Sequence record: ON529850.1 | Reading direction: 5' to 3' (one strand) | Length of the DNA stretch: 64,000 bases | Part shown: one piece after another, positions 1 through 64,000 of the stretch | How positions within the stretch are numbered: position 1 is the first letter of the stretch | How the letters are laid out: each line of letters opens with the position of its first letter | Program-made: the position numbers and the translations under genes | The notes under the pieces: model-generated | What the model saw: only the letters and a program-made list of their open reading frames with translations | What the model was told of the DNA's origin: nothing | Database searches by the model: none

Positions 1-14
1 CCTGGGGTGGTTAT

Positions 15-54
15 CTCTAACTCACTCTTTCATGTTCCTTACAAAGTCCCATAA
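15..54 (+). repeat. 40-bp direct repeat, copy 1
   Basis: CTCTAACTCACTCT-N6-TTCCTTACAAA-N2-CCCATAA; 33/40 identical to 2469..2508. Confidence 0.85.
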
Positions 55-77
55 AGAGGTGGGTCCGTCCGGCGCAT

Positions 78-108
78 CAAAAAGCCCCCGCCGAGATTTC
101 GACGAGGG
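78..108 (-). terminator. intrinsic terminator after 135..1286
   Basis: GC stem with G-U pairs followed by U5 on minus strand. Confidence 0.6.
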
Positions 109-134
109 CCTCATGAAGCGGCGCTGCGTTTGCG

Positions 135-1286
135 CTACATGATCCAATCGTCGCTGAGCGACGGGACCTCCAGCAGACCCCGCGACATCGCCACCGGGCA
201 GATCGACAGCGCTTCGGCGATCGCCGTATAGAAGGAGAGCGGCGCGTTCAGATGCGTGTTGACGCCATACATCCCTTCACCGCCCGCTTCAAACCGCTTC
301 ATCAGGTCGACCAGGTATTGTTCGCCCAGCTCGTCGTCCTCCCGTTGCCGGCGATAGGCGCCGACGTCTTCCGGCGACGCGCCCTGGGCCTTCATCTCTT
401 CGATGTGGGCCGCCGTCTCAGCGCTATACCAGCTGGTGAGCTCTCGGGCGATGCGCGGCCGGCGCGACAAGTCCAGCAGGGCCGCCGCCACCTTCGGGAT
501 GCGCACGAAGTCTCGCAGATCGCGGAAGCCGTCGCCCCGCGCCCGGCGCGCCGCCTGGACCACCGACCCGACCCGCGTGAAGTGCTCGTCGCGTTCGTCC
601 ATCCAGCCGCGCTTGACGCCGAAGTCCAGCTGCGTCGCCTTGATGACCAGGCCGGCGAAACGGCCGCGCAGGGGCAGGTTGCGAATCTCGTCGATCGGCA
701 GATTATACCAGCCACGCAGCAGATAGTCCTGGCGCACCTTCTTCGAGTTGACCAGCACGCGCAGGATCGCCTGATATTCCGACGTGTCGTTGGGGGAAAC
801 GTCGGTGTGCAGGTCTCGCAGATCAGCGTCGGTTTCGCGGTCGTCTCGCGCTCGCTGACGCCGCGCCCGGATGGCGTTGACGTCCTTGCCCCGCGCCCGC
901 AGGCCGTAGGCGTCCATGATCTCGCTGAAGCGGGCGAAACCACCGAGAGAGCGCAACACGTCCAGGACGCCCTCCTCGTTGGCGTGAAAGACGCTGACGC
1001 CGCGACGATGATAGCCCGGCGACACCTCGAACAGGCCGCGCTCGCCCTCGACCCGGCGCAGGGTGCCGCGCTTCGCCATGTTGAAGAGGGTCTGACCGAG
1101 AATCTTGCGCTTCTCCTTGGTGTCCCACTCCATACCGATGGTGCTGATCAGAGAGTTCATCGACGCCTGACCTTGCAGCTGGACCGCCTCGACGATCGCG
1201 ATCTTGAAATCGTCCTGCCCCACCAGCTTCCCTTTGATCGTCTTGGGGGTGGTGTCGCCGCGTTTGCCGTGATTCTGGGCCGTCAT
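135..1286 (-). CDS. hypothetical protein, probable winged-helix DNA-binding domains
   Basis: 383-aa ORF with upstream SD; wHTH-like segments (TLFNMAKRGTLRRVEGERGLFEV; RVLVNSKKVRQDYLLRGWYNL). Confidence 0.75.
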   Translation of the reverse strand: MTAQNHGKRGDTTPKTIKGKLVGQDDFKIAIVEAVQLQGQASMNSLISTIGMEWDTKEKRKILGQTLFNMAKRGTLRRVEGERGLFEVSPGYHRRGVSVFHANEEGVLDVLRSLGGFARFSEIMDAYGLRARGKDVNAIRARRQRARDDRETDADLRDLHTDVSPNDTSEYQAILRVLVNSKKVRQDYLLRGWYNLPIDEIRNLPLRGRFAGLVIKATQLDFGVKRGWMDERDEHFTRVGSVVQAARRARGDGFRDLRDFVRIPKVAAALLDLSRRPRIARELTSWYSAETAAHIEEMKAQGASPEDVGAYRRQREDDELGEQYLVDLMKRFEAGGEGMYGVNTHLNAPLSFYTAIAEALSICPVAMSRGLLEVPSLSDDWIM

Positions 1287-1377
1287 TGTTCGTCCTACGG
1301 AGGGGATTTGTTGCTAGTATTTTATGGTAAAAAGAGGAAAGGTCAACAAAAGACCACCGCCACTGACTCTTTTCCTG

Positions 1378-1434
1378 TCACTCGGAGCTGCGCTCCTCGT
1401 GCCCGGCTCCGCCGGCGGAACCTTCGGTCGGACC
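1378..1434 (+). repeat. tri-hairpin dispersed repeat, copy 1
   Basis: TCACTCG-GAGC(TGC)GCTC-CTCGTG-CCCGGC(TCC)GCCGG-..ACC(TTC)GGT-CGGACC. Confidence 0.9.
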
Positions 1435-1534
1435 ACCGCCACCAGCGTGCTTGACCACCGCCAGGGCGTCATAATGGACCACCGCCTGTAACGACGAAAC
1501 GGACCTATGCCGGGCAGCACCACCGCCTATAGAT

Positions 1535-1577
1535 CGAAACGACCGAAACGCCTCCCCAGGGCGAAACGACCGAAACG
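1535..1577 (+). repeat. 16-bp direct repeat pair CGAAACGACCGAAACG
   Basis: exact copies at 1535..1550 and 1562..1577. Confidence 0.85.
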
Positions 1578-1629
1578 GCCTCCTCTACTTATCTTCACTC
1601 TAATCCGCCTATAGAATGAAGTCCTCAGC

Positions 1630-1734
1630 ATGTCCGGCTATGTCCGGTTTCTCCGCCCGAAACGGTCTAAACGGTTGAAAACGCTAGACCACCGCCCTGA
1701 CGTGCATGTCCATCCGATGTCCGGCTATGTCCGG
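1630..1734 (+). repeat. 18-bp direct repeat pair ATGTCCGGCTATGTCCGG
   Basis: exact copies at 1630..1647 and 1717..1734. Confidence 0.85.
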
Positions 1735-1746
1735 ATTCTTCTGCAA

Positions 1747-1812
1747 TCACTCGGAGCTGCGCTCCTCGTGCCCGCCTCCGGCGGCATCCTTCGGACGGAC
1801 CACTAGCGTGAT
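1747..1812 (+). repeat. tri-hairpin dispersed repeat, copy 2
   Basis: same scaffold; middle stem changed compensatorily to CCGCC(TCC)GGCGG. Confidence 0.9.
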
Positions 1813-1864
1813 CCCTCTCTGCGGGGACGGACCCCTGACACGCAGCGGCAGCGCCACCGTCCTG

Positions 1865-1897
1865 TTGACCCGTCGAAACGATCGTTGTAAAGAAACG
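1865..1897 (+). promoter_or_regulatory. probable promoter with the 12-bp box in flipped orientation
   Basis: TTGACC then TGTAAAGAAACG 15 bp later, upstream of 1925 ORF. Confidence 0.5.
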
Positions 1898-1924
1898 CCA
1901 CCCCAATCGAAAAGGACACCCCGT

Positions 1925-2143
1925 ATGGACGCCCCTCAGTTCCGTCAGCTGTTCCGACAGTTCATCCAGCAAGAGACCCAGCAGGCCGACGCCTCGCTTC
2001 AGATACGCCTGCTTGAGGCGGAGCGGATGATGGGTGAACTGACCGACGCCCAGGTCGAGACGTTCGCGGCGCTGCTGCGCAAGGCGTTCCGGCGTGACTT
2101 CCAGGATGAGCTGCTGGAGATGCAGCCTGGGTATCCGCGCTGA
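1925..2143 (+). CDS. hypothetical protein
   Basis: 72-aa ORF, SD AAGGA. Confidence 0.75.
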   Translation: MDAPQFRQLFRQFIQQETQQADASLQIRLLEAERMMGELTDAQVETFAALLRKAFRRDFQDELLEMQPGYPR

Positions 2144-2169
2144 CGCGGCCGATCTGCCGTAGGGAGGGA

Positions 2170-2242
2170 TTACGCCAGTGATCCGTCCGAAGGACCCTAC
2201 GGCGGAGCCGGACACGAGCGCCGCGCGAAGCGCACGCGAGTG
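2170..2242 (-). repeat. tri-hairpin dispersed repeat, copy 3 (inverted)
   Basis: reverse complement matches the consensus, loops TTC/TCC/TTC. Confidence 0.85.
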
Positions 2243-2468
2243 GTGGATCGGAAGGGAGACATTGCCGGCTGACGCGCAGCGGCATCGCCTCCCCTCTTCT
2301 CTCCAGACGCTGCGGACGAACTGAGCGGGACGCCCGCAGCAGCTTCACCGTATGGGGCGGTGGTGAGTCTGTCAACACTTGCGGTCTGTCCGCTGTCCTG
2401 GGACCGAGGACACCTGTAAACATCGCTTTACACTAATCCGGCATAACGCCACAGGAAGGTGACATTCA

Positions 2469-2508
2469 CTCTAACTCACTCTCCTAGATTCCTTACAAAT
2501 CCCCATAA
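2469..2508 (+). repeat. 40-bp direct repeat, copy 2
   Basis: 33/40 identical to 15..54. Confidence 0.85.
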
Positions 2509-2669
2509 CCCTGTTCGGTGGTTGGTTTCAGACTCCGCCGAAAACGGCTACGCCGGGTCCTCTTCAGGTGGGCGGTGGTGTGTGGTGGCGTTATGGAGTC
2601 AGCGCCCGGCGTCTTGTCGGGGCGTCCTCGCTATGATAGTCGGCATTTCTGACATTCGCGAGGACCCCT

Positions 2670-2813
2670 ATGCCCCAGGCCGACGAACACGACCGCGCTG
2701 ATCCGCAGCCGCCGGAGCGGAAGCATGGCCCACGGTGCTGGGGCAGCACGTCCTTTTCGGACGAGATGGCGTATTGCTATTGCGGCGATGAACCGCCGGC
2801 GGACGAGGCGTAA
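2670..2813 (+). CDS. small hypothetical protein (47 aa)
   Basis: SD GAGGA; TAA overlaps next ATG; below ORF-track cutoff. Confidence 0.6.
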   Translation: MPQADEHDRADPQPPERKHGPRCWGSTSFSDEMAYCYCGDEPPADEA

Positions 2814-3082
2814 TGCAGCCCTTCACCTGCACCGCCCGGATCGCCGTCGAGCCCCACGTCGATCGATCTGCCGTTGAGGCGCTTTACCATCTCAAGGGTG
2901 AGTTGACGGAGCGGCTGGAGAAGGCGGACGCCTACCCGCTCAGCTTCGATGTGACGCTGACCGCGACCACCCGATTCACCGTTTTCGCGGCTACGCCGGA
3001 AGAAGCTGACGTCAAGGCGCTCGCGGTCGCGGAGTCGTTGGGGTTGGGGGCGGTGGTTGAGATCACGCCGGAGCGCGGCTGA
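2813..3082 (+). CDS. small alpha/beta protein, tandem paralog 1
   Basis: coupled ORF; FTVFAATPEEA motif shared with neighbours. Confidence 0.8.
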   Translation: MQPFTCTARIAVEPHVDRSAVEALYHLKGELTERLEKADAYPLSFDVTLTATTRFTVFAATPEEADVKALAVAESLGLGAVVEITPERG

Positions 3083-3086
3083 CGTG

Positions 3087-3350
3087 ATGAAGCACTACAC
3101 CTTCACCGCCCGGATCGGCATCAGTCGGAACCACGACAGCGACACCGCCTGGGCGTGCCTGCATCTGCAAGGCGATGTGGAAAGCCGGATGGAGAAGGCG
3201 CGCGTCGTCGGGGTTGTTCAGGACGTCGCCTTGACGGTGACGATTCGGTTCACCGTCACCGCCCTCACGTTGGCGCGGGCTGAGTTTCAGGCGAACGCTG
3301 TGGCGAAGACTTACGGCCAGGTTCTTTCGATCAAGCGGGAGCGCGTCTGA
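3087..3350 (+). CDS. small alpha/beta protein, tandem paralog 2
   Basis: aligns by eye to 2813..3082 (FTARI..; T.RFTV.A.T). Confidence 0.8.
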   Translation: MKHYTFTARIGISRNHDSDTAWACLHLQGDVESRMEKARVVGVVQDVALTVTIRFTVTALTLARAEFQANAVAKTYGQVLSIKRERV

Positions 3351-3877
3351 TGCGTCAGTTCGACTTCACCCTCTATGTCCGGTTCTCGGGTTGGCAGCGC
3401 TACCCCATGCTTCAGGTCGATCAACTCGAATCGGACCTGCCGCCAGGATTGGAGATGAAGGTCGGTTTGACGCCTGCCTATGCGGTCGCCTGTTCCGTCA
3501 AGGCGCCTTCCTACGCGGAGGCAATCGACCTGGCGGTCGAGACGGCCAAGACGCGCGGGTTCGGGGTGTCGCTGACGCCGGAGCAGGAGGCGGTTTTGCA
3601 CGACCTGGAGAACCACCGCCTGTTCATGGCGCAGCAGGAGCAGGACCCCGCCTGGCGTCGTGAGCAGCGTCGGAACAGGAACGAAGAGCGTCACCGCGCG
3701 ATGTGCGCCGGCGGCGTGATGGAGTCGTTCGGATCGCCGCTGGAGCAGTGGGAGTTCTACGCCACCTACTTCCCCATCTCCGAGATCGCGCTGTCGGAAC
3801 CACCGCCCGAAGACATGAAAATCGTGATCCCGTTCGGGAGCAGCTTGAACGGAATCGCACCACCGCCCTCCAAATGA
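3350..3877 (+). CDS. tandem paralog 3 with C-terminal extension
   Basis: FDFTLYV ... SVKAPSYAEAIDLA. Confidence 0.75.
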   Translation: MRQFDFTLYVRFSGWQRYPMLQVDQLESDLPPGLEMKVGLTPAYAVACSVKAPSYAEAIDLAVETAKTRGFGVSLTPEQEAVLHDLENHRLFMAQQEQDPAWRREQRRNRNEERHRAMCAGGVMESFGSPLEQWEFYATYFPISEIALSEPPPEDMKIVIPFGSSLNGIAPPPSK

Positions 3878-3893
3878 TCCCGTTCGGGATCAC

Positions 3894-3965
3894 TCACTCG
3901 CGCCTTCGGCGCAGCGTTCGTGCCCGGCTGCGCCGGCGCATCCTTCGGACGGATCACTGACGTAA
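3894..3965 (+). repeat. tri-hairpin dispersed repeat, copy 4
   Basis: loops TTC/TGC/TTC; lies between paralogs 3 and 4. Confidence 0.85.
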
Positions 3966-3997
3966 ACCTCCCTGACGGGATCGACGACACGGACCCC

Positions 3998-4225
3998 ATG
4001 CCCCTTCAAGATTTCTGCCTCTACATCGCTTCGCCCGAGACGCCTGAAACGATCGCCCAGGCTCTGTATGGCGTCGGCGCCGATGACTTCTATGTCGATC
4101 CGGCTATGCGAATCGACTTCACCCTGACCGACGAGAGTTTCGAGAAGGCGGTGATCCGGGCGCTCCAGTGGTTGTCGCGCAGCGAGGTCGAGCTGACCAT
4201 TCAGAGCATCATCAACCTGGGCTAG
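3998..4225 (+). CDS. tandem paralog 4
   Basis: DFCLYI..ALYGVGADD..IDFTLTDESFEKAV. Confidence 0.7.
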   Translation: MPLQDFCLYIASPETPETIAQALYGVGADDFYVDPAMRIDFTLTDESFEKAVIRALQWLSRSEVELTIQSIINLG

Positions 4226-4228
4226 GGC

Positions 4229-4480
4229 ATGCGGCTTCAGTTCATTCGCCTTTACGTCGAGACGCCCGCGTCGGAGCTGTCGCTCTTCAACTGCTTGAAG
4301 GCGGCCGGCGGCTACGACGGAACGATCACGCGCTATCGCGGTGGTCTCTACATCAACGCCAGGGTGTTGGGGGAGACCGTCGCCGATGCCGTCTCGGCGT
4401 TGCGGCGCGCGCTTGAGCAGAGCACCATCCCGATGGAGTTCATCGCCGACCTGACCCCGCCACGCGAAACGCCCCTTTAA
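4229..4480 (+). CDS. tandem paralog 5
   Basis: FIRLYV..LKAAGGYDG..VLGETVADAV. Confidence 0.7.
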   Translation: MRLQFIRLYVETPASELSLFNCLKAAGGYDGTITRYRGGLYINARVLGETVADAVSALRRALEQSTIPMEFIADLTPPRETPL

Positions 4481-4564
4481 GCGCTGCGCGCGGGTCCTCC
4501 CGGTCAGGGGCGGTGGTGACGCGGAGGTGTAATTCTGACATTGAATTCCGCTTTGACGTAATGC

Positions 4565-4593
4565 TTGACGTTCGGCGATGGTTCGCATATACA
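4565..4593 (+). promoter_or_regulatory. sigma70-like promoter
   Basis: TTGACG-N17-TATACA. Confidence 0.7.
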
Positions 4594-4599
4594 GATCAG

Positions 4600-4790
4600 G
4601 TCATGGGCTGCTACACGATCTCCCCTTGGGAAGTGCAAAAGAGCGGTCCTTCGATGCAGTATCTCGGGGAGAGAGACGGTTGTAAGAGCTCCCCGCCCAC
4701 CCTCTCCTTGGATGGGGGTCCACGCGTTATGCGGGATAGTCGAAAGACAAAGTGGGTATCGTGCGAGGGGCGGCTACGGCTGCCCCTTTT
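4600..4790 (+). ncRNA. candidate ~190-nt structured RNA or attenuator leader
   Basis: promoter upstream; closing helix CACGAT/ATCGTG; GTC-GAAA-GAC hairpin; terminator GGGGCGGC-TACG-GCTGCCCC-TTTT. Confidence 0.55.
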
Positions 4791-4816
4791 CGCATCCACG
4801 GGACGGACCTACCTCC

Positions 4817-5014
4817 ATGTCGACCCATTTCATGCTCCCGCTGGAAGATCGCCTTGAAACACGCGATCGCGCCGCTGCGCTCCTGGAACGGCATCGCCCC
4901 GAGATCGGCAAGCTGCTGGCGGACGTCCAGGCGTTCGCACAAGACATTCAGTGCGCCCTGGCGGACATCCCGAACGACCGGCTGCGGAATATCGCCTTGT
5001 GTTGCGATCGTTGA
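4817..5014 (+). CDS. hypothetical protein
   Basis: 65-aa helical ORF; weak SD. Confidence 0.6.
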   Translation: MSTHFMLPLEDRLETRDRAAALLERHRPEIGKLLADVQAFAQDIQCALADIPNDRLRNIALCCDR

Positions 5015-5045
5015 CAACTGACGTGGATTGCGTCATCAACGCCGC

Positions 5046-5228
5046 ATGACCTACAAGCAGAAACTTCTCGTTAGCGCCCTGCTCTATCTTACGGCCGCCG
5101 GCCTGTTCGGCAGCGGCCTCGGCTACACGTTCGCCAACGGAGAGGATCGCATCAGCCTGGCGATTCTGATCGCCGCCCTGGGGGTGCTGCTGACCGCGCG
5201 TCATCTGCGTCTGCGGTGGAAGCTGTGA
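5046..5228 (+). CDS. small membrane protein
   Basis: two hydrophobic segments; coupled. Confidence 0.75.
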   Translation: MTYKQKLLVSALLYLTAAGLFGSGLGYTFANGEDRISLAILIAALGVLLTARHLRLRWKL

Positions 5229-5407
5229 AGACGAAGACCGACAAGATCATCATCTGCACCGCCCTCTTCCTGGGACTTTCCGGCGTTATTATGGGCGCGG
5301 TTGACCTGGCGCGGACCGGCGACGTGAGTTGGCAAGCTCTGGTGATTCAGTTCAGCTGGCTCGCCGTCCTGGTCGGCTACAGTCTGATTCGATTGAAGCG
5401 CGCGTGA
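5225..5407 (+). CDS. small membrane protein
   Basis: GTGA overlap; two TM segments. Confidence 0.75.
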   Translation: MKTKTDKIIICTALFLGLSGVIMGAVDLARTGDVSWQALVIQFSWLAVLVGYSLIRLKRA

Positions 5408-5637
5408 TGGTCCCGGAGTGGATCACCGTCGTCTATCTGGTCGGCGCCGGCCTGACGATGCTCTTCATCTGGGCGCAGAACTTCTACACCGGATCGCGCG
5501 ACTCCGGCCTGATGATAGGCTTCTGGTGGTTCGCTATTCTGCTGGCGGTCCTCATCTATTGGGCCGCCCGTTGGCTTCGTCAACAACTCGACAACGCGCC
5601 TATGGCGGAGACCATGACATGCACCCGCTCGAACTGA
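5407..5637 (+). CDS. small membrane protein
   Basis: TGATG overlap; two TM segments. Confidence 0.75.
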   Translation: MVPEWITVVYLVGAGLTMLFIWAQNFYTGSRDSGLMIGFWWFAILLAVLIYWAARWLRQQLDNAPMAETMTCTRSN

Positions 5638-5867
5638 CCCTCCTCTGGTTGCAGCTGGCGTTCGGCGCCTCCAGCGCCGGTCTCGTCTTCCTGGCGGTGG
5701 CGCTCTATCTGCCGAAGAGCAACCGGTGGGGCAACCGCGCCGCCCTGGCGTGGGTCGGTTCCAATCTCCTGGTGCTGATGTGTCTCGTCTGCGCCGTCCA
5801 TGCGGCCTATCTGCCGGGCGGCTACGCCGAAATCCTGACGGCGCTGCAACGTGAGGGGCTCGTCTGA
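5619..5867 (+). CDS. small membrane protein
   Basis: two TM segments. Confidence 0.75.
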   Translation: MHPLELTLLWLQLAFGASSAGLVFLAVALYLPKSNRWGNRAALAWVGSNLLVLMCLVCAVHAAYLPGGYAEILTALQREGLV

Positions 5868-6070
5868 TGGCGACCGCTCTCGTCGACACCGCCTTCACCT
5901 TCCTCTGCGTCGCCCTGGGGGCGGTCACAGTTTTGATTTTCCTGCACCGGGCGAATCGGGGTGGGGTCAGCAACCGCGCCGTCCTGTGGTCGGTCTCTCT
6001 GGGTTGCACCGCCATTGGCGCCATCTATTTCATCGGCGCTATGGTCGTGCTGTGGCAGGGGCTCCCCTGA
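5867..6070 (+). CDS. small membrane protein
   Basis: TGATG overlap; two TM segments. Confidence 0.75.
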   Translation: MATALVDTAFTFLCVALGAVTVLIFLHRANRGGVSNRAVLWSVSLGCTAIGAIYFIGAMVVLWQGLP

Positions 6071-6261
6071 TGGCTCCGCTTGAAGAACTGCTGTGGATCG
6101 TCTGCGGCTATTTCGGTCTTGCGGCGCTGCTCATGACTTACCGCCTGACGCGCCGGCCTAAGGGGCAGGTCATGGCGCTGGCGGATTTGGTCGCCGCATT
6201 TTCGGTCATTATCGGCGCCGTCTATCTGGTGGGCGCGATGATCACGCTGCATTTCGGATAA
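6070..6261 (+). CDS. small membrane protein
   Basis: TGATG overlap; two TM segments. Confidence 0.75.
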   Translation: MAPLEELLWIVCGYFGLAALLMTYRLTRRPKGQVMALADLVAAFSVIIGAVYLVGAMITLHFG

Positions 6262-6305
6262 GGCGTCGGGTCTCCTCGGAGGCCGGGCCGGAATAGGTTA
6301 GACAC

Positions 6306-6527
6306 ATGTGGAAGACTGTAACCGACGACGAGAAGCCCGTTCTGGTGGATCGATTGATCTCTCGCGAAGCGTGGGATGCGGGTTCATCGCTGCACGTCGC
6401 GGAAGTTCATGTCGTTGATGTCGACGGGACCGTCTACCGATATTTCCGCGCTCTTTCCGACCTTACCGGGGTGTCGGTTAAAGACGAGATCGAACGCTGG
6501 GACGGTGTCCCTTTCTCCTGCCCATGA
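6306..6527 (+). CDS. hypothetical protein
   Basis: 73-aa ORF ending at terminator. Confidence 0.7.
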   Translation: MWKTVTDDEKPVLVDRLISREAWDAGSSLHVAEVHVVDVDGTVYRYFRALSDLTGVSVKDEIERWDGVPFSCP

Positions 6528-6558
6528 AAAAGGCCGCCCTGGTCGGGGCGGCCTTTCT
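6527..6558. terminator. bidirectional intrinsic terminator
   Basis: AAAAGGCCGCCC-TGGTC-GGGGCGGCCTTTCT between convergent genes. Confidence 0.8.
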
Positions 6559-6564
6559 GATTCT

Positions 6565-6738
6565 TCAGCGGTTGTGCTGGTCGATCCGCTCCTGGGTCCA
6601 GTAGCGGGGCAGGAACGCCAGCGGGATCAGGATGGCGGCGAACACGATGCCGACCAGGATCAGATCGCCCGTGCCGTCATAGACCTTCGGGGCGGGCGGC
6701 GCGACGCCGACGACGGCGGTGGTTTTGGTGGGCTGCAT
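6565..6738 (-). CDS. small single-TM protein (57 aa)
   Basis: hand-translated MQPTKTTAVV...LILVGIVFAAILIPLAFL. Confidence 0.65.
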   Translation of the reverse strand: MQPTKTTAVVGVAPPAPKVYDGTGDLILVGIVFAAILIPLAFLPRYWTQERIDQHNR

Positions 6739-6747
6739 GGGACTTCC

Positions 6748-7071
6748 TTAGTTGTTGAGCGGGGGCATGGGATAGCCGCCCGGCGTCGCAATGGCGCACG
6801 ACACGCCGTAGCCGTTCGCCTTGGCGGTGGCGGTGACGAACTCACGCCCGTTGACACGCAGCACGCCGAATTCACACGGACCTTGCGTGGTCAGGCGCTG
6901 ATACGCCCAGGCGTAGCTGGGGGTCGGCGCCGCCTGGGTGGTGATGGGGACTTCGACCGACGCCGGTTGAAGGCCGGCCTGACGCGCCCGGTCCCATTCG
7001 CCGGCGGTGGAGGGTTGGCAACCGGCGACCAGAATCGCGAGGCAGGCGGCGTAGAAGGGGGTGTGTTTCAA
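6748..7071 (-). CDS. putative lipoprotein
   Basis: TTG start with SD GGAGG; lipobox ILVAGC. Confidence 0.7.
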   Translation of the reverse strand: MKHTPFYAACLAILVAGCQPSTAGEWDRARQAGLQPASVEVPITTQAAPTPSYAWAYQRLTTQGPCEFGVLRVNGREFVTATAKANGYGVSCAIATPGGYPMPPLNN

Positions 7072-7235
7072 GGGGTCTTCCTCCAGTCCTTGTTGATGTA
7101 GCGTTCGATCGTCGTGAGGTTTTCCAAGGAGCGATCGCGGTTCGCCGGGCCGATCTGCATCCACAGCGTCTCCACCAGGGTGCGAAGATTGTCGATCGCG
7201 GCCTCGGCCTGGCGCTTGGTGATCTTGTCGGTCAT
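7068..7235 (-). CDS. small hypothetical protein (55 aa)
   Basis: coupled at both ends; SD GGAGG. Confidence 0.65.
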   Translation of the reverse strand: MTDKITKRQAEAAIDNLRTLVETLWMQIGPANRDRSLENLTTIERYINKDWRKTP

Positions 7236-7663
7236 GCCTTCCTCCGATTTACGAGAGCGGCTTCGGCCTCATAGTAGGCGTCGCACCTCACCCGCTCACG
7301 CGACAGCCTGTCGAGCAGATATTTGATCCAGACGCGATAGGCCCACGCGATCCTGGCGTCGGGTTGATCGGGTATGGTCCGCCACAGGGAAGCCAAACGC
7401 TGACGCTCCTGGGCTTCCTGCTTCTCTACGTCTTTACGCTGGAAGACGGGGACGTCTCGGCTGCTGATGAGGTGGAAGCCATCATCAACCACCGTTCCAG
7501 CCGCCTTCAGAAAGGCGTGCGCCCGAGAACCCGCGAACATGGTCAAGACGGTGTCCTTACCGCCGTAGCGGATGCTCCACCAAAACGCCGTCCAGCGATG
7601 GGAGCGCTTCGTCTTCACCGATGGGGCGACGTCGTCGTCGCTCTGCTTGAGGTCGAATTCCAT
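7232..7663 (-). CDS. hypothetical protein
   Basis: SD GGAGG; coupled. Confidence 0.7.
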   Translation of the reverse strand: MEFDLKQSDDDVAPSVKTKRSHRWTAFWWSIRYGGKDTVLTMFAGSRAHAFLKAAGTVVDDGFHLISSRDVPVFQRKDVEKQEAQERQRLASLWRTIPDQPDARIAWAYRVWIKYLLDRLSRERVRCDAYYEAEAALVNRRKA

Positions 7664-7674
7664 GTCTTCCTCCG

Positions 7675-8052
7675 TTAGCCGATATAGACGGGCGCGAAAT
7701 GGGTGATGAGGTTGGTCCAGGCGACCGGAGCGATCGCGTCGGCGCGATGCAGCTGCACCGCTCCCGTCACCAGCAGAACGTGAACCACCGCGTCGGCGCA
7801 AGGATTCGAAGCGCCGGAGACGTGGGCGATCCAGCCCTCCTTGTTGCGCTCGCCCAGGTAGACGCCTGCCGGAACATCGACGTCGCTCGCGATGAAGGTC
7901 ATGTCGCCGTCATAGACTGAGACCCCGATCGGCAAGGCCGAGTCGACCACCACGATGTGATGGCGTCGGGTAGTCTCCACCAGCAAGGCGTCGCCTTTCT
8001 TCAACAGACGCATCTGCGCGCCTGTCACTGTGTCGCCGGGGGTGAAGTTCAT
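7675..8052 (-). CDS. hypothetical protein
   Basis: SD GAGGAG; first gene after boxed promoter. Confidence 0.75.
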   Translation of the reverse strand: MNFTPGDTVTGAQMRLLKKGDALLVETTRRHHIVVVDSALPIGVSVYDGDMTFIASDVDVPAGVYLGERNKEGWIAHVSGASNPCADAVVHVLLVTGAVQLHRADAIAPVAWTNLITHFAPVYIG

Positions 8053-8082
8053 CGGGGCTCCTCATTCGTTGCTGAGACGTCG

Positions 8083-8109
8083 TGTAAAGAAACGCCGAAA
8101 GCACGTCAA
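8083..8109 (-). promoter_or_regulatory. boxed phage promoter
   Basis: TTGACG-N9-CGTTTCTTTACA. Confidence 0.75.
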
Positions 8110-8175
8110 GCGGGAATGTTGCGCGGCGTCGGAAATCGCGGCAATCAGCGACAGCTTTCTATGCTGAGGGGAATC

Positions 8176-8688
8176 ATGGTGGGGACCACCGTCTATACGC
8201 AATATGACGTCGACTATCTCCCGCAACCGAATCTGATCGATCTCGTCCTGTCCACCGACCAGGCGCCGGCGCACCTCACCCGCACCGCCTTCATGGTGCC
8301 GGTGACGCCGCAGGGAGTGATCCTGGCGAACAACCGTCGACGCGGCGTGGAGATTCCGGGCGGGCATGTCGAGCCGGGCGAAACGCTTGCGGGCGCGGCC
8401 TGGCGGGAGACGTTGGAGGAGACGGGCTGCTACGCCGACCTGGCCTATCCGATCGGCTACCTGCGGATGGTTTCGGAAGCCCTGGTCCCGCTCGACTGGC
8501 CCTACCCTCACCCGATCTCGTATCAGCAGTTCTTCGCCGGCCGCATCCACGCCAGGGAGGCGTATGCGCCGAACGACGAATGCCTGGCACCGGTGACGGT
8601 GCTGCGGGACGCCGTGGCGCAGCTGGAGAAACCCACGACGCGCTACTTTGTCGAAGCGGCTTTGCGGCGTATCTCGGCCCGACCCTGA
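8176..8688 (+). CDS. Nudix hydrolase
   Basis: Nudix box GGHVEPGETLAGAAWRETLEETG. Confidence 0.9.
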   Translation: MVGTTVYTQYDVDYLPQPNLIDLVLSTDQAPAHLTRTAFMVPVTPQGVILANNRRRGVEIPGGHVEPGETLAGAAWRETLEETGCYADLAYPIGYLRMVSEALVPLDWPYPHPISYQQFFAGRIHAREAYAPNDECLAPVTVLRDAVAQLEKPTTRYFVEAALRRISARP

Positions 8689-8693
8689 GGGTT

Positions 8694-8760
8694 TCGCTCG
8701 CGGCTTCGCGCTCGCGACCGGCTGCGCCGGCCGGACCTGCGGTCGGATCACTGACGTAAT
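8694..8760 (+). repeat. tri-hairpin dispersed repeat, copy 5
   Basis: flanks changed compensatorily (CGCTCG/CTCGCG); loops TTC/TGC/TGC. Confidence 0.8.
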
Positions 8761-8797
8761 CGGCGTTGCGGACCACCACCGTGCGCGCGAAACGCCG

Positions 8798-8824
8798 TTG
8801 CGACTCCCATCGCATTCCTTTACG
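8798..8824 (+). promoter_or_regulatory. boxed phage promoter (variant)
   Basis: TTGCGA-N9-CATTCCTTTACG. Confidence 0.6.
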
Positions 8825-8858
8825 ACGATGCGGGACACCCGCTGAAAGGACAGGACGA

Positions 8859-9080
8859 ATGGACGCCGTTGCACCGCCTCGATACTGGCACCCGAAACGC
8901 CCGCCGAGCCCCTTCTACGCCCCGGACGATTATCACGGTTGGGGCACGCCTGAAGAGGAAGAGGCTGACCTTAATCGGACGATTCGCCGGTGGCGGCAGG
9001 TCCACGCCGGCCTGTCGTTGCGCGATCGCATTCGACATTTCTTCAGTCATAGCGGCTGCTTCGTCGTGGAGAACCTCTGA
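8859..9080 (+). CDS. hypothetical protein
   Basis: SD AGGA; coupled. Confidence 0.7.
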   Translation: MDAVAPPRYWHPKRPPSPFYAPDDYHGWGTPEEEEADLNRTIRRWRQVHAGLSLRDRIRHFFSHSGCFVVENL

Positions 9081-9706
9081 TGGATACGAACAACTTCTTC
9101 GACGACACCACGCATGAAGGCGCTCTGCTGATGGAGGAATACTTCGTCGAGCAGGCCGCCCGACGCCGCCGCCTGGGCTACATCACGGCGGACTACGAGC
9201 GGTCTGAGCTGAAGCGCCTGCACGCGATGATCCTCGCCGCCTTTCCCGAAGAGGCGGACGCTCCGCGCTACGTCGCGCGGGAGCTCACCCGAGTAGAGGC
9301 CCAGATCGAACGCATCGGCGCTGCGGTCTGGGAGATGTTCCATGCTCGGCATGGGGGCGAGTTCGATCCTTCCAGCGACAGCATGGCGAACGCCATGACG
9401 ATGCAGGCGGCGGACCGCGCCTGGGCGATCGCGCAGGAACCCGAGGCGCCGTCACAGGCGCTGCTCGTCCAGCTGCATTCCGACATCAACACGCGGATGG
9501 TCTCCAACGACTGGCCGTTCCTGGACGAAGTCTGCGCCACCCGCGACCCGGTGCGCATGTCGGGGTCGGAGACCATGACCTATCTGCGCGCCCTCTACGT
9601 CGTCCGTGACCGACTACCCGCCTACGGCGATTTCCTCGCCCGGTCCAAGGCGGCGTTCAAACGACGCGGACGACCTGACAGTGTCTTCCGGGGGTTGGGA
9701 GAATGA
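9080..9706 (+). CDS. hypothetical protein
   Basis: 208-aa coupled ORF. Confidence 0.8.
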   Translation: MDTNNFFDDTTHEGALLMEEYFVEQAARRRRLGYITADYERSELKRLHAMILAAFPEEADAPRYVARELTRVEAQIERIGAAVWEMFHARHGGEFDPSSDSMANAMTMQAADRAWAIAQEPEAPSQALLVQLHSDINTRMVSNDWPFLDEVCATRDPVRMSGSETMTYLRALYVVRDRLPAYGDFLARSKAAFKRRGRPDSVFRGLGE

Positions 9707-9879
9707 TCCCCGGCGTCCCGACCGAACAAGACCTGCACCGGCAGTATCGCTGGCGCAAGGAAGACGCCCTGCACCTCCTGGAGATGGGGCGCATCACCCT
9801 GGTGCAGTATGACGCCCGGATGGAGACCGCCAAATCGCGTCTGCTGGACGGTCTTGAGGAGTTGAAGAAACACGGTTGA
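9703..9879 (+). CDS. small hypothetical protein (58 aa)
   Basis: ATGA overlap; hand-translated. Confidence 0.7.
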   Translation: MIPGVPTEQDLHRQYRWRKEDALHLLEMGRITLVQYDARMETAKSRLLDGLEELKKHG

Positions 9880-9902
9880 CACACCTGTAGCGTTTCTTTA
9901 CA
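9876..9902 (+). promoter_or_regulatory. boxed phage promoter
   Basis: TTGACA-N9-CGTTTCTTTACA. Confidence 0.8.
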
Positions 9903-9930
9903 ACCCTCTTGAACTGAAGAGGAGAACGAC

Positions 9931-10377
9931 ATGACGATCCTGATCTGGAGGGCTGATCACGCGAATGAAGCGGTCGGCTACGCCATGGGACCGGACGGCA
10001 CCACCAGCCATACGGTGTTCGACATCCAGCTGAGCGCCGGCAAGCTCGTGGTCTACGACTACGTCAACAGCTCGGCCTTCAAGACCGATCACCTGGTCTC
10101 GGTCGAGCAGGCCAAGATCGCCTGTGAGATTCGCTACCGGTGGTGGTTGGAACAGATGGGGTTGATCGCCCTGTCGGCGCTCGACGAAGAGCAGGTGGCG
10201 GAAAACATCTCGACCGGCTACTGGCGCACGCGGTTGCAGATCAACGACGGCGTGAAATTGAACGCCCGACGCCTGGACCGCGCGCTCACCTCTTTGATCG
10301 AAGCCGGTCGGATCGAGTTCAAGGTCAGCGTGATCGACGGCAAAAGCGAGCCGGTTTACCGGAGGCCGATGTCGTGA
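9931..10377 (+). CDS. hypothetical protein with C-terminal wHTH-like segment
   Basis: SD AAGGAG; LDRALTSLIEAGRIEFKV. Confidence 0.75.
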   Translation: MTILIWRADHANEAVGYAMGPDGTTSHTVFDIQLSAGKLVVYDYVNSSAFKTDHLVSVEQAKIACEIRYRWWLEQMGLIALSALDEEQVAENISTGYWRTRLQINDGVKLNARRLDRALTSLIEAGRIEFKVSVIDGKSEPVYRRPMS

Positions 10378-10820
10378 GTTCGGTGTTTTCCGGACGGATA
10401 CGTCCTCACGGCTCCAGCGGCATGTCGATCGACCGCAGCGGCGCCCGTTGCGAGATCGGGCTGGGGAACCTGACGATCGACCTCTCCGACGAACAGGCGC
10501 GGATGCTGCGCCGTGGCCTGGTGGCGCTTTACGGCCTGCCGGCAGAGTTCCAGTTCGCTCGTCGAGAGGTCGCCAAACCGCCGCGCCGTATGCCGATCGA
10601 GTCCCTTCCGCCTGAGGCGATGGAGGTGCTGAAGGTCGTGACTGATGAATGGACGGACGTGGCGATTTTATGCGCCCGCGCCGACCTGCCGCGACCGGAT
10701 GCAGCGGTTCGCGCCTTGCTGTCGCAGCTGGCGAACGCTCGCCTGATCGAACGCCGCAAAATCCCGACCAGCGCTCGCCGCGCCCCCGTCGCCCACTATC
10801 GGCTGGCGCCGGCCGACTGA
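10374..10820 (+). CDS. hypothetical protein with C-terminal wHTH
   Basis: GTGA overlap; VRALLSQLANARLIERRK..HYRL. Confidence 0.7.
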   Translation: MSSVFSGRIRPHGSSGMSIDRSGARCEIGLGNLTIDLSDEQARMLRRGLVALYGLPAEFQFARREVAKPPRRMPIESLPPEAMEVLKVVTDEWTDVAILCARADLPRPDAAVRALLSQLANARLIERRKIPTSARRAPVAHYRLAPAD

Positions 10821-10996
10821 TGGCGTGGATCGTCATCCAGTGCGTCGTCTGTGGTAAGAAGACCGCCAACGGCCGGCTGCCCCGTGAGGGGCGGCATAAG
10901 GGTGACGGCTCCGAACGGTATCCACGACGGCATCAAGGCCAGGACGGTAAGGTATGCCCAGGCGTGTTCGAACACGGCCTGTGGTTGGACCCCTAG
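10820..10996 (+). CDS. small Cys-containing protein
   Basis: CVVC ... H..C; coupled. Confidence 0.7.
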   Translation: MAWIVIQCVVCGKKTANGRLPREGRHKGDGSERYPRRHQGQDGKVCPGVFEHGLWLDP

Positions 10997-11009
10997 AACA
11001 GGAGAAGAC

Positions 11010-11147
11010 ATGAAGATCGACAAGAAGGCGCTGAAGAAGTTGGTCCGCAAGGAGGTCAAGCGGACGCTGCGTAAACGAAAGGCGCGCAAGGCGGCCGACA
11101 GGATTGGAGCCAGGGCGTCGCAAGGCCCGCACAGCTTCGATAAATGA
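11010..11147 (+). CDS. small highly basic protein
   Basis: SD AGGAG; 18 of 45 residues K/R. Confidence 0.7.
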   Translation: MKIDKKALKKLVRKEVKRTLRKRKARKAADRIGARASQGPHSFDK

Positions 11148-11180
11148 GAAAACGCCGGCTGGAGAACCAGCCGGGCGTTC
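11148..11180. terminator. intrinsic terminator between convergent operons
   Basis: AACGCC-GGCTGG-AGAA-CCAGCC-GGGCGTT. Confidence 0.7.
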
Positions 11181-11232
11181 TGCTTTGTCAGGTCTGAGGA
11201 ATAGCTCCCCACAACCGGTCATAACTGACCGG

Positions 11233-11922
11233 TTAAATCTTCCAGAACGACTCCCGGTCTTTCCGCGAATAGGAGAGCGTCTCCAGGTGTTCGTCCTGTC
11301 CCGCCGTCTTGCGGAAGTAGAACCGCGACTGTCGATTCGGACGCCAGGTCGCGGCGACCGGATAGACGACGCCCTGCTGCAAGAGGCCGGCGAATTCCTC
11401 AACCAGGTAGCGTTCATCCACGGCGAGATTGTCGAGGGGATGCGTCTGGCGCAGCAGCCGCACCCAGCGCTGGTGCGGGTCGAAGCGCGTCTCGCCCATG
11501 CCGTAGGTCGCCACCGCCTGGCGGAAGGTGTAGACGTCGTCCGGTTCGTCGAAGGTGTGCTCGCAGGCGTAGAAGCGGCCCTTCATCGTCACTACCCAGG
11601 CGATAGGGATGCCTGCGAGGTCCGTCTCGGCGACCGTCAGTCGACCATCCGCCACGGCCGCGTCCAGGAGGTTCCGCAGCTGGGGATCGTCCGCCCGCGC
11701 CGGCGTGGCGTTGATCAAGCTGGACATGGTGAGTGCGAGTTTCACCGCCGAACGGGGGCGGGAATCGTCATAGATCAGGGGGGTCCCGTTCATGGCGACT
11801 GCGCGCCACATGGACCCGTCCTCCATGACGGCGCTCTCCAGGTCCATGCCGACGGCCGGCGCCGCGCCTACGGCGGAGATCGCCAGGGCGGAGGCGATCA
11901 GGGTGCGACGGTTCATTTTCAT
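11233..11922 (-). CDS. putative Tat-exported protein
   Basis: MKMNRRTLIASALAISAVGAAPA twin-arginine-type signal; SD AAGGAG. Confidence 0.75.
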   Translation of the reverse strand: MKMNRRTLIASALAISAVGAAPAVGMDLESAVMEDGSMWRAVAMNGTPLIYDDSRPRSAVKLALTMSSLINATPARADDPQLRNLLDAAVADGRLTVAETDLAGIPIAWVVTMKGRFYACEHTFDEPDDVYTFRQAVATYGMGETRFDPHQRWVRLLRQTHPLDNLAVDERYLVEEFAGLLQQGVVYPVAATWRPNRQSRFYFRKTAGQDEHLETLSYSRKDRESFWKI

Positions 11923-11999
11923 CGGAATCTCCTTCACCGCTTTGTGAGCAAACCGTCAGTCGGTGTCAAGCTCCGCAACATGTAACAGCGGCTTACAGG

Positions 12000-12130
12000 T
12001 TGTAATTGCGAACGGCCGGGGAGTTGAACTCACCCGGCCGTCCCAGCGAATCGCTCATCACGCCCTAAGCCCGCCCCCGAGCTAGACATGATGTCGACTC
12101 CGCCTCAGTGGTTGAGACACCGCCACTGGA
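12000..12130 (-). ncRNA. candidate small RNA
   Basis: TTGACC-N17-CAATAT at 12164..12136; hairpin GGCCGGG-TGAGTTCAACTC-CCCGGCC; no clear terminator. Confidence 0.35.
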
Positions 12131-12167
12131 CCTACATATTGACGTAAATCCTAACAGTGGTCAAGGA

Positions 12168-12524
12168 TTAGGCGACGCGCCATTCCTTCGCCAGCGGGTG
12201 GGTTTCGCTCTCCGCCCGGCGGCCGACGATGAGGCCGTCACGCGACAATCTCCACAGAGCCTGACGCACCGAATGCGTGGGCCGGTCGATCACCTTCCTG
12301 ACCTGACGGGTCGTTCGCCAGGTGTGGTGCAGGGCGATCTCGTCATAGACTTCGCGGGCATAACGCGGCAGATCATCCAGCGCGGCCTGGCGAGCGGCCG
12401 TCGGCTGGGGTTGCGGGGACTTCGCCGGTTGCGGCTCAGCGGATTCGGAACGGCGATAGGCATGGGAGACGGCGAGCACTCCCAGTCCGACGACGCCGAT
12501 GGCGAGGAGATTGAAAGCACGCAT
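12168..12524 (-). CDS. N-terminal TM, C-terminal winged-helix protein
   Basis: LLAIGVVGLGVLAV; TTRQVRKVIDRPTHSVRQALWRLSRDGLIVG. Confidence 0.7.
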   Translation of the reverse strand: MRAFNLLAIGVVGLGVLAVSHAYRRSESAEPQPAKSPQPQPTAARQAALDDLPRYAREVYDEIALHHTWRTTRQVRKVIDRPTHSVRQALWRLSRDGLIVGRRAESETHPLAKEWRVA

Positions 12525-12561
12525 CCGTAAAAAGCCTTTCCTGTGTTGAGCTTGAGGATGT

Positions 12562-12587
12562 TGTAAAGGAATGGAGGAGGCTGTCAA
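12562..12587 (-). promoter_or_regulatory. boxed phage promoter
   Basis: TTGACA-N8-CATTCCTTTACA. Confidence 0.75.
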
Positions 12588-12862
12588 CCCCGGCGTGCGA
12601 TTTCTCGCCCACTGACGACCTGAACGGCGCCGCAGGTGCAGTGGGTCGCCTGGATACGCGCATGTTTCGCCTGATGATGCCGGCGCAAGGCGTCGCCGCC
12701 ATAGATGGACAGGCCGACGATCCCCAGGATGACGCAGGGCAGCATGCCGCCGAACGGCCCGAGGTGCTTGCCGGCCTCGAACGACGCCCAGGCGATCAGT
12801 GGGAAGATGACCATGATGGCGGAGGCGAGGAGAAGGCCGGGGCGGGCTTCTTTAGGCAGCAT
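12584..12862 (-). CDS. membrane protein with C-terminal CxC
   Basis: two TM segments. Confidence 0.7.
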   Translation of the reverse strand: MLPKEARPGLLLASAIMVIFPLIAWASFEAGKHLGPFGGMLPCVILGIVGLSIYGGDALRRHHQAKHARIQATHCTCGAVQVVSGREIARRG

Positions 12863-13244
12863 CGTCGGGGACTTTCGAAAGGGTGTTGAAGAGCCGAATC
12901 AGGCGGGAGACGTAGACCTGTCCGAAGCTGTGATAGGTGTAGAAGAGGGAAGGGTGTCCGAAACATTCGTCGTTCCGGCCGACCTGATTCCTTGCCGCTC
13001 TCTCCGTCGCGTCGTGCGGCATGATGCAGCCGTTCGCCGCCGTGTGCAGGGCGCCGACGCAATAGGCGGTCTGAGGATCGTCGGGGCCGTGGTCGCGCAG
13101 GTGGCATGAGGGGACCTGGTTGTCCTGGACGACGTCGGCATACCATTCCGGCGTGTGCCCGCCCAGGTAGCCTTGCAGGCTGTCCTTGCGCCAGGGACAT
13201 TCACGACAGGGCGTCTTGTGGTGCAGCTGCCGGCGATCGTTCAC
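12852..13244 (-). CDS. Cys-rich protein, DUF6283-like
   Basis: PCRECPWRKD..G; SCH; YCVGAL pattern recalled, not searched. Confidence 0.65.
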   Translation of the reverse strand: MNDRRQLHHKTPCRECPWRKDSLQGYLGGHTPEWYADVVQDNQVPSCHLRDHGPDDPQTAYCVGALHTAANGCIMPHDATERAARNQVGRNDECFGHPSLFYTYHSFGQVYVSRLIRLFNTLSKVPDDAA

Positions 13245-13426
13245 GAATATTCACCCATCTGGAACGGACTCCCCTCAACGTCGACCAAGGGGTGAACGTC
13301 TTGGTCGTGATGCAGCCAGTGGTCGGCGCCCAACTGAGCCAGTTTCGCCGCTTCCTCCGGCGACGTCGCCTCGACCTCGACGGTGTCCTGGTAGGTGATG
13401 TTCAATTTCACAGAGTAACGGGGCAT
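13241..13426 (-). CDS. DpnD/PcfM-like small protein
   Basis: YSVKLNITYQDTVEVEATSPEEA. Confidence 0.7.
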   Translation of the reverse strand: MPRYSVKLNITYQDTVEVEATSPEEAAKLAQLGADHWLHHDQDVHPLVDVEGSPFQMGEYS

Positions 13427-13427
13427 T

Positions 13428-13643
13428 TCAGTCCTTGGTAAAGTAGCGTTCCCGACTGCTCGGATAGAGGTCATCCACGACCGCGCTGAGGATGTCTCGC
13501 AAGTCCGATGTAGAGCAGGACGTCATGAGAGCGCGGCGAAGATTGCGGCCGATCAACACCCGCCGTATTTCCTGCTTACCGCCTGCACCGCGCTCCCATA
13601 GTTCGATGATCTCTGCCATGGTAGGCGGTTGATAGCGGCCCAT
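13428..13643 (-). CDS. hypothetical protein
   Basis: coupled ORF. Confidence 0.7.
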   Translation of the reverse strand: MGRYQPPTMAEIIELWERGAGGKQEIRRVLIGRNLRRALMTSCSTSDLRDILSAVVDDLYPSSRERYFTKD

Positions 13644-13885
13644 TACGCCTCACCTCTCGGCTTGGCGGTGAACACCACCTTCATCTCCTTACACCAACCC
13701 CGGCCTGTAATCAGGGCGACCGCCAGTTCGCGTCGGGGCAGGTCCGCGAGAACGCACCGCTCCACCTCGACCTCGATCCCTGCATAATTCGCCCAGTCCC
13801 GCGCCTCGGCTATGGCTTTTGCCTTCGTCGTATAGGCGATCGGCCCGTCGTCACCATCTGGCAATGTATAGATCACACCCGCCAT
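13643..13885 (-). CDS. hypothetical protein
   Basis: coupled ORF. Confidence 0.75.
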   Translation of the reverse strand: MAGVIYTLPDGDDGPIAYTTKAKAIAEARDWANYAGIEVEVERCVLADLPRRELAVALITGRGWCKEMKVVFTAKPRGEA

Positions 13886-14391
13886 CAGTTTACCCCTTCT
13901 CCGAGAGCCTTGCGGATGAACGCGACGTCGCTTTGATCCGTGCCGGGGAAGGCGCGGATCGTGAGATCAGCTTGGACCAAGGCTTCGCGTAGGGCCTCGT
14001 TTTGCTCCGCAGCGTCCTCATAGAGCGGACGCCATTGCGCCGGCGTGGCGATCCGCGCGAACTCCGCGCCGAACGCATACCAGTTACGGACGACCCCACC
14101 GCCGATCCACCGATCCGTTTCGAATCGCATCAGGGCGCCGACGGGGACCTCATTCACCACGCCGGGCCGGTTGAACCTGACCAGGAGGGGCGTCTGCGAC
14201 GGCGTATCCAGGCCGACATCGCGCCAGCTCACGGGCGTCAATGCTTCGCGACCGTCGTGGATGGCGTTCGCCAGCCGCACGCATAGGGACTGCGCCGGCA
14301 GGCTGTCCTGGGGCCAGGCCTCGGCCAGGTCCGACATCACCGCAACCGCTTCCTGCAACGCCGTGCGGACGTCCTTGATCGGCCGGTTCAT
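13885..14391 (-). CDS. hypothetical protein
   Basis: ATGA overlap start. Confidence 0.75.
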   Translation of the reverse strand: MNRPIKDVRTALQEAVAVMSDLAEAWPQDSLPAQSLCVRLANAIHDGREALTPVSWRDVGLDTPSQTPLLVRFNRPGVVNEVPVGALMRFETDRWIGGGVVRNWYAFGAEFARIATPAQWRPLYEDAAEQNEALREALVQADLTIRAFPGTDQSDVAFIRKALGEGVN

Positions 14392-14921
14392 GGGTTTTCC
14401 TCCAGGATGGTGCAGCGCCCGCATTTGCGTGTCGACCAGGAGGGGTCGCACTCGCAGTCCATCGCCTCGACCCGGCCCAAGGCCCAGGCCAGTTTGGTTT
14501 CCAGGATGCTGGAACGCAGTTCGGCGGCCTGAGCCGCGACCTCCTCGTCACGGGCGCGGTCGATCGCCTGGTGCATCCGCGTTTTCGCGCGTTCCTTTTC
14601 GCTCCGCAGGGTATCGGCTTCCGCCAGAATCCGCAGAACGACCGACGGCTTCAGCGCTGCGATGAAGGCGGCGTCGCGGTCGACCTGGCCGCCATAGGAG
14701 GCCAAGACAGCTGCGATCGGATCGATTCCACCCTGCTGCGTCCAGGATGACACGCCGCATCTCCAGATGCCACGGGCGGTGTCGGCGTCCCATTCCGGAC
14801 TGGCTTCACGGGCCAACCGCGCCAGTTCGGAGCGTTCGTCGGCGGCTTGCCCACAAACCGCGCACGGGTTGTTCTCCGGCGCCGGTCGGCCTTCACACGC
14901 CACGCATATTTGTCGGTTCAC
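14388..14921 (-). CDS. Ead/Ea22-like motif protein with Cys clusters
   Basis: DAAFIAALKPSVVLRILAE; CxxC at both ends. Confidence 0.7.
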   Translation of the reverse strand: MNRQICVACEGRPAPENNPCAVCGQAADERSELARLAREASPEWDADTARGIWRCGVSSWTQQGGIDPIAAVLASYGGQVDRDAAFIAALKPSVVLRILAEADTLRSEKERAKTRMHQAIDRARDEEVAAQAAELRSSILETKLAWALGRVEAMDCECDPSWSTRKCGRCTILEENP

Positions 14922-15709
14922 GTCATGTCTCTAGGGTTATTGGCCTGTTGGATGGCGGCGAGGGCCTGATCGATCAGCGGGCCGATCTGGCGGCACATTT
15001 CCTGCGCCCGCCAGCCGTCGCAGCCCGCCTTATCCGCCCCTCTCATCGCCTGGGATCGGGCGACGAGCAGGGCTTCCATGGCGGCTCCCAGCGCCTTCTC
15101 AGGCCCGGACGAAGTCGCCTTATGCTGTATAGGTCCGGCGCGGCGCAGGCCGTAGAGATAGGGCCGTTCCGAGGCGTCTTCGTTCCACTCCCGTCGCTCG
15201 TCTTCCGACAGGTCTGACCACGGTTTGGTGCTGTTCTGCGCGCTAGAGGCGTTGTCGTTGTGATCGCGCATGCGTTCGTAAGCGCGCTGTCCGAGCGTTT
15301 TCCCGGCGCCGCTCATCGGCGGCATGACCGACAGGTCGATCAGCTTGAACCAGCCGTCCGCATTGATGTTGCAGGACCACCGACCGCAGGGCTTGTCCTG
15401 GGTCTTGTAGTCGAGGACGGTTCCGCCCAAACCAGTCGCGATATGCTTCGCCAGGTCGAAAGGCGACACGGCGTCCGCCACCCACGGCACGGCGATCAGG
15501 TCCAGATCACGTTCCAGCGTGCCGTGAACCCCGACGGCGTATCCGACCTCACGCGCCAGGGCTCGGATGCGGTTCACGTCCGGGGTCTCAGGCCATTCCC
15601 AGCCGTCCGCCGGCCGGGTCAGGGCGGTCCCGCATTTCGGGCATGGATCGACCGCGCGCGGCGAGTTGCAGGTGAGGCAGGCCCAGGCCACTGAAGGGCT
15701 GTCCGTCAT
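14918..15709 (-). CDS. hypothetical protein, N-terminal Zn ribbon
   Basis: CLTC..CPKC; coupled. Confidence 0.75.
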   Translation of the reverse strand: MTDSPSVAWACLTCNSPRAVDPCPKCGTALTRPADGWEWPETPDVNRIRALAREVGYAVGVHGTLERDLDLIAVPWVADAVSPFDLAKHIATGLGGTVLDYKTQDKPCGRWSCNINADGWFKLIDLSVMPPMSGAGKTLGQRAYERMRDHNDNASSAQNSTKPWSDLSEDERREWNEDASERPYLYGLRRAGPIQHKATSSGPEKALGAAMEALLVARSQAMRGADKAGCDGWRAQEMCRQIGPLIDQALAAIQQANNPRDMT

Positions 15710-16431
15710 TTTCGGTCGCTTTCTTTAGGCTCCTGGGCGCCTTCGATGATCTCGAAAATCAAGTCGGTGGCCTTGACGGCCTGTTCGGAAGATTCGCCGT
15801 AGCGATTCCAAATCAGCCGCCAAACCGCCTGCTTGGTGTCGCTCCATGGCGCCTGGCTCGTCTTGAAGGAATCACCGGCGTTCAGCCGCATTTCCAGCGC
15901 GCAGTAGGCGCTCCACAACTTACGCAGGACTTCGGCGTGCTCGCGCGAAATGGTCGCGGCGTTGTAGGTGCCGAAGACTTCGACTTCAAGGTCCCAGTCG
16001 TCGGGCAGGGGTTCCGGAGAGACGGGGACGGCGCGAAGTGCGGCGTCCTTGGCGTCCAGCCAGGCCCTCCGCGCCTGACCTTTCGCGCCGTTCGCTCCAC
16101 CACGATCCGCCGGCAGGGCGTCGTAGACTTCGAACAAACGCAGCGCCTTGATCGCCAGGGAATCGTCATGCCCGTCGCGGGCGGCGGCATCCCGCAGCAG
16201 CGGTTCGATGCCGGCCGGCGTGGTGCAGCCCCAGGCGAAGACGGCGACACGCGTCTTGCCGTCGGAGTCGATCAGCCAGACCGGTTCGTTTTCCAGGGCG
16301 TCGTTCAGGAGCGCACCGTGGAAATGCGCCACAGCGAGGTCAATCGTCGAAAAGACGAGGCGGCCGTCTTCGTCGTCGCCGTATTGGATGAACAGCGAGC
16401 CGGCGGGCGCGTTTTTCCAGGCGGCGGTCAT
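15706..16431 (-). CDS. hypothetical protein
   Basis: ATGA overlap start MTAAWK. Confidence 0.75.
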   Translation of the reverse strand: MTAAWKNAPAGSLFIQYGDDEDGRLVFSTIDLAVAHFHGALLNDALENEPVWLIDSDGKTRVAVFAWGCTTPAGIEPLLRDAAARDGHDDSLAIKALRLFEVYDALPADRGGANGAKGQARRAWLDAKDAALRAVPVSPEPLPDDWDLEVEVFGTYNAATISREHAEVLRKLWSAYCALEMRLNAGDSFKTSQAPWSDTKQAVWRLIWNRYGESSEQAVKATDLIFEIIEGAQEPKESDRK

Positions 16432-17273
16432 GCAGCTTCTCCCGGTTGGTTCACGATCAGTTGGGGGCGCAGCGCTTTCAGCAGCCCCAGCGCCTCGGTG
16501 GCGTATTGACTGATCTGATTGCGGTCCATCGACCGCTCTCCGGTTTGCAGGAGGATACCGGCGACCGCCACCACCACATCGGTGAGCGTTTCGTTGTCGT
16601 CCTCGACCACCGGCGCCGACTGAGCCGCCGCCTTGATCAGCTCCACCGAGCGCACGGCGTTGTCCAGCGCGACCGAGGCCAGATGATGGGCGTCCGGCGT
16701 CCATTCGTCACGCAGTCCGTGGTCGAGCCATTTCAGGGCTTCCGCCAGATTCGCCGTCATCGCGTCGGGCACATTGATGCGCATCGCCAGGAGACCGGAC
16801 ACCACCGTGGTGAAGTCGGCGCGCAGGCGCGCGAACTCCCCGGCGTCCCACGTCCAGTCGTGACCGTCGATACAGTCGCTGACCTGATCGCCGATCTCCG
16901 AGACCACCGCCTGGTCGATCAGTTCGATCAACGCCGTCGACGGTTTGCTGGTGCTCAGGATGGTGTTGAGGTCGACCTGATGGTCGGCGAACGAACGGCT
17001 GTAGCCGCCGCGCACTGCGTCCTGGGTCAGGCGATTGATGGCCCGGCCGTATTCCGAATAGTCGCGCAGCTTCATCTGGAAGGGCGCATCACAAGGGTCC
17101 TCGAAGATCGCCCCCGTCTTGATTCCATACCACTGGTAGAGGTCGGTGCCGACGTAGCGCATCAGGCGCAGTTCTCTGTAACCGACCTTGGGCATCGGAT
17201 TGACCGCCATCGATTCCATGTCGGGGACATGCACCATCGGGGCGTGGTCGGGGTGATCGTATTTCGTGTCCAA
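16428..17273 (-). CDS. hypothetical protein
   Basis: TTG start, SD GGAGG, after boxed promoter. Confidence 0.8.
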   Translation of the reverse strand: MDTKYDHPDHAPMVHVPDMESMAVNPMPKVGYRELRLMRYVGTDLYQWYGIKTGAIFEDPCDAPFQMKLRDYSEYGRAINRLTQDAVRGGYSRSFADHQVDLNTILSTSKPSTALIELIDQAVVSEIGDQVSDCIDGHDWTWDAGEFARLRADFTTVVSGLLAMRINVPDAMTANLAEALKWLDHGLRDEWTPDAHHLASVALDNAVRSVELIKAAAQSAPVVEDDNETLTDVVVAVAGILLQTGERSMDRNQISQYATEALGLLKALRPQLIVNQPGEAA

Positions 17274-17302
17274 GGCGGTCCTCCGTGTTGCGTCTTCGCG
17301 GT

Positions 17303-17328
17303 TGTAAAGGAACGAAAGCGCATGTCAA
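17303..17328 (-). promoter_or_regulatory. boxed phage promoter
   Basis: TTGACA-N8-CGTTCCTTTACA. Confidence 0.8.
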
Positions 17329-17382
17329 CCGGAAAATGACCGGCATTGATTGACAAGAAATCAGGCGATGGTAGAGACGATT

Positions 17383-17880
17383 ATGGCTATTGAAACCGAA
17401 CGACGCTTTCTTCTGACCGCCGCGCCGCCGCAGAGCGAGCTTCGCTCCGCCACAGTGCACCGGATCGACCAACGCTACCTCCACAATACAGGTGGATGGG
17501 CGATGCGAACACGCAAGACCACCTACCCGAACGGGTCCGTCTACCGACAGCTGACGCTGAAGCGACCGACCGGTGAAGTTGGATCGGCCGTCGAAATCGA
17601 GACGGTGATCAAGCCGGAGGTCTATGAAGAGCTGATCGCGGAAGCGGGGCTGCCGATCATCAAGAATCGGTTCCGCATCTCCAAGGGACCGCACACCTGG
17701 GAAGTCGATCAGTTCCTGAACAAGGACCTGGCCCCGTTGTGGATCGCCGAAGTCGAAGTGCGTTTTATGGCGGATCAGTTCGTCATCCCCGCGTGGGTGA
17801 ACGGCCCGGAAATCACGGGCGATCACCTTTATTCCAACGTCAACCTGGCGGCCCGGCTGACCACCGACGCGGTGATCTAA
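17383..17880 (+). CDS. CYTH domain protein
   Basis: IETERRF; IDQRYL; LTLK; EIE; WEVDQF; IAEVE; EITGD..YSN..L. Confidence 0.9.
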   Translation: MAIETERRFLLTAAPPQSELRSATVHRIDQRYLHNTGGWAMRTRKTTYPNGSVYRQLTLKRPTGEVGSAVEIETVIKPEVYEELIAEAGLPIIKNRFRISKGPHTWEVDQFLNKDLAPLWIAEVEVRFMADQFVIPAWVNGPEITGDHLYSNVNLAARLTTDAVI

Positions 17881-17886
17881 GGGCCA

Positions 17887-17944
17887 TCACTCGGAGCTGC
17901 GCTCCTCGTGCCCGGCTCCGCCGGCGGCACCTTCGGTCGGACCC
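17887..17944 (+). repeat. tri-hairpin dispersed repeat, copy 6
   Basis: near-identical to copy 1. Confidence 0.9.
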
Positions 17945-17975
17945 CTGACCGGAACAGCGTTTCGGATGAAAAGAC

Positions 17976-18167
17976 ATGAAGCTCTACCTCTTCCTCGCCG
18001 TCCTGGTCAGTCTGTTCGGCGCCGCAAAGGCGCGATGGACGTTCCGCCAGCTGCGTAATGACGGCCCCTATCAGGTCGAAGCCGCCATCTTGATCGGCAT
18101 CTACGCGATCGTGTCGATCGCCCTGTGTCTCGCCGTCCTTTTCGAGTGGAGCGCGTCGGCCGCCTAG
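17976..18167 (+). CDS. small membrane protein
   Basis: two hydrophobic segments. Confidence 0.7.
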   Translation: MKLYLFLAVLVSLFGAAKARWTFRQLRNDGPYQVEAAILIGIYAIVSIALCLAVLFEWSASAA

Positions 18168-18355
18168 ACCGAGGTGGTGCAGTGATCGCACGCCATCACG
18201 TAGGGGAGATTGAACGCCCCCACTTCGATGTGAAGGGCGACCTTCGTCCCATCGGTGAAACGGAACTCCACCTGGTTGCAGGCTGACGCATCGATCGCTT
18301 CGATCGTCTTGCCCACGAACCAGGCGGCGGCCTTGTTCAACGGCAGTTCCGACAT
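18164..18355 (-). CDS. hypothetical protein
   Basis: coupled ORF. Confidence 0.7.
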   Translation of the reverse strand: MSELPLNKAAAWFVGKTIEAIDASACNQVEFRFTDGTKVALHIEVGAFNLPYVMACDHCTTSV

Positions 18356-18618
18356 CAGCGGCGGATCACCTTGGTGGTGCGCACCGTGGCGCCCTTGAGG
18401 AAGCCCTGACAGACCACGCCCCTGACCCGCGAACCGCTCAGCGTGGTGGCTTCGAACTTGCGGGTGAAGCTGTCGTCTTCGCTACAACCGAAGATCGCCG
18501 GCCCGCTCAACTGGATGTCGCGCATCCCGTTGGCTTCCAGGGCGCCGCGCGCGGTGCGTTCGTTGACGGTGCAGCCCGACAGCAGCAGGGCGGCGGCGAT
18601 GATGGCGACTCGTTTCAT
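18355..18618 (-). CDS. putative lipoprotein
   Basis: lipobox LLLSGC; GCSEDDSF..F.A..GVVC. Confidence 0.8.
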   Translation of the reverse strand: MKRVAIIAAALLLSGCTVNERTARGALEANGMRDIQLSGPAIFGCSEDDSFTRKFEATTLSGSRVRGVVCQGFLKGATVRTTKVIRR

Positions 18619-18619
18619 A

Positions 18620-18970
18620 TCAGACAGTTCCTTGTGCGGTGGAGATCAGTTCGTCGAAGGCGGCGGCCGCTGTGGGTGTGAGCGCGTCGCGGCCGACCAT
18701 CAGCATGACGACGCCGCGCGCGTAGCCGACGAGGATGCTTTTCGCCTCGTCGGTCGAGGGCACAGCAGCGAAGGCGACGATCAGCGCGTCCAGGATCGCC
18801 TTGTGCTCTGCGACCATGCCGGTGAGGAGCCCGGCGGTGGCGTGCTTGGCGATATAGTCGACAATCGCCTGCTGCGAATCGAGATCGGGGGCGTCAAACA
18901 GGGCGAGCTGCGCCTTCACCGCCACTTGCAGGCGGTGGATGGTGTCGGTTCGCCGCGCGATGTCAGTCAC
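18620..18970 (-). CDS. hypothetical protein
   Basis: coupled ORF. Confidence 0.7.
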   Translation of the reverse strand: MTDIARRTDTIHRLQVAVKAQLALFDAPDLDSQQAIVDYIAKHATAGLLTGMVAEHKAILDALIVAFAAVPSTDEAKSILVGYARGVVMLMVGRDALTPTAAAAFDELISTAQGTV

Positions 18971-19157
18971 GAGTGATGCGCTCCATGAGTTCGAGGGATT
19001 GGGATCGCCCGAGGCGTCGGTGGCGGATGATTTCCACCGCCTCCACGTCCAGGACGATGGACAGGATGCGCTCCGCGCGATCCATGGCGGCGTCCAGGGT
19101 CGCGGCCGGCTCGCCGCGCTGGCGTTTGCCCTTCACGATGGTGTGGGTCTTGATCAC
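18963..19157 (-). CDS. hypothetical protein
   Basis: GTGA overlap with upstream stop. Confidence 0.65.
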   Translation of the reverse strand: MIKTHTIVKGKRQRGEPAATLDAAMDRAERILSIVLDVEAVEIIRHRRLGRSQSLELMERITRD

Positions 19158-19939
19158 GCCGCCTCGCCGTCGAGATAGACGTCGCGCGACTTCAGGATCG
19201 GCAGGGCGCCGCCCATGACGAACTCCGTGCGGTTGGCGACCCGATGGAGCGGCGGCATGTCGTCGACCACCATGACGGCGCGCGACATGACCGAGGGATT
19301 GCCGGCCCGAGGCATGGCGCCCCAACGCAGGTAGGTCCCCTGGCGGAACGACGCCGGATAGGCGTCGAAGTCCACGCCGCGCTCGGCGATCAAGTCCAGC
19401 ATCTGATCGCGGGTCTTGCGCTGCATTTCCTTGTGCGAGGCGACCGAACGGCACGCCATGGAGACGGCGTTGCGCTGGGCGTCCAGAGCGCGCCACAGGA
19501 TCATGTTGGCGGCCTCGTGGTCGTGCGGCAGCTGCAACACGCGGGCGTCGAACGCCGGCAGTCGGTCCTCAAAGGGAGCCCAGCCGCGAATCGCCTGCGC
19601 CATCTTCGCCGCCGCCATCGACGCCAGAACGCTGGTCAGCTTCTGGACCTTGCCCTCGAACATCACGCTGGAGGTGTGGTCTTCCGCCTTCCAGACCAGG
19701 CTGATTTCGTCGGATTGGGTGTAGGCGAAGCGTGCGCCGGTCTCGCGCATCAGGTGTTTCGCCACCGCGATCATGGCGTCGGTGAGCCTCTGATCGAACG
19801 GACGATCCATGCCTTTGGTGAACTTCGAGAACCCTTTGCCGTCGATCCTGGCGTAGATCGGCAGCGTCTGGAACAGGCGGTGATCGGTTTCACGGCGCTC
19901 ATACGCCTTCATCCGGTCGCCCAGGTCATCCTTCGACAT
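19154..19939 (-). CDS. thg1: tRNA(His) guanylyltransferase Thg1-like protein (3'-5' polymerase)
   Basis: DRMKAYE; ARIDGKGFSKFT; YTQSDEISL; FDARV; WRALDAQRNAV. Confidence 0.92.
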   Translation of the reverse strand: MSKDDLGDRMKAYERRETDHRLFQTLPIYARIDGKGFSKFTKGMDRPFDQRLTDAMIAVAKHLMRETGARFAYTQSDEISLVWKAEDHTSSVMFEGKVQKLTSVLASMAAAKMAQAIRGWAPFEDRLPAFDARVLQLPHDHEAANMILWRALDAQRNAVSMACRSVASHKEMQRKTRDQMLDLIAERGVDFDAYPASFRQGTYLRWGAMPRAGNPSVMSRAVMVVDDMPPLHRVANRTEFVMGGALPILKSRDVYLDGEAA

Positions 19940-19985
19940 GAATCCTCCTTCTTTCCCTTCCCATAGGAGAGGAACGACGACAGTG

Positions 19986-20294
19986 TCAAGCCGGAGTGAC
20001 GGGATTCCTGAACTCTTCCTTCAGCGTGTAGAGGCGAAGAATGCGTGCGCGCCCGTTGCTGTCGTGGCCGTGCATCCGGCTGATCTGAAAGCGAGCGTCA
20101 CGCGCCAGGTAGGAAGCCGCGACTTGAGCCCGATTGAGGGGATGCGGATTCATCCCCTTCCACAGGTTGATCGGCGGTTCGACGAAGAAGGCGTCGTTCA
20201 TCCAGCCATCCATCACGCAGACGCTCCAGCAGACCCCGCCGCCCTGCTCGACCATCAAGGCGATCATGGCGTCCCCGACGCGGTTGGTCTTCAC
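19986..20294 (-). CDS. hypothetical protein
   Basis: coupled ORF. Confidence 0.7.
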   Translation of the reverse strand: MKTNRVGDAMIALMVEQGGGVCWSVCVMDGWMNDAFFVEPPINLWKGMNPHPLNRAQVAASYLARDARFQISRMHGHDSNGRARILRLYTLKEEFRNPVTPA

Positions 20295-20959
20295 CAGACG
20301 TCTTCCGAGAAGAGTTTGCCCGGAACCGTCATCTTTTCGGCGCGCACCTGACCGGCGGCGATCGCCACTTCAGCGGCGCGTTCGCGGGTGGCGAACGACC
20401 CGTCCGACAGGAGGAAACCTTGATCGCTCCCGGCGGGGTATTCGTCCGAACCGCGCAGGTGGTGGATCGCGAAGAGATTGGCGTGACGCGCCGGCGGAGG
20501 CGCACTGACGATGACGTCCACCGCGCGTTCGTCACCCTGGGCCGTCTCCGGCGTGAACCGGACGATATGGGCGGCGGCGACGACCCGCAGCACGGGTTGA
20601 CGCTGCTTGAGCTCCGCCAGCAGGGCCAGCACCTTCAGAGGATCGCTATGTCGGTCGAACTCGGATTTCAGCTGGCGGCGCCGGCGGTCGTCGTCCGAGG
20701 CCAGCAGCATCTCGGCGATGCGGGTCTCGGCCGTGTCGGCGTTCGGGCGGTAGTCACGAAGCGCCCGTGCGGCCGCCTCCAAATCCGCGAAGGCTTCGTC
20801 GCCGATCAGGTCCTTGGCGATCTCGTCCGCCGTGCGTTCGGCGATCTGTTGACCTTCCCAATAGTCCCAGACCTTGGAGGTTTTGGAAATCTCAAAGCCG
20901 TTGAAAACGGCGTCCAGGATGAGGCTGCGCAGGCGGTGCGTCGACATCGGGGTTGTCAT
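20291..20959 (-). CDS. conserved phage hypothetical protein
   Basis: C-terminal QGFLLSDGSF..RERA..AGQ..LFSEDVW motif. Confidence 0.8.
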   Translation of the reverse strand: MTTPMSTHRLRSLILDAVFNGFEISKTSKVWDYWEGQQIAERTADEIAKDLIGDEAFADLEAAARALRDYRPNADTAETRIAEMLLASDDDRRRRQLKSEFDRHSDPLKVLALLAELKQRQPVLRVVAAAHIVRFTPETAQGDERAVDVIVSAPPPARHANLFAIHHLRGSDEYPAGSDQGFLLSDGSFATRERAAEVAIAAGQVRAEKMTVPGKLFSEDVW

Positions 20960-21543
20960 CAGGCGGCCTTTTTATCGGTAGCGAAATCATCCAGCGCATC
21001 GCGCAGGCGCTGGCCGGGGTTGTCGTCGGAATCCATCAGATGCGGGACGATGGACGGACCATGCTTCTCCAGATACGACATCACGGTCATCGCCTCCCGC
21101 GCGATCCGGGTGAGCTGTCGCGACGCCTGGCCGAAGGATTCGCCCCAGCGCAGCGCCTGGGCCTGTTCTTCAAGTCGGACCCGCCAGGCCTGGTCGCGAT
21201 CCTGTTTAACGAACGCCAGAACCGCTTTCAGGCCGAGAATTTCATCCAGCAGAGGACCGCAGGACGCCTCATTCGCGGCATTAGCCGCCTCCACCAGCTT
21301 TGTGCGGCGCGTGCTGGGCGGATAGTGCTTCATCCACGGTTCCAGCGCCTCGGCGGTCGCCGTCAACCGATCGCCGCACGCCTTGGCGGTGTCGGGCGTC
21401 GTGTCCGGCTCGTCGGCGATCAGCCGCAGGATGTCCTCCGCCAGCAACGCGGCCGTCGCCTGGGCGCCCTCCGGGGCCGTCTTATGCGGATGGTCATACA
21501 TGCCGCTGAGGATGAGATCGGTGATCTTGGCGTGAAGGGTCAT
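20959..21543 (-). CDS. hypothetical protein
   Basis: coupled ORF. Confidence 0.75.
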   Translation of the reverse strand: MTLHAKITDLILSGMYDHPHKTAPEGAQATAALLAEDILRLIADEPDTTPDTAKACGDRLTATAEALEPWMKHYPPSTRRTKLVEAANAANEASCGPLLDEILGLKAVLAFVKQDRDQAWRVRLEEQAQALRWGESFGQASRQLTRIAREAMTVMSYLEKHGPSIVPHLMDSDDNPGQRLRDALDDFATDKKAA

Positions 21544-21971
21544 TTATTTTCCCTATAGGTTTGCATGACTTCGCGAGCGCGGCGCAGGTCTGACCACCGG
21601 ATTTCCTCGCGTAACCCTCTGACGATGATTTCACCGAAAGAGCCCTCGCTCTCCGGGAACAGGTCGGCCTTTTCAGCATAGAGCGCGAAGGGGTATAGGG
21701 CACCGGCGAGGACGCGCATGGATTCCACGGACAGGTCGGCCCGACGCCGCCAGACCTTATAGGCGCCTTCATTCTCCGCCGATTCCCGACGCAGGGCGCC
21801 GATCAGATCGTGGTTTACGCGATTGACCTGTTGGGCGGCGTCGAGTTCGGCCTGGAGGCGTTCGACCATGGCGGCCGCCTGCGCCATCAGGATGATGCGC
21901 TCCTGGTGGACGGAATCGAGGTTCGCGTCCTTCGCCATATTGGCGCGCAACATGGCGGGCAGATCAACCAT
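21540..21971 (-). CDS. hypothetical coiled-coil protein
   Basis: coupled ORF. Confidence 0.75.
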   Translation of the reverse strand: MVDLPAMLRANMAKDANLDSVHQERIILMAQAAAMVERLQAELDAAQQVNRVNHDLIGALRRESAENEGAYKVWRRRADLSVESMRVLAGALYPFALYAEKADLFPESEGSFGEIIVRGLREEIRWSDLRRAREVMQTYRENK

Positions 21972-22341
21972 GGTTGACCACCGCCAGGATCAGGCCGTCT
22001 TCATCGTCCGGAACCTCGGTGTGGTCGCGTCGCGTCCGCCGCGCCGCGATCATCGCCAGCATTTGCGATAGAACCGCCATCTGGTGAGCGATGTCCTGTT
22101 CGTCGTATTCGCCCATTTCATCGACTTCGTCGTTCTTCCAGCACACCCGATAGGCGTCCTGGGGAACCGCACGGTTGTCGACGCGGACGCAGCCGCCGCA
22201 CACGAAGCTGAAGGGTTCGATGTCGCCGGCTTCCAGGCGTTCCCAGTCCTCGTCGGTCTCGATCGGCGGCAGCGCCTCGACGGCGTGCATCGGGGTGCAG
22301 TCCGTGCGCTTGCGCCAGCAGTTCGGAGGGGACATCAACAT
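21964..22341 (-). CDS. hypothetical protein
   Basis: coupled ORF. Confidence 0.75.
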   Translation of the reverse strand: MLMSPPNCWRKRTDCTPMHAVEALPPIETDEDWERLEAGDIEPFSFVCGGCVRVDNRAVPQDAYRVCWKNDEVDEMGEYDEQDIAHQMAVLSQMLAMIAARRTRRDHTEVPDDEDGLILAVVNHG

Positions 22342-22862
22342 CAGGGTTTGATCTCTTGCTTGGTCAGGAAGGCTTCGATTTCGGCCGTCCAGGGATTGTC
22401 GGCGCCCTTCTTGTTCAGCAGGGCGAGTTGATCTCCAGCGCTGTAGAGGATGGAGCCCGCTTCATGCAGGGCGACATCCAGCGCCACCAGCCCGTGTAAT
22501 ATTGTTGTCAGTTCATTTTGGCCGAGAAGGGCGCCCGCCCTTTGGAAGCCGGCGCGTTCCCAGGTGCTGAAATGCAGCTGCTCCAGGATAGCGTAGGCGT
22601 CTTTGGCCTGCTCCCGCGCCGCCCTAGACGGATCATAGGACGGTTCCGGCAGGGTGTATCGGACCTGCCGCGCGCCCTTGCCGCCGAACAGCTGCGCGAA
22701 GTGTTTCGCACAGACATAGGCGGTCAGGTTGTGGCGATTGCGCAGCGGGTCGTCGTAAGGAATTTCTTCCCCGACTTTACGCACGGCCGGCGCACCGCAG
22801 CACGCGCAGCGCTCCCCGCGACACGTCACGCTGATGAAGGGTTGCTGGGCAGAGTTGTTCAC
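22341..22862 (-). CDS. hypothetical protein with Cys cluster
   Basis: CRGERCACC..YVCAKHF. Confidence 0.75.
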   Translation of the reverse strand: MNNSAQQPFISVTCRGERCACCGAPAVRKVGEEIPYDDPLRNRHNLTAYVCAKHFAQLFGGKGARQVRYTLPEPSYDPSRAAREQAKDAYAILEQLHFSTWERAGFQRAGALLGQNELTTILHGLVALDVALHEAGSILYSAGDQLALLNKKGADNPWTAEIEAFLTKQEIKP

Positions 22863-23044
22863 GACGGCGCCTCAAGGCGTTGCAGGGTCTTGTAGCGACG
22901 ACGCAAGGCCGCCGCGACTTCCGTGTAGAATTCGACATCGCTGGAAGCGATCTCGGCTTCGTGGCGGTAGTAGGCGTCGCGACCTTTGCGCTTCGCCTCT
23001 TCCAGGCGCGCCAGGGTGATCGCGTAGAGGCGGTGAACCTTCAA
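22859..23044 (-). CDS. hypothetical protein
   Basis: GTGA overlaps. Confidence 0.7.
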   Translation of the reverse strand: MKVHRLYAITLARLEEAKRKGRDAYYRHEAEIASSDVEFYTEVAAALRRRYKTLQRLEAPS

Positions 23045-23634
23045 GGGGTGATCTCCGCCAGGACCGCCTTGCGGTAGGCGATGAACGACGCGATGACCAG
23101 CGCCAGGGCTTCGGTCGGAGCGTGACCAACGCCGTCCAGCTGCCCATACACCCTGGCTTCAGCCGGCGTGGCGGACGGTTCGTCATCGAACTCGATCACC
23201 CGCATGTAGAGGCCCGGAACGATTCGGATCGCCAAGGCGATCGCCGCGTCCACCGAAGCGGTGAACTGCGGGATGCTCTGGTCCAACTTGCTGCCCGCCA
23301 TGAAGGGCGGCCACAGGTCCGTCGCCGTCTTCCACGGTTCGGGAAGGTCGAGAATCTCCGCGATCCGCCAATCCAGCGTGCGCACCGGGCCTTTGGCCTT
23401 GTGAAGGTCCTTCAGAAGGACGTCGATCCGTGCGACCGCTTTGGGCGGATTGTCGTGGAGACGCTTGATCTTCTCGGCGCAGTCCTGGCAGCGGAGCGAC
23501 CGCTTCGCCGCGATATGGCCCGACCCGCAATCATGACATTGACTGACGTAGTCGCCGGGCGCCCAACCATAGCCGATCAGCGCGCGCGGATCGTCCACCG
23601 GCCGGGGTTCTTTGCAATCCTTCAGCGCGATCAT
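23041..23634 (-). CDS. hypothetical protein, Zn ribbon plus phage ABA-sandwich-like segment
   Basis: CHDC..CQDC; PQFTASVDAAIAL. Confidence 0.7.
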   Translation of the reverse strand: MIALKDCKEPRPVDDPRALIGYGWAPGDYVSQCHDCGSGHIAAKRSLRCQDCAEKIKRLHDNPPKAVARIDVLLKDLHKAKGPVRTLDWRIAEILDLPEPWKTATDLWPPFMAGSKLDQSIPQFTASVDAAIALAIRIVPGLYMRVIEFDDEPSATPAEARVYGQLDGVGHAPTEALALVIASFIAYRKAVLAEITP

Positions 23635-23930
23635 TTCGGGTCTTCCCAGGCTTCAGCGCCGCACAGACAGACCCCCTCATTACCGGGGCCGCCGTCGCAG
23701 ATGCGGCAGATACGAGTGTCAGGCTTTACGACAGTCGTGTGTTTTTGGCAACCCGGACAGACGTCCTCGCCGTCGATGCGTTTCCAACCCTGACGCTTGG
23801 CTTCGTCACGCGCCGTCTTGATCGAGCCGCCCCGAGGATTGTCGTTGCGGTCCGACCAGCAGACGAAACCGAACACATCCTCCGGAGAGGGCGTCCGGCG
23901 ATCGCACATGACCTCGACGTAGAGGCTCAT
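23631..23930 (-). CDS. Cys-rich hypothetical protein
   Basis: multiple CxxC. Confidence 0.7.
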   Translation of the reverse strand: MSLYVEVMCDRRTPSPEDVFGFVCWSDRNDNPRGGSIKTARDEAKRQGWKRIDGEDVCPGCQKHTTVVKPDTRICRICDGGPGNEGVCLCGAEAWEDPK

Positions 23931-24811
23931 GTCGCCTGCGCCGAGCCCTTGGCGCGCTCGTTGAAGCCGATGCGATTGAACAGGTCGATCAGGCAGGATC
24001 GGCCGGACCCCACGTCGGTCTTCATCAGCAGGGCGCGGATGTCTGCATCCGGAATCGCCTCCACCAGACTATCGTAGGTATAGGCGCTGTCGCCGAGGGC
24101 GGCGGCCGCCTGGGCGATCATGGCGTCGAGCTGCCCGACGATACGAACGCCGTGGTCGTTGACGCCTTCTTCGTAGGGCGTCCCGATCGGAGACCCGTGC
24201 TTCTGCGTCAGGTAGAGCACGCGGCTGCGTACCAGTCCCAGGACCTGGGCGATCAACACACGCTGACCGCTCAACGCCAGCACCAGGTCTTCTACCTTGG
24301 CGACGATGTCGTCGCACCATTCCGGCGAGCCCTTGTTGGCGGCCAGGAGGAGCGGTTCGATCTCGGTGAGCGCGCGATATTCCGGCGACATCTGGACCTG
24401 CGCCACGACCGATTCGAAGTCTTTGAACGGGTCCTCGTCCGCCGCCGACGGCCGGAGGGCCGCCCCCGCCATGTCGCAGGCGCGTTCAGCCGCCTCGCGG
24501 AACTTTTCATCGCGACTGTCGCACCGGGCGATCCACAGCTTGTCCTGACATTCGCGCAGCGCGGCTTCCAGCGCATCGATTCGCGACTTGCTGTCGTCGA
24601 TCACGCTGGCGTCGTGGACATAGAGCAGAGCGGCTTTCCAGCCCTGGCGCGCCGCGTAGGTCTGTCCGTCCATGAACAGGTAATGGTTGGGATGTTCCGT
24701 CAGGTCATAGTTGTTCTTGCCGGCCCATTTTTCGAACTGAACCTCTTCTCCTTGGCAGTTGCTGAGGATGGACGGATTGAAGGCTCTGCGGGTGTCTTTA
24801 CCGAGGGGCAT
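23927..24811 (-). CDS. hypothetical protein
   Basis: SD AAGGAG before MPLGK. Confidence 0.75.
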   Translation of the reverse strand: MPLGKDTRRAFNPSILSNCQGEEVQFEKWAGKNNYDLTEHPNHYLFMDGQTYAARQGWKAALLYVHDASVIDDSKSRIDALEAALRECQDKLWIARCDSRDEKFREAAERACDMAGAALRPSAADEDPFKDFESVVAQVQMSPEYRALTEIEPLLLAANKGSPEWCDDIVAKVEDLVLALSGQRVLIAQVLGLVRSRVLYLTQKHGSPIGTPYEEGVNDHGVRIVGQLDAMIAQAAAALGDSAYTYDSLVEAIPDADIRALLMKTDVGSGRSCLIDLFNRIGFNERAKGSAQAT

Positions 24812-24827
24812 GAATATCTCCTTCGAA

Positions 24828-25271
24828 TCAGATGTGCGGGGCGGTTTTGATTTTCGCCAGCAGCTCACCGGCGATCACATAGATGTTGTGCGAACTGCGC
24901 TGGGCGCCGTCGGCGCCCGTTTGCCGCCCCAGGTCGATCTGGGTCTCCGCCCGCTGGATCAGGTTCTGCGTCCCCAGGCGATGACGCGGGGGCAGGGCGT
25001 TGGCTTTTTCGGTGGCGACGTCCGAGCGGAAGCCGGCGCGGATGAGCGATTGGGCCACACCCAGCCGGGTCAGGAAGCCGCGCTCGTAATCCTGCATGAC
25101 GCGTTGTTCCGCCCAGGTGAGGTTGATCACCTCAGGCGCGCGGACGCATGCCGACATGGCGGTGAAGATGGCGGCGAAATGCGCCCGCCAGGACGGCTCC
25201 CACGCTTCGGCGACTTCCTCCGCCATGGCTTCAGAAGCGGCGTCCAGCATGTCTTCAGTGATGTCGGTCAA
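24828..25271 (-). CDS. hypothetical protein
   Basis: TTG start, SD GGAGG, after boxed promoter. Confidence 0.75.
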   Translation of the reverse strand: MTDITEDMLDAASEAMAEEVAEAWEPSWRAHFAAIFTAMSACVRAPEVINLTWAEQRVMQDYERGFLTRLGVAQSLIRAGFRSDVATEKANALPPRHRLGTQNLIQRAETQIDLGRQTGADGAQRSSHNIYVIAGELLAKIKTAPHI

Positions 25272-25299
25272 GAGCGTCCTCCGTGTTGTTCACGGGTGT

Positions 25300-25325
25300 T
25301 GTAAAGGAACGCTATCCGCTGTCAA
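25300..25325 (-). promoter_or_regulatory. boxed phage promoter
   Basis: TTGACA-N8-CGTTCCTTTACA. Confidence 0.8.
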
Positions 25326-25328
25326 CCC

Positions 25329-25795
25329 AAAATAAAGAGGCCCGAGCAGTTTCCTGATCGGGCCTCAAGGCGCCGGCGTGAACCGACGCTGCGCCTACCG
25401 TGAGGGGGATCACGGCGACGAAACCTGCTCCTGGGAGTTGAACCCGGCTTTCAGGCGACAAGCCCAAGTGACGTTGATTCGTCTCTCAGGGGGCAGACCA
25501 CGGCGAACCGTAGAAGGCGCCCCTGATAGTCGCCATACAGGTAAAATGGGCTTCCCGTATCAGGCGCTCGTAAGCCCCTGATCCGCCGACCGCGTGAAAA
25601 CGCGGCCACCGCCCCTCTCGACACTTTGCGGCGCCAGAGCCTATCCCCTGAGGGGTCCGCATGGATAGCGCGGTAGCCAGGCGACCCGCCGAAGCGCTGT
25701 CGTTACTCCCAGCCTATTCCTCTGATCTTCCCAAGCCCGTGTGCCGGCCAAGAGATCGACGAGGCCGGGAAACCCCGCCCCGTCGATGGCTCCTT
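25329..25795 (-). ncRNA. candidate large structured RNA (~450 nt)
   Basis: no minus-strand ORF in the track; at least 8 hairpins plus long-range GGGCTT/AAGCCC and GTCGCC/GGCGAC pairs; T-loop-like GGGTTCAACTCCC; ends in terminator GAGGCCCGA..TCGGGCCTC-TTTATTTT. Confidence 0.6.
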
Positions 25796-25849
25796 CTCCC
25801 ACACTTCCATCAGGGTGTCAACGGTCGTTGTGATTTTTGTCAAAAATCT

Positions 25850-25945
25850 TCAGGACGAAACCGACAGAAGAATCGGAAGCCCGACGCCGATGAACAGCGC
25901 CAGGAAAATGACGAAGGAAGTGAGAAATCTCGACAGGGTGCGCAT
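25850..25945 (-). CDS. 31-aa hydrophobic peptide
   Basis: MRTLSRFLTSFVIFLALFIGVGLPILLSVSS; TTGACG upstream; weak SD. Confidence 0.5.
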   Translation of the reverse strand: MRTLSRFLTSFVIFLALFIGVGLPILLSVSS

Positions 25946-25989
25946 ACGCCCACGCTTATCATTCGAGGGGACCGCGTCAAGGCGAATCG

Positions 25990-26085
25990 AAAAGGGCTCC
26001 CGCTTGATCAGCCGGGAGCCCTCCGAATGAGCGCGGATGCCAGCCCGCCACGACCGATGGCACGGAAGACACCCGTTTCGGCCGG
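25990..26085 (-). ncRNA. candidate ~95-nt small RNA
   Basis: TTGACG-N17-CATACT (26120..26092); hairpins; terminator GGGCTCCCG..CGGGAGCCC-TTTT. Confidence 0.6.
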
Positions 26086-26126
26086 ATGTTCAGTATGCCC
26101 TGTCGTGTTTGCCGCGTCAAGAACGC

Positions 26127-26285
26127 AAAAGCCCCCGGCGCGTGGGGCGCCGGGGGCCTGCACGCCCACCGAAGGGCGACACGGCCGTCTGTTAGGACCT
26201 ACTCCACGCGGCGGGTGTGCGCGGTTTCAATCCAGGCGCTGCTCTATAGGAGGTTACCAGCAACGGAGGTGAGCAGCACGACCGG
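26127..26285 (-). ncRNA. candidate ~160-nt small RNA with anti-SD loop
   Basis: TTGACA-N17-CATTGT (26320..26292); stem GCTGCTC/GAGCAGC whose loop holds CACCTCC and ACCTCCT; terminator 26157..26127. Confidence 0.65.
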
Positions 26286-26320
26286 ACCTCCACAATGGCA
26301 AACGCCAGGATCGCTGTCAA

Positions 26321-26722
26321 TCACTGTTGGGAAGAAATTTCGTACTTGGCTTCCAAGAACGAGAGCAAGGCCTCGAAATCTTCGAGAGCAATCTTTCGCA
26401 TCTGAGCGTCTTCTTCAACAAGCGCGCTGTCATGACGCTCTTGCAGGGTGGCGGCGTCTTCGAGTTGACCTTCAGGAAAACGCACGAGATTGCGGCCCGC
26501 GAGCGTATGGATGTCTTCCGGGTAGGGGCAGTCCAACGCGGTGGCGTCCAGGATTGCGTTCTGCTCCGTTGTTAGGAAGGCGCCGATAGCACACGGCCCG
26601 GAATAGGAGGCCGGATCACCTTGCCACGCGGCGTGTTGCTGGGCCTGGAGTCGGCCTTCCGTATAGGCGATCCGAGCCGCCTTCAGGATGTCGGGCATGT
26701 TCAGGTGAATGGTCTCAACCAT
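26321..26722 (-). CDS. hypothetical protein
   Basis: start MVETIHL overlaps upstream stop. Confidence 0.7.
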   Translation of the reverse strand: MVETIHLNMPDILKAARIAYTEGRLQAQQHAAWQGDPASYSGPCAIGAFLTTEQNAILDATALDCPYPEDIHTLAGRNLVRFPEGQLEDAATLQERHDSALVEEDAQMRKIALEDFEALLSFLEAKYEISSQQ

Positions 26723-27260
26723 GTGCGGTGTCGCCTTCGTATTGGTCGGAAATGCAGGGGTGATAGGCCACGATGCCGTAGGCTTCTTCGTTCGACAGGC
26801 GCGTGTCATAGAGCTGTCGCGCCAGCCAGGCCCGGTTGGAATCGATGGTATGTTCGCCGTCGCCGGAAAGGGACCGCGCGGCAGGCGGCGCAGGATCGCC
26901 CAAGCGCGCCTGAATCGCCGACGCGACCGCAAAGAGGATGCGTTCCTGTCTTGTCAGACCTTGGCCTTGATCCGGCGCCAACAGCCCCACCAGGGAATCC
27001 ACCAGGGGCGTGAGCCGTTCCGCCAGCTCCGCCTTCGCCGCCAGTTCGGCTTGCAGCGCATTCGCCTGCTGTTCGAGGCGCTTGGCGCGTTCGGCGTCGC
27101 TCTCGCCAACCGGCCCTGTGCGCAGGTTAGCGATCATCGTCTTGGTCGCTTCCGTCAGCCCCGGATAACGGAAGGCGCGCCGCGCCCAGGGTTGATCTCT
27201 CGCGAAGGCGGGATCGTTCGGATGGAGCGGGATTTCCGGGGACGGCATGTCGCTGTTCAT
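26715..27260 (-). CDS. hypothetical protein
   Basis: SD AAGGAG. Confidence 0.75.
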   Translation of the reverse strand: MNSDMPSPEIPLHPNDPAFARDQPWARRAFRYPGLTEATKTMIANLRTGPVGESDAERAKRLEQQANALQAELAAKAELAERLTPLVDSLVGLLAPDQGQGLTRQERILFAVASAIQARLGDPAPPAARSLSGDGEHTIDSNRAWLARQLYDTRLSNEEAYGIVAYHPCISDQYEGDTAHG

Positions 27261-27412
27261 GGGGTCTCCTTAGGGTGTGGCACGGGCCGATGCAGCTGGC
27301 GGGCAGGATCACGCGCCTGCTTGTCCAGGATGTCGCGCATGGTGGGCTTGAAGGGTTCGCATCCACAGATGACGTGGCTTTGGAACCCGCGCGGGCAGGT
27401 AAGGTCACGCAT
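27257..27412 (-). CDS. small Cys-containing protein (51 aa)
   Basis: hand-translated; coupled both ends. Confidence 0.6.
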   Translation of the reverse strand: MRDLTCPRGFQSHVICGCEPFKPTMRDILDKQARDPARQLHRPVPHPKETP

Positions 27413-28286
27413 CGGCGAGCGCCGAGGCGGCGATGGCGCCGGTGTGCGTTGACATGTCGCGCGCGGTGTTCGCGTTGGCGTTTCTCGGCGATGCTTCGGC
27501 GATCCGTTTCAGGGCGTCCTCATAGCGCGCCACCTTACGGGCCAAGGCGCTCGACAGGATCGAACGGATGGGCTGATCCGCTTCCGACACCTGCGGGCAG
27601 GAGCCGTCCATCAGTTCGCCCGCCGCCGCATAGGTGGCGTCCCAGAAGCGGCCGTAGTTGAAGGTGATCGTCTCTGCGTCGACATGCCCGGCCTTGATGA
27701 TCTCGGTCATGATGATGTCCTGCACGCAGCCGCGCAGCAGCCCGTAGTTGATCCCGATGCAGTCTCCTTCGAGCGCCCGGCTGAGCGCCGCCGCCTGGCG
27801 GAAGGCCAGCAACGGCAAGGCTTCACGAAGGGCCTTGACGGAACTGTCCAGGACGACTTGATAGTCATCGTCCTCCTGGGGGCTGTAGAGCTCCATCACC
27901 TTCACGAAGGGCGCCAGGATTTTGATGACGTCACGCCGCATCGGCAGGTTGATGTCGGTGTCGCCGACGGCGATCTTCGCCGCCAGGCGTTCGATCATAC
28001 GGGCCGCCCGCCATTCCGGCTCTTGCTCCAAGGCCCATTGAACGCCACGCCGGCCGAAACTGCGGTTCGTTTCGAACGAGGCCCTGGCCTTGCGATCCAG
28101 CGCTTCGACATGGGATTTGGCGGTGGGATCGACCACCTTCAGGAGGTGGCCGATGACGGCTTCAGCGGCCTTTTCAAAACCGACCAGATAAAGGCCGGCG
28201 ACGGACGGAGAAAGACCGGATGCGTCGGCCTTGATGTGCGCCTTGAGCACGGCGACCAGTTCTTTTTGCAAAGTCACCCGGCTCAT
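27405..28286 (-). CDS. hypothetical protein
   Basis: ATGA overlap start MSRVTL. Confidence 0.75.
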   Translation of the reverse strand: MSRVTLQKELVAVLKAHIKADASGLSPSVAGLYLVGFEKAAEAVIGHLLKVVDPTAKSHVEALDRKARASFETNRSFGRRGVQWALEQEPEWRAARMIERLAAKIAVGDTDINLPMRRDVIKILAPFVKVMELYSPQEDDDYQVVLDSSVKALREALPLLAFRQAAALSRALEGDCIGINYGLLRGCVQDIIMTEIIKAGHVDAETITFNYGRFWDATYAAAGELMDGSCPQVSEADQPIRSILSSALARKVARYEDALKRIAEASPRNANANTARDMSTHTGAIAASALADA

Positions 28287-28513
28287 GATTTGTCCTTTTT
28301 CACCAGGACATAGCCCTGACGTTCGATTTCCGCGAGAATGGTGCGCGCGTCCCAGAGATGCCCGCTGCGCTCTTGGCTGGAGCAGCGTTCCCAGTTGAGT
28401 TCGCGCAGGTGCTCCAAGGTGTAGGGCATGCCGGCCGGCAGGGGATTGCGCGGGCCGACCAGGCACCGCGCGAAACGGTGTTCCCACTGTTTGGGGGTCA
28501 GTTCGGCGTCCAT
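28283..28513 (-). CDS. hypothetical protein
   Basis: SD GGAAGG. Confidence 0.7.
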   Translation of the reverse strand: MDAELTPKQWEHRFARCLVGPRNPLPAGMPYTLEHLRELNWERCSSQERSGHLWDARTILAEIERQGYVLVKKDKS

Positions 28514-29184
28514 GCGTCGCCCTTCCTCCAGCCGTTCAGGACGGCCTCTTTCGCCTGCGGCAGCGAAGTTTTGTAGAAGGTGCGGTGCGCCTTGATCGTC
28601 GCGATCAGTTCGGCGCCGTGAAGCGTTTTCACGTCACGTTCGCTGATGACATTGCACCCCAGACAGACTCGATCGGCATGATCGGTGCTGCCGCATTCGT
28701 AGCAGGGTTCTGTCCCGGCCTGGGTGTCGACCGCCACTTCCTTGTCCGCCGCGTCATCGCGCAGCGTCACCCAGCGGCCATCCGATTCGATGATCCGCCA
28801 ACCCGAAGCCGGCGCATTTTCGTCTTTCAGGCGATCCGCGAGCTCGATGAAGATGCGCTGGGCATAGGGGACCAGGGCCGAACCCCAGGGGGCGGGAAGC
28901 GCGGCGAACTCATAGGCGCGGCGCAGCAGCAGGTCGTCGAACGATTCGCCCGACGCGCGCGCCGGCAGGTCTCCGATCGGATCGCTGGGATCGTCGTGCA
29001 CCGTGCGCCAGGCTCCGTAGGCGAGCCACTGGAACAGCTGGCGCGCCAGGTCTCCGGTCTCGGCCTCGGTGTAGGTCAGGCCCATCTGTTTCTGGCGCTC
29101 ATCGGCGCGCTGGACGTATTTCTGCTCCAAGAAGAGCCGGATCAGGTCGACCTCGGGGACCATCAAGCGTTCAGCCACGGGCAT
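28498..29184 (-). CDS. hypothetical protein
   Basis: SD AAGGA; CYEC..CLGC near C-terminus. Confidence 0.75.
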   Translation of the reverse strand: MPVAERLMVPEVDLIRLFLEQKYVQRADERQKQMGLTYTEAETGDLARQLFQWLAYGAWRTVHDDPSDPIGDLPARASGESFDDLLLRRAYEFAALPAPWGSALVPYAQRIFIELADRLKDENAPASGWRIIESDGRWVTLRDDAADKEVAVDTQAGTEPCYECGSTDHADRVCLGCNVISERDVKTLHGAELIATIKAHRTFYKTSLPQAKEAVLNGWRKGDAWTPN

Positions 29185-29200
29185 TTCCTTTCATCTGTCG

Positions 29201-29234
29201 CGTTCCTTTACAAGCTCCCTGCACATCCCGTCAA
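29201..29234 (-). promoter_or_regulatory. probable promoter with the 12-bp box in flipped orientation
   Basis: minus TTGACG-N16-TGTAAAGGAACG. Confidence 0.5.
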
Positions 29235-29242
29235 CCACCGTC

Positions 29243-29707
29243 GTGAAATTTGTCGATTCAGAAGGCTTCCGCTATATGGGCCGCATGTCTTTGTCTGAAT
29301 CGAACATTGAGCTCATCCGAGAGGTTGGCGCCGACGCCCTGTTTGACCAGGATTGGTCCTTGTTGGAGGCGTTGCTGACGCGCGCCCGGCAAGAAGGGCC
29401 GGTGGAGGAAGTCCCCGAATCTCCGCCGGAAGACCCGCGCCTGGAAGTGGTCAAAGCCTTCGCCATCCACCATGGTTTCTATAAGGAGAATGGCCGCCGC
29501 CGCCGATTCTATAGTCGATTGGATCGCGGGTCCGTCTATCTGTATGAGACGTTGGGTCGCCGCGATCATCGCCTGGTGGGGCGTGCGGTGGAGACCGGGG
29601 ATTCCTACTTCACCTATCGCGCGGAACCGCTGGCGTCACACGCTGGTAAATCCGTGCCGACCCGTGATCTCATGGCGGCCCTCAACGCCTTGGCGCTGAC
29701 CCTGTAA
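29243..29707 (+). CDS. hypothetical protein
   Basis: 154-aa ORF followed by hairpin; start uncertain. Confidence 0.7.
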   Translation: MKFVDSEGFRYMGRMSLSESNIELIREVGADALFDQDWSLLEALLTRARQEGPVEEVPESPPEDPRLEVVKAFAIHHGFYKENGRRRRFYSRLDRGSVYLYETLGRRDHRLVGRAVETGDSYFTYRAEPLASHAGKSVPTRDLMAALNALALTL

Positions 29708-29710
29708 CGC

Positions 29711-29741
29711 AAAACCCCCGCTGGATCGGCCAGCGGGGGTT
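29711..29741. terminator. hairpin terminator
   Basis: AAAACCCCCGCTGG-ATCGG-CCAGCGGGGGTT. Confidence 0.65.
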
Positions 29742-29837
29742 CGTGCCTGGAAAGGCGATTGCGATCAATGAAGATCACCTCGACCAGCTTGTGCGTCGCT
29801 ACACTCAACCCGTGCTCAGCCTGATCGGACTCCCTGT

Positions 29838-30530
29838 TTGCCAGTTGTTCTGACGATCGTCAACCCCACCGACAGAACTGTTGACTCCTTCAGAGCGTCA
29901 GGGCAGAAAGTCGCCATGATCTACGACCATCCCATGAAACTGGCGCGATCGATGGCGAAGGCCTGCGCCCGACTCAAGTCCCTGGGCTACGCTACAGGTG
30001 CGCTACGTGTCGGCGAGGCGGCCTACTTCAATGTCACGACCGCCCAGGGGCGCTATTTCGAAGTCATCGTCCGGGAAGTTCCCGACGACGAGCAGATCGC
30101 CAATATGAACAAATCGTATCCCGATATTCGGGCCGGCTACGCCGAGCTGGGCGCGATCGACTTCACCGACGTGCAGTCGCGGGAGAAGCCGCCTCAAAAA
30201 GCGTCGATGGAGTTGCGTGAACGTCTGGCGGCGGCCCGAGCGACCGTCAAACCCCAACCGACCGAACTTCTGCGTTCCGCCACGGCGACGGCGTTGCAGG
30301 CGAACGCGCATCTGTCCCACGACGGCGTCGACTATAGCGAATGGCTGCTGCGTGAATGGGCGCATCAGGTCATGACGGTCAATGTGCCGCCGGCCGAAGT
30401 GACGGATCGAGCCAACCTGATCCGCATGACCCACAACGCGATCCGGGACATGTCGAACCAGACGGATTCGTTCCTGAGCGAGGCGCAGGCGCGCAACATC
30501 ACCTTGCTGAAGGAATGGGTGAAGGCATGA
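29838..30530 (+). CDS. hypothetical protein
   Basis: 230-aa ORF; start uncertain (possibly 29916). Confidence 0.7.
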   Translation: MPVVLTIVNPTDRTVDSFRASGQKVAMIYDHPMKLARSMAKACARLKSLGYATGALRVGEAAYFNVTTAQGRYFEVIVREVPDDEQIANMNKSYPDIRAGYAELGAIDFTDVQSREKPPQKASMELRERLAAARATVKPQPTELLRSATATALQANAHLSHDGVDYSEWLLREWAHQVMTVNVPPAEVTDRANLIRMTHNAIRDMSNQTDSFLSEAQARNITLLKEWVKA

Positions 30531-31201
30531 TCCCCGAAACCGTTTCCAGTCAAGGCCTGCGCGCCAGGGCGAAACTGCTGCGCAAGACGGGGCAGGATTG
30601 CGCCGCCAGCCATGTTGAACAGGCGGCCGAAAAGATCGACATGCTGGAAGAGCTCGTGCGGCAGGCGAGAATCGGTCTTGAACCCCTGGCGGGCGGCGCC
30701 GCGCTTTATCGGGCGGAACGCGCCGATGTCGCCGTCGGACTTTCTCGGGCCGGTTCGTTCGGGCGTGAGGATCATGCGCCGGTGATTCAGGTGGCGCACC
30801 TGCGCGCCGCCGCCGCGACGCTTTCCGCCATCGACGCCTATCTCTACCCTGACATGGGCCAGGCCGGCTACGTCGTCGCCAGCCGCAAGCGCACGAAAGG
30901 GGAGGACCGCTACATCACCCTGTGGCGCGCCAATGCGGCAGGCTATGCCTGGTCCCTGCCGTGGGCCGGTCTCTATACAGCGGAAGAGGCGCGGAAGCAT
31001 TCCCTGGCGCCCGACGACGACTATCCTGAGACCCATTCCTATGCGGCTCCTCTGTCAGCGATACGACCGCTGTTCATCGCGCCCATGCCCGGTATGATCG
31101 ACAACGACACCGGCCCGGTGCTGCCGAACACGCCGGAGAACTGGCGTCTGTTGGGACGGCTGAGCGCCGCCCTGCATGGCCGGCTGGAGGCGACCGCGTG
31201 A
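30527..31201 (+). CDS. hypothetical protein
   Basis: ATGA overlap; YITLWRANAAGYAWSL..AGLY phage motif. Confidence 0.75.
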   Translation: MIPETVSSQGLRARAKLLRKTGQDCAASHVEQAAEKIDMLEELVRQARIGLEPLAGGAALYRAERADVAVGLSRAGSFGREDHAPVIQVAHLRAAAATLSAIDAYLYPDMGQAGYVVASRKRTKGEDRYITLWRANAAGYAWSLPWAGLYTAEEARKHSLAPDDDYPETHSYAAPLSAIRPLFIAPMPGMIDNDTGPVLPNTPENWRLLGRLSAALHGRLEATA

Positions 31202-31422
31202 AGCAGTTCATCGTCCATGCGGAACCTGAAGAGGCGCAGAGGGCGCTTCAACTGCTCCTGGAGAACGTGCCCTACCTGGACGAAGCGTCCATTCCGGTGG
31301 GGCATGGGTGGGGTGTGAGCTCGAACGGGTGCAAGTTCTTCGTCCGGCGCACAAAGTCTGGCTATTCGATTCACCAGGAACGCCCGATGAAGACGGCGTG
31401 CAAGGCTGCTGCGGATGACTGA
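31198..31422 (+). CDS. hypothetical protein
   Basis: GTGA overlap. Confidence 0.7.
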   Translation: MKQFIVHAEPEEAQRALQLLLENVPYLDEASIPVGHGWGVSSNGCKFFVRRTKSGYSIHQERPMKTACKAAADD

Positions 31423-31627
31423 CGCCCCGCCTGAGACCATCTCCTATCCGGTCTGGATCACGCAGGGCGGGATGATGGTGCGTCGCGACAGCCTTCCGCG
31501 AGAACACCCGGAATGCCTCTACAACTACATTCGGCGCGAATATGGCGTCGCTCCGGAGCAGTATGGCGTCTTCCAGCCGCCGGCCGGCGAGTTTTATCCT
31601 TCCCCTCAAGACCCCATGTTCAATTGA
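31415..31627 (+). CDS. hypothetical protein
   Basis: coupled. Confidence 0.7.
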   Translation: MTDAPPETISYPVWITQGGMMVRRDSLPREHPECLYNYIRREYGVAPEQYGVFQPPAGEFYPSPQDPMFN

Positions 31628-31701
31628 CCACCCTTGGTTTCCTCCTGTTCGGCGCCGTCATGTCGGCGCTCTGTGTTTTCGTTTGGAAGGCTCCGGCATG
31701 A
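31624..31701 (+). CDS. 25-aa hydrophobic peptide
   Basis: TTGA and ATGA overlaps at both ends. Confidence 0.5.
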   Translation: MTTLGFLLFGAVMSALCVFVWKAPA

Positions 31702-31895
31702 AGCGTGACGACGACATCGCGACGCTGAGAGCGGAACTTCACCTCCTGGAAGAGGTGTGCGCCTGCTACGCGGACGATGAGGACGCCTATCTGGACGGCC
31801 ATGGCGAGCCCTTCGGCTCCATCACGACGGAATGCGGCATGAAGGCCCGCCAGGCAAGAGCACGTTGGCGCGCCCGCGAGGAGGCTAATCGATGA
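31698..31895 (+). CDS. hypothetical protein
   Basis: ATGA overlap. Confidence 0.7.
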   Translation: MKRDDDIATLRAELHLLEEVCACYADDEDAYLDGHGEPFGSITTECGMKARQARARWRAREEANR

Positions 31896-32536
31896 TCTCG
31901 CCCGACGACATGAAGGCGCTGCGAGCGTTTGCGCTTGGGCGGTCCACCGACATTGAACCGGAGGCCGTGGCGGCGCTGTTGAGCGTGCATGAGCAGCTGA
32001 GCGCGGCCGCCTCCGACCTTCTGCGCGCGTCCCAGCCTTTCGCGGACGGTTCCGATGAGTTGGTCAAGACGGTTCGGGATGGTCGGAAAATCTGGCATCG
32101 CGTGCGCGGCGGCCGCAAGATCGCGGTCGGCGCCACGGAGTATGAAGACCTGGACGTGTTCATCGACATCGGCCGGGCGGCGGATCGTATGGCGCGCCTC
32201 TACGATGGACGCACGTCCCCGCCGCTGGATGAACCTCTGGTCTGGCTGCTGCGGATGATGCAGGCGACGGGCGGAGAAATCGACGCCAGCGACAATCGGT
32301 GGAGCCCTCTCAACCTGTTCTGCGGCGACCGGGGCGAAGGTCTCGACACCTTTAATCTGGCGATTAACCTGGGCTTGATCCAGTCCAGCCACGACAGCGA
32401 CTTCGACACGTCCCGCGCATGGTTGACGACCACCGGCAAGGCCTATGTCGCCGAGCTGCCGGCTGTCACCTACGGCGTCGATTCGGCGTTGATCGACGCC
32501 CAGCCGGCCTACAGGCGGACGTTGAAGGCGGACTGA
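31892..32536 (+). CDS. hypothetical protein with C-terminal wHTH-like segment
   Basis: LAINLGLI..AWLTTTGKAY. Confidence 0.75.
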   Translation: MISPDDMKALRAFALGRSTDIEPEAVAALLSVHEQLSAAASDLLRASQPFADGSDELVKTVRDGRKIWHRVRGGRKIAVGATEYEDLDVFIDIGRAADRMARLYDGRTSPPLDEPLVWLLRMMQATGGEIDASDNRWSPLNLFCGDRGEGLDTFNLAINLGLIQSSHDSDFDTSRAWLTTTGKAYVAELPAVTYGVDSALIDAQPAYRRTLKAD

Positions 32537-32632
32537 ACGGCTGTCAGAATTTCTGGACAGGACTGACAGAACCTGGTAAGGTCAAATCTCTTGAGACTTG
32601 AATGTTCTGTTTAACCTGCGCGGAGAGTTTCC

Positions 32633-32716
32633 ATGAAGGCCAACACCACCGTGATCGGTGATCCGGGCACGACCTGCATTGAAGGGTGGCCCGCCAAGGG
32701 CACCACCTCGATCTAG
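32633..32716 (+). CDS. 27-aa peptide with triple TTxI repeat
   Basis: SD GGAGAG; MKANTTVIGDPGTTCIEGWPAKGTTSI; own terminator. Confidence 0.55.
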   Translation: MKANTTVIGDPGTTCIEGWPAKGTTSI

Positions 32717-32740
32717 TATCGGACCCAGAGCTGATTTTTA

Positions 32741-32770
32741 GACCCGCGTCGGACCACCGGCGCGGGTTTT
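32741..32770 (+). terminator. intrinsic terminator
   Basis: ACCCGCG..CGCGGGT-TTT. Confidence 0.7.
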
Positions 32771-32862
32771 GCTTTGAGAGGCGTTCGATGCTATGCTTCC
32801 GGCATGCTGAAAATCAGACGCAGGATGATCGCTTAGGCACCTCGGTTCCGGGGTGCTTTACT

Positions 32863-32937
32863 GCGCCCTGGGTGTGATGGACAGCACAACCGTCTTCTAA
32901 ACGGCAAGACCAGGTTCGATCCCTGGAGGGCGCGCCA
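32863..32937 (+). tRNA. tRNA-Arg(UCU)
   Basis: acceptor GCGCCCT/AGGGCGC, anticodon loop CT-TCT-AA, T-arm CCAGG-TTCGATC-CCTGG, encoded CCA. Confidence 0.95.
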
Positions 32938-32941
32938 CCTA

Positions 32942-33005
32942 TCACTCGCTTGCGCTTCGCGCGGCGCTCGTGCCCGGCTTCGCCGGCCGCACCTTCGGTC
33001 GGACC
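32942..33005 (+). repeat. tri-hairpin dispersed repeat, copy 7
   Basis: starts 4 bp after tRNA CCA; loops TTC/TTC/TTC. Confidence 0.9.
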
Positions 33006-33138
33006 CCATGGAGGGACGGCCGAGACGACGTCTCGATCGGTTTAGAGAACCGACGAACTGTCAAGTTTAACTTGACAATTCCGACGATAGTTAAACCGCG
33101 ATAATTTGTGCTTGACCGTCGCATTTCGTTCCTATACA

Positions 33139-33325
33139 TCACCCCTCGTCGCGGCGCCTCCCGCCCCTCCTGACGACGACGGTAAGACGGACCCAGGGGT
33201 GATTTGGAAGGAGGCATCGTAGCGATGAAGGGGTGAGCGGCTGACGCCGAGCGCCCTGCCCGCCGGATTGCCGGCATGAAGGCGGGCTAGTCGATGCGTT
33301 TGGGTTCGACCCCCTGCCGTGACTC
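33139..33325 (+). ncRNA. candidate structured RNA / leader (anti-SD hairpin, 3-way junction, T-loop-like hairpin)
   Basis: TCACCCCT/AGGGGTGA enclosing CCTCCC..CCTCCT loop; GCATCG/CGATGC junction; GGGTTCGACCC. Confidence 0.5.
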
Positions 33326-33348
33326 CAACATTTCAGAAAGGACGCCCG

Positions 33349-33642
33349 ATGATAGTCAAGCCCAGGAAGCCGCTTTATGACGGCGTCGCGATGAACCGGG
33401 AATATCCGGACACCTTCTTCATCCCCAGCGAGGCGGACCGCACGAACCTGAAGCCCGGCGCGTCGGCCAAGATCGGCTGCGACGGCGAACGCTTCTGGAC
33501 GGAGATCAAGGAGGTGAGGATCACGCAGGCCGGCACTACCTATGTGGCGCGCGTCGACAACGACCTTCAACTGACCGCCCACGGTCTGAAGTGCGACGAT
33601 CTGGTCGAGATCGAGCCGAAGCATATCCTGGCGTTCAACTGA
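33349..33642 (+). CDS. DUF2314/YegJ-like protein
   Basis: ERFWTEI..YVARVDND..L..DDLVEIEPKHI pattern recalled; SD AAGGA. Confidence 0.65.
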   Translation: MIVKPRKPLYDGVAMNREYPDTFFIPSEADRTNLKPGASAKIGCDGERFWTEIKEVRITQAGTTYVARVDNDLQLTAHGLKCDDLVEIEPKHILAFN

Positions 33643-33658
33643 TGGCGACGATTATTGA

Positions 33659-33691
33659 AAAAGGCCCCTGGTGAACCAGGGGCCTTCTTTC
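33659..33691. terminator. bidirectional terminator
   Basis: AAAAGGCCCCTGG-TGAA-CCAGGGGGCCTTCTTT. Confidence 0.8.
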
Positions 33692-34334
33692 ATTCCGCGC
33701 CGTATCCGGGAGCGAGCGCTCTTTGGATGTTCACCCGCGCCCTGGCCTCCAGGGCCTTCTTGAACTGCGCGGTGTGGAAGATGGTCGGCTGGGTCAGCAT
33801 GTGGGCGAGGAAGCGCCGGCGCCCTTCATCATAAAGGGCTGGATCGGCGCCGCCCGCCAGGTATTCCGCCTTGATGTTGGCGCTGTTGCGATCGTATTCG
33901 GCCGGCTCGGCGCCCAGGCCCGCCAGGTCCAGGTCGATCATGTGCTCGATGATCGAGCGCCAGGCGACGGGATAGCCGCCTGGAACCAGGTCGGGATCGT
34001 GATTGATCGTCGCCAGGATCAGCGGTTGCACCGCCCCGCTGCGAAGGGTTTCGTGCCGGCCGGTGATCTGCTGCCAGGCCCTCAGGCTCTCGCGCTCGTT
34101 CCACCCCTTTTCCCGACCGATCTGATAGACGCAGTCGTGCGCCATGACCGCCGAAACGAAGTCGCCCTCCAGCTGATCCGAATCGATCGGATTGCGGTAG
34201 TCGGGGATGACGATCCCGCGCGTGCGGCCTGACGCGTGCAGCTCCAGCATCTCCAGGACATGGAAGACGCTGTGGTAGCGGCGATGCGGCTCGTCATAGA
34301 GGCGCAGAATCTGGAGGTCTTGAACGTAGATCAT
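33690..34334 (-). CDS. HD-superfamily phosphohydrolase (COG4339-like)
   Basis: YDEPHRRYHS..H; AHDCVY; NERES; ILATINH; DLDLAGLG; R..FL..IFHT. Confidence 0.85.
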   Translation of the reverse strand: MIYVQDLQILRLYDEPHRRYHSVFHVLEMLELHASGRTRGIVIPDYRNPIDSDQLEGDFVSAVMAHDCVYQIGREKGWNERESLRAWQQITGRHETLRSGAVQPLILATINHDPDLVPGGYPVAWRSIIEHMIDLDLAGLGAEPAEYDRNSANIKAEYLAGGADPALYDEGRRRFLAHMLTQPTIFHTAQFKKALEARARVNIQRALAPGYGAE

Positions 34335-34459
34335 AGGTGTCTTTTACGGGTTGACGGGAATGCTGTCAAAGTCGTATAGAGAGGCATAGGTCTAAGGGGA
34401 GGCCTTGGGTGTCCGCATGGCGGACGCGCGGCGCAGTCGCAAAAGCTAAAGAGCAGCGC

Positions 34460-34690
34460 TCACCCCACCTTACGCTTTTGAGCGTAGATCGCGCGAATGG
34501 GGTTCATCCCATCGTCGATCGGCTGGAACGCCTTCCACATTTCATTACGCCACGCCTTGGTCATCGCCAGGATGCGGTCGCGTTCGGGGCTGTCCAGCAC
34601 CTCGCCCGTCTCGGGATCGACGACGTAAAAGCCATGCGTCATCAACCGGCGGAAGTCGTCGCACAGGCGTTCGGAAGGCGTTACAGCCAT
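34460..34690 (-). CDS. hypothetical protein
   Basis: start MAVTPS. Confidence 0.65.
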   Translation of the reverse strand: MAVTPSERLCDDFRRLMTHGFYVVDPETGEVLDSPERDRILAMTKAWRNEMWKAFQPIDDGMNPIRAIYAQKRKVG

Positions 34691-34923
34691 ATGAAGGGAC
34701 TGCCGGGCGGCAAGCGCATGCGGATGTCGTCGGCGTAGGCATCCATCGCCGCCATATAGACTTCGCTCTCCAGCTGTTCCGCCGACGGTGCGTTGATGAA
34801 GGCGGCGGTGAGGTCGCGGCGTGCGCACAGGGCGTGGCCCACCGTCACGACTTCGAAGTCGGCGCCCAACGCTTTTTGCAGGCGCGCGATCTGCGCCCAG
34901 TGGTGAACAACGAACAGTTTCAT
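34681..34923 (-). CDS. hypothetical protein
   Basis: coupled. Confidence 0.65.
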   Translation of the reverse strand: MKLFVVHHWAQIARLQKALGADFEVVTVGHALCARRDLTAAFINAPSAEQLESEVYMAAMDAYADDIRMRLPPGSPFIWL

Positions 34924-34954
34924 GGCCGCATCTTCGCACGCCGGCGGCCGGCGT

Positions 34955-35179
34955 TCAAGAATCCTGACGTTCGCGCCACAGCCGACGCGAGAACGTCATG
35001 AGGGGATCATCCGGTCCACGCAACGGCACGCCGTCCTGGATGCGGCAGTAACCGACAATCGGCGTATGGCGGATCGACCCGGACTTGATCATGAACAGGA
35101 CGGTGCGCTCCCTCAGGGTCATATAGAAGGGGTCTTCGGCGAACCAGACCTCATAGCGCTGTTTGGATTTCTTCCCCAT
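34955..35179 (-). CDS. hypothetical protein
   Basis: 74-aa ORF. Confidence 0.65.
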   Translation of the reverse strand: MGKKSKQRYEVWFAEDPFYMTLRERTVLFMIKSGSIRHTPIVGYCRIQDGVPLRGPDDPLMTFSRRLWRERQDS

Positions 35180-35223
35180 AGAAGAAGATTATCACCGGAA
35201 CCTGAGGTGGGGAAGGAAATAGA

Positions 35224-35249
35224 TTGACAACGCTTAGCGTTCCTTTACA
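35224..35249 (+). promoter_or_regulatory. boxed phage promoter
   Basis: TTGACA-N8-CGTTCCTTTACA. Confidence 0.8.
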
Positions 35250-35274
35250 ACGGCTCCGAACAGAGGAGCCCGCC

Positions 35275-36252
35275 ATGACCCCTACCGATTTCCCGATCAC
35301 CTTCGCGATCATCGATCCCCGCTCGGCCAAGCGCCTGGAAGCAGCGCTCATTCGCATCGAAGACTTCATGGGGAAGGGCCTGCTGATCAAGGCGGAGTTC
35401 GATGCTATTCGTTCCGACGTCGCGACGGCCACCGAAGGCGCCTGGCGCAAGGTGGTGCAGGAGAAATACACCTACAACGGGCGGTGGGAGGCGCTGACGG
35501 AAGCCGAGCGCAAGCTGGAGCAGTCCTTCTCGATCGCCTATCCGCACGTCCTTCCCGGTTATCTGAAGCGCGCGAAAGCCGCCAAGTCCGCCGCCGGCCC
35601 GATGCGTGATGATATGATCGCCTGGCTGGAAGAGATCGTGCCGCTGTCGCAGCAGCTGATCCAGCTGAAGGGCATGATCGGCAAGCGGGCGCCCAAGGCG
35701 ACCAAGACGTCGATCGCGCGAGACGAACGCGACGCCAAGGCGATGACCTGCCAGTGCTGCGCCCGGCGCATCCTGGCCGAGACCGGCAAGATCGCACACC
35801 ATGGCTATGAGCGACCGGGCGGCGGCTATCAGACCTCGTCGTGCGTCGGCGCCCTGCAACTGCCGTTCGAGGTCAGCCGGGACGCCCTGGGACGGCATAT
35901 TGAACAGGTGACGGCCTCGTTGGCGGATCACCGACGGGTCACCGCCATGATCGAGGCCGAGACCATTCGGTTTACCTGGGCCTATAAGGCCAAGGGCGAA
36001 ACATCCTGGAAGTCTCAAGACCGTTTTGTGAAAATCTCCCGATCGTCGTTCGACGACGCGGTCAAAACCTGGGCGGCCGAGCGCCTGTATCAGGAGCGTC
36101 AACCGACGTTCGATGAACTGAAGGCGCGGAAACTGGCGAACCGCCGGGCGCATGAACACCGCGAACAGGCCTATCTGGACGGACAGCAGCATCGCTTCGA
36201 CCACTGGGCGCAGACCCATGAATGGCGCGAGGGCGCCTGGGAGGTCCTGTGA
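35275..36252 (+). CDS. conserved phage protein with CxxC/HGY/C metal site
   Basis: SD GAGGAG; TCQCC..IAHHGY..G..C.G..PFEVS. Confidence 0.85.
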   Translation: MTPTDFPITFAIIDPRSAKRLEAALIRIEDFMGKGLLIKAEFDAIRSDVATATEGAWRKVVQEKYTYNGRWEALTEAERKLEQSFSIAYPHVLPGYLKRAKAAKSAAGPMRDDMIAWLEEIVPLSQQLIQLKGMIGKRAPKATKTSIARDERDAKAMTCQCCARRILAETGKIAHHGYERPGGGYQTSSCVGALQLPFEVSRDALGRHIEQVTASLADHRRVTAMIEAETIRFTWAYKAKGETSWKSQDRFVKISRSSFDDAVKTWAAERLYQERQPTFDELKARKLANRRAHEHREQAYLDGQQHRFDHWAQTHEWREGAWEVL

Positions 36253-36431
36253 TGGATGAGGATTACGAGATCGCTTTTGACGGCGCGCACGACGCCCTGA
36301 ACAGGATGCGACGCGCCCATGAACGCGGAACGGGATGCCACCTCACCGCCGACATGATTCGTAGCCTGTCCGTCACGCTGATCGGGCAGATGTGGAGCGA
36401 TGATGATCCCCGGCAGGAAACAAGCACCTGA
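36252..36431 (+). CDS. hypothetical protein
   Basis: TGATG overlap. Confidence 0.7.
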   Translation: MDEDYEIAFDGAHDALNRMRRAHERGTGCHLTADMIRSLSVTLIGQMWSDDDPRQETST

Positions 36432-36436
36432 AATAC

Positions 36437-36641
36437 AAAACGCCCCCGGCAGGACCGGGGGCGTCAGGGCGGTGTAGAATAAACGACACGATCTGAACAG
36501 GTTCTGGGCTCCGCTCCCCCGTTAGCCGTTCAACCGGCTCACCGTAATGCCTGACGGTGATCATCGCCGGGTTGCAGTCCTACCCCCGGCTGGCTGAGCT
36601 TCTAGGGAGACCGAAATCTCCGAGTGCTGCGCTCACTTTGC
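36437..36641 (-). ncRNA. candidate ~200-nt structured RNA
   Basis: TTGACT-N16-CATGAT (36675..36648); four consecutive hairpins; terminator 36464..36437. Confidence 0.55.
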
Positions 36642-36683
36642 CTGGAGATCATGCCTGATCGGATGAAAAAGTCAAGCTTTAGG

Positions 36684-36881
36684 CTAGGCCCAAGCTCTCG
36701 TATCGTGACGCCGGCGCGGCATGCCGTGGTCCTCGCGACGGTCTTCGAACACTTCGATCGCCCGCACCAACTTGGCTCGCACCTCATTGCGGCGGTCGTC
36801 CTTGCGGATTTTGGGCAGTTCGTCGAGCGCCAGCCTCAGGGTGTCCTCGATCAGGTCGCCGTAATGGTCGTCGATGATCAT
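36684..36881 (-). CDS. hypothetical protein
   Basis: ATGA overlap. Confidence 0.7.
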   Translation of the reverse strand: MIIDDHYGDLIEDTLRLALDELPKIRKDDRRNEVRAKLVRAIEVFEDRREDHGMPRRRHDTRAWA

Positions 36882-37126
36882 GCGCAGTCCTCGAAAGGCA
36901 TCGAATCGACGATGACGATCCCGGCGACATCGAGCCGCAGACCCTGGCCGTCACCACCGTATTCCGCCGCCAGCACAACACGGGCGCCGTCCCGGCGTTG
37001 ATGCCAGACCTGCCAGCCGCCGGTGCGGGTGCAGGTGACCTCGACATTGTAGGGGAGGTTGAAGAGCGATGTGCGCTCCATATCCTCAGTCGTGACATGC
37101 AGGTCGTGGTAGGAGGGTGCGATCAC
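36878..37126 (-). CDS. hypothetical protein
   Basis: GTGA overlap. Confidence 0.7.
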   Translation of the reverse strand: MIAPSYHDLHVTTEDMERTSLFNLPYNVEVTCTRTGGWQVWHQRRDGARVVLAAEYGGDGQGLRLDVAGIVIVDSMPFEDCA

Positions 37127-37425
37127 TTTCTCACCTCGAAGGTGACGCCGTTCGGACTGTTGAGGATTTCACCGTAGAGCGGAACGACGTCGAACACTTC
37201 GACCGAGCCGTCAGCCCATCCCTTGCAACCCTTCAAGTCCCGCTCCTGCAACAGGCGAAGATGCGCTTCACCGGCCTCGAAGGAGGTGAAGATGGTTGCA
37301 CGCGTCGGCGCGCGGTTCCACATCGCCGGCGTTTCGTAATAGACGACCCGGACAACGCTGTCGGGAGAAGTCCGGGTTGAACGCAGGACCCAGCAATGCT
37401 CTTCCAGGAGGGTGATCTTAGCCAT
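37123..37425 (-). CDS. hypothetical protein
   Basis: coupled. Confidence 0.7.
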   Translation of the reverse strand: MAKITLLEEHCWVLRSTRTSPDSVVRVVYYETPAMWNRAPTRATIFTSFEAGEAHLRLLQERDLKGCKGWADGSVEVFDVVPLYGEILNSPNGVTFEVRK

Positions 37426-37435
37426 AGACAACTCG

Positions 37436-37894
37436 TTAGAAGGAATAGCCGAACACGATGCGCTCGATGCCCATCTGGCGCATTTGTTCCAGGTCGTTGA
37501 AGAATCCCCGCCCCAGAAAATCGCGCAACACCACGGTCACGTCCGCTCCGCCGCGACGATCCACGAATGACTGATCGTAGTCGTAGGCGAGCAGCTCATC
37601 CAGGGTCAGCCAGCTGGCGCAGTGACCGAGGTCGTTGCCGGCGCTATACCAGGCGTCCCATGCGCCGTTATGCAGCAAGCCTTCCGGTGGCTCCGGCGGC
37701 CAGTCCGCCGGGAGGCCTCGGGCCGGGGCGATGACGGGAGACTGAGACAGATTCCGCGTGCCCGACAAGAAGCCGAACATACCATAGGAGCGCCAGCTCA
37801 GGGGCGACCGCTCGCCGTCGAAATTCCCTGTTACCGTCACCCAGGCGCCAGACTCGTCGCGGCGCTGCGCGCGAAGTCGAATATCAGTGCCCAC
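37436..37894 (-). CDS. conserved phage hypothetical protein
   Basis: MGTDI..RSY..F..L.G.RN..RGLP.D..H..SWLTL.EL motif. Confidence 0.8.
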   Translation of the reverse strand: MGTDIRLRAQRRDESGAWVTVTGNFDGERSPLSWRSYGMFGFLSGTRNLSQSPVIAPARGLPADWPPEPPEGLLHNGAWDAWYSAGNDLGHCASWLTLDELLAYDYDQSFVDRRGGADVTVVLRDFLGRGFFNDLEQMRQMGIERIVFGYSF

Positions 37895-38246
37895 GACGCA
37901 CCGTCGGAACGGCCGCCAAGGCTTCTTCCATCGCTTCCTTGCCGCCAGGACGGCAGCCGACAGGCATCTCAGAGCCAAATCGGGTCAAGGCGTAGACCTG
38001 GACCAGTTCTTCGCCCGCCACCATGTAGACGCATCCGGTCGGTTCCAGGGTCACGAAGGTTTTACGGCCCTGATTGGAAGTCTCGATGGTTTTGGTCTGC
38101 CAGGCGATGGCGGGCGCTTTAGGCTGCACTTGCGCCGGAGGCGGTGGCGTGTTGGATTGAACCTCTTCAGCGCAACCGACCACGCCGGCGACCAGGGCCA
38201 GGACGAAGAAAGGCGACGCCAGGCCGAAGCAGTGTTTCCAGTTCAT
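37884..38246 (-). CDS. putative lipoprotein
   Basis: hydrophobic leader, VAGVVGC. Confidence 0.7.
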   Translation of the reverse strand: MNWKHCFGLASPFFVLALVAGVVGCAEEVQSNTPPPPAQVQPKAPAIAWQTKTIETSNQGRKTFVTLEPTGCVYMVAGEELVQVYALTRFGSEMPVGCRPGGKEAMEEALAAVPTVRRGH

Positions 38247-38386
38247 CGGCCGCGCCCCGCGACACGCATCTCCAGGTCTTGACGCCAGTTCGCCCATTCC
38301 TTGTCGACGTCACGCCGTTCTCGCACGACAAGAGCCGCCAGCGTCAGGGCGGGCAGGGCCAGAAGGGACCACATCATAGGTCGCAT
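38243..38386 (-). CDS. small single-TM protein (47 aa)
   Basis: hand-translated; coupled. Confidence 0.6.
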   Translation of the reverse strand: MRPMMWSLLALPALTLAALVVRERRDVDKEWANWRQDLEMRVAGRGR

Positions 38387-38586
38387 AGCATGTCCTCTAC
38401 GACTTTCGGATTGCCGAACAACGCCATGTAGGCGGCAAGCAGGCCACCGCCACAGAGCTGAACCAGGCGGACGTCCGGAATAGGCGCGCCAAACACGGCC
38501 GCCAGAAACAGGACCATGGTCACGAGCAGGCAGCCGGCGAAAAAGCCTTGGGCTCCCAGAACCAGGCGGTTGAAAAGGTTCCGCAT
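38374..38586 (-). CDS. small membrane protein
   Basis: two TM segments. Confidence 0.7.
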   Translation of the reverse strand: MRNLFNRLVLGAQGFFAGCLLVTMVLFLAAVFGAPIPDVRLVQLCGGGLLAAYMALFGNPKVVEDMLCDL

Positions 38587-38975
38587 CACGAAGCTGGCCT
38601 CACCCGATAGGTGTTGAGGCGGCAGCCGTTGTGTCGCTCCACGCCGTTGGCGTCTCGGGCCGTGTTCGGACTGATCCCGCCGCCGGTCGTCACGATGTAT
38701 TCGCAACCCGTGGAGGGGATGGTCATGATGAACGCCCCATTGTTGAGGCTGGACGGCATGTCAGCGGGAATGGCGTTGAAAACCGCCAGCGCGCCGACGG
38801 GCCTGGACTTCGTCGGCTTTTCGCCCGACGGGGCCTCTGCGACATGCACTTCGCGCTCGGAGTAGCGCACTTCACAGCCGCCCAGCAGCGCGAGCGAGGC
38901 GACGCCGAGAGCGGAGGCGATCAGCACCGAAGCGGCTCGACGCCCGAAGAAGAAGGCGGTCAGGCGATCGCTCAT
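38586..38975 (-). CDS. putative lipoprotein
   Basis: LALLGGC lipobox. Confidence 0.75.
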   Translation of the reverse strand: MSDRLTAFFFGRRAASVLIASALGVASLALLGGCEVRYSEREVHVAEAPSGEKPTKSRPVGALAVFNAIPADMPSSLNNGAFIMTIPSTGCEYIVTTGGGISPNTARDANGVERHNGCRLNTYRVRPAS

Positions 38976-39148
38976 TACGTTCTCGCGGCGCCGAAACGCA
39001 CCGACAGGATGTTTCCGTCGCGGTTCATCACCGCTTGGTGGCCGTTCGTCGGCTTGGCGGGCTTCGGCTTGAGGCCGTGGTCCTTGCGTCCCGGCATCAG
39101 CAGCGTGTTCAGCGTGAAGGACAGGGCGGGATCAAAGGTGTTGTTCAT
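38975..39148 (-). CDS. small hypothetical protein
   Basis: coupled. Confidence 0.6.
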   Translation of the reverse strand: MNNTFDPALSFTLNTLLMPGRKDHGLKPKPAKPTNGHQAVMNRDGNILSVRFGAART

Positions 39149-39206
39149 GTGAGGTTTTCCCTTTCTTGTGTTCAAACGGACTGCGTAACGGCGCCGTTCG
39201 AAAAGA

Positions 39207-39695
39207 TCAATTCAATTCGTCAGGATTACTGACGGCGGTTGCCGGTGACACGATCCCTCGCATCAGGTCGATCGCCTGGGGTCGATAGTGGACCCATGCC
39301 GGTCCATAGGGTTCCATTTCACCCGGCCCAGTGGTGTGCCAGGTTTCCTGAAGCGGATCGGTTCCGGACGCGGCGCACAGCCGAATGGCGAGGTCATCCA
39401 CCAGGTCTTCATGATTGGCGGATTCGCGCCAGATCGCGTCGATGACCGCCTGGCCCTCGGCGCCGCGATAGAGGGACGCGATGGCGTTGGGGGAGAGTTT
39501 GGCGATCCCGCCGCGCATGATGTTGACCAGAACCGCTTGCGGATCGCGCAGATATTCCTGGGTCTTCTCCCAGGCGGTGTCCAGTTCTCCCCACCACCAG
39601 AGAAAGGACGCGGATTGCGCCTGATCCTGGGGATCGTCCGATTCCGCCAAGGCTTCACCGACGGCTTTCAACTTGCTCAGGAGATCGTCCATCAC
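39207..39695 (-). CDS. hypothetical protein
   Basis: coupled. Confidence 0.75.
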   Translation of the reverse strand: MMDDLLSKLKAVGEALAESDDPQDQAQSASFLWWWGELDTAWEKTQEYLRDPQAVLVNIMRGGIAKLSPNAIASLYRGAEGQAVIDAIWRESANHEDLVDDLAIRLCAASGTDPLQETWHTTGPGEMEPYGPAWVHYRPQAIDLMRGIVSPATAVSNPDELN

Positions 39696-40366
39696 TGATC
39701 GTCCGGTTGCGCCGACAGACGTTCATAGAGGGCCGGATAGTTCAGGCGCACCCAGTCGTGCGCGCCGCGCTTCCACGCCACCTTGACTGCCTCTTCCAGA
39801 TCGGTCGTCAGGCCTTCGATCTTGTCCGCCTGGCGCAGCAGGACCGCAATGGCTTCGGCGCCGTCGCGGTTGTGCGGATGCGCGGTCACCTGGTCCGACT
39901 GTCCCGGCCCGAACGACAGGTAGGAGTTGTAGGTTTCGCCCAAACGCGTCACCAGGGGCTCCAGCTCCGCCGACGTGCGCCTGGCGATCCAGGCCAACTT
40001 GCCGACGTGGGTCAGGAGATCGTCTTGGGGCGCGCGCGGTCCGGCGGCCTTGCACACCTCATGCGTCCACGACAGGTTGTCGATGACGTCGCGGTCGGGC
40101 CAGGCTTCAGTGCCGACCGAGCCGGTGATCAGCTCGCCGCGCGCCCGGTGGATGGCGAATCCCGACATCGCGCGGTAGACCGCAACGGCGAGCATGCCGT
40201 AATCCCAGTCGATCGTATTGCCGGAGACATAGCGTCGATTGTCTTCGTCAGCCTGCTCCAGCGCGGCCATGCCGGCATAGATCATGTCCTGCGGGAGAAG
40301 AGAATCGCTGAAAGCGCGCGATTCGTCGTCCACCGGCAGGGGGAAGGTTTGAAGAGCTTCGGTCAA
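39692..40366 (-). CDS. hypothetical protein
   Basis: TTGA overlap start. Confidence 0.75.
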   Translation of the reverse strand: MTEALQTFPLPVDDESRAFSDSLLPQDMIYAGMAALEQADEDNRRYVSGNTIDWDYGMLAVAVYRAMSGFAIHRARGELITGSVGTEAWPDRDVIDNLSWTHEVCKAAGPRAPQDDLLTHVGKLAWIARRTSAELEPLVTRLGETYNSYLSFGPGQSDQVTAHPHNRDGAEAIAVLLRQADKIEGLTTDLEEAVKVAWKRGAHDWVRLNYPALYERLSAQPDDQ

Positions 40367-41004
40367 GCGTAGGGCTCCAGTTCCAGGGTGTTCGCGGTGA
40401 TGAAATCACGCAACGTCTTGCCCTTCTCCGTCAAGACGCATTGATCGTCGATCAGGTGCTTCATCAACAGGTATCGGTGGGTTCGATCCGGGTCGAGCGT
40501 GTGGCCGTGGGACGACGGTGCCATTTCGCAGGCGTCGTTGAGGCCATAGGCTTCCAAGTTGACCAGGACATAACGGACGTCTGCGCCGAGGATGACGGCG
40601 GCGTCGAACAACCTTTGACGGACGTCTTCCTGCCGCGCACGTTCCCCCGCCGCCGCATCGACCCCTTTCAGGGTCTCATCGGTCATGGCGGTGAGCGCGT
40701 TCTGCGCCCAGGTGTTGTTCTGTCGCGCGGCCTCTTCGAGACCAGGCTGAACAGCGTAAGTCGACCAGAGCTCCATCCCGAAGTGCACCCAACCGGTGTC
40801 TTCGGTGTTGCGGGTTCCGTCGATGTTCAGCCCGGCCGACCCCATAGGACGCATCCGCGCCGTCGCCATCAAGGCGCGCCAACGCCTGGCGTCTTCGATG
40901 GCGGACACCAAGGCGTTCAACACCAGGGGATCAACCTGATCAGACCCGAGCGCCTGCTGAAGCAGTTTTTGCAGTTCTTGCGGGATGAATTCGGCGTCGG
41001 TCAT
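40363..41004 (-). CDS. hypothetical protein with C-terminal wHTH-like tail
   Basis: SD GAGG; LMKHLIDDQCVLTEKG. Confidence 0.75.
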   Translation of the reverse strand: MTDAEFIPQELQKLLQQALGSDQVDPLVLNALVSAIEDARRWRALMATARMRPMGSAGLNIDGTRNTEDTGWVHFGMELWSTYAVQPGLEEAARQNNTWAQNALTAMTDETLKGVDAAAGERARQEDVRQRLFDAAVILGADVRYVLVNLEAYGLNDACEMAPSSHGHTLDPDRTHRYLLMKHLIDDQCVLTEKGKTLRDFITANTLELEPYA

Positions 41005-41035
41005 GTGGGGTCCCCCTCGTTGCTGTCAGCGGTGT

Positions 41036-41062
41036 TGTAAAGAAACGAAGTAGCGCTGTCAA
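41036..41062 (-). promoter_or_regulatory. boxed phage promoter
   Basis: TTGACA-N9-CGTTTCTTTACA. Confidence 0.8.
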
Positions 41063-41066
41063 CGCT

Positions 41067-41366
41067 TCATCGCGCCCTTAGATACGCTTCAGGGAAGTCG
41101 GGGTATTCGCCTTCCATGCGTGTGATGCGCCGGGCTCGCAGCTCCTGCACCATCTGAAGCGCACCTCGCTGGTGCGCGGCGATGAATTCCTTGTCGAACA
41201 GGCGGCGGTGTTTCACGTAGTCGATGAATGCGACCTGTTTGCGCGCCTGGGCGGAATCCCAACCGCAACACCAGTCGAACGACGAATCGTGAGGGCAGGC
41301 GGTCCGGGGCTCTCCCCGACGAAACGCCGCCACCCCTTCAGCGAATCGCTCCTCAACCAACCCCAT
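41067..41366 (-). CDS. Rmf-like (ribosome modulation factor motif) protein
   Basis: FAEGVAAFRRG..ACPH..W..GW pattern. Confidence 0.55.
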   Translation of the reverse strand: MGLVEERFAEGVAAFRRGEPRTACPHDSSFDWCCGWDSAQARKQVAFIDYVKHRRLFDKEFIAAHQRGALQMVQELRARRITRMEGEYPDFPEAYLRAR

Positions 41367-41587
41367 TACAGGCGCGTCCAGAAGGGGACGCGACGGGTGC
41401 CGACCGCCGAGATGTCGTCGAGCCGGATGTAGAGGGGCACGCCGCGCGCGCCGTCCCATTTCAACCCCGACAGGTTGTTGTCGCCGCTGGATGTCGCGGT
41501 GATGTCGCTGGCGAAAAAGCGGATCACGGCGCCGCTCTTCATGAGCAGGCGCACCTCCAGCTTGCGAAAACGGAACTTCCGTTTCAT
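41366..41587 (-). CDS. hypothetical protein
   Basis: coupled. Confidence 0.7.
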   Translation of the reverse strand: MKRKFRFRKLEVRLLMKSGAVIRFFASDITATSSGDNNLSGLKWDGARGVPLYIRLDDISAVGTRRVPFWTRL

Positions 41588-41676
41588 GCGCGCGCCCTCG
41601 CCGCCTTACGACGATCAATGAGGCCGGTGATGAAGCCGGCGGCGCCGCCGAGGATCAAGCCGAGATAGGGGAACCA
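41584..41676 (-). CDS. 30-aa single-TM peptide
   Basis: hand-translated; ATGA overlap. Confidence 0.55.
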   Translation of the reverse strand, partial: WFPYLGLILGGAAGFITGLIDRRKAARARA

Positions 41677-41800
41677 TTCATAGTGCATTGACAACCTCCC
41701 TGAAAAACACCCCCTGCCTAAGAAAGGCGCGGAGTGTTGTCAACCTCGACATTCGCTCTTTCTGTGTCAGAATAGTCGGCGAATGTTGGAGCCCCTACGC

Positions 41801-42268
41801 ATGGAACGCCTGCTTGTTGTGGATTTTTGCGTCAGAGTCGTCATCGACGACGAAGGCTTGGCTGAGGGGGAGCGACGCATTGCGGCGGCCTTGGAAACGG
41901 AAGCGGAGCTGACGCTGGACGGCGCCGTCGCGCGCCTGGCCCATGCCTATCCCTGGGCGACGGCCGCATTGGAAGAGTGGGTGGAGCGTAACAGGGCCTT
42001 CACCGCAAGGGCGTTGGAGCGGCGTCCGTGGGAGGAGGGGCTCCATGTCACCGCCGTCGTCTATGACCGATGCTTCGCCGGCGGCTACGGCCTGGACGCG
42101 ACGCAGGACGGGACCGACGTCTATTCTCACCTGGACCCGATCGAAACCCCGCTGATGACGATCCACTACCTGTTCGAGCAGTCCGCGCAGGAACATCGGA
42201 CGCTGGCGGAGTTTGTCGTGAACGCCATGAATGACGCCTGGCGCAAAGAAAACGGCCCGGCCTGGTGA
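41801..42268 (+). CDS. hypothetical protein
   Basis: SD GGAG. Confidence 0.7.
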   Translation: MERLLVVDFCVRVVIDDEGLAEGERRIAAALETEAELTLDGAVARLAHAYPWATAALEEWVERNRAFTARALERRPWEEGLHVTAVVYDRCFAGGYGLDATQDGTDVYSHLDPIETPLMTIHYLFEQSAQEHRTLAEFVVNAMNDAWRKENGPAW

Positions 42269-42301
42269 GGCCGGGCCGCGTAAAGCGCGCCGTGACGGTG
42301 T

Positions 42302-42682
42302 TTAGGCGGAAACCGTTCTCGCCGCGTAGTTCGGGTCGATGCGACGCAGCGCCTTCGACACCGCCGCCCGCGAGACGCCGTAGCGTTCCGCCAGAGAGGC
42401 CAGGCTGTGACGGCCGGTCTTGTAGAGCTTCGCCGCCTCCGCGTGATCGAACTTCGGCGGGTTGCCGCCCGTTTCCTTCAGCAGGGTTGGCGCCTTGCGC
42501 TCGACTTCGGCGCGGATCAGGGAGCCGCTGACGCCGTACATCGCGCCGACTTCCGCCAGGGTGTAGTTGCCCGAGCCATAGGTGCGGACCGCTTCTTCGC
42601 GGTCGAACGCCACACGCGGCGCCCACGGCATCTTCGCGCGTTGTTTGCGGGGCTTGCGTTCGGTGTTGGCGGTCTTGGTCAT
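42302..42682 (-). CDS. tandem HTH DNA-binding protein
   Basis: YTLAEVGAMYGVSGSLI; HSLASLAERYGVSRAAV. Confidence 0.85.
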   Translation of the reverse strand: MTKTANTERKPRKQRAKMPWAPRVAFDREEAVRTYGSGNYTLAEVGAMYGVSGSLIRAEVERKAPTLLKETGGNPPKFDHAEAAKLYKTGRHSLASLAERYGVSRAAVSKALRRIDPNYAARTVSA

Positions 42683-42744
42683 CGCGTGTCCTCCAGAAGT
42701 GAATGTAGGGGAGATGTAGCGCGGCGATCTGAAGATGTCAACTA

Positions 42745-43644
42745 CTATTTTTCAAAATAATTCGACGTTGACTCGGACCACAACAGGCTGATCGCATAGG
42801 GATCGCCGGACGCCTCGTAAGCGCCCAGGATTTGCGCCCGCCCCGTATCCAGCAAGCGACGGACGACGTGGATGTCGACCGACCACGCTTCCGGCGTAAG
42901 GGCTCCGTCGGCGTCAGTGCTGGTCGCTATGATGGTGCCAACCGTCCAACGGCCGCCCTTGGTTTTATAGAGGGCGTCTTCGTTCTCGGGCCGGCGCATG
43001 ATCGCAATCGTCTCTTCAGCGACCATTTCCATACGCCGCGCGTTTTCGGCTTCTTGAGCCGCCCGCTCAGCTTCACGCCTCAAGGCATCGTGGCGCCTCA
43101 CCTCCGACTTGGCCGCATTGAGCATGTCTTTCTCCGAGACGAAGGGACCGTCCCAGAGGACGTCGCCGCTTGTTAGGGAAACGTGCCTGAGGACCGACTC
43201 CAGGCTGCGGTCGTCTGCCACCAGGACGTCGACGTTTTTCAGGAAAGCGTGCCCATAGACACGGCGAATCGAGAAAATCGTTTCGTTCTTCCCCTGGATC
43301 AGGTGCGAGAATCTCCGGTGAACGGCCGCCTTTTCTTCCGGCGACCCTTCCAGGGGAAGGCCGGGGAGGAGGATGGTGGGCAGGGCCACCGTCCTAAAGT
43401 CCAGGCTCGCCGTCCAGAACCATCCACGTCGCCAGAAGAAGCCCTCACCAGGGACAACTGGGCCGTTTTCTTCCTGGAGGGTCGGCCAAGATGCGACGAC
43501 CGAGGTGGTCATAGAAGAGCGGCCGTCCCCCTTCGCCGTCCAGCTTGCCCAGATTCGGGCTTCCTCTTCGTTCGAAGCCTGGACCAAGACACGCTCTTGA
43601 ACCGTCCGCGTCACGAGGATGCTGTAGTTTTTCTGTTCAGTCAT
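42745..43644 (-). CDS. hypothetical protein, DpnD/PcfM-like N-terminus
   Basis: SD AAGGAGG; VLVQASNEEEAR. Confidence 0.75.
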   Translation of the reverse strand: MTEQKNYSILVTRTVQERVLVQASNEEEARIWASWTAKGDGRSSMTTSVVASWPTLQEENGPVVPGEGFFWRRGWFWTASLDFRTVALPTILLPGLPLEGSPEEKAAVHRRFSHLIQGKNETIFSIRRVYGHAFLKNVDVLVADDRSLESVLRHVSLTSGDVLWDGPFVSEKDMLNAAKSEVRRHDALRREAERAAQEAENARRMEMVAEETIAIMRRPENEDALYKTKGGRWTVGTIIATSTDADGALTPEAWSVDIHVVRRLLDTGRAQILGAYEASGDPYAISLLWSESTSNYFEK

Positions 43645-43876
43645 GTTCGCTCCTCCTTTTCGTTCGGCGTCTCTCGGTCCATTCCGGATTCCACGCCTTC
43701 GCCGTCTTTCGCGCCAACTCTGGGTCCCAAGCCCGAACCGCACCGCGAATCGTGGTTTGCTCATAGCCGTAGATGCGGCCGAGTTCACTGTAGGTCGCCC
43801 CGTCCCGCCGCGCTTGCAGGAGCTGCGCCCGCTGGATGTCGGTCAACGCCGCCAGGGTCGGGGCGTATTTACCCAC
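43637..43876 (-). CDS. HTH DNA-binding protein
   Basis: GATYSELGRIYGYEQTTIRGAV. Confidence 0.75.
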   Translation of the reverse strand: MGKYAPTLAALTDIQRAQLLQARRDGATYSELGRIYGYEQTTIRGAVRAWDPELARKTAKAWNPEWTERRRTKRRSEHD

Positions 43877-44057
43877 GACCGGTCTTGATCCACGCGCTGA
43901 TGCGGTCTCGACTGCCGAACAGAAGGGTGGACAAGGTGCGTTCGGCCGCGACGAGAACCTGGGCGTTCTCCAGCGACGGGTCTGCGTCGAACTTGCGCTT
44001 GGCCTGGTCATAGGCGGCGTTCGCGTGTGGGATCGCGCGGAAGGCTTGCGTCGTCAT
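43869..44057 (-). CDS. hypothetical protein
   Basis: ATGA overlap. Confidence 0.7.
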   Translation of the reverse strand: MTTQAFRAIPHANAAYDQAKRKFDADPSLENAQVLVAAERTLSTLLFGSRDRISAWIKTGRG

Positions 44058-44212
44058 CCTGCGCTCACCGCTGCGAGGAAGTGGCGTTGGGTTTGCTCCA
44101 ACCACCGCTCGAAAGGATGGTGTTCGGAGCGCACGCCGGCGCGCGGTTCCGCCTGATCGAACAAGGCTTCAGCAGCGCGGATTTGTTCAGGCGTGGGCGT
44201 CGGTCCGCTCAT
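44054..44212 (-). CDS. small hypothetical protein (52 aa)
   Basis: hand-translated; coupled both ends. Confidence 0.65.
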   Translation of the reverse strand: MSGPTPTPEQIRAAEALFDQAEPRAGVRSEHHPFERWLEQTQRHFLAAVSAG

Positions 44213-44457
44213 TTCAGAGCCGCCTTAGCCCGCACCTTGCTGTCGTCCGCCAGGGTATAGGCGGCGACGACGCCCTGCCCGCGCGGGGTTGCGATGTCGA
44301 AGCCCTTGTTGCGCAGTTTCGACAGGATCACCTTGAAGCTGGCGTCGTTTTCGGTGACGCCTTCCATCAGGCCGGCCTTGTCGAGGGGCTTCTTCGCCTT
44401 CACCAGGCGCGACAGGATGATTTGTTCGCTGGGGGTCAGCGTCGGGGTTTGGGTCAT
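44209..44457 (-). CDS. winged-helix DNA-binding protein
   Basis: SFKVILSKLRNKGFDI..G..YTL. Confidence 0.8.
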   Translation of the reverse strand: MTQTPTLTPSEQIILSRLVKAKKPLDKAGLMEGVTENDASFKVILSKLRNKGFDIATPRGQGVVAAYTLADDSKVRAKAALK

Positions 44458-44458
44458 G

Positions 44459-44779
44459 TCAGATCACCAGAATTCGGTTGAAGTCGAAGATGTCGTAGAG
44501 GTCGTTCAGGATGTTCTTCACCTCGTCCGGATCGTCCTCGGCGTCGTGGCAATAGTCGATGAAGTCCTCCAGCAGATCGACCAGGGCAAGATCGTGCGCC
44601 ACGTCCTTCTTGTGGATGAAGTCGTGCAGGCGCGGCGCCACCGCATTGATGATGCGCTTGACGTCACCCACGACAAGTTCGTCGAGATTTTTCAACTGAT
44701 CCACGAGGTCACGCAGGCGGATAGAATAGCGCCAGCGGTGGCCGTGTTCCTGAATTCCGGCGAGGGCGGCAGGGTGCAT
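44459..44779 (-). CDS. hypothetical protein
   Basis: acidic C-terminus. Confidence 0.75.
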   Translation of the reverse strand: MHPAALAGIQEHGHRWRYSIRLRDLVDQLKNLDELVVGDVKRIINAVAPRLHDFIHKKDVAHDLALVDLLEDFIDYCHDAEDDPDEVKNILNDLYDIFDFNRILVI

Positions 44780-44788
44780 GGTGCGTTC

Positions 44789-45025
44789 CTAGAGGGTTTG
44801 CAGACGATCGCCAGGGCGGAGCCGGCGCATCTGACGCGGTTCATAGCAGACCACCGACATACCGTTATGGAAGAAGTCGGTATCGAAACCGCAGCCTCGC
44901 ACCTCCACTTTGCCGATGTAGCCGTAATACTTGGCGTGGGGGTCGCAGACGACCACGAAATCGCCGTCGTGATAGGCCCCCGGCTCGGTGGCGCTGATGG
45001 GGTAGGAGGTGAACTCCTGACTCAT
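44789..45025 (-). CDS. small beta-rich protein (KOW/SH3-like?)
   Basis: GDFVVV..G..GKV. Confidence 0.7.
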   Translation of the reverse strand: MSQEFTSYPISATEPGAYHDGDFVVVCDPHAKYYGYIGKVEVRGCGFDTDFFHNGMSVVCYEPRQMRRLRPGDRLQTL

Positions 45026-45354
45026 TTGATGCTCTCCCTGAACGCCGCCCAGTCTTTTATCCCAGCCTCTGTGACCTCACGACCCTGGTAGCCCAGACGC
45101 GCCTTCAGGCGAGAACTGGAGAACCGACTGATACGCCCGACCGGGACAACCGCCCGTCCAAGTCGGGACGGGTCAAGGATTTTTCCATAGCCGGTGTGAT
45201 CCAGCGGGTCATGCCCGTGCCACAGGCCGGTGAACAGCTTGAGACCGGGCGTTCGGGTGTTCAGGCCGGCGCGGACCTCGCGCCCCTTCACCACCAAGCC
45301 CACCCAAAGCCGATTGCGGGAGTCGCCTCGCAGGCGGTAGAGAACGGCCGACAT
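45022..45354 (-). CDS. hypothetical protein
   Basis: TGATG overlap. Confidence 0.7.
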   Translation of the reverse strand: MSAVLYRLRGDSRNRLWVGLVVKGREVRAGLNTRTPGLKLFTGLWHGHDPLDHTGYGKILDPSRLGRAVVPVGRISRFSSSRLKARLGYQGREVTEAGIKDWAAFRESIK

Positions 45355-45698
45355 CAGCACACCGTCCCGTTGGGGATACCCTGGATGTGCAGAGGCTCCT
45401 GGGTGTCGAGAAGGCGCAGGGCTCCGCCGTGGGCGTCTCGTTCCGGTGCGTAGCCGGCGTCCTCCAGCAGCTCTTCACACCGCAGCAGCATCTGCGCGAT
45501 CGTGTCGCTGTCATCACCCAGCTTCGAAATCCAGCTGACGACCACCGAACCCTCATCGACGCCCTTACGCACGCGAAAGCCCGAAGCGACGTTCAGAAAG
45601 CCGCGCACTTTCGCCGGCTTCATCGTCGAGCGTTTCAGACCACCGCGCGACAACACGGCGCCGACGGCCTGGGTGGTAAAGCTGAGTCTACGGGTCAA
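45354..45698 (-). CDS. hypothetical protein
   Basis: TTG start, SD AAGGAGG. Confidence 0.75.
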   Translation of the reverse strand: MTRRLSFTTQAVGAVLSRGGLKRSTMKPAKVRGFLNVASGFRVRKGVDEGSVVVSWISKLGDDSDTIAQMLLRCEELLEDAGYAPERDAHGGALRLLDTQEPLHIQGIPNGTVC

Positions 45699-45727
45699 TG
45701 CGGTCCTCCTTGTGTTGAGTGACGGTG

Positions 45728-45754
45728 TGTAAAGAAACGAAAACCGTGTGTCAA
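45728..45754 (-). promoter_or_regulatory. boxed phage promoter
   Basis: TTGACA-N9-CGTTTCTTTACA. Confidence 0.8.
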
Positions 45755-45757
45755 CGC

Positions 45758-46057
45758 TTAAATATACACCGACGCTTCGAGGCCCGCGTCCTGGTTCAGG
45801 GCCGCTTCGGCGTTACGCTGGGCATCCGCGCGGAACTGGTCGCGATCCTCTTGCGTGACCAGTGGCATGGGGATGGGTCCGCCTTGCACTACAAGGCCGC
45901 CGCGCTCGGCGAGCTTTAGGCAGGTTTCAGGCGTGCTGAACCACGACACATGCGGCTGCGCCTTCCCTGGAAACAGGGTGCTTTCGCTCACCAGTCGGAA
46001 CCGATGGGGCGGGTATGCCCAGCCCGACGGAGCTTTTTCGATCCAGGCGCGACGCAT
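45758..46057 (-). CDS. hypothetical protein
   Basis: TGATG overlap. Confidence 0.7.
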   Translation of the reverse strand: MRRAWIEKAPSGWAYPPHRFRLVSESTLFPGKAQPHVSWFSTPETCLKLAERGGLVVQGGPIPMPLVTQEDRDQFRADAQRNAEAALNQDAGLEASVYI

Positions 46058-46524
46058 CAGGCGTTCTGCGATTTGGGCCAGCGCTTACGCACGCCGGCGG
46101 CGATCTGACGCCCGCGTTCCGTGAGGGCGTAAGACGGGAAGGGGGCGATCAGCCCCAGACGGACCAGGTGAGTCAGGACCGATTGCAGCTGGATGATGTC
46201 GCTGGGCAACGGACGATCTTCGTCAAGGCGCAGCAAGGTGCGACGGTCTTCCTTGTCCAGCATGGTGTAGATGGATTGGCGATCGGCGGGGTCCAGCGCA
46301 TCCGTCTCGATCAGGGTGGGGTCGGTGCGCAGCGCTAGGGTCTCCAGACCCCGCGACATCTCGTAGATCACCGATTCGGCGCTGTGCCGATCCATCGAGC
46401 GCACGGCGCCGATCAGGCGGTTGGCGATCTCCAGCGCCAACCAGGCGGAGATCGCAAGCGGTGAATCGCTCGGTTCGGCCGAAAGCAGGTCGTCGAAAGC
46501 GCTGTCCAGGGGAATGTCGGTCAT
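46057..46524 (-). CDS. hypothetical protein with C-terminal wHTH
   Basis: SD AAGGAGG; LTHLVRLGLI..YALTERG. Confidence 0.75.
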   Translation of the reverse strand: MTDIPLDSAFDDLLSAEPSDSPLAISAWLALEIANRLIGAVRSMDRHSAESVIYEMSRGLETLALRTDPTLIETDALDPADRQSIYTMLDKEDRRTLLRLDEDRPLPSDIIQLQSVLTHLVRLGLIAPFPSYALTERGRQIAAGVRKRWPKSQNA

Positions 46525-46552
46525 GTGGCCCTCCTTTTCTGTCAATCGACTC

Positions 46553-46579
46553 TGTAAAGGAATGGAAGACCACCGTCAA
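46553..46579 (-). promoter_or_regulatory. boxed phage promoter
   Basis: TTGACG-N9-CATTCCTTTACA. Confidence 0.75.
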
Positions 46580-46583
46580 CGCT

Positions 46584-46646
46584 TCACTCGCTGGGCTTCG
46601 CCTGCGCTCGTGCCCGGCTCCGCCGGCGGCACCTCCGGTCGGTCCA
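46584..46646 (+). repeat. tri-hairpin dispersed repeat, copy 8
   Basis: loops TTC/TCC/TCC; abuts a minus-strand -35. Confidence 0.9.
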
Positions 46647-46714
46647 CCGGCTTGCGCCCGTTTCGATAGGTTGGTAAACATCACCCTACCTATCTAACGA
46701 ATGGACGAAACGAC

Positions 46715-47026
46715 ATGACGACGTCTCAGGTCGACTACGGTGAAGTGCTTTACCAGGCTTCGCTCGTCTCGCATGCCGCTGAACGGCTTCTGGAGGAGCA
46801 GACGCGCCTCACCACCCTGCTCGGCGCGCTCAATGTCCGTAACCGTCAGCCCGACGCCGCCTTGAAGACCAAGTACGGCAAGCTGTCGGAATACGGCGAG
46901 GGTGAGATGACCCGCATGTTCCTGGCGGGCATGAAGGATTCCGAGATCGCGAAACGCTTCCAGGTGACGCCGGCCGCAGTCGCGAACCGGCGCCGGTCCT
47001 GGAACGCGGGTTTCAAGCGCGTCTAG
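46715..47026 (+). CDS. HTH DNA-binding protein
   Basis: GMKDSEIAKRFQVTPAAVANRR. Confidence 0.8.
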   Translation: MTTSQVDYGEVLYQASLVSHAAERLLEEQTRLTTLLGALNVRNRQPDAALKTKYGKLSEYGEGEMTRMFLAGMKDSEIAKRFQVTPAAVANRRRSWNAGFKRV

Positions 47027-47265
47027 TCCGCCTTGGGCGGATAGGGCAAGGGGACGAACGGACGCCCTTCTCCGGCGTCCAGAAGCGTATCCAAGATCGG
47101 ATCGCGCTGTTCGGCCGTCAGCGCCCACAGGTCGCCCGTGCCGCCGCTGGTGTAGATCGAAATGAGGAGCCAGCGCAGGTTCTGCGCGGTGTTTTCCACC
47201 GCGACGCCGGCGTCGGCCGCTTCGAAATAGCGCTCGTGGTGGCGCTCTTCCTCTTCAGGGGTCAT
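47023..47265 (-). CDS. hypothetical protein
   Basis: SD GGAG before MTPEEE. Confidence 0.65.
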   Translation of the reverse strand: MTPEEEERHHERYFEAADAGVAVENTAQNLRWLLISIYTSGGTGDLWALTAEQRDPILDTLLDAGEGRPFVPLPYPPKAD

Positions 47266-47404
47266 GAGTTCTCCAGGGGAAAAGCTCCCGCCGCCGGCGG
47301 TGATTCCAGCGAACCCTTGCGGATGAAGCGGCGCAGCCGGGGGGCGCGCGCCTGACTTCGCGGGAGGTCCTGACGGACGAACCACCCTGCCACATTCAGA
47401 ACAA

Positions 47405-47516
47405 TAACAAAAGCCCCGGCGAACGCCAGGGCTTGAGAAATAAGGCCCCGCTCCGGAGCGGGGCCTCGGGTGCTTCAGAAAGGCGTTCCAAACCTTGTAA
47501 TAGCCTAACTTCTGAC
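47405..47516 (-). ncRNA. candidate ~110-nt small RNA
   Basis: TTGCAT-N16-TATAAT (47550..47523); TCAGAA/TTCTGA hairpin; two terminator hairpins. Confidence 0.55.
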
Positions 47517-47558
47517 CCCGCCATTATAGTCGAAAGGCGGGGAAATGCAAGAATCCTG

Positions 47559-47621
47559 TCACAAGGAGACAAGCGTGATGACAAAGACGAACAGGAACAC
47601 CCTGACTGCCAGGCGAATCAT
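47559..47621 (-). CDS. 20-aa hydrophobic peptide
   Basis: MIRLAVRVFLFVFVITLVSL; ATGA overlap with upstream stop. Confidence 0.55.
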   Translation of the reverse strand: MIRLAVRVFLFVFVITLVSL

Positions 47622-48019
47622 TTGAAAGCCCGTCGCAGAAGGGAAAACTTGGGGCAGGGGCGGATTTCGAAATCCTCCACCACCCCGATGTTCGTCGCCG
47701 TCACGTAGTCGAGATCGACCAGGTGCATCACGCCGATGGTGGCTTCTCCGGACGTCATCCAGAACCCCTCTCCGCAGAGCACGTCGGTGTAGAAGGCCAA
47801 CGTGCCGTGCTTCTCCAGGAGAACCACCAGGGCACCGGCCGGGGTCGTCACCCAGTAACGCTCGTTCGCGATCAACTGGATGGTCGCCAGGCCCTCTTCC
47901 TCCAGCTTGCGCAGCAGCCTCAGCTGGGAGCCCTTGTGGTTGAGTGCGCTGACGCGGTTGATCGGGCTCCCATAGCCATGGAGCCGGTTCAGCATGGTCA
48001 TCGGGATCATGGCGGGCAT
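47618..48019 (-). CDS. hypothetical protein with wHTH-like N-terminus
   Basis: LLRKLEEEGLA..YWVTTPAG. Confidence 0.7.
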   Translation of the reverse strand: MPAMIPMTMLNRLHGYGSPINRVSALNHKGSQLRLLRKLEEEGLATIQLIANERYWVTTPAGALVVLLEKHGTLAFYTDVLCGEGFWMTSGEATIGVMHLVDLDYVTATNIGVVEDFEIRPCPKFSLLRRAFK

Positions 48020-48021
48020 GG

Positions 48022-48921
48022 TCAGGGCACCGCCTGGACGCCGAACTTGACGTCGCCGGCCACACCACACGCCGACATCGCCCAGCCAGGCCCGACGATC
48101 ATCCGCATCCAGTCGTCGTAGGTCGTCCCCTTCGAGGCGCCGTAGGGGTTCAGGGTCAGCCATTGCGCCAGGGGTTCAGGCGTCTCGAACACCGGTGAGA
48201 TCGGGCTGCCTTCCGACACCGTTTCCCACATCTGGTAGCCGGGGCCTTCGGGCGGCTCTTCCGAGGCCCAGTTCTCGTAGGCGTCCTTGGCCTCCTGGGA
48301 GCGCCAGATCACGCCCGAACCTTCGCAGTGCGGACAGGCGTAGTCGACGCCGGCACGGTGGGCGCGATCGCGCAACACCACCGACATGTTAATGGAATCG
48401 TGCCCCATGCCCGACAGCGACCAGGCGTTGACCTCCTCGGCGGAGGGGATGTAGGGCGGCGACTTCTCCACCCAGCCGGTCTCCCTGGACCAGTTGTGGG
48501 TGAAGTCGTGCAAACGCACGGCCTTGACCAACGCCAGGACGTCGTCCTGATCAAGGAAATGGCAGCCGCTCTGATTGAAGAGGGCGCACAGGCGCCGCTG
48601 CTCACGTTGAATGGCGTCTTCACCGCGACCATAGTAGTGTGGCGCGTTCGCGACATTACGCTCGGCGGCCTGTCGGATGGCCGGATGATCCGGCGCGAAG
48701 GGAGTCTTGCCCGCCTTGACCGGATCGATGCCGCCCAGGTGACCATACCATTCGCGCCGGTGTTTGCGCGCGAAGGCGCTGTAGCCGAGCGAGGCGTTGT
48801 CCTGGTCATCCCAACATTCGGAGCAGGACTCACCGTAAGGGAGGGTGTTGATGAAGCCCTTCCAAGGCTCGTTGAGCGGCCAGTCGAAGTCCATCGGCAC
48901 GCGGCGAAGTTGTCTACCCAT
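48022..48921 (-). CDS. conserved phage hypothetical protein
   Basis: MGR.LRRVP.DFDWPL; PPEGPGYQMWETVSEGSPISPVF. Confidence 0.85.
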   Translation of the reverse strand: MGRQLRRVPMDFDWPLNEPWKGFINTLPYGESCSECWDDQDNASLGYSAFARKHRREWYGHLGGIDPVKAGKTPFAPDHPAIRQAAERNVANAPHYYGRGEDAIQREQRRLCALFNQSGCHFLDQDDVLALVKAVRLHDFTHNWSRETGWVEKSPPYIPSAEEVNAWSLSGMGHDSINMSVVLRDRAHRAGVDYACPHCEGSGVIWRSQEAKDAYENWASEEPPEGPGYQMWETVSEGSPISPVFETPEPLAQWLTLNPYGASKGTTYDDWMRMIVGPGWAMSACGVAGDVKFGVQAVP

Positions 48922-48998
48922 AATCGGTTCCCCTAGTCTAGCGAGACGGCCGTGCTGGCAATCGCTGTGTGTCGTTTAATGATGCAGGCGAGGCCTGG

Positions 48999-49697
48999 TC
49001 AGCAGGCGTGCCCGTCATAGCTGCCAGCGATCGTCGACGGAGACCCCTCCGCCGCAACATGGCCCAGGTCCTTGCGTCCCAGGGCCATGCCGGCGTGTTT
49101 CTTGTCCGTCCCATAGACCTCGGTGAACAGGGCGTCGCCGTATGCGACCCGTTCGCGCCGATAGTGGGTTTCGTCGAAGATCGGCTGGACGTCGAGCCCG
49201 AACCGGTGACAGAATTCGCGATAGGTGTGGTCGGCTTTCAGGAAGAACGGCTCCAACACCTCGCATTCCTTCTGGTGCAGATAGGCGGCGCCGCGCGCTT
49301 CGCTGAAGCACGACTTCGTCACCGCCACTGCGATCTGCTCGTCCCGAGACAGCGACTTGAAGGGGATGGTTTCGCCTTTGAACAGCGGCTCTTCAGGATC
49401 GAACTCCAGGTAGCCCGCCTCATCGAAGCGATAGCCGTAGCAGTCCACGACGAAATCGTTCACGCTCGACGAGCACATGACACGCGCCGGATAGCGCAGT
49501 TGCAGCGCGTAGACGAGGCGATGGGCGCTCTTGAAATCTTCTACCGGGTCGTTGGTCGCGAAGCGGATGTCCGGCTCGGCCGCCTTGATCATGTCCGGGA
49601 GGGTCAGGACGACCGCGCGGTAGGCATTCAGCCGCCGATCCTCGACGGAGTGGTCGTCATAGTCGATCGCCAGAAAGTAATTAGCCGGCATCCGCAT
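48999..49697 (-). CDS. hypothetical protein
   Basis: SD AGGAG. Confidence 0.75.
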   Translation of the reverse strand: MRMPANYFLAIDYDDHSVEDRRLNAYRAVVLTLPDMIKAAEPDIRFATNDPVEDFKSAHRLVYALQLRYPARVMCSSSVNDFVVDCYGYRFDEAGYLEFDPEEPLFKGETIPFKSLSRDEQIAVAVTKSCFSEARGAAYLHQKECEVLEPFFLKADHTYREFCHRFGLDVQPIFDETHYRRERVAYGDALFTEVYGTDKKHAGMALGRKDLGHVAAEGSPSTIAGSYDGHAC

Positions 49698-49905
49698 TCT
49701 CCTGTTGTGGGAGAGCCGTCAGGTCGCACCGCGCACAGACGTCGCCGCGATAGACTCGCTTCTCTTCGATATTGTGATAGCGGATGGGGCCGTTCCATCC
49801 GGACGGGTTCGGGACCGATTCCATCACGGTAACCGGCACCGTATCGTAGCGCGGGCGCATGCGGTGGCCGAAGATGCGGCACCACAGGGGAGCGGGATGG
49901 GTCAA
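49681..49905 (-). CDS. hypothetical protein
   Basis: TTG start, SD AAGGAGG; LWCRIFGH motif. Confidence 0.7.
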   Translation of the reverse strand: MTHPAPLWCRIFGHRMRPRYDTVPVTVMESVPNPSGWNGPIRYHNIEEKRVYRGDVCARCDLTALPQQENADAG

Positions 49906-49934
49906 GGGGTCCTCCTTCAATCTCATGACTTTGC

Positions 49935-49961
49935 TGTAAAGGAATGTTCAGCGTAGGTCAA
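49935..49961 (-). promoter_or_regulatory. boxed phage promoter
   Basis: TTGACC-N9-CATTCCTTTACA. Confidence 0.75.
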
Positions 49962-49984
49962 CCCGAAAATTGAAGGGGGCGCGA

Positions 49985-50332
49985 TCAGCCTCGGGCGGCG
50001 CGTCTCGCCCGTTCCAGATGTTCCGGCGGGCAGGGTGGTTCAGCGCTGAGCGTCGTCAGATAGGCTCGCCCTTGATCGGTGATCTCGTAGTCGCCGCGAC
50101 AGCCGCAAGGGCATCCGTCGATCACACCCCTGCGGATCAATCCCGCCATCTTGGCGCGGATCAGCTTGTCCGGGGTGTCTTCCGGAAAAAGGGGCGCGAC
50201 CGAGTGGTCCCAGAAGGTTGGATCGACCGAATCGGACCAGCACCAGGTGCCCCATCGACCATTGAGGGACGCGATGAACTCCACCAGAGGGCGATCGGGA
50301 AAGTCCTTCGCCTGGAGACGCCCGTTCTTCAT
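49985..50332 (-). CDS. wHTH-like phage protein
   Basis: KMAGLIRRGVIDGCPCGCRGDYEITDQG. Confidence 0.75.
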   Translation of the reverse strand: MKNGRLQAKDFPDRPLVEFIASLNGRWGTWCWSDSVDPTFWDHSVAPLFPEDTPDKLIRAKMAGLIRRGVIDGCPCGCRGDYEITDQGRAYLTTLSAEPPCPPEHLERARRAARG

Positions 50333-50625
50333 GGCAAGGCCTCACCGGTCGCACCCACCCAGAGCGCTTCCAGGATGGCGTCGTTCAGCCCCGTCAGGCG
50401 TTTGATCCCGTCCAGGAAAGCCGTCTTGAGGTGCAGGGCGTAGGCGTCGCCGGCGAACTTTTCCATGACCGCCATGATGTCCAGGTCGGTGGACTTCGTC
50501 GAGAGGGCGGAGATGGCGGCGGGAATCGGCGCATCGGGGTGCAGGACGCCCGCTTCGCAGGACAGGTCGTCCGGCTCAGCGGCGATCTTTTCGCGCAGCC
50601 AGTGTGGATCGATGTGCATCCGCAT
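50329..50625 (-). CDS. hypothetical protein
   Basis: TGATG overlap. Confidence 0.7.
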   Translation of the reverse strand: MRMHIDPHWLREKIAAEPDDLSCEAGVLHPDAPIPAAISALSTKSTDLDIMAVMEKFAGDAYALHLKTAFLDGIKRLTGLNDAILEALWVGATGEALP

Positions 50626-51110
50626 CAGTTCGGGTCCGCCAGGCGAGCGCCGCCCAGGTAGCGGATATAGACGCCGTTCAGCACGGCGCCGCACAACGCC
50701 AGGGCGGGTGTGTAGGAGGTGAACTCGCAGTAGTCGTCCATGTGGTCGTCGCTGATATAGCCGGGACCACCGACCCAGGCGCGGAAAATCGTGGGATCGC
50801 CGTTGGCGCCGGGGTATTCGGTGAACCCGATCACCCAGCCGTCGAGAAAGCGATCCTTCAGCCCCATCACCGCGTCAATCGACGCCGTCAGACGCTGAAC
50901 GACGCCCGCCGTCCCGCGCCGGGCTTCTGCGGCGGAGAATCGGTCGTCCTGGATACGATAGGCCAGGCCTTCAACGAGGAACTTCACCCCGCGATCCAGG
51001 TCGCGAACGGGTTCACGCGCTTCACCCAGCCGACGGTGCAGCTCCAGAACACGCGGGCCGTCCCGGCCGGCGTCCCAGGGCACTTCACGTTTATCAGCGG
51101 GATGCGTCAT
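50625..51110 (-). CDS. hypothetical protein
   Basis: SD GGAGG. Confidence 0.75.
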   Translation of the reverse strand: MTHPADKREVPWDAGRDGPRVLELHRRLGEAREPVRDLDRGVKFLVEGLAYRIQDDRFSAAEARRGTAGVVQRLTASIDAVMGLKDRFLDGWVIGFTEYPGANGDPTIFRAWVGGPGYISDDHMDDYCEFTSYTPALALCGAVLNGVYIRYLGGARLADPN

Positions 51111-51181
51111 GTCTTCCTCCGAAATACAGGTAGAGCGGGTTTGCCAGCTTTCGCGACAATCCGCAAGTGGACCGCCGAGAT

Positions 51182-51649
51182 TCACGCTGCCAGGCTGCGT
51201 TCGAACTTCTCGATCAGACGGTCGTATTTGTGCTCAGGCGCCTGCCCAAGGCGCTCCGCCAAAGACTTCAGAACCGCCCTAGTGGGAATCTTGTGCGCCA
51301 GCGCGTCGGGAACCTTGTAGATGATCTGGCGATCCTCCTGACAGATCACCACCAGGCGGCTGTTGATTTTGTCGACATAGAAGGACCGCAGGCGAAAGTC
51401 CTCTTTCGTCCAGGGGGTCTCGGGCTGGAAGCGCCTGAGAAGCTGACGCGCCTCCTGACGTCCATAGGTCGCCGCCTCATGATCGCCGGCGCGGCCGGAG
51501 CCCGCCAGGGTGATCTTGTGGCGAGAACCGTCCGGCGCGGTGATCACCGCAGCGGCGTGGCGCTTTGCGCGATGGAACTCGACCAGGAACCCGGCGGGTT
51601 TCAGGATCGCTTCAATCGCCGTGAGTTTGGCGCGCTCGTGGCTGGTCAT
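51182..51649 (-). CDS. hypothetical protein
   Basis: ATGA overlap. Confidence 0.75.
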   Translation of the reverse strand: MTSHERAKLTAIEAILKPAGFLVEFHRAKRHAAAVITAPDGSRHKITLAGSGRAGDHEAATYGRQEARQLLRRFQPETPWTKEDFRLRSFYVDKINSRLVVICQEDRQIIYKVPDALAHKIPTRAVLKSLAERLGQAPEHKYDRLIEKFERSLAA

Positions 51650-52026
51650 GCGCCGCGCCCGAGGATGGAGGCCGCCTTGTTCCAGGCGCGTAGTGTCGGA
51701 GGCACGATCGGTTTTTCCCCTTCATTGTAGAGCATGGCGGACACCACCGTCGCGACCCATTCCAGCTGCTGATCGCGCAGCCGAAGTATCCAGTAGCGTG
51801 CGATCATGTCGTCGGGATCGCCCATGGCCTGCGCCAGGGCCAGGCAGTCGGCGGTGTCCTGCCGCGCCGAGGAGAGAAGACCGCGCAGGTCGGCGGGATT
51901 GACCGTCTCGCGCGCCTCGTCGATCCCGCGCAGGGCGCCTTTCAGCTTGTGCGGGCAGGTATAGGCGCGCCGCACTTCCGTTTCGGCGTCGACGCAAATC
52001 CGCAGGAGGAAATCGCGATAGGTCAT
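51646..52026 (-). CDS. hypothetical protein
   Basis: start MTYRDF. Confidence 0.7.
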   Translation of the reverse strand: MTYRDFLLRICVDAETEVRRAYTCPHKLKGALRGIDEARETVNPADLRGLLSSARQDTADCLALAQAMGDPDDMIARYWILRLRDQQLEWVATVVSAMLYNEGEKPIVPPTLRAWNKAASILGRGA

Positions 52027-52095
52027 CGGGCGCTCAGTCCTGGCCCGCAAACACTGCCCATGATCATCTCCTCCAAGTTCATCGTCACTGACGGA

Positions 52096-52122
52096 TGTAA
52101 AGGAATGAAGAAAGCACGTCAA
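52096..52122 (-). promoter_or_regulatory. boxed phage promoter
   Basis: TTGACG-N9-CATTCCTTTACA. Confidence 0.75.
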
Positions 52123-52132
52123 GCGCATAAAG

Positions 52133-52161
52133 AAAAGGCGGCGGGTTTCCCCCGCCGCCTT
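52133..52161 (-). terminator. intrinsic terminator
   Basis: AAGGCGGCGGG..CCCGCCGCCTTTT on minus. Confidence 0.75.
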
Positions 52162-52167
52162 GAAGTC

Positions 52168-52611
52168 TTAGTCCTGCTTCTGCGGGACCGACACGGTCAC
52201 GTTGCGCGGGACCGATCGCCCCGCTTCGAGGACGGGCATGCCGGCCTCGGTGGGGATGTAGATGGTCTGGCGACCTTCCTTGCCGGCGGTTTCCTGCAAC
52301 ATGTGGATGTAGGACCACCGCAGGTAGTTGTCCGGACCGCCGAGCGATTCCGACATGATGCGGTTCGCTTCGTTGGTGCCCTTGGCGCGTTCGATTTCCG
52401 CCTGGGCGGTCAGTTTGGCGGAATCCAGCGCCGCCTGGGCTTCCAGGACGCGGATGCGTCGATCCTGGGTGGCGGCCTCGTAGGAGGCCTTGCCTTCCAT
52501 CTGACGCTTGTAGACGTTGTAGGTGGGGCAGCCCACCAGGGCGCCGGAAATGGCGAGAACGACCAGAAGGATGATGGTGATAGTGACGGAAACGACGCTG
52601 CGGTCGGACAT
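52168..52611 (-). CDS. SPFH/band-7-related phage membrane protein
   Basis: N-terminal TM; AEIERAKG..ANRIM..SL..YLRW; IYIPTEAGMPVLEAGR. Confidence 0.8.
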   Translation of the reverse strand: MSDRSVVSVTITIILLVVLAISGALVGCPTYNVYKRQMEGKASYEAATQDRRIRVLEAQAALDSAKLTAQAEIERAKGTNEANRIMSESLGGPDNYLRWSYIHMLQETAGKEGRQTIYIPTEAGMPVLEAGRSVPRNVTVSVPQKQD

Positions 52612-52661
52612 AGGCTCTCCTTTCATTGACAGGAAGTCTGTCGGTGGATGTCAGGAGGTCG

Positions 52662-52688
52662 TGTAAAGAAACGATTAGACGCGGTCAA
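52662..52688 (-). promoter_or_regulatory. boxed phage promoter
   Basis: TTGACC-N9-CGTTTCTTTACA. Confidence 0.75.
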
Positions 52689-52875
52689 GCGTTTTTCGTT
52701 CCCACCGCACGAGAAGCCAGATCAGGGGCAGGAGGGGCCAGATCAGCCATTTGACCATGAGGTCGCCCTGGTCGAGCACCGACATCCCGCCCCAACGACA
52801 CATGGCGAGAACCATCACGAGGCCGCCCGTGACATAGGAAAGGATTCCCAGACCAAAGAGATCGAGTTCGGTCAT
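52675..52875 (-). CDS. small membrane protein
   Basis: two hydrophobic segments; ATGA overlap. Confidence 0.7.
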   Translation of the reverse strand: MTELDLFGLGILSYVTGGLVMVLAMCRWGGMSVLDQGDLMVKWLIWPLLPLIWLLVRWERKTLDRV

Positions 52876-53207
52876 CCTGCGTTCTCCTGAACGACCCTTC
52901 GTTCGCGCATCCAGATCAACCACCGATCGTGAAGAAGGTCTGTCAGCATTTCCAGCTTCTTCGCCAGCAGGGGGTGATCTTCACGCACGCGCGCCTCGAC
53001 CGCTCTGATGACACGGAACCAGTCGTGGAGGGCTTTTTCCGTCACATCGGTGTCCCGGATCAACTTCATGGACAAACCGCGAAAGGTCTGGGCCAGGTAG
53101 TCGACGCGATCGGGATGCTCTTCCAGGAAGGCGCGCAGGAACGACCGCGCCTCGTCGGGCGTGCAGGTCAGGCTCTGGATGCGGTGCAGGCCAGGGTAGA
53201 GGATCAT
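52872..53207 (-). CDS. hypothetical protein
   Basis: SD GGAGG; ATGA overlap. Confidence 0.7.
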   Translation of the reverse strand: MILYPGLHRIQSLTCTPDEARSFLRAFLEEHPDRVDYLAQTFRGLSMKLIRDTDVTEKALHDWFRVIRAVEARVREDHPLLAKKLEMLTDLLHDRWLIWMRERRVVQENAG

Positions 53208-53461
53208 CGGCCGGCCCTCCGATTCTGTTCGTCCTGGCAGTTCGGGTCTCCGTAGCCATGGTTCATGGGGGAGGTGCATCCCGCCATGCAGGCCCAGTCG
53301 CAGGGGTGCTCTTCGGGCGGGACCGGTTCCACCAGCGCGGCGCGGACCGCCGTGACCACGACCTCGTTCTGGGTCAGGTTGTTGCGGAAGGCGTGGACGC
53401 GCAACTTCTCGGCCAGTGCGGGCGGAAGGTAGAAAGTGCGGCCGACAGGACGATCGCTCAC
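53204..53461 (-). CDS. ribbon-helix-helix protein
   Basis: GRTFYLPPALAEKLRVHAFRNNLTQNEVVVTAV. Confidence 0.75.
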   Translation of the reverse strand: MSDRPVGRTFYLPPALAEKLRVHAFRNNLTQNEVVVTAVRAALVEPVPPEEHPCDWACMAGCTSPMNHGYGDPNCQDEQNRRAGR

Positions 53462-53772
53462 AATGGGTCTCCTTCGTTCCACGCGACGCTGCTCAGGAAG
53501 CGCTGGCGCGCTTCTTCATCGAATTCGCGCTGGAAGGCCTCTTCGCGCTCGCGTTCCTCCTGCTCCCATTGGGCTTCCAGATGCGCCTGATAGACGTCAT
53601 TAGCCCCGGCGCCCCAGTAGTCGCATTCAAGGCCGCAAGAACGGCACTTCTCTCGCGAGATCGTTTCCACGTAATCCGTGGAGTTGCATTTCGGGCAGCG
53701 GGTGCGCCGGTTGGACGCCTGGATCGGGGCGCCCGTGTCGACGTGACCGTTTTTATAGCGCGGATAAGTCAT
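53458..53772 (-). CDS. Zn-ribbon protein
   Basis: CPKC..CRSC; acidic tail. Confidence 0.75.
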   Translation of the reverse strand: MTYPRYKNGHVDTGAPIQASNRRTRCPKCNSTDYVETISREKCRSCGLECDYWGAGANDVYQAHLEAQWEQEEREREEAFQREFDEEARQRFLSSVAWNEGDPL

Positions 53773-53954
53773 CGCGCCGTCCATAGGCGTGCCGTCCCGG
53801 CGACAACGCCCGGTGAACCTTTCGCGGAGGCTTGATAACGGCGACGCATTTGAGGGATGTCACGCATGGCGAACCAGGCGTCGTCCGTGACGAACATTCG
53901 CATTATCCGCGCCATCAGGTGTCCGTTGGCCTGCATCCAATCCTCGATGTTCAT
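53769..53954 (-). CDS. hypothetical protein
   Basis: coupled. Confidence 0.7.
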   Translation of the reverse strand: MNIEDWMQANGHLMARIMRMFVTDDAWFAMRDIPQMRRRYQASAKGSPGVVAGTARLWTAR

Positions 53955-54547
53955 GACGACTTATCCTTCTCCCACAGGTGGTCGAAGAGGCTTTGGTGGA
54001 GGCGGACCGATCCCGTGGCGCACACCCCCTTGATCGGGAGCTCTTTCTGGAACCATTCCAGAACTTTCTGCCGTTGTTCGGGCGTGTCGGGCGGGCCGAG
54101 GTCATCCACGATGAACAGGGGATTGCGCGACTTGCCCGAATACTGGTTCAGGGTAGGGACCGCCGTCTTGGGCGAGAAAACGGGCCAATCGAATCCCACC
54201 CCGCGCCGAGACATGGCTGCGAACTTCGCCAGAGCTTCCTTCTGGTAAGGATAGAGCTTCACCCCTGTCACGGCTTCGGCGAAGTCCGCCAGACTGCACG
54301 TTTCGATGTCCAGGTGAAAGGTCGCCGGCGCCGCCAAGCCGGCGCGCGCCCGGCTGACGTGGCGACCGGTTCCGGAACAGACGTAGCAAGGCTTTGAGTG
54401 AGGTTCACCGCCCATATGGGTAATGGTTCCGCCGGGACGAAACTGCGCCATGTATTCGTCGGTTCCGTCAACCCATCCCCGTCCTTCACAGGTGCGGCAG
54501 CGCAGCGGCTCCAGAGACCAATCCGGGGTCATTTGCATGCCCGTCAC
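53951..54547 (-). CDS. hypothetical protein with CxxCxGxG motifs
   Basis: CRTCEGRG; CYVCSGTG. Confidence 0.7.
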   Translation of the reverse strand: MTGMQMTPDWSLEPLRCRTCEGRGWVDGTDEYMAQFRPGGTITHMGGEPHSKPCYVCSGTGRHVSRARAGLAAPATFHLDIETCSLADFAEAVTGVKLYPYQKEALAKFAAMSRRGVGFDWPVFSPKTAVPTLNQYSGKSRNPLFIVDDLGPPDTPEQRQKVLEWFQKELPIKGVCATGSVRLHQSLFDHLWEKDKSS

Positions 54548-54981
54548 GCCGCCGCCTTCTCGCGGTCGCGTTGCAGCATCGCGTCGGACCAGGTCGAGAC
54601 CACCGTGTCGATGTCCTGCGGGGTCGCGGCGTAAAGCCATTCGCAGTGATAATGGCCCCAGGTGTAGGGATAGCCGCCGTTGTCCCAGAACTCGCGCACC
54701 ACCGGCTGCGCCGCCTGGACGAAAAACCCTTTGACACGGGCCATCATCAACGCCTCGGCGACGTCTTCAGCGTCGGGGTAATCGGCGCCGTCGGCGAAGC
54801 GCTGGAGGGCGGCGCACTGCTTGTAGAGCAGGGCGTCGTCGTTCTCAGGGAGGTTGTAGCAGAACTCCTCCTTGAAGATGTCCGGGAAGGAATTGCCGGC
54901 CGCCAAGGCGCCCTGGATATGGATCAGGTTTTCGATCCGCGCGAAGCTGTTGAACCAGTCATGGGCAGGGGCGTCAGTCAT
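54544..54981 (-). CDS. hypothetical protein
   Basis: coupled. Confidence 0.75.
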   Translation of the reverse strand: MTDAPAHDWFNSFARIENLIHIQGALAAGNSFPDIFKEEFCYNLPENDDALLYKQCAALQRFADGADYPDAEDVAEALMMARVKGFFVQAAQPVVREFWDNGGYPYTWGHYHCEWLYAATPQDIDTVVSTWSDAMLQRDREKAAA

Positions 54982-55606
54982 GGCGATCTTCTTTCTTGAG
55001 CGGTTTGCAGAGGTGATGCACCAACGCCTTCAGCATTCGATCGAAATCCGGTGCGTAATCCGGGTCCCCCAGGTCATCGTCAGGCGGCAGGGTGTCCCAG
55101 TTGATGCCGGCGGTCCCGCGCATGAGGGTGGCGTCGTCGAGCCCCGTCAGCATTTGAAGCGCTTGGCGGGCATGATCCAGGTAGAAGGCCCAGCTGGGCC
55201 AAGCCTGATCTCCGCCATCATCCTGGATCGTCCATACCGCGTCGTCAGGGCGCCCGGAGGAGAGACAGATGGCACGCGCCATGTTCTTCAGAACAGGGTG
55301 GACCCGATCCAGCTCGATGCGGGGCGGACGTCCTTCCGATTGGATGAACGACTGGTGGGAAAGGCGTTCGACCGCTTGTCCCCGGCGATGCACCAGGGCA
55401 TAGCGATCGTAAATCGTGTAGGTGATGCAGGATTGGCCGTCAGGCGTGAACGCGCGCAGCGTCACATCCCCTTCATCCTGTTCGAGTTCGGGCTCCAGAT
55501 AAAGCTGTCGAGACCCGTCCGCACAGGCCGGACAGTTGTCGACGGCGCCGTAGCCGAGGCTGATCTTACCCAGGTCGCTACACACCCGGCATTTGTAGTC
55601 GGTCAC
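54974..55606 (-). CDS. hypothetical protein, N-terminal CxxC pairs
   Basis: CRVC..CPAC. Confidence 0.75.
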   Translation of the reverse strand: MTDYKCRVCSDLGKISLGYGAVDNCPACADGSRQLYLEPELEQDEGDVTLRAFTPDGQSCITYTIYDRYALVHRRGQAVERLSHQSFIQSEGRPPRIELDRVHPVLKNMARAICLSSGRPDDAVWTIQDDGGDQAWPSWAFYLDHARQALQMLTGLDDATLMRGTAGINWDTLPPDDDLGDPDYAPDFDRMLKALVHHLCKPLKKEDRHD

Positions 55607-55827
55607 ACCAGGCTCCGATCAATCCAGTAGACATCATCGTCGCGGGTGGACGTCGCCTTGATGACGAAACCGATCAGACGCCCATTATGACGCCAGTCGA
55701 CACGCGTGGGCAGACCACCGACCGGCACCTCGAACGCCAGGCCGCCATAGGCCATCTCGTAGCGACGCACCGCATCGTGGAAGGCGCGTTTACCAATGCG
55801 TCGATAGTCGGTTTTCATCTGCAACAC
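55603..55827 (-). CDS. hypothetical protein
   Basis: first gene after variant promoter. Confidence 0.7.
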   Translation of the reverse strand: MLQMKTDYRRIGKRAFHDAVRRYEMAYGGLAFEVPVGGLPTRVDWRHNGRLIGFVIKATSTRDDDVYWIDRSLV

Positions 55828-55886
55828 AGGGTTAGAATCTCCTTCGTGGACCTTTGCCGTTTCTTAACAGCAATACATCGAAAGCG

Positions 55887-56144
55887 TCAAGCACGCTTCC
55901 AGTGCAAGTCTCCCGGCCTCACCCACCCAGCGCCCCTTACATAGTCCAGCTGATCATTGTAGACGGCCTGGTCATCCTCGTAGGGGATTTTCACCCCTGG
56001 ACAGTCCGTCGTCAGAGACCCTTCACCGCCGCCGCATCGCGCGCAGCTGAACAGGGTCATGTGAACGCAGTCGCCTCGGGAGCACTGATCCGACGGCGGA
56101 TTAGGGCAGTTCTGCCGCAGGTGTTTGGGCCAGCTCAGGATCAT
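55887..56144 (-). CDS. Cys-rich phage protein
   Basis: CARCGGGEGSLTTDCPG; TGATG overlap. Confidence 0.7.
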   Translation of the reverse strand: MILSWPKHLRQNCPNPPSDQCSRGDCVHMTLFSCARCGGGEGSLTTDCPGVKIPYEDDQAVYNDQLDYVRGAGWVRPGDLHWKRA

Positions 56145-56728
56145 CAGTAGCAGAACCAGCCAGGGCATTCCGTGCAAGACACGCCGCCGCCTGAAGCCGA
56201 GACGATGACGCCGGTGCAGCCTGGCGTGCGGTTATGGAGGCTCTTATGCTCTTCCGTCTCTCCGCGCGCCCGGCGCGTGGCGTCAACGGAACACCAATCA
56301 CACAGCTTGCGGCCGTCCACGATGTTTTCGTTCCCCTTCGTCCCGCCGCGCGCACCCTTGCACGCTTCGCAGTCATCAGGACCAAGCGGGATCGCCATCA
56401 TGCCGATGACGCCCTCCATCGCTTCCAGCGCGGTCTCGATGGTGACGAAGGCTTCGCCTTCATCCGGCTTCACCGGCGCCGGCAGGTTGTAGAAGGCGTC
56501 CCGCGCCGCATGAGCGATGGGACCCACACGCAGCGCTTCACGCTGGGCGCACCCCAAAAAGCGCAAGGAACGGACAATCCGATGCGCCATCAACAGGTCT
56601 TCTTCGGCCTTCATCCGCAGATCGTCTGACAGACCACCCGCCGCCAAATGCCTTTCCAGGTCCGCAGCATAGCCTTTGTGGTAGGCGATGATGTCGTCCA
56701 GTGTGAGCGGAATCAGTCGGTCGGTCAC
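56144..56728 (-). CDS. hypothetical protein with Cys clusters
   Basis: CEAC..GNEN..LCDWC. Confidence 0.75.
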   Translation of the reverse strand: MTDRLIPLTLDDIIAYHKGYAADLERHLAAGGLSDDLRMKAEEDLLMAHRIVRSLRFLGCAQREALRVGPIAHAARDAFYNLPAPVKPDEGEAFVTIETALEAMEGVIGMMAIPLGPDDCEACKGARGGTKGNENIVDGRKLCDWCSVDATRRARGETEEHKSLHNRTPGCTGVIVSASGGGVSCTECPGWFCY

Positions 56729-57165
56729 GCCTCGTCCTTGTCTCGGAGCACGTCCAGCGCCTCGGTGAGCGCCTTCGCCATGTGTTTGTGATAGTCGTAG
56801 ACCACTTCCAGATGATCCCGCTCAGCGGCGGTCATCCGGTGCCCGCGATACGTCAGTTCTTGCCTCGCCGAGATCGACACCATGCGATGGTGATCCCGAA
56901 CGCCGCGCAGCCTGACTTCCACTCCGGTGCGCGGGATTGTCACCGAGCGAGGCGTCACTTCCGGTTTGTCCGGATCATAGAGAGGCAGCGCCAGGGCGTC
57001 TTCCAGATTCGACAGGAACCCGTCGAAGGTCGGTGATTCATCATAGACGTGGGCGATTGCGTTGTAGCCGTTCGGCTTGCCTTCCCGGTCATAATAGACG
57101 TCGTGAAGACCGTAACGGACATCGTCGCCGTCGACATAGCGGATCACGCGGAGATTCCAGGTCAT
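56725..57165 (-). CDS. conserved phage hypothetical protein
   Basis: MTWNLRVI..YGLHDVYYD..G.P motif. Confidence 0.75.
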   Translation of the reverse strand: MTWNLRVIRYVDGDDVRYGLHDVYYDREGKPNGYNAIAHVYDESPTFDGFLSNLEDALALPLYDPDKPEVTPRSVTIPRTGVEVRLRGVRDHHRMVSISARQELTYRGHRMTAAERDHLEVVYDYHKHMAKALTEALDVLRDKDEA

Positions 57166-57539
57166 GCGCGGTCCAGGTAGGTTTCAGGATCGTCAATGTC
57201 GATGACGCCTTGGTGATGCCAGTCGTGCAGGAGGTTCTCGTAAAGCTTGGACGCCTCGACCAGGCCTTGCTGGGTCAGCCACATCAGGCTTTCGCCGTGC
57301 TTGTTCGTTCCAGTGCGGGCCAGTCGGTTGGAAACCAGCTCCGCCGCGACGACGAGATCGTCATACGGTTCATCCCCATCTTCCAGATCGACTACGCCGA
57401 GCTCCAGCTTGTCGTTCGTCGACCGCAGCTCGTAGCCGCTTTCCTGGACCGGCTTTTGGGTGAACGGGTCGATGATGTCCCGCGCCTGCCAGAACGTCAC
57501 CAGGAGATCGACCGCATCGCCGCTGAGGGTCTTAGCCAT
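57162..57539 (-). CDS. wHTH-like protein
   Basis: ELVSNRLA..MWLTQQG. Confidence 0.7.
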   Translation of the reverse strand: MAKTLSGDAVDLLVTFWQARDIIDPFTQKPVQESGYELRSTNDKLELGVVDLEDGDEPYDDLVVAAELVSNRLARTGTNKHGESLMWLTQQGLVEASKLYENLLHDWHHQGVIDIDDPETYLDRA

Positions 57540-57672
57540 GATTGTAGATTTCTTCGTTGGAGTAGCGTCCGCAGGCCAAATGAATGACGCCGAACGCGAT
57601 GGGGGTGAGGACGAGGGCGCAAAGCCCGACCGGAATGATCCACAGCAGGTGGACAGCGTCGAAATCCGACAT
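57532..57672 (-). CDS. small single-TM protein (46 aa)
   Basis: SD GGAGG; hand-translated. Confidence 0.65.
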   Translation of the reverse strand: MSDFDAVHLLWIIPVGLCALVLTPIAFGVIHLACGRYSNEEIYNHG

Positions 57673-57743
57673 GAAACCCAACCCTCCCTTATGTCGTTTT
57701 CATGACCCTAACGAACGCTGTCAATCCTGGCAAGAGGCGCCAG

Positions 57744-57959
57744 TCACCAACCGACCGCTTTACTGATCTCGGGGGTCCAGCCGCCTTCTTGGGCGAAACG
57801 GGCGATAATCCGTTCCATCACCTTGGCCTCCCGCGCGAAAGCTTCGTCGAAATCACGGGTGCCGGCGGCGTCTTCGCCAGGCGACGGGAGAAACCGCATC
57901 CAGCGGGCGAGCTGGAACTTGTCAGCGGATTCCACGGCGGAAATGTCGGGAAAGGTCAT
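57744..57959 (-). CDS. hypothetical protein
   Basis: ATGA overlap. Confidence 0.75.
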   Translation of the reverse strand: MTFPDISAVESADKFQLARWMRFLPSPGEDAAGTRDFDEAFAREAKVMERIIARFAQEGGWTPEISKAVGW

Positions 57960-58378
57960 GTGGTTTCCATTTCTTGCTGGAATCGCCTGACGCGCAACTT
58001 ATGACGCGCTATGTCGCGGGAAACGAGTTCGGCGAAAATATAGACTTCCGCCTCGCTTATGGTGGCGAAAGTATCGTAAACGCGGTAAAGGCCGGCGCCT
58101 CCGGTTGAATAGACGATCTGATAACCGCCCCTTTCGACTGGATCGAGCCAGATGTCCGGAGAATTCAACTCCGTTAGACATACCAGGGAGCCGTGTCGAT
58201 AGTTCTCGTCCTCACCCCAAGACAGACGCCCGGCGTAAAAGTCCGACTCCTTCAATCTCGGGGTAGACCGCTCTTTCAGGTAGGATTCCGCCAAGGCTTC
58301 GAGTTCCAGAGCGGTGACGGTTTTTCCGGCGATGATCGCGCGCGCCGTAGCCAGTGGCGTCAAGGGCTTCAACGCCAT
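57956..58378 (-). CDS. hypothetical protein
   Basis: coupled; lower-GC composition. Confidence 0.7.
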   Translation of the reverse strand: MALKPLTPLATARAIIAGKTVTALELEALAESYLKERSTPRLKESDFYAGRLSWGEDENYRHGSLVCLTELNSPDIWLDPVERGGYQIVYSTGGAGLYRVYDTFATISEAEVYIFAELVSRDIARHKLRVRRFQQEMETT

Positions 58379-58998
58379 TGCCGTCTCCCTCGCATCTCGG
58401 CGTGTTCGCGCAGTATAGCGGCAACGTCGCGGTCAAGCGTCGTTTCTTTCCAGATGTCCTTGGCGTCTTTGCGCCAGGCGTCCGGTCGATAGGACGCCAG
58501 CGCTTTGATGAAGAAGGGCTCGATCTCCTCCCAGGACATATAACCGTCCAACGGATGGACGCTGGTGCGGCGATGCTCGACGTGCGGGTTCTTGTTGATC
58601 CCGGCGTCGATCGCGCCTTCCCGGCCGGCGGGATGAAGACCGATTCGGATACGGGCGCCACGATACCGGGCGTAGAAATAGGTTCCATCCGCCAGACGGC
58701 CTTCCCACTGGCTGGGGCAGACGGTGCAGGTCTGCACGATCTCAGCGAAGACCGACGGGTCCAAGCGAAAGTCCCGAACGTCGAACCGTTTCCAGCCGAA
58801 GCCGAGATGTTTGTGAACGGAGCGGGCCTTGGCTCCTGGACGGGCCTGAACGGTCATAGAATCGAACTGCGCGAAGATCGACCGCGACAGCACCGACGCC
58901 GGCGCGTTGATCCACCCGCGAGACGGCAGGTTGCGAATCAAAGCGCGTTCGCCGCGCAGATGCGGGATCGGACCGACATAGGTGGCGTAGAGGTTCAT
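58369..58998 (-). CDS. hypothetical protein
   Basis: TCTVCPSQWEG..YARYR motif; ATGA overlap. Confidence 0.75.
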   Translation of the reverse strand: MNLYATYVGPIPHLRGERALIRNLPSRGWINAPASVLSRSIFAQFDSMTVQARPGAKARSVHKHLGFGWKRFDVRDFRLDPSVFAEIVQTCTVCPSQWEGRLADGTYFYARYRGARIRIGLHPAGREGAIDAGINKNPHVEHRRTSVHPLDGYMSWEEIEPFFIKALASYRPDAWRKDAKDIWKETTLDRDVAAILREHAEMRGRRQWR

Positions 58999-59495
58999 CG
59001 TTTGTCTTTCAGCCTCTGCTCCACACAGGGCGGCACGAGCCACGAAATGTCTTCGCCAAGCGCGGAGAGTTCGCGGGCCATGCTGGACGAGACGTGAAGG
59101 AACTCCGTCGGGCAGATCAGGTAGACCATCGGCAGGTCCGGGGCGATGCGTTCCATGGCGCCGTGGATGCTGAACTCGTCGTTGAAGTCACTGACCTGAC
59201 GGAAAGCGCGCACGAGATGCGTCGCCTTATAGTCCCGCGCCTTCTGAGCGAGACCACCCGAGAACGCGATCGTCACCATGCGGCCCATGTCGTCAGGGAA
59301 CTGCGCCTCACACGCCTCCTGGATCATGCTGATCCTCTCGAAGGGAGTGAACAACCCGGTCTTCGCGGCGTTGCGCCCCACGCCGATGACCAGGCTATCG
59401 AAGACGGTCAGGGCCTGGCGGATCACATCGAGATGCCCTCGTGTGATCGGGTCGAACGAGCCGGCGTAGAAGCCGATTTTCAGATTGCGGGTCAT
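58995..59495 (-). CDS. coaD: phosphopantetheine adenylyltransferase
   Basis: YAGSFDPITRGHLDVI; LFTPFERISMI; LVRAFRQVSDF..E; VSSS.AREL. Confidence 0.9.
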   Translation of the reverse strand: MTRNLKIGFYAGSFDPITRGHLDVIRQALTVFDSLVIGVGRNAAKTGLFTPFERISMIQEACEAQFPDDMGRMVTIAFSGGLAQKARDYKATHLVRAFRQVSDFNDEFSIHGAMERIAPDLPMVYLICPTEFLHVSSSMARELSALGEDISWLVPPCVEQRLKDKR

Positions 59496-59743
59496 TCCGC
59501 CTCCCATCCGTCCCAGATGTCCATCGTTTCGCCTGTGCCCCGGAAGACTTCGATCTTGTCGATCGTGTTTTCATTCGATTGGAGGCGCATGATCCGGTCC
59601 CTGGACCCAGGATTGGGTCGTCTCCAGGAGGGAACGGTGCGGCGGGCGGCTTCCCGCGCCTCGCCGGCGGTCAGCCCCTTGATCAAGGAAACCTTCCCGC
59701 CTTGGGTGATGGTGAGCAGGCACCAATCCGCCGTCTCGCTCAT
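59492..59743 (-). CDS. hypothetical protein
   Basis: ATGA overlap. Confidence 0.7.
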   Translation of the reverse strand: MSETADWCLLTITQGGKVSLIKGLTAGEAREAARRTVPSWRRPNPGSRDRIMRLQSNENTIDKIEVFRGTGETMDIWDGWEAE

Positions 59744-60177
59744 GGGTGCAGGTCCAGGGCGTGGGTCGCCGCCGCCAACAGCGCCTTGGGGCCGAAAACG
59801 TAGGCGCAGGTGTCGAGGGGAATCAGGTGGAAGGAGTCTCCGTCCAGCAGCGGGTAGGTCGGATCGTGGATCACGCCGTGCGGCACGTTGATCTTGGAGG
59901 CGACCTCCAGGACGCGACGCATGACGCGCTCGTTGACCCCCATGCACAGCACGGTGCCGAACCCGTCGGCCTGCTGCTGCCACTTGCCGAACCAGTTCTG
60001 ATGCTTGGTGCTCCAGGTCTTCCAGTCCTTGAGCGCCACCTGCGTGCCGGCGTGGTGGGCTTGCGCGCACGCCTTGCCGGGATTCATCGACGCCAAGTCG
60101 TTGCGCATCAGCAGATACAGGGTGAACTCGGGGTCGGCCGCGTGTTCGGCGGCTTCGAAGGCGGTGGCGTCGGTCAC
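59740..60177 (-). CDS. PTH2-like peptidyl-tRNA hydrolase
   Basis: YLLMRNDL.SMNPGKACAQAHHA; W; G.GTVL; IHDPTY; TC..FGP. Confidence 0.75.
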   Translation of the reverse strand: MTDATAFEAAEHAADPEFTLYLLMRNDLASMNPGKACAQAHHAGTQVALKDWKTWSTKHQNWFGKWQQQADGFGTVLCMGVNERVMRRVLEVASKINVPHGVIHDPTYPLLDGDSFHLIPLDTCAYVFGPKALLAAATHALDLHP

Positions 60178-60458
60178 GCTTCATGTCCTTGCAGGGCTGG
60201 GAAGGCGTCGATCAACGCGTTCGCCAGGCGATTGGCGGACCCTCCGATGGGTCCGGTATAGAAGTGGTGGTAGATGATCTGTTCGATCGTTTCGACCAGA
60301 ACAGGTCCGGCGACGGCCGGCGGCCGCAGCAGCGCCTTGACGATTGCGTCGCGGTTATCCACCAGCAGATCGGATACGATTTTCTCGTCCGTGACGCCGC
60401 GAAGGCCGCCGCAACCGGCGATCTTCTCGGCGAGTTTGAGATTATTCATCGCGATCAA
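60174..60458 (-). CDS. hypothetical protein
   Basis: coupled. Confidence 0.7.
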   Translation of the reverse strand: MIAMNNLKLAEKIAGCGGLRGVTDEKIVSDLLVDNRDAIVKALLRPPAVAGPVLVETIEQIIYHHFYTGPIGGSANRLANALIDAFPALQGHEA

Positions 60459-60906
60459 TCCTCTGAGCCAGGGGCGTCTTGGGGCGGGGAAGCCACAGCG
60501 TCACTTCAGGCGCGTTGCGTTCCCAAGTGATGTAACGATCCTTTTGCTGGTCATAGACCGACCATTCATAGGGGACGCCGGGATAGTGTTCCGCCGATCC
60601 CGTCCGCGCGATCCATTCCTCCAGGGTTCCCCAGCAGTCGACCATGCCCCACATGGGCCATCCCCAGTCTTCACCGCAGAAGATGACGTCGACTTGATCT
60701 CCGAACTTGCCCGGAGGCTGGTCGATCAGTCGGTTCCAGACCGTCACGCCGCCATAGAGGCGGTCACGGGCGTCCTGGATGAACTCGGCGCACTGACGCC
60801 CCGAGAAAGGCGCCGCCGGATTGTCGCTCAGAAAGGCGGCGATCGCCGTCATGGCGTCATAGTCCCACTGGCGTTGGTCGAATTCCTTTGTCGGCGTGCG
60901 TGTCAT
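60442..60906 (-). CDS. hypothetical protein
   Basis: SD GGAGG; Trp-rich. Confidence 0.75.
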   Translation of the reverse strand: MTRTPTKEFDQRQWDYDAMTAIAAFLSDNPAAPFSGRQCAEFIQDARDRLYGGVTVWNRLIDQPPGKFGDQVDVIFCGEDWGWPMWGMVDCWGTLEEWIARTGSAEHYPGVPYEWSVYDQQKDRYITWERNAPEVTLWLPRPKTPLAQRIDRDE

Positions 60907-60935
60907 CGGTGTCCTCCATGTATGTCATGGATTGC

Positions 60936-60962
60936 TGTAAAGAAACGAAACGCCGCTGTCCA
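60936..60962 (-). promoter_or_regulatory. boxed phage promoter (variant -35)
   Basis: TGGACA-N9-CGTTTCTTTACA. Confidence 0.7.
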
Positions 60963-60980
60963 GAGGGCAGCGGCGCTTTC

Positions 60981-61322
60981 TTAGTCAGTGATCCCGGCCT
61001 CAGCGGCATACCGATCCAGCAGGGCTTGCATGGTCGGATTGGACGCATATCGCCAGGTCCAGGGTGTTTTACCCGGCTCCGCCCCGTTGAACCGACAGCG
61101 CCAGATATAGGCCCGTTCGCTCAGCGGGTGGTTGATCGCGTCGCCGCTGAACCCCGCCAGACGGAAGCTGGCGTGGATGATTTCCGGGGTGAGCGGGTCG
61201 GGAGGCGTGAAGCCGACCTTGACCTTCACCTCTGCGGCGGGGGTCAAGGTCGTTTCCGGCGGCTCCAGGGTCCAACCTGCCTTGCGCAGCAGCTTGATGG
61301 CGGCCTTGATCTCCGGCGTCAT
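60981..61322 (-). CDS. hypothetical protein
   Basis: ATGA overlap. Confidence 0.7.
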   Translation of the reverse strand: MTPEIKAAIKLLRKAGWTLEPPETTLTPAAEVKVKVGFTPPDPLTPEIIHASFRLAGFSGDAINHPLSERAYIWRCRFNGAEPGKTPWTWRYASNPTMQALLDRYAAEAGITD

Positions 61323-61504
61323 GGGCACATGGACTGGATGGAGGTCAGCGCCCTGTCTCGATACCGATTTTTGTCCGCGTCCGTCGTCATCAGCCAGGCC
61401 GGCGTGGTGCGGTCGGTACGCGTAACCTCCCTGGCGTGTCGCGCGTCACTCTCGTAAAGCGCGATCGCCAGGGTCTCGATCTGAATGGCGTCTTGCAGGG
61501 TCAA
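61319..61504 (-). CDS. hypothetical protein
   Basis: TTGA overlap. Confidence 0.7.
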   Translation of the reverse strand: MTLQDAIQIETLAIALYESDARHAREVTRTDRTTPAWLMTTDADKNRYRDRALTSIQSMCP

Positions 61505-62739
61505 CGCACGCGCCCGGCCAGTTGAGCGATGCGGTTTTCGATCTCCTTGCGGCGGGTCTCGGCCGCCGCCAGACGTTCGGTCGTCTGGTGGTCGAAGCGA
61601 TCCAGCATGGAGCGGGTTTCTTCCTCCATCCGGGCGAACTGCGTCCGCTGGAAGGATTCGATCGCCTCGCGTTCCTTGGTGAGGTTGGCGAAGATGCGCG
61701 ATTCGCCTTCATCCAGCTCCTTCAGCGCCTGGCGCATGGTTTCCAGCTCCCGCGCGATCTCGCCGCCCGCCGCGTTGCGATCGGGGCCGTAGCCGTTGAG
61801 TTCGCGCAGTTCCGACACCCAGGCGGCCGGCACATTGAGTTGCTCCGCCAGCTTGCGGTCGCTCATGTCGCCCTGATAGCGTTCGCGATCCTCGTCGTAG
61901 TGCACGTCCAGGGCGTCGCGAATCATCCGCGATTCCTTGGACGAACGGGAACGCGGCGTCGCCGGGGCCTCGTAGAGATCGCGCACCGTTTCAGCGGTCG
62001 TCGCGACCGCCGCCGGCTGGACCGACTGCGTCTTCGGCGCCGGTTTGGCAGCAGGCTTGGCAGCCTTCTTGCTCTTGGGCGCATAGCACACCGGCTCCTT
62101 GCCTTCATGCTCCTTCTGAAGCTCCGTTCGACGGGCTTCCAGGCGAGCGATATGCTCTTCGTGGGTTTCCGTCGGTTGACGGCGCAGCACCGCGATCTGT
62201 TCTTCGGTCAGCGGCTTGTTCCAGCGCTTCTCCATCGAGCAGATGCCCGCCAGGCGCCCGCGCGCCGCGCACAGCTGCTTGTAGCGCACTTCCTTCGACA
62301 GCTCCGGCGTCGCCGCCGGCACCACCGAAAGGGCGGGCTTGGGCCGTTCCGCCGCCGCCGCCTTCAGGGAGGTGACGCTCTTGTCGACCTTGTCCTGGAC
62401 GCTCTTCGACTGGGCCTGCTTCAGGCGTTCTTCCATCAAGGTCGGTGCGGATGGCTTCATGGTCGGCGTATCCTTCAGTTTAGCGGCGCGAGCGGCCTTT
62501 TCGGTTGAACAGGAGGGGCAAAGGTCTTTGCGGCGGTTGTTCCGCATCTGCCAGCCCGACTGGCGGAAAATGCGTTGAGCCATCTCAGGCGCGAACGAGC
62601 CGCTGTTCTTGGGCGTCGGTATTTTCGCTTTCGCCGGACATCTGGAGCACTCGGCGACGACATGGTTGCGTCGGATGGTGTCGAGGGCGCCTTCCACCGG
62701 GAAGGAGGCGATTTTGAAGACTGCACGAGCGCTCGCCAT
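61501..62739 (-). CDS. multidomain protein: N-terminal Cys4 site, HTH, coiled-coil tail
   Basis: CSRC..CPSC; SDRKLAEQLNVPAAWVSELRE. Confidence 0.8.
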   Translation of the reverse strand: MASARAVFKIASFPVEGALDTIRRNHVVAECSRCPAKAKIPTPKNSGSFAPEMAQRIFRQSGWQMRNNRRKDLCPSCSTEKAARAAKLKDTPTMKPSAPTLMEERLKQAQSKSVQDKVDKSVTSLKAAAAERPKPALSVVPAATPELSKEVRYKQLCAARGRLAGICSMEKRWNKPLTEEQIAVLRRQPTETHEEHIARLEARRTELQKEHEGKEPVCYAPKSKKAAKPAAKPAPKTQSVQPAAVATTAETVRDLYEAPATPRSRSSKESRMIRDALDVHYDEDRERYQGDMSDRKLAEQLNVPAAWVSELRELNGYGPDRNAAGGEIARELETMRQALKELDEGESRIFANLTKEREAIESFQRTQFARMEEETRSMLDRFDHQTTERLAAAETRRKEIENRIAQLAGRVR

Positions 62740-63497
62740 CAGTCACGCTCCACGGCGACGTGGGTGAGGCGCCCTTGGGTCGAGAACGATGACGTGACCG
62801 TCCACCAGCCTTCGAGTTCCGGAAGTTCGGGGGCGGTGGACATATCCAGCTGCCCGAACCACCATAGGAGATCGCGCTGATGCTTGTTCAGCGTCATGGC
62901 GACTTCGCGATCCTCGAAATAGACCGTGACCGGCTGGGGATCGACGTCTTCCGTCGTTCGGGGGCTGTGCCCGAATCGCCCATCATACATTTCGATGGGC
63001 GGCCGCGCCCACCATCGGCCGTCTTCATCCCGGTAGATCACGACGTTGTCGCCGTCTTTCAGGGGGGTTTCGGTCTGGATGATTCCGGCGCCGTAGAGGC
63101 GGTAATCGCCCCCGCGCTTGATGTGGGTGCGCCTGGGGCGTGCATGGCTCTCCAGCATCATGCCCAGGCAGGCCTGGAGGGTGGAGAGCGTTTGGGCGGT
63201 GATCGCGATGTCGTCGTCGATCCAGCCGGTGTAGGCGTCCCCGGCGACGATCTTGTCCTGGGCGTATTGCTCGGCGTCATCCTGCGCGTTGCCGATCAGG
63301 TATCTGAGGACGACGACGTCGTCGGCGGTTCCCTGACGGAAGATCGTCAACAGCCGATCGAGGAGTTCTTGGTGAAGGGTGAGCTGCTTGCGAGCCTGGT
63401 CGCGCTGCTCAGCACTGTAGAGGTTTCCGTCCGCCTTGATGACCTGAGCAGCGCTCTCGATCTCGGCACGATGGTAGGCGATTACTGGGGCTAACAA
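62739..63497 (-). CDS. hypothetical protein with HIKRGGDY (DUF1653-like) segment
   Basis: TTG start, SD AAGGAGG; H.K.G..Y..VVIYR..WARP..MYDGRF. Confidence 0.75.
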   Translation of the reverse strand: MLAPVIAYHRAEIESAAQVIKADGNLYSAEQRDQARKQLTLHQELLDRLLTIFRQGTADDVVVLRYLIGNAQDDAEQYAQDKIVAGDAYTGWIDDDIAITAQTLSTLQACLGMMLESHARPRRTHIKRGGDYRLYGAGIIQTETPLKDGDNVVIYRDEDGRWWARPPIEMYDGRFGHSPRTTEDVDPQPVTVYFEDREVAMTLNKHQRDLLWWFGQLDMSTAPELPELEGWWTVTSSFSTQGRLTHVAVERD

Positions 63498-63524
63498 GGG
63501 GTCCTCCTTACTGTTGACGGCACT

Positions 63525-63551
63525 CGTAAAGGAACGAAATGCGTATGTCAA
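63525..63551 (-). promoter_or_regulatory. boxed phage promoter
   Basis: TTGACA-N9-CGTTCCTTTACG. Confidence 0.8.
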
Positions 63552-63554
63552 CGA

Positions 63555-63965
63555 TCATTGTATCGATGGTGCCGAAGGGGGTGATCGCGGGTCGATCGGA
63601 TGAGCGCGAAGCATGCCTATGGCTTGACGCCAGCGCGCGTCTCGGTGGACGTGGAAGCGCAGCTTCGCCGCCTCGATCTCGCGGTCCACAAGGTCGCTGG
63701 CGGGGAAACGCTCGCGCAGGGCTTCCACGTTTCGCACGCCGTCATCGAGAATCGATTCGGTGTCCTTCCAGACCTGATCGAACTTGTCCTTCAGGAACGC
63801 CATGCGGGCCTGACTGTTGGATCGGGTCAGGATCGTATGCAGCGGAATATGGGCCGGCTGAAGCCCAATGAGGCCGACTCCGCCCTTTTCGGACAGCTCG
63901 GTGAGCTCCACGAGGGTCACTTCACCAAATTCGCGCTCGACCAACGCCCAACGATGCTCGATCAT
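63555..63965 (-). CDS. hypothetical protein
   Basis: 136-aa ORF, ATGA overlap. Confidence 0.7.
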   Translation of the reverse strand: MIEHRWALVEREFGEVTLVELTELSEKGGVGLIGLQPAHIPLHTILTRSNSQARMAFLKDKFDQVWKDTESILDDGVRNVEALRERFPASDLVDREIEAAKLRFHVHRDARWRQAIGMLRAHPIDPRSPPSAPSIQ

Positions 63966-64000
63966 GCTCAGGCGCCCTGGATGTCGCGGCGATGGTCATC

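Follow-up and report, generated by a model that had tools for sequence, protein, structure and literature searches.

The minus strand of the genome of Brevundimonas phage vB_BpoS-Gurke, from about position 25790 down to 25330, very probably encodes a real, independent and structured non-coding RNA of a new family. This RNA of ~455 nt would be made from its own sigma-70-type promoter, be ended by an intrinsic terminator, and comprise four parts, namely a 5' hairpin (P1), a 138-nt core that is closed by helix P2 and holds two blocks around hairpin P3, a changeable 3' domain, and the terminator. A candidate large and ornate RNA had originally been predicted between positions 25329 and 25795 from the letters of the DNA; this RNA call is supported and the underlying observation confirmed, with boundaries that proved correct to ~5 nt. 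For the reading as a whole, i.e., a stand-alone RNA of a new family together with a mechanism in trans, a probability of roughly 0.55 may be given, which blends the separate figures for the RNA and for its mechanism.

The window, that is, the whole stretch of 64,000 nt which was analysed, is identical to positions 1-64000 of the Gurke record (ON529850.1). Gurke is a siphovirus of the Dolichocephalovirinae with a genome of 321.5 kb; its source was sewage and its isolation host B. pondensis LVF1. The published description, for which ARAGORN was used, lists 29 tRNAs and no tmRNA, and leaves non-coding RNA unmentioned (PMC10070969). The number of tRNA genes in Gurke and the related giant phages lies at 24-29, and the Gurke genome also encodes a tRNA-His guanylyltransferase. 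The proteins neighbouring the RNA gene had no Pfam match, and one PHROG of unknown function was matched. The ORF upstream of the RNA gene ends at 25850 with a stop codon, and GC skew shows no inflection near 25 kb. As an observation on the side, the finding hints that several non-coding transcription units form a small cluster within this early region.

Homologues were sought by blastn among 50,697 phage records, with the stretch and its core, the whole Kabachok RNA and the upstream region as queries; only seven Brevundimonas phages matched, i.e., Gurke and six other giant phages of B. pondensis, all of which come from the same study as Gurke. Kikimora is 95% identical to Gurke over the whole region; of the 21 positions at which the two differ, 8 lie in predicted pairs, and every one of these keeps its pair (8/8 kept, 0 broken). 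The other five (Kabachok, Domovoi, Papperlapapp, Bambus and Marchewka, hereafter the Kabachok group) share ~145 nt with Gurke at 85-86% identity, and their element sits in an unannotated gap of ~560 nt whose gene neighbourhood differs from that of Gurke. The neighbour genes in Kabachok have homologues in the Gurke window at 11, 17 and 46-47 kb (38-49% amino-acid identity), the proteins of the group are 35-49% identical to those of Gurke, and a 25-kb megablast comparison between the groups found 1-2% of the query to be similar, in two or three short stretches. Judged by these identities, conservation of the RNA core far exceeds that of the proteins around it. Conservation had been named as a condition of the original RNA call, and it was found, the core being nearly unchanged in seven phages that include distant relatives. 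A conserved core in different gene neighbourhoods suggests that the RNA gene moves as a self-contained unit.

Outside these phages, searches of IMG/VR with six exact or degenerate patterns from the invariant blocks gave 0 matches. Two patterns gave 0 and 3 matches in JGI metagenomes, the three sharing just a 19-mer and scoring at most 10 bits with the core model, and a further two gave 0 and 1 match among GTDB species genomes, the single one being a chance match (12.3 bits). All four 19-mer matches are attributed to chance, since they lack flanking similarity and have low core-model scores (at most ~12 bits). The covariance model of the core (R1), which embodies one choice among the alternative pairings of the second conserved block, scored 164.5 bits on itself and found nothing else in the window or in positions 1-50 kb of CcrColossus, the Caulobacter phage sequence that was scanned. 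As far as can be told from these collections, the RNA family appears to be confined to giant Brevundimonas phages and their relatives in sewage.

A promoter-like site on the minus strand (25793-25821) consists of a -35 element TTGACA (25821-25816), a TGn motif (25801-25799) and the -10-like hexamer GAGAAG (25798-25793), with a spacer of 17 nt. It is the sole match in the 64-kb window, and the arrangement recurs in all seven phages, which have TTGACA-N14-TGnGAGAAG in common with a variable spacer sequence. The 5' end had been considered uncertain because the nearest TTGACA appeared to have no clear -10 element; the TTGACA is indeed present, and the seemingly missing -10 is explained by the extended-minus-10-like TGnGAGAAG, which is conserved 17 nt after it. 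From this geometry we infer the activity of a sigma-70-type promoter with an extended -10 element. At the other end, an intrinsic terminator (25329-25366, minus strand) is formed by a stem (25366-25337) and a U-tract (25336-25329), the former being a 9-bp GC-rich stem with an inner GAAA hairpin, followed by UUUAUUUU; a GC-rich hairpin with a U-tract closes the 3' end in all seven phages. The predicted transcript (25330-25790, minus strand) has a length of about 455-460 nt, its 5' end following from the promoter geometry and an RNA-Seq contig end at 25790, its 3' end from the terminator together with a contig that stops at 25340. In Gurke, a separate TTGACA promoter-like site lies between the strong terminator and the next gene. 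In the Kabachok group, the terminator has a weak U-tract, and the GAGG and ATG of a 72-aa gene follow within a few nucleotides. Promoter-like site and terminator, both conserved in the homologues, are the elements to be expected of an independent bacterial-type transcription unit.

The stretch does not look like a coding sequence. GC content by codon position is flat over 25300-25780, and the genes on both sides have the strong third-position GC bias that is typical of this 63% GC genome. The original prediction had noted that no minus-strand ORF reaches 60 aa, which holds, the longest inside measuring 58, 57, 53 and 51 aa; its claim of a non-coding region agrees with the missing codon periodicity and the shortness of these ORFs. 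Furthermore, the small minus-strand ORFs are not kept in the Kabachok group, where indels are not multiples of three. On the plus strand, the GenBank record carries a CDS of 203 aa (GURKE_00600, 25661-26272), which overlaps the 5' part of the RNA gene. It lacks GC3 periodicity in its own frame, Kikimora, the sister phage, has no annotated counterpart, a 1-nt indel that separates the two phages falls inside it, such that conservation of the frame is not to be expected there, and neither Pfam nor PHROG gave a match. On these grounds the annotated CDS is considered spurious, and the public annotation would be corrected accordingly. With regard to folding, the minus strand of the 467-nt stretch reaches a minimum free energy of -231.9 kcal/mol, whereas dinucleotide shuffles average -201.6 ± 6.5 kcal/mol and none out of 100 folds as well (z = -4.68); for the plus strand, z is -3.2. 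The minus strand is identified as the RNA strand by the G.U pairs of its covarying helices, which on the plus strand would become mismatched C and A, and also by the orientation of promoter and terminator.

The predicted RNA begins with hairpin P1 (25755-25787, minus strand), which has 11 bp, a 1x1 mismatch, 3 bp and a 3-nt loop; its shape is common to Gurke and the Kabachok group, its sequence is different, and one G-C pair is flipped to C-G between Gurke and Kikimora. The conserved core domain of 138 nt (25616-25753, minus strand), with an identity of 85.6% between Gurke and the Kabachok group over 145 nt, is proposed to be closed by P2, a helix of 7 bp that joins 25753-25747 with 25622-25616. 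With UCUUGGC/GUCGAGA in Gurke and UCUCGAC/GUCGAGA in the Kabachok group, P2 differs by two one-sided changes, and pairing is kept in both; in a variant from wastewater, a change of U25750 to C turns the U.G pair of P2 into C-G. Inside P2 follows block 1, a purine-rich invariant segment of 34 nt (25714-25747, minus strand) that includes GGGAAGAUCAGAGGAAUAG and shows no difference among the seven phages and the wastewater variant. Hairpin P3 (25675-25714, minus strand), which has an internal loop and a UUCG tetraloop, contains 13 pairs that are paired in every sequence; four of them change on both sides, and two go from G-C to G.U. Beyond P3 lies block 2, a near-invariant segment of 50 nt (25624-25673, minus strand) with two variable positions. 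The differences between the cores of Gurke and the Kabachok group are concentrated in P3 and the flanking blocks are identical, which suggests that purifying selection, and not recent transfer, lies behind the invariance of the blocks.

Several mutually exclusive pairings are conceivable for block 2, namely UGCGG/CCGCA, UCAGGG/CUCUGR, CUAUCC/GGAUAG, CCCC/GGGG, and UCAGAG of block 1 with CUCUGR; given that the sequence of block 2 is invariant, covariation cannot choose among them. A pseudoknot in the core is possible; it would lie in invariant sequence, as would the putative helices P4 and P5. Over the whole core, 160 of 160 pair cells are standard pairs, compared with 37-48% if the partners are slid by 1-3 columns; this covariation draws on two deep lineages and ~5 distinct core sequences, that is, on few independent events and below R-scape-grade statistics. 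The claim of a structured RNA is in keeping with the compensatory changes in several helices and with a promoter and terminator of its own that are conserved in seven phages. The core also contains the palindrome CCGG (GCCGGC in Gurke). A pairing of block 1 with sequence past the Kabachok terminator, put forward by RNAalifold, was discarded, its partner being the ribosome-binding site and start of the next gene.

The variable 3' domain (25367-25615, minus strand) is a series of stable hairpins, several of them with UNCG loops. Within the Kabachok group, several of its pairs covary, and whole hairpins have been lost (Marchewka) or gained (an insertion of 62 nt in Marchewka and Bambus) with the rest undisturbed; a sub-domain of ~115 nt is nearly invariant within the group. 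According to nhmmer, the three hairpins at the 3' terminus are collinear between the groups, at the level of a marginal match. All hairpin arms listed in the original prediction, the T-loop-like motif and the terminator were found on the minus strand between 25329 and 25795: ATCGACG/CGTCGAT (25787-25781 with 25761-25755), CTATCC/GGATAG (25668-25663 with 25646-25641), CCGCG/CGCGG (25605-25601 with 25594-25590), ATCAGG/CCTGAT (25582-25577 with 25564-25559), TCAGGGG/CCCCTGA (25526-25520 with 25492-25486), CCGTGA/TCACGG (25415-25410 with 25403-25398) and GGCGC/GCGCC (25395-25391 with 25373-25369). The segments GGGCTT, AAGCCC, GTCGCC and GGCGAC, from which potential long-range pairs had been composed, all occur on this strand as well; the pair GGGCUU/AAGCCC is, however, not kept in the Kabachok group, where no more than 5 bp can form and the pairing is disrupted in Marchewka and Bambus. 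The T-loop-like motif GGGTTCAACTCCC (25445-25433, minus strand) belongs to a hairpin (25424-25455, minus strand) with a heptaloop at 25442-25436, which reads UUCAACU in Gurke and UUCGAUC in Kikimora, so that the consensus UUCRANN is kept through three changes. The predicted T-loop stands for these two phages and fails for the Kabachok group, whose hairpin, as aligned by nhmmer (marginal), carries a loop of 9 nt whose fifth position is C and which does not fit UUCRANN; the T-loop would hence be a lineage feature at most.

Evidence for transcription comes from metagenomic RNA-Seq libraries of one wastewater study (runs including X1-X4). With a query of 1.6 kb, 14% of the sampled words were found in X1 and 11% in X2; with the 466-nt RNA as query, these shares rose to 50% and 41%, respectively, a jump which implies that all words found derive from the RNA. 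Contigs in X1 cover 25340-25532 (0 differences, depth 11.5) and 25633-25790 (six differences, depth 31.5), one in X2 covers 25517-25731 (0 differences), and a piece in X3 spans 25612-25748. In X1 and X2, real contigs are confined to 25340-25790 (word depth 6-31), and matching on the flanks (2.3 kb and 2.7 kb, within 23000-28500) was limited to spurious pieces of 20-50 nt. The outer ends of the contigs, 25790 and 25340, agree with the predicted ends of the transcript, in line with the original claim that the region is transcribed. The contigs are unstranded assembler output from metagenomic libraries that may contain DNA, and run X4 shows scattered coverage resembling the DNA of a relative; DNA carry-over would not single out the RNA stretch in X1 and X2. 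There is moderate evidence, then, that the wastewater contigs stem from an abundant or unusually stable RNA, of which at least one further sequence variant is present in sewage.

Rfam 15 (4227 models), applied to the whole window at the gathering threshold, returned a tRNA-Arg at 32863-32934 and nothing else. Permissive scans (E <= 10) of 25000-26100, 25600-25800 and the Kabachok homologue gave sub-threshold, terminator-like or antisense noise, the best score being 21.6 bits against a threshold of 38, and did not match tmRNA, RNase P, intron, riboswitch, ribozyme, GOLLD, ROOL, OLE, raiA or HEARO models. The weak matches to SdsR, SSRC10 and sX13 were set aside as reflecting terminator shape only, and ARAGORN found no tmRNA. 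The original prediction could not place the RNA with tmRNA, RNase P or an intron and had proposed an Rfam scan; Rfam 15 and ARAGORN agree with it, no known class being matched. A group I or II intron was dismissed, as the RNA is bracketed by a promoter and a terminator of its own and intron models are unmatched; membership among riboswitches or leaders was likewise rejected, as the downstream genes of the two groups share no similarity. No description of this RNA was found in the literature searched. By these comparisons of sequences and models, the Gurke RNA would constitute a categorically new family, since none of the known ones fits; the newness concerns the family, which is narrow, and not a demonstrated mechanism.

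Against this background the competing explanations can be weighed. A divergent tmRNA, RNase P RNA or tRNA-like RNA that escaped the standard tools is largely refuted and retains a minimal probability. In its favour one may cite the similar size, the heptaloop that keeps UUCRANN through three substitutions, the tRNA-His guanylyltransferase gene, and the fact that no tmRNA appears in the published annotation (PMC10070969) and one has been reported for a related Caulobacter phage (PMC13459779). On the other hand, ARAGORN was negative and the tmRNA, RNase P and tRNA models remain unmatched even at E <= 10. An acceptor stem was looked for and rejected, as the 5' end folds as its own hairpin, P1, instead of an acceptor half, and the 7 nt past the T-like arm have no 5' partner; the sole candidate for a pairing between the 5' and 3' ends, CGACG/CGUCG, is broken in Kikimora. 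A tag frame is lacking as well, the frames after the core (57 aa in Gurke, 16 aa in Kabachok) being cut by hairpin-sized indels, and the T-loop is missing from the Kabachok group. It is equally hard to credit that the conserved sequence is protein-coding, be it through GURKE_00600 or a small minus-strand ORF: the 203-aa ORF in the GenBank record and the minus-strand ORFs of 51-58 aa are set against a GC3 periodicity that is found in no frame, the deficits of GURKE_00600 set out above, and the loss of the small ORFs in the Kabachok group, with indel lengths not divisible by three. An element that acts at the level of the DNA, for instance as an origin of replication or as a site for packaging or recombination, would be conserved irrespective of any RNA and could account for long invariant non-coding blocks within neighbourhoods that differ between the two groups; it is nevertheless very improbable, as the compensatory and G.U-tolerant substitutions are strand-specific, a promoter and a terminator bracket the element, the contigs from RNA libraries coincide with the predicted transcript, and GC skew has no inflection near 25 kb.

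Two further explanations accept the transcript and differ in what it does. As a long cis-acting leader, it would use the core as a sensor and the 3' part with the terminator as the expression platform for the next gene. The layout of a conserved 5' domain, a variable region and a terminator matches that of riboswitches, and in the Kabachok group the ribosome-binding site directly follows the terminator, leaving no room for a promoter of the 72-aa gene's own, such that read-through is possible. This explanation is nonetheless quite unlikely: by BLASTP (no alignment at E <= 100), the genes that follow the RNA in the two groups are unrelated, the 72-aa gene of the Kabachok group has no detectable homologue in Gurke or Kikimora, and Gurke has a strong terminator and then a separate TTGACA site before the next gene. 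Moreover, ~250 nt of stable hairpins are far larger than known expression platforms, some of the 3' hairpins are nearly invariant within a group, no conserved antiterminator alternative was found, and no Rfam riboswitch matched. The other explanation, a special case of the stand-alone RNA, is a self-assembling or catalytic ornate RNA whose core would be a ribozyme site or a contact between subunits and which would assemble into RNA-only multimers in the manner of ROOL, GOLLD and OLE. Such an RNA is brought to mind by the long nucleotide-level invariance in junction-like sequence, a trait also of the cores of ribozymes and RNPs, by the many scaffold hairpins capped with UNCG or GNRA loops and the T-loop-like loop, by the palindrome in the core, and by the presence of the RNA in wastewater RNA libraries from which phage mRNAs are absent, which suggests high abundance or stability. 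Along these lines, the phage-associated ornate RNAs ROOL and GOLLD form homo-oligomers, as seen by cryo-EM (PMC12286853). The Gurke RNA, however, is unlike ROOL, GOLLD, OLE, raiA or any ribozyme model in Rfam 15, the seven sequences reveal no cleavage or ligation site and no intermolecular pairing, and ~455 nt is at the small end for such RNAs; the explanation is unlikely on balance.

The preferred reading, a stand-alone RNA of a new family, is tentatively extended by a mechanism in trans, with the RNA as a scaffold that binds a partner; this extension, to which somewhat less than an even chance is assigned, is an argument by exclusion. The folded RNA would present its invariant and probably pseudoknotted core as a specific binding or active site, and the 3' hairpins might serve as a stabilising scaffold. 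Invariant, junction-like and purine-rich blocks beside a freely covarying hairpin and peripheral hairpins that can be exchanged point to a precise tertiary site, comparable to the cores of RNPs, ribozymes and aptamers, and by this analogy the conservation pattern is not that of a base-pairing sRNA or a simple attenuator. The RNA does not seem to regulate any neighbouring gene. The conserved partner of the core could be a protein, from host or phage, or else an RNA belonging to the translation or tRNA apparatus. As no protein gene travels with the RNA, the partner would more likely come from the host or be a phage factor whose gene lies elsewhere, and the 29 tRNA genes together with the tRNA-His guanylyltransferase make the translation or tRNA apparatus a reasonable guess, and no more.

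We know of very few large structured phage RNAs, and giant phages are rich in unannotated sequence. The known large RNAs of phages, GOLLD and ROOL, build unexpected RNA-only assemblies, and the Gurke RNA offers a clean new case. A speculative and rather doubtful prospect is that it founds a new class of ornate RNAs in giant phages, with a pseudoknotted core that is catalytic or self-assembling and gives rise to an RNA-only or RNA-protein particle; if true, an ornate particle that outlasts the phage mRNAs would explain why this RNA was the sole one recovered from the wastewater RNA libraries. The RNA can be tested directly, since cultures exist of the phages (Gurke, Kikimora and the Kabachok group) as well as of their host strain, B. 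pondensis LVF1.

Four known systems come closest. With riboswitches and leaders the Gurke RNA shares its order of parts, in which a conserved 5' domain of several helices, one of them closing it, precedes a variable region and an intrinsic terminator; it is unlike them in its structured and partly conserved 3' region of ~250 nt, and no known aptamer matches. tmRNA is brought to mind by the similar size class, by the T-loop-like hairpin near the 3' end and by the setting, a tRNA-rich phage some of whose relatives encode a tmRNA; the Gurke RNA, also in comparison with the two-piece alphaproteobacterial form, is without an end-paired acceptor stem or a conserved tag frame. The pRNA of phi29, which is ~174 nt long and occurs only in phi29-like phages of Bacillus, is likewise a structured phage RNA with a transcription unit of its own and functions as RNA; there is no likeness to it in sequence or structure, and no link of the Gurke RNA to packaging genes was seen. 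ROOL (~580 nt) and GOLLD (~800 nt) are larger than the Gurke RNA with its ~455 nt, which matches neither covariance model in sequence or structure. Their hosts are Firmicutes or lake bacteria, that of Gurke is an alphaproteobacterium, and the Gurke RNA is known from only seven isolates. What it has in common with ROOL and GOLLD is the general design, i.e., a phage-borne, stand-alone RNA of many helices and several hundred nucleotides, in which a conserved core is set within a variable periphery.

Just upstream of the large RNA, the structured non-coding transcript of ≈ 455 nt, the minus strand of Gurke carries a second promoter-plus-terminator unit (window 26125-26325), in which TTGACA-17-CATTGT is followed by hairpins over ≈ 170 nt and by a GC-rich terminator of 12 bp with UUUUGCGUU. 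The unit is present in Gurke and its sister phage Kikimora only, at an identity of 91-96% and with a 1-nt indel, and is therefore non-coding; at all four substitutions that fall in predicted pairs (4/4), pairing is kept between the two phages. A third such unit on the minus strand (25985-26120) consists of TTGACG-17-CATACT, which was picked up by the promoter scan, of ≈ 100 nt and of a terminator hairpin with UUUUCGAUU, and its sequence is identical in Kikimora. Both units are regarded as candidate small RNAs. In Rfam, ctRNA_p42d and BjrC68 gave weak, sub-threshold matches, both on the terminator of the unit at 25985-26120.

Flanked by these small-RNA candidates on one side and by the large RNA on the other is an unannotated ORF of 31 codons (25850-25945, minus strand); read in its own frame, it shows a clear GC bias at third codon positions. 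The encoded peptide is very hydrophobic, and the ORF is probably a real gene for a small membrane peptide. The annotated CDS GURKE_00600 (25661-26272, plus strand, 203 aa) overlaps the opposite-strand large RNA, the 31-codon ORF and both small-RNA candidates. It lacks codon periodicity and has no family match; Kikimora has no annotated counterpart of this CDS, and the two phages differ by a 1-nt indel within it. GURKE_00600 is most likely a spurious call.

Directly 3' of the large-RNA terminator, a further minus-strand TTGACA with a TACAAC/ACAACA -10-like hexamer (25272-25328) is followed by GGAGGA and then by GURKE_00590, which starts with TTG. With this site, five tightly spaced sigma-70-like promoter sites thus lie within ≈ 1 kb (25272-26325).

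The GenBank annotation of window 13000-37900 includes a tRNA-His guanylyltransferase, an 8-oxo-dGTP diphosphatase and an inorganic triphosphatase (CYTH), as well as tRNA-Arg(TCT) at 32863-32937. The CYTH gene adjoins the large-RNA gene in the Kabachok group (Kabachok, Domovoi, Papperlapapp, Bambus and Marchewka), with divergent transcription; its homologue in Gurke lies at ≈ 17.4-17.9 kb, 8 kb from the large-RNA gene. By megablast, window 36426-36684, inside a hypothetical protein gene, is 82-83% similar to all Kabachok-group phages but Marchewka and is the sole other stretch of the 25-kb Gurke query with similarity to these four at that level; the best match of Marchewka is instead at 35614-35820 (78%).

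Within the Kabachok group, a sub-domain of ≈ 115 nt in the 3' domain of the large RNA (3250-3365 of the Kabachok locus L003, and the homologous parts of L004-L007 from the other four phages) shows almost no variation, in contrast to the variable hairpins on both flanks. One hairpin of the 3' domain is missing in Marchewka, and in both Marchewka and Bambus 62 nt are inserted ahead of the terminator. The near-invariant stretch may represent a second functional sub-domain, specific to this group. The -35 element of the large RNA also takes a particular form here: its TTGACA belongs to an inverted repeat, TGTCAAC-N13-GTTGACA, of which it makes up the right arm (L003 2925-2960, and at the same place in L004-L007); in place of this inverted repeat, Gurke and Kikimora have a direct repeat of TTGACA. 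The inverted repeat of the Kabachok group looks like an operator.

Follow-up and report, generated by a model that had tools for sequence, protein, structure and literature searches.

We describe here a plausible new phage small RNA with an anti-Shine-Dalgarno (anti-SD) type of seed, candidate sRNA1, known from two closely related phages and with a mechanism that we infer. It lies on the minus strand of vB_BpoS-Gurke (ON529850.1), a Brevundimonas jumbo phage of 321,510 bp, a siphovirus with B. pondensis LVF1 as isolation host; the phage origin assumed in a preliminary description of this DNA is thus confirmed. The window analysed, 64,000 nt in length, comprises bases 1-64000 of the record, and its coordinates are those of the record. 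The second phage, vB_BpoS-Kikimora, is the sole close relative of Gurke among 50,697 phage records and is 95% identical over 25300-26330. We put the chance that the region encodes a real non-coding RNA at roughly two in three (0.65). It is a more tentative proposal, falling a little short of an even bet, that the candidate acts through its CCUCC-bearing loop on translation start regions, as known sRNAs do.

As we picture it, a weak host-type promoter of its own would drive sRNA1, or the RNA would form the 3' end of the GURKE_00650-00610 operon transcript, or both would apply, and its transcription would end at a very strong intrinsic terminator. Its most likely action would be antisense pairing of the CCUCC motifs in the loop with GGAG-containing start regions, which would keep ribosomes off. 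The best candidate targets would be the phage's own genes with a repeated leader ending ...CAACGGAG, rather than all SD-bearing mRNAs. We infer alike the production of the RNA, its pairing in trans and the mRNAs that it would meet. To our knowledge, the regulatory RNAs of lytic phages and of jumbo phages have scarcely been explored, and none has been described for Brevundimonas or Caulobacter phages. Should sRNA1 be made and pair with start regions, it would correspond, on the phage side, to the anti-SD-seed sRNAs found in the order of its host, and a class of phage genes might be switched by this one RNA. Hypothetical genes account for 86% of the Gurke CDS (431/499), and the genome paper covers tRNA and tmRNA scans (ARAGORN) without promoter or small-RNA analysis.

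The unit opens with a -35 box, TTGACA (26320-26315, minus strand), which overlaps the stop codon of GURKE_00610 and is one of six TTGAC[AG] boxes in the surrounding non-coding island. After a 17-nt spacer there follows a weak -10-like hexamer, CATTGT (26297-26292), and both elements are the same in Kikimora. CATTGT agrees with TATAAT at three of six positions, among them the A at position 2 and the T at position 6, and because it matches at only these three the promoter scan made no call for this pairing of a perfect -35 with a weak -10. Between the -10 and the predicted start lies GGAGGU (26291-26286), replaced by GAAGGU in Kikimora. The start was placed ~7 nt past the -10, near 26285, and the predicted transcript of ~160 nt accordingly spans 26285-26126 on the minus strand, its 5' end being taken from the -10 and its 3' end from the terminator.

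Four hairpins are predicted in this RNA, whose 162-nt fold has a z of -3.0. The 5' hairpin (26279-26236, 40-44 nt) has a stem of 7-9 bp, in which GCUGCUC (26277-26271) faces GAGCAGC (26245-26239) and which is extendable to 9 bp (26279-26271 with 26244-26236). It closes a 26-nt loop (26270-26245) that holds two ACCUCC copies, at 26270-26265 and 26254-26249, the loop motifs reading CACCUCCG and AACCUCCU. Taken alone, this hairpin folds at -15.1 kcal/mol (z = -2.2), and CCUCC is confined to it, both copies sharing the one loop. The second hairpin (26233-26195), with an outer and an inner helix, carries two one-sided changes relative to Kikimora that keep their pairs (U-G/C-G and G-U/A-U). The third (26181-26159), a G+C-rich stem with a UUCGGU loop, is the same in both phages. 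With regard to the promoter-like hexamers and their 17-nt spacer, the GCUGCUC/GAGCAGC stem, the two-motif loop and the GGAGGU, the preliminary description was accurate, every element that it named being present on the minus strand.

The last hairpin is an intrinsic terminator of 12-13 G+C-rich base pairs (stem 26158-26130) followed by U4 to position 26126, and it also ends the GURKE_00650-00610 operon. Its stem folds at -30.7 kcal/mol (z = -4.2), and not one of 200 shuffles was equally stable. Since the plus strand has no T run after the stem, the terminator is functional for the minus strand only. This terminator, 26158-26130 with its U4, did not figure in the preliminary description.

In the folding model of the promoter-initiated RNA (start ~26285) both motifs are predicted to be mostly unpaired, with mean unpaired probabilities for the two CCUCC motifs of 0.70 and 0.92 in Gurke and of 0.80 and 0.79 in Kikimora. 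A caveat had been attached to the element from the outset, namely that GGAGGU would pair with ACCUCC if transcription started earlier. It is borne out for the Gurke read-through RNA that includes GGAGGU, where the second motif is predicted to be sequestered (unpaired probability 0.01), and lapses for Kikimora, in which the element is GAAGGU and the effect is gone.

sRNA1 is the first unit of an island (25272-26320, 1050 nt) that contains no credible gene. A single ORF is annotated there, GURKE_00600 on the plus strand, with a GC3 of 55% as compared to 66-82% in its neighbours and an Arg content of 15%; it is unannotated in Kikimora, where the ORF has two 1-nt indels. Codon usage, Arg content and indels all speak against a gene, and the earlier view of the region as non-coding therefore stands. 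On the minus strand the island has six TTGAC[AG] boxes and on the plus strand none, where ~0.65 would be expected from the window-wide count of 79 per 128 kb of strand (Poisson p ~6e-5). Every one of these boxes comes after the end of a gene or a terminator, which divides the island into four units. The second (26120-25989, minus strand) consists of a TTGACG-N17-CATACT promoter, an RNA of ~95 nt and a terminator. The third (25980-25850, minus strand) has a TTGACG box and then a 31-codon hydrophobic ORF (25945-25850) without an SD, and diverges by 3.0% from Kikimora. The fourth (25843-25329, minus strand; divergence 5.6%) comprises a pair of TTGACA boxes, ~470 nt of structured RNA and, at 25366-25337, a terminator with a U tract. 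The core of this fourth unit (25614-25801) is conserved in five jumbo phages of the Kabachok group and includes one hairpin with four two-sided compensatory pairs; Rfam gave no match for the unit.

Conservation between Gurke and Kikimora was assessed quantitatively with the fourfold-degenerate sites of 13 flanking genes as the yardstick, 127 of these 1053 sites (12.1%) being different. Divergence over the whole island is 4.7% (p = 1e-16 against the fourfold sites), and the transcript of unit 2 has no difference in 101 positions (p = 2e-6). The comparison points clearly to purifying constraint on the island, with sRNA1 as its least constrained unit. For sRNA1 the divergence is 6.8% (11/161) against the fourfold 12.1% (p = 0.02), a comparison of little power because only two genomes, ~95% identical, carry the RNA. 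Its 5' hairpin alone differs at 3 of 44 positions and is not significantly conserved (p = 0.21). The hairpin stem and both ACCUCC motifs are nevertheless unchanged in Kikimora, with two substitutions in the spacer that separates the motifs. Upstream, GURKE_00610 is just 74% identical, and similarity is back to ~95% from the sRNA1 promoter onward. The consensus fold of the two sRNA1 sequences has 48 pairs, none of them broken by the 11 differences: four differences lie in helices and in all four the pair is kept by wobble (U-A/U-G, U-G/C-G and, twice, G-U/A-U). These wobble-preserving substitutions therefore fit a minus-strand RNA only.

The main rival to a trans-acting RNA is an ordinary 3' untranslated region with an operon terminator, in which the hairpin would be stabilising or incidental, the ACCUCC copies would be there by chance and there would be no function in trans. 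We consider this somewhat unlikely. It draws on the frequency of the motif: ACCTCC occurs 40 times in the window as compared to 32 +/- 5.7 expected, and is thus not enriched, while in the first 100 kb 144 hairpins with stems of 6 bp or more carry CCTCC in their loops, against ~190 in shuffles, and seven carry at least two loop motifs, against ~6 expected. Since neither the motif nor motif-bearing hairpins are enriched, the arrangement of motif in loop is, taken alone, within chance. A weak -10 that the scan left uncalled is likewise what a plain 3' untranslated region would show, as are a hairpin without significant conservation, a loop spacer already changed in the nearest relative and the lack of homologues beyond Gurke and Kikimora in the collections searched. 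What does lie above chance is the context, that is the six minus-strand TTGAC[AG] boxes, the strong terminators and the purifying constraint on the island. Against the plain reading there are, in addition, the ~130 nt of structured RNA between stop codon and terminator, where all substitutions at paired sites keep pairing, the slower evolution of sRNA1 overall than of fourfold sites, a conserved TTGACA positioned exactly at the stop codon, and the five further TTGAC boxes and three further, clearly constrained units in the same island.

Searches for homologues gave the following picture. With Rfam 15 at gathering scores the whole window yielded no match for sRNA1, the output consisting of a tRNA-Arg and terminator-like noise; with E up to 10 over 25200-26400 no family fell on 26126-26320 except terminator-like matches, neither rRNA nor C4 being among them. 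Comparison by blastn with the 50,697 phage records (25300-26330 with E <=1e-5, and the RNA by itself with E <=10) returned Gurke and Kikimora only. A loop-pattern search of IMG/VR and JGI metagenomes gave no matches, the flanking protein GURKE_00610 had none in IMG/VR, and the unit-4 core, employed as an anchor for further island-bearing phages, gave no matches in IMG/VR and metagenomes. A 19-mer of that core in a Spirochaete MAG was set aside as a chance match. The Kabachok-group jumbo phages have the unit-4 core together with a promoter of the class-L type described below, and sRNA1 is absent from them; a weak 61-nt match of 70% identity beside their unit-4 homologue, over a G+C-rich hairpin, was considered as an equivalent of sRNA1 and rejected as not representing homology.

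The preliminary description had drawn a parallel with the alphaproteobacterial cuckoo sRNAs. These cuckoo or alpha-r14 sRNAs (RSs0680a-d of Rhodobacter, C14 of Sinorhizobium) consist of two to four adjacent hairpins, each with CCUCCUCCC in its loop, the hairpins measuring 24-50 nt and their loops 9-27 nt; the RNA ends in a terminator, and they have been reported from chromosomes of Rhizobiales and Rhodobacterales, not from phages (PMC4615179). With them sRNA1 has in common the alphaproteobacterial setting, an anti-SD-like, C-rich loop motif and a terminator, and its 40-44-nt hairpin and 26-nt loop are within the respective size ranges. Unlike them, it has a single hairpin with two ACCUCC copies and none in its other hairpins. 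Of the five occurrences of CCUCCUCCC in the Gurke genome, none lies within 26126-26320. Membership of the cuckoo or alpha-r14 group was rejected on account of the single motif hairpin, the absence of CCUCCUCCC and the lack of a covariance-model match, and with the adjacent motif hairpins and the 9-mer that define the group both missing, the parallel reduces to analogy.

A second point of comparison is alphaR8 (SisA-D of Caulobacter crescentus, MmgR of Sinorhizobium), in which a single-stranded 10-mer, UUUCCUCCCU, serves to repress many mRNAs via their 5'UTRs (PMC12559287). Here too there are an anti-SD-type seed and a Rho-independent terminator, and alphaR8 comes from the same order as the host, the Caulobacterales. 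However, the alphaR8 seed lies in a linear stretch whereas the sRNA1 motifs lie in a hairpin loop, and the sequences show no similarity. sRNA1 lacks the defining 10-mer UUUCCUCCCU and was for that reason rejected as an alphaR8 member; the 10-mer occurs once in the Gurke genome, at 4896-4905, within a tail gene on the antisense strand. We read the resemblance of sRNA1 to both cuckoo and alphaR8 RNAs as mechanistic. Hairpin-loop C-rich motifs also initiate pairing with ribosome-binding sites in the C-rich-loop sRNAs of Staphylococcus, RNAIII and others (PMC4615179). Their motif is UCCC, in an unrelated lineage and sequence, and the likeness to sRNA1 would again be mechanistic only.

Among phage RNAs, the C4 antisense RNA of P1 and P7 is a small RNA with short exposed segments that mask a ribosome-binding site on a phage mRNA; it is processed from its target's own transcript and has two separate complementary segments. 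The candidate targets of sRNA1, unlike that of C4, are scattered over the genome, and Rfam found no C4 match in the region with E up to 10.

These candidate targets are best seen against two repeated promoter-leader cassettes of the Gurke genome. The class-L cassette, defined by the search pattern TTGAC.{10,18}[CT]TTTAC, has 25 instances before operons, all at 8-103 kb of the record. At 279-312 kb, the class-R cassette stands before ~18 units of one gene each; it is marked by an upstream A-rich tract and a GTTGACAC box, with GTTAACCTTAAC-type palindromes nearby. Many leaders of both classes share a terminal module immediately before the start codon: genome-wide, 27 of the 43 copies of AACGGAG and 21 of the 28 of CAACGGAG directly precede the start codon of an ORF. 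The Gurke loop, in its first motif and spacer, is complementary to this shared module over up to 11 nt. Eight sites in the genome have at least 10 contiguous nucleotides complementary to the loop, and four of them are on start regions, namely those of GURKE_01560 (11 nt), the DNA primase GURKE_04560 (11 nt), GURKE_05060 (10 nt) and the peptidase GURKE_03350 (10 nt). Within the window, exact extended matches did not exceed 10 nt and none lay on a start region.

This complementarity was measured against control loops in which the CCUCC cores were held fixed and the remaining letters shuffled. For 24 class-L leaders there were six matches of at least 8 nt as compared to 1.9 +/- 2.2 in the shuffled loops (p ~0.10), and the longest match, 11 nt, had p ~0.03. 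Over 1370 candidate start windows, matches of 8- to 10-mers gave p = 0.07-0.11. For 12-mers with at most one mismatch, the Gurke loop scored 7 against 3.0 (p ~0.08) and the Kikimora loop 8 against 3.2 (p ~0.05). Of the switch proposed at the outset for the timing of the phage's own genes, what stands is a suggestive loop-leader complementarity, with p ~0.03-0.11 according to the statistic; significance it does not reach.

In Kikimora the leaders are unchanged, but two positions of the loop spacer are not, and contiguous complementarity is down to 5-6 nt; with the three CAGCAACGGAG-type leaders the duplex energy is ~7 kcal/mol weaker than in Gurke. Comparison of the Kikimora loop with the Kikimora leaders gave no loop-leader covariation: since the leaders are the same and the Kikimora pairing is shorter and weaker, the extended pairing is not strictly conserved. 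At each of the two differing positions, however, the base of one of the two phages can pair with the leader in its commonest form, and both loops are consequently at most one mismatch away from a 12-nt match to the same three start regions.

Judged from these matches, the loop might pair with the ...CAACGGAG module of dozens of cassette-driven genes (class L, class R and DNA primase), a specific form of the proposal that we regard as quite unlikely. If it were true, one small RNA would switch the translation of a whole temporal gene class, as an RNA counterpart to RegA and RegB of phage T4. The latter are proteins whose targets are start regions in T4's own early mRNAs, and RegB cuts within GGAG; sRNA1 is an RNA, and would do a similar job if this reading of its targets is right.

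The chief idea of the preliminary description was a broader one, in which an abundant anti-SD RNA would pair with any GGAGG-type site, of host or phage, and globally remodel translation. We hold this to be very unlikely. Two exposed CCUCC motifs are predicted, as such an RNA would have, and anti-SD-seed sRNAs of the host lineage do repress many mRNAs (PMC12559287). Among the 111 genes annotated in the first 50 kb, SD-type sites preceded about half (any 4-mer SD core in 50), but GGAGG itself just 15% (17 genes). A core of 5-6 nt would furthermore have no specificity: duplexes of the loop with the 111 start regions had a median energy of -13.3 kcal/mol, near the -12.7 kcal/mol of intragenic control windows and not discriminating. 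The anti-SD sRNAs so far characterised have longer motifs, of 9-10 nt (PMC4615179, PMC12559287). With GGAGG in 17 of 111 genes and duplex energies close to those of intragenic controls, a broad block of GGAGG sites finds no computational support.

It is likewise very unlikely that the element is a relic or acts in cis, either as an inverted promoter-leader remnant or as a leader in which an 11-codon mini-ORF (GGAGGU-N6-GUG, 26279-26244) would control read-through of the terminator. The plus strand does read CAGCAACGGAGG at 26258-26269, a 12-mer equal to the leader module before many genes, as a remnant would. However, that strand has no TTGAC box, a start codon is first met 24 nt away, where it opens no more than a 36-codon ORF antisense to GURKE_00610, and it is the minus strand that the wobble-preserving substitutions fit. 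As for the mini-ORF, an SD stands at ideal spacing before its GUG, but in Kikimora this SD is weakened and both changes within the ORF alter the amino acid. Nor does a gene follow the terminator, the next unit having a promoter of its own. A decoy that mimics the 16S rRNA 3' tail and titrates a factor binding it (candidates being the KH domain of the Era GTPase, bS21 and enzymes of 16S 3'-end maturation or cleavage) is the least probable reading and scarcely to be expected: an open loop in which the anti-SD core occurs twice would suit it, as would the several translation-related genes of Gurke (peptidyl-tRNA hydrolase, CCA-adding enzyme, seryl-tRNA synthetase and 29 tRNAs), but beyond the core there is no similarity to small-subunit rRNA (Rfam, region, E up to 10), and Pfam and PHROGs gave the seven proteins neighbouring sRNA1 no function and no family assignment, and no partner protein emerged.

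Whatever the function of sRNA1, the constrained 1-kb non-coding island and the two repeated promoter-leader cassettes are testable landmarks of the phage's transcription programme. Within the island, the sRNA1 loop was also paired computationally with the other units. Among the three tested, the putative 5' end of unit 4 was outstanding, with a predicted energy of -32.6 kcal/mol that 3 of 200 shuffles equalled or bettered.

Unit 4 of the 1.05-kb non-coding island (25329-25843, minus strand) is a ~470-nt RNA with its own TTGACA boxes and its own terminator. Five other Brevundimonas jumbo phages share the core of this unit (25614-25801) at 79-85% identity, and none of them has any annotation there; the counterpart in Kabachok lies at ~2250-2713 (minus strand) in the local coordinates of segment L003. 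Four two-sided compensatory pairs fall within one predicted hairpin of the unit. Since a search of Rfam matched no family, and no match was obtained in IMG/VR, metagenomes or GTDB genomes, unit 4 may be a structured phage RNA that has not previously been described.

The G/A-rich putative 5' end of unit 4 (25772-25804, minus strand) is predicted to form a duplex of -32.6 kcal/mol with the loop (26243-26273, minus strand) of sRNA1, the candidate RNA bearing two anti-SD-type motifs. This value was equalled by 3 of 200 shuffled loops, in a comparison that covered three units and took a presumed start for unit 4. The modelled interaction could represent pairing between two RNAs of the island, or could be due to chance.

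Two further units lie between sRNA1 and unit 4. Unit 2 (25989-26120, minus strand) consists of a promoter, TTGACG-N17-CATACT, followed by a ~95-nt RNA and a terminator, this promoter being the only one called in the region by the promoter scan. Its transcript is the most highly conserved of the island units between Gurke and its close relative Kikimora, with 0 differences in 101 positions, the figure for fourfold sites being 12.1%. In unit 3 (25850-25980, minus strand) a TTGACG box precedes an unannotated ORF of 31 codons, possibly leaderless, which encodes a strongly hydrophobic product, lacks an SD and shows one synonymous and two conservative changes relative to Kikimora.

An annotated CDS, GURKE_00600 (25661-26272), lies over the island on the plus strand and looks spurious. 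Its GC3 is 55%, compared to 66-82% for neighbouring genes, and its Arg content is 15%; the Kikimora counterpart is unannotated and the corresponding region contains two 1-nt indels. Upstream of sRNA1, GURKE_00610 (26321-26722, minus strand) shares only 74% identity with its Kikimora counterpart (39 amino-acid differences), compared to 91-98% for the genes around it. GURKE_00610 marks a mosaic boundary, with its end at the sRNA1 promoter. Elsewhere in the Gurke record, 7.8 kb adjoining the DNA polymerase gene (172373-180194; 22373-30194 in segment L007) carry no annotated feature, and the locus tag GURKE_03270 is absent from the record at this stretch.

At 33110-33230 (plus strand), a second hairpin with two CCTCC motifs in its loop (33146-33176) follows a class-L-like promoter, with GGAAGGAGG located ~40 nt downstream of the hairpin. 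This region is either the ~230-nt leader of GURKE_00740 or another non-coding RNA, and internal SD/anti-SD pairing is possible within it. Divergent TTGACA boxes are found nearby, at 33064 and 33072.

Class L itself, a repeated promoter-leader cassette sought with the pattern TTGAC.{10,18}[CT]TTTAC, has 25 instances at 8-103 kb of the Gurke record, every one ~30 nt upstream of the first gene of an operon (for example 8109, 17328, 25325, 41062 and 63551, minus strand), and a copy is also present in Kabachok (L003, at 269). Another cassette, at 279-312 kb (segments L009 and L010), is common to ~18 single-gene units and combines an A-rich tract, a GTTGACAC box and a near-identical leader and start region. 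Upstream are the palindromes GTTAACCTTAAC / GTTAAGGTTAAC, which look like operator sites. The same cassette occurs likewise in Kikimora.
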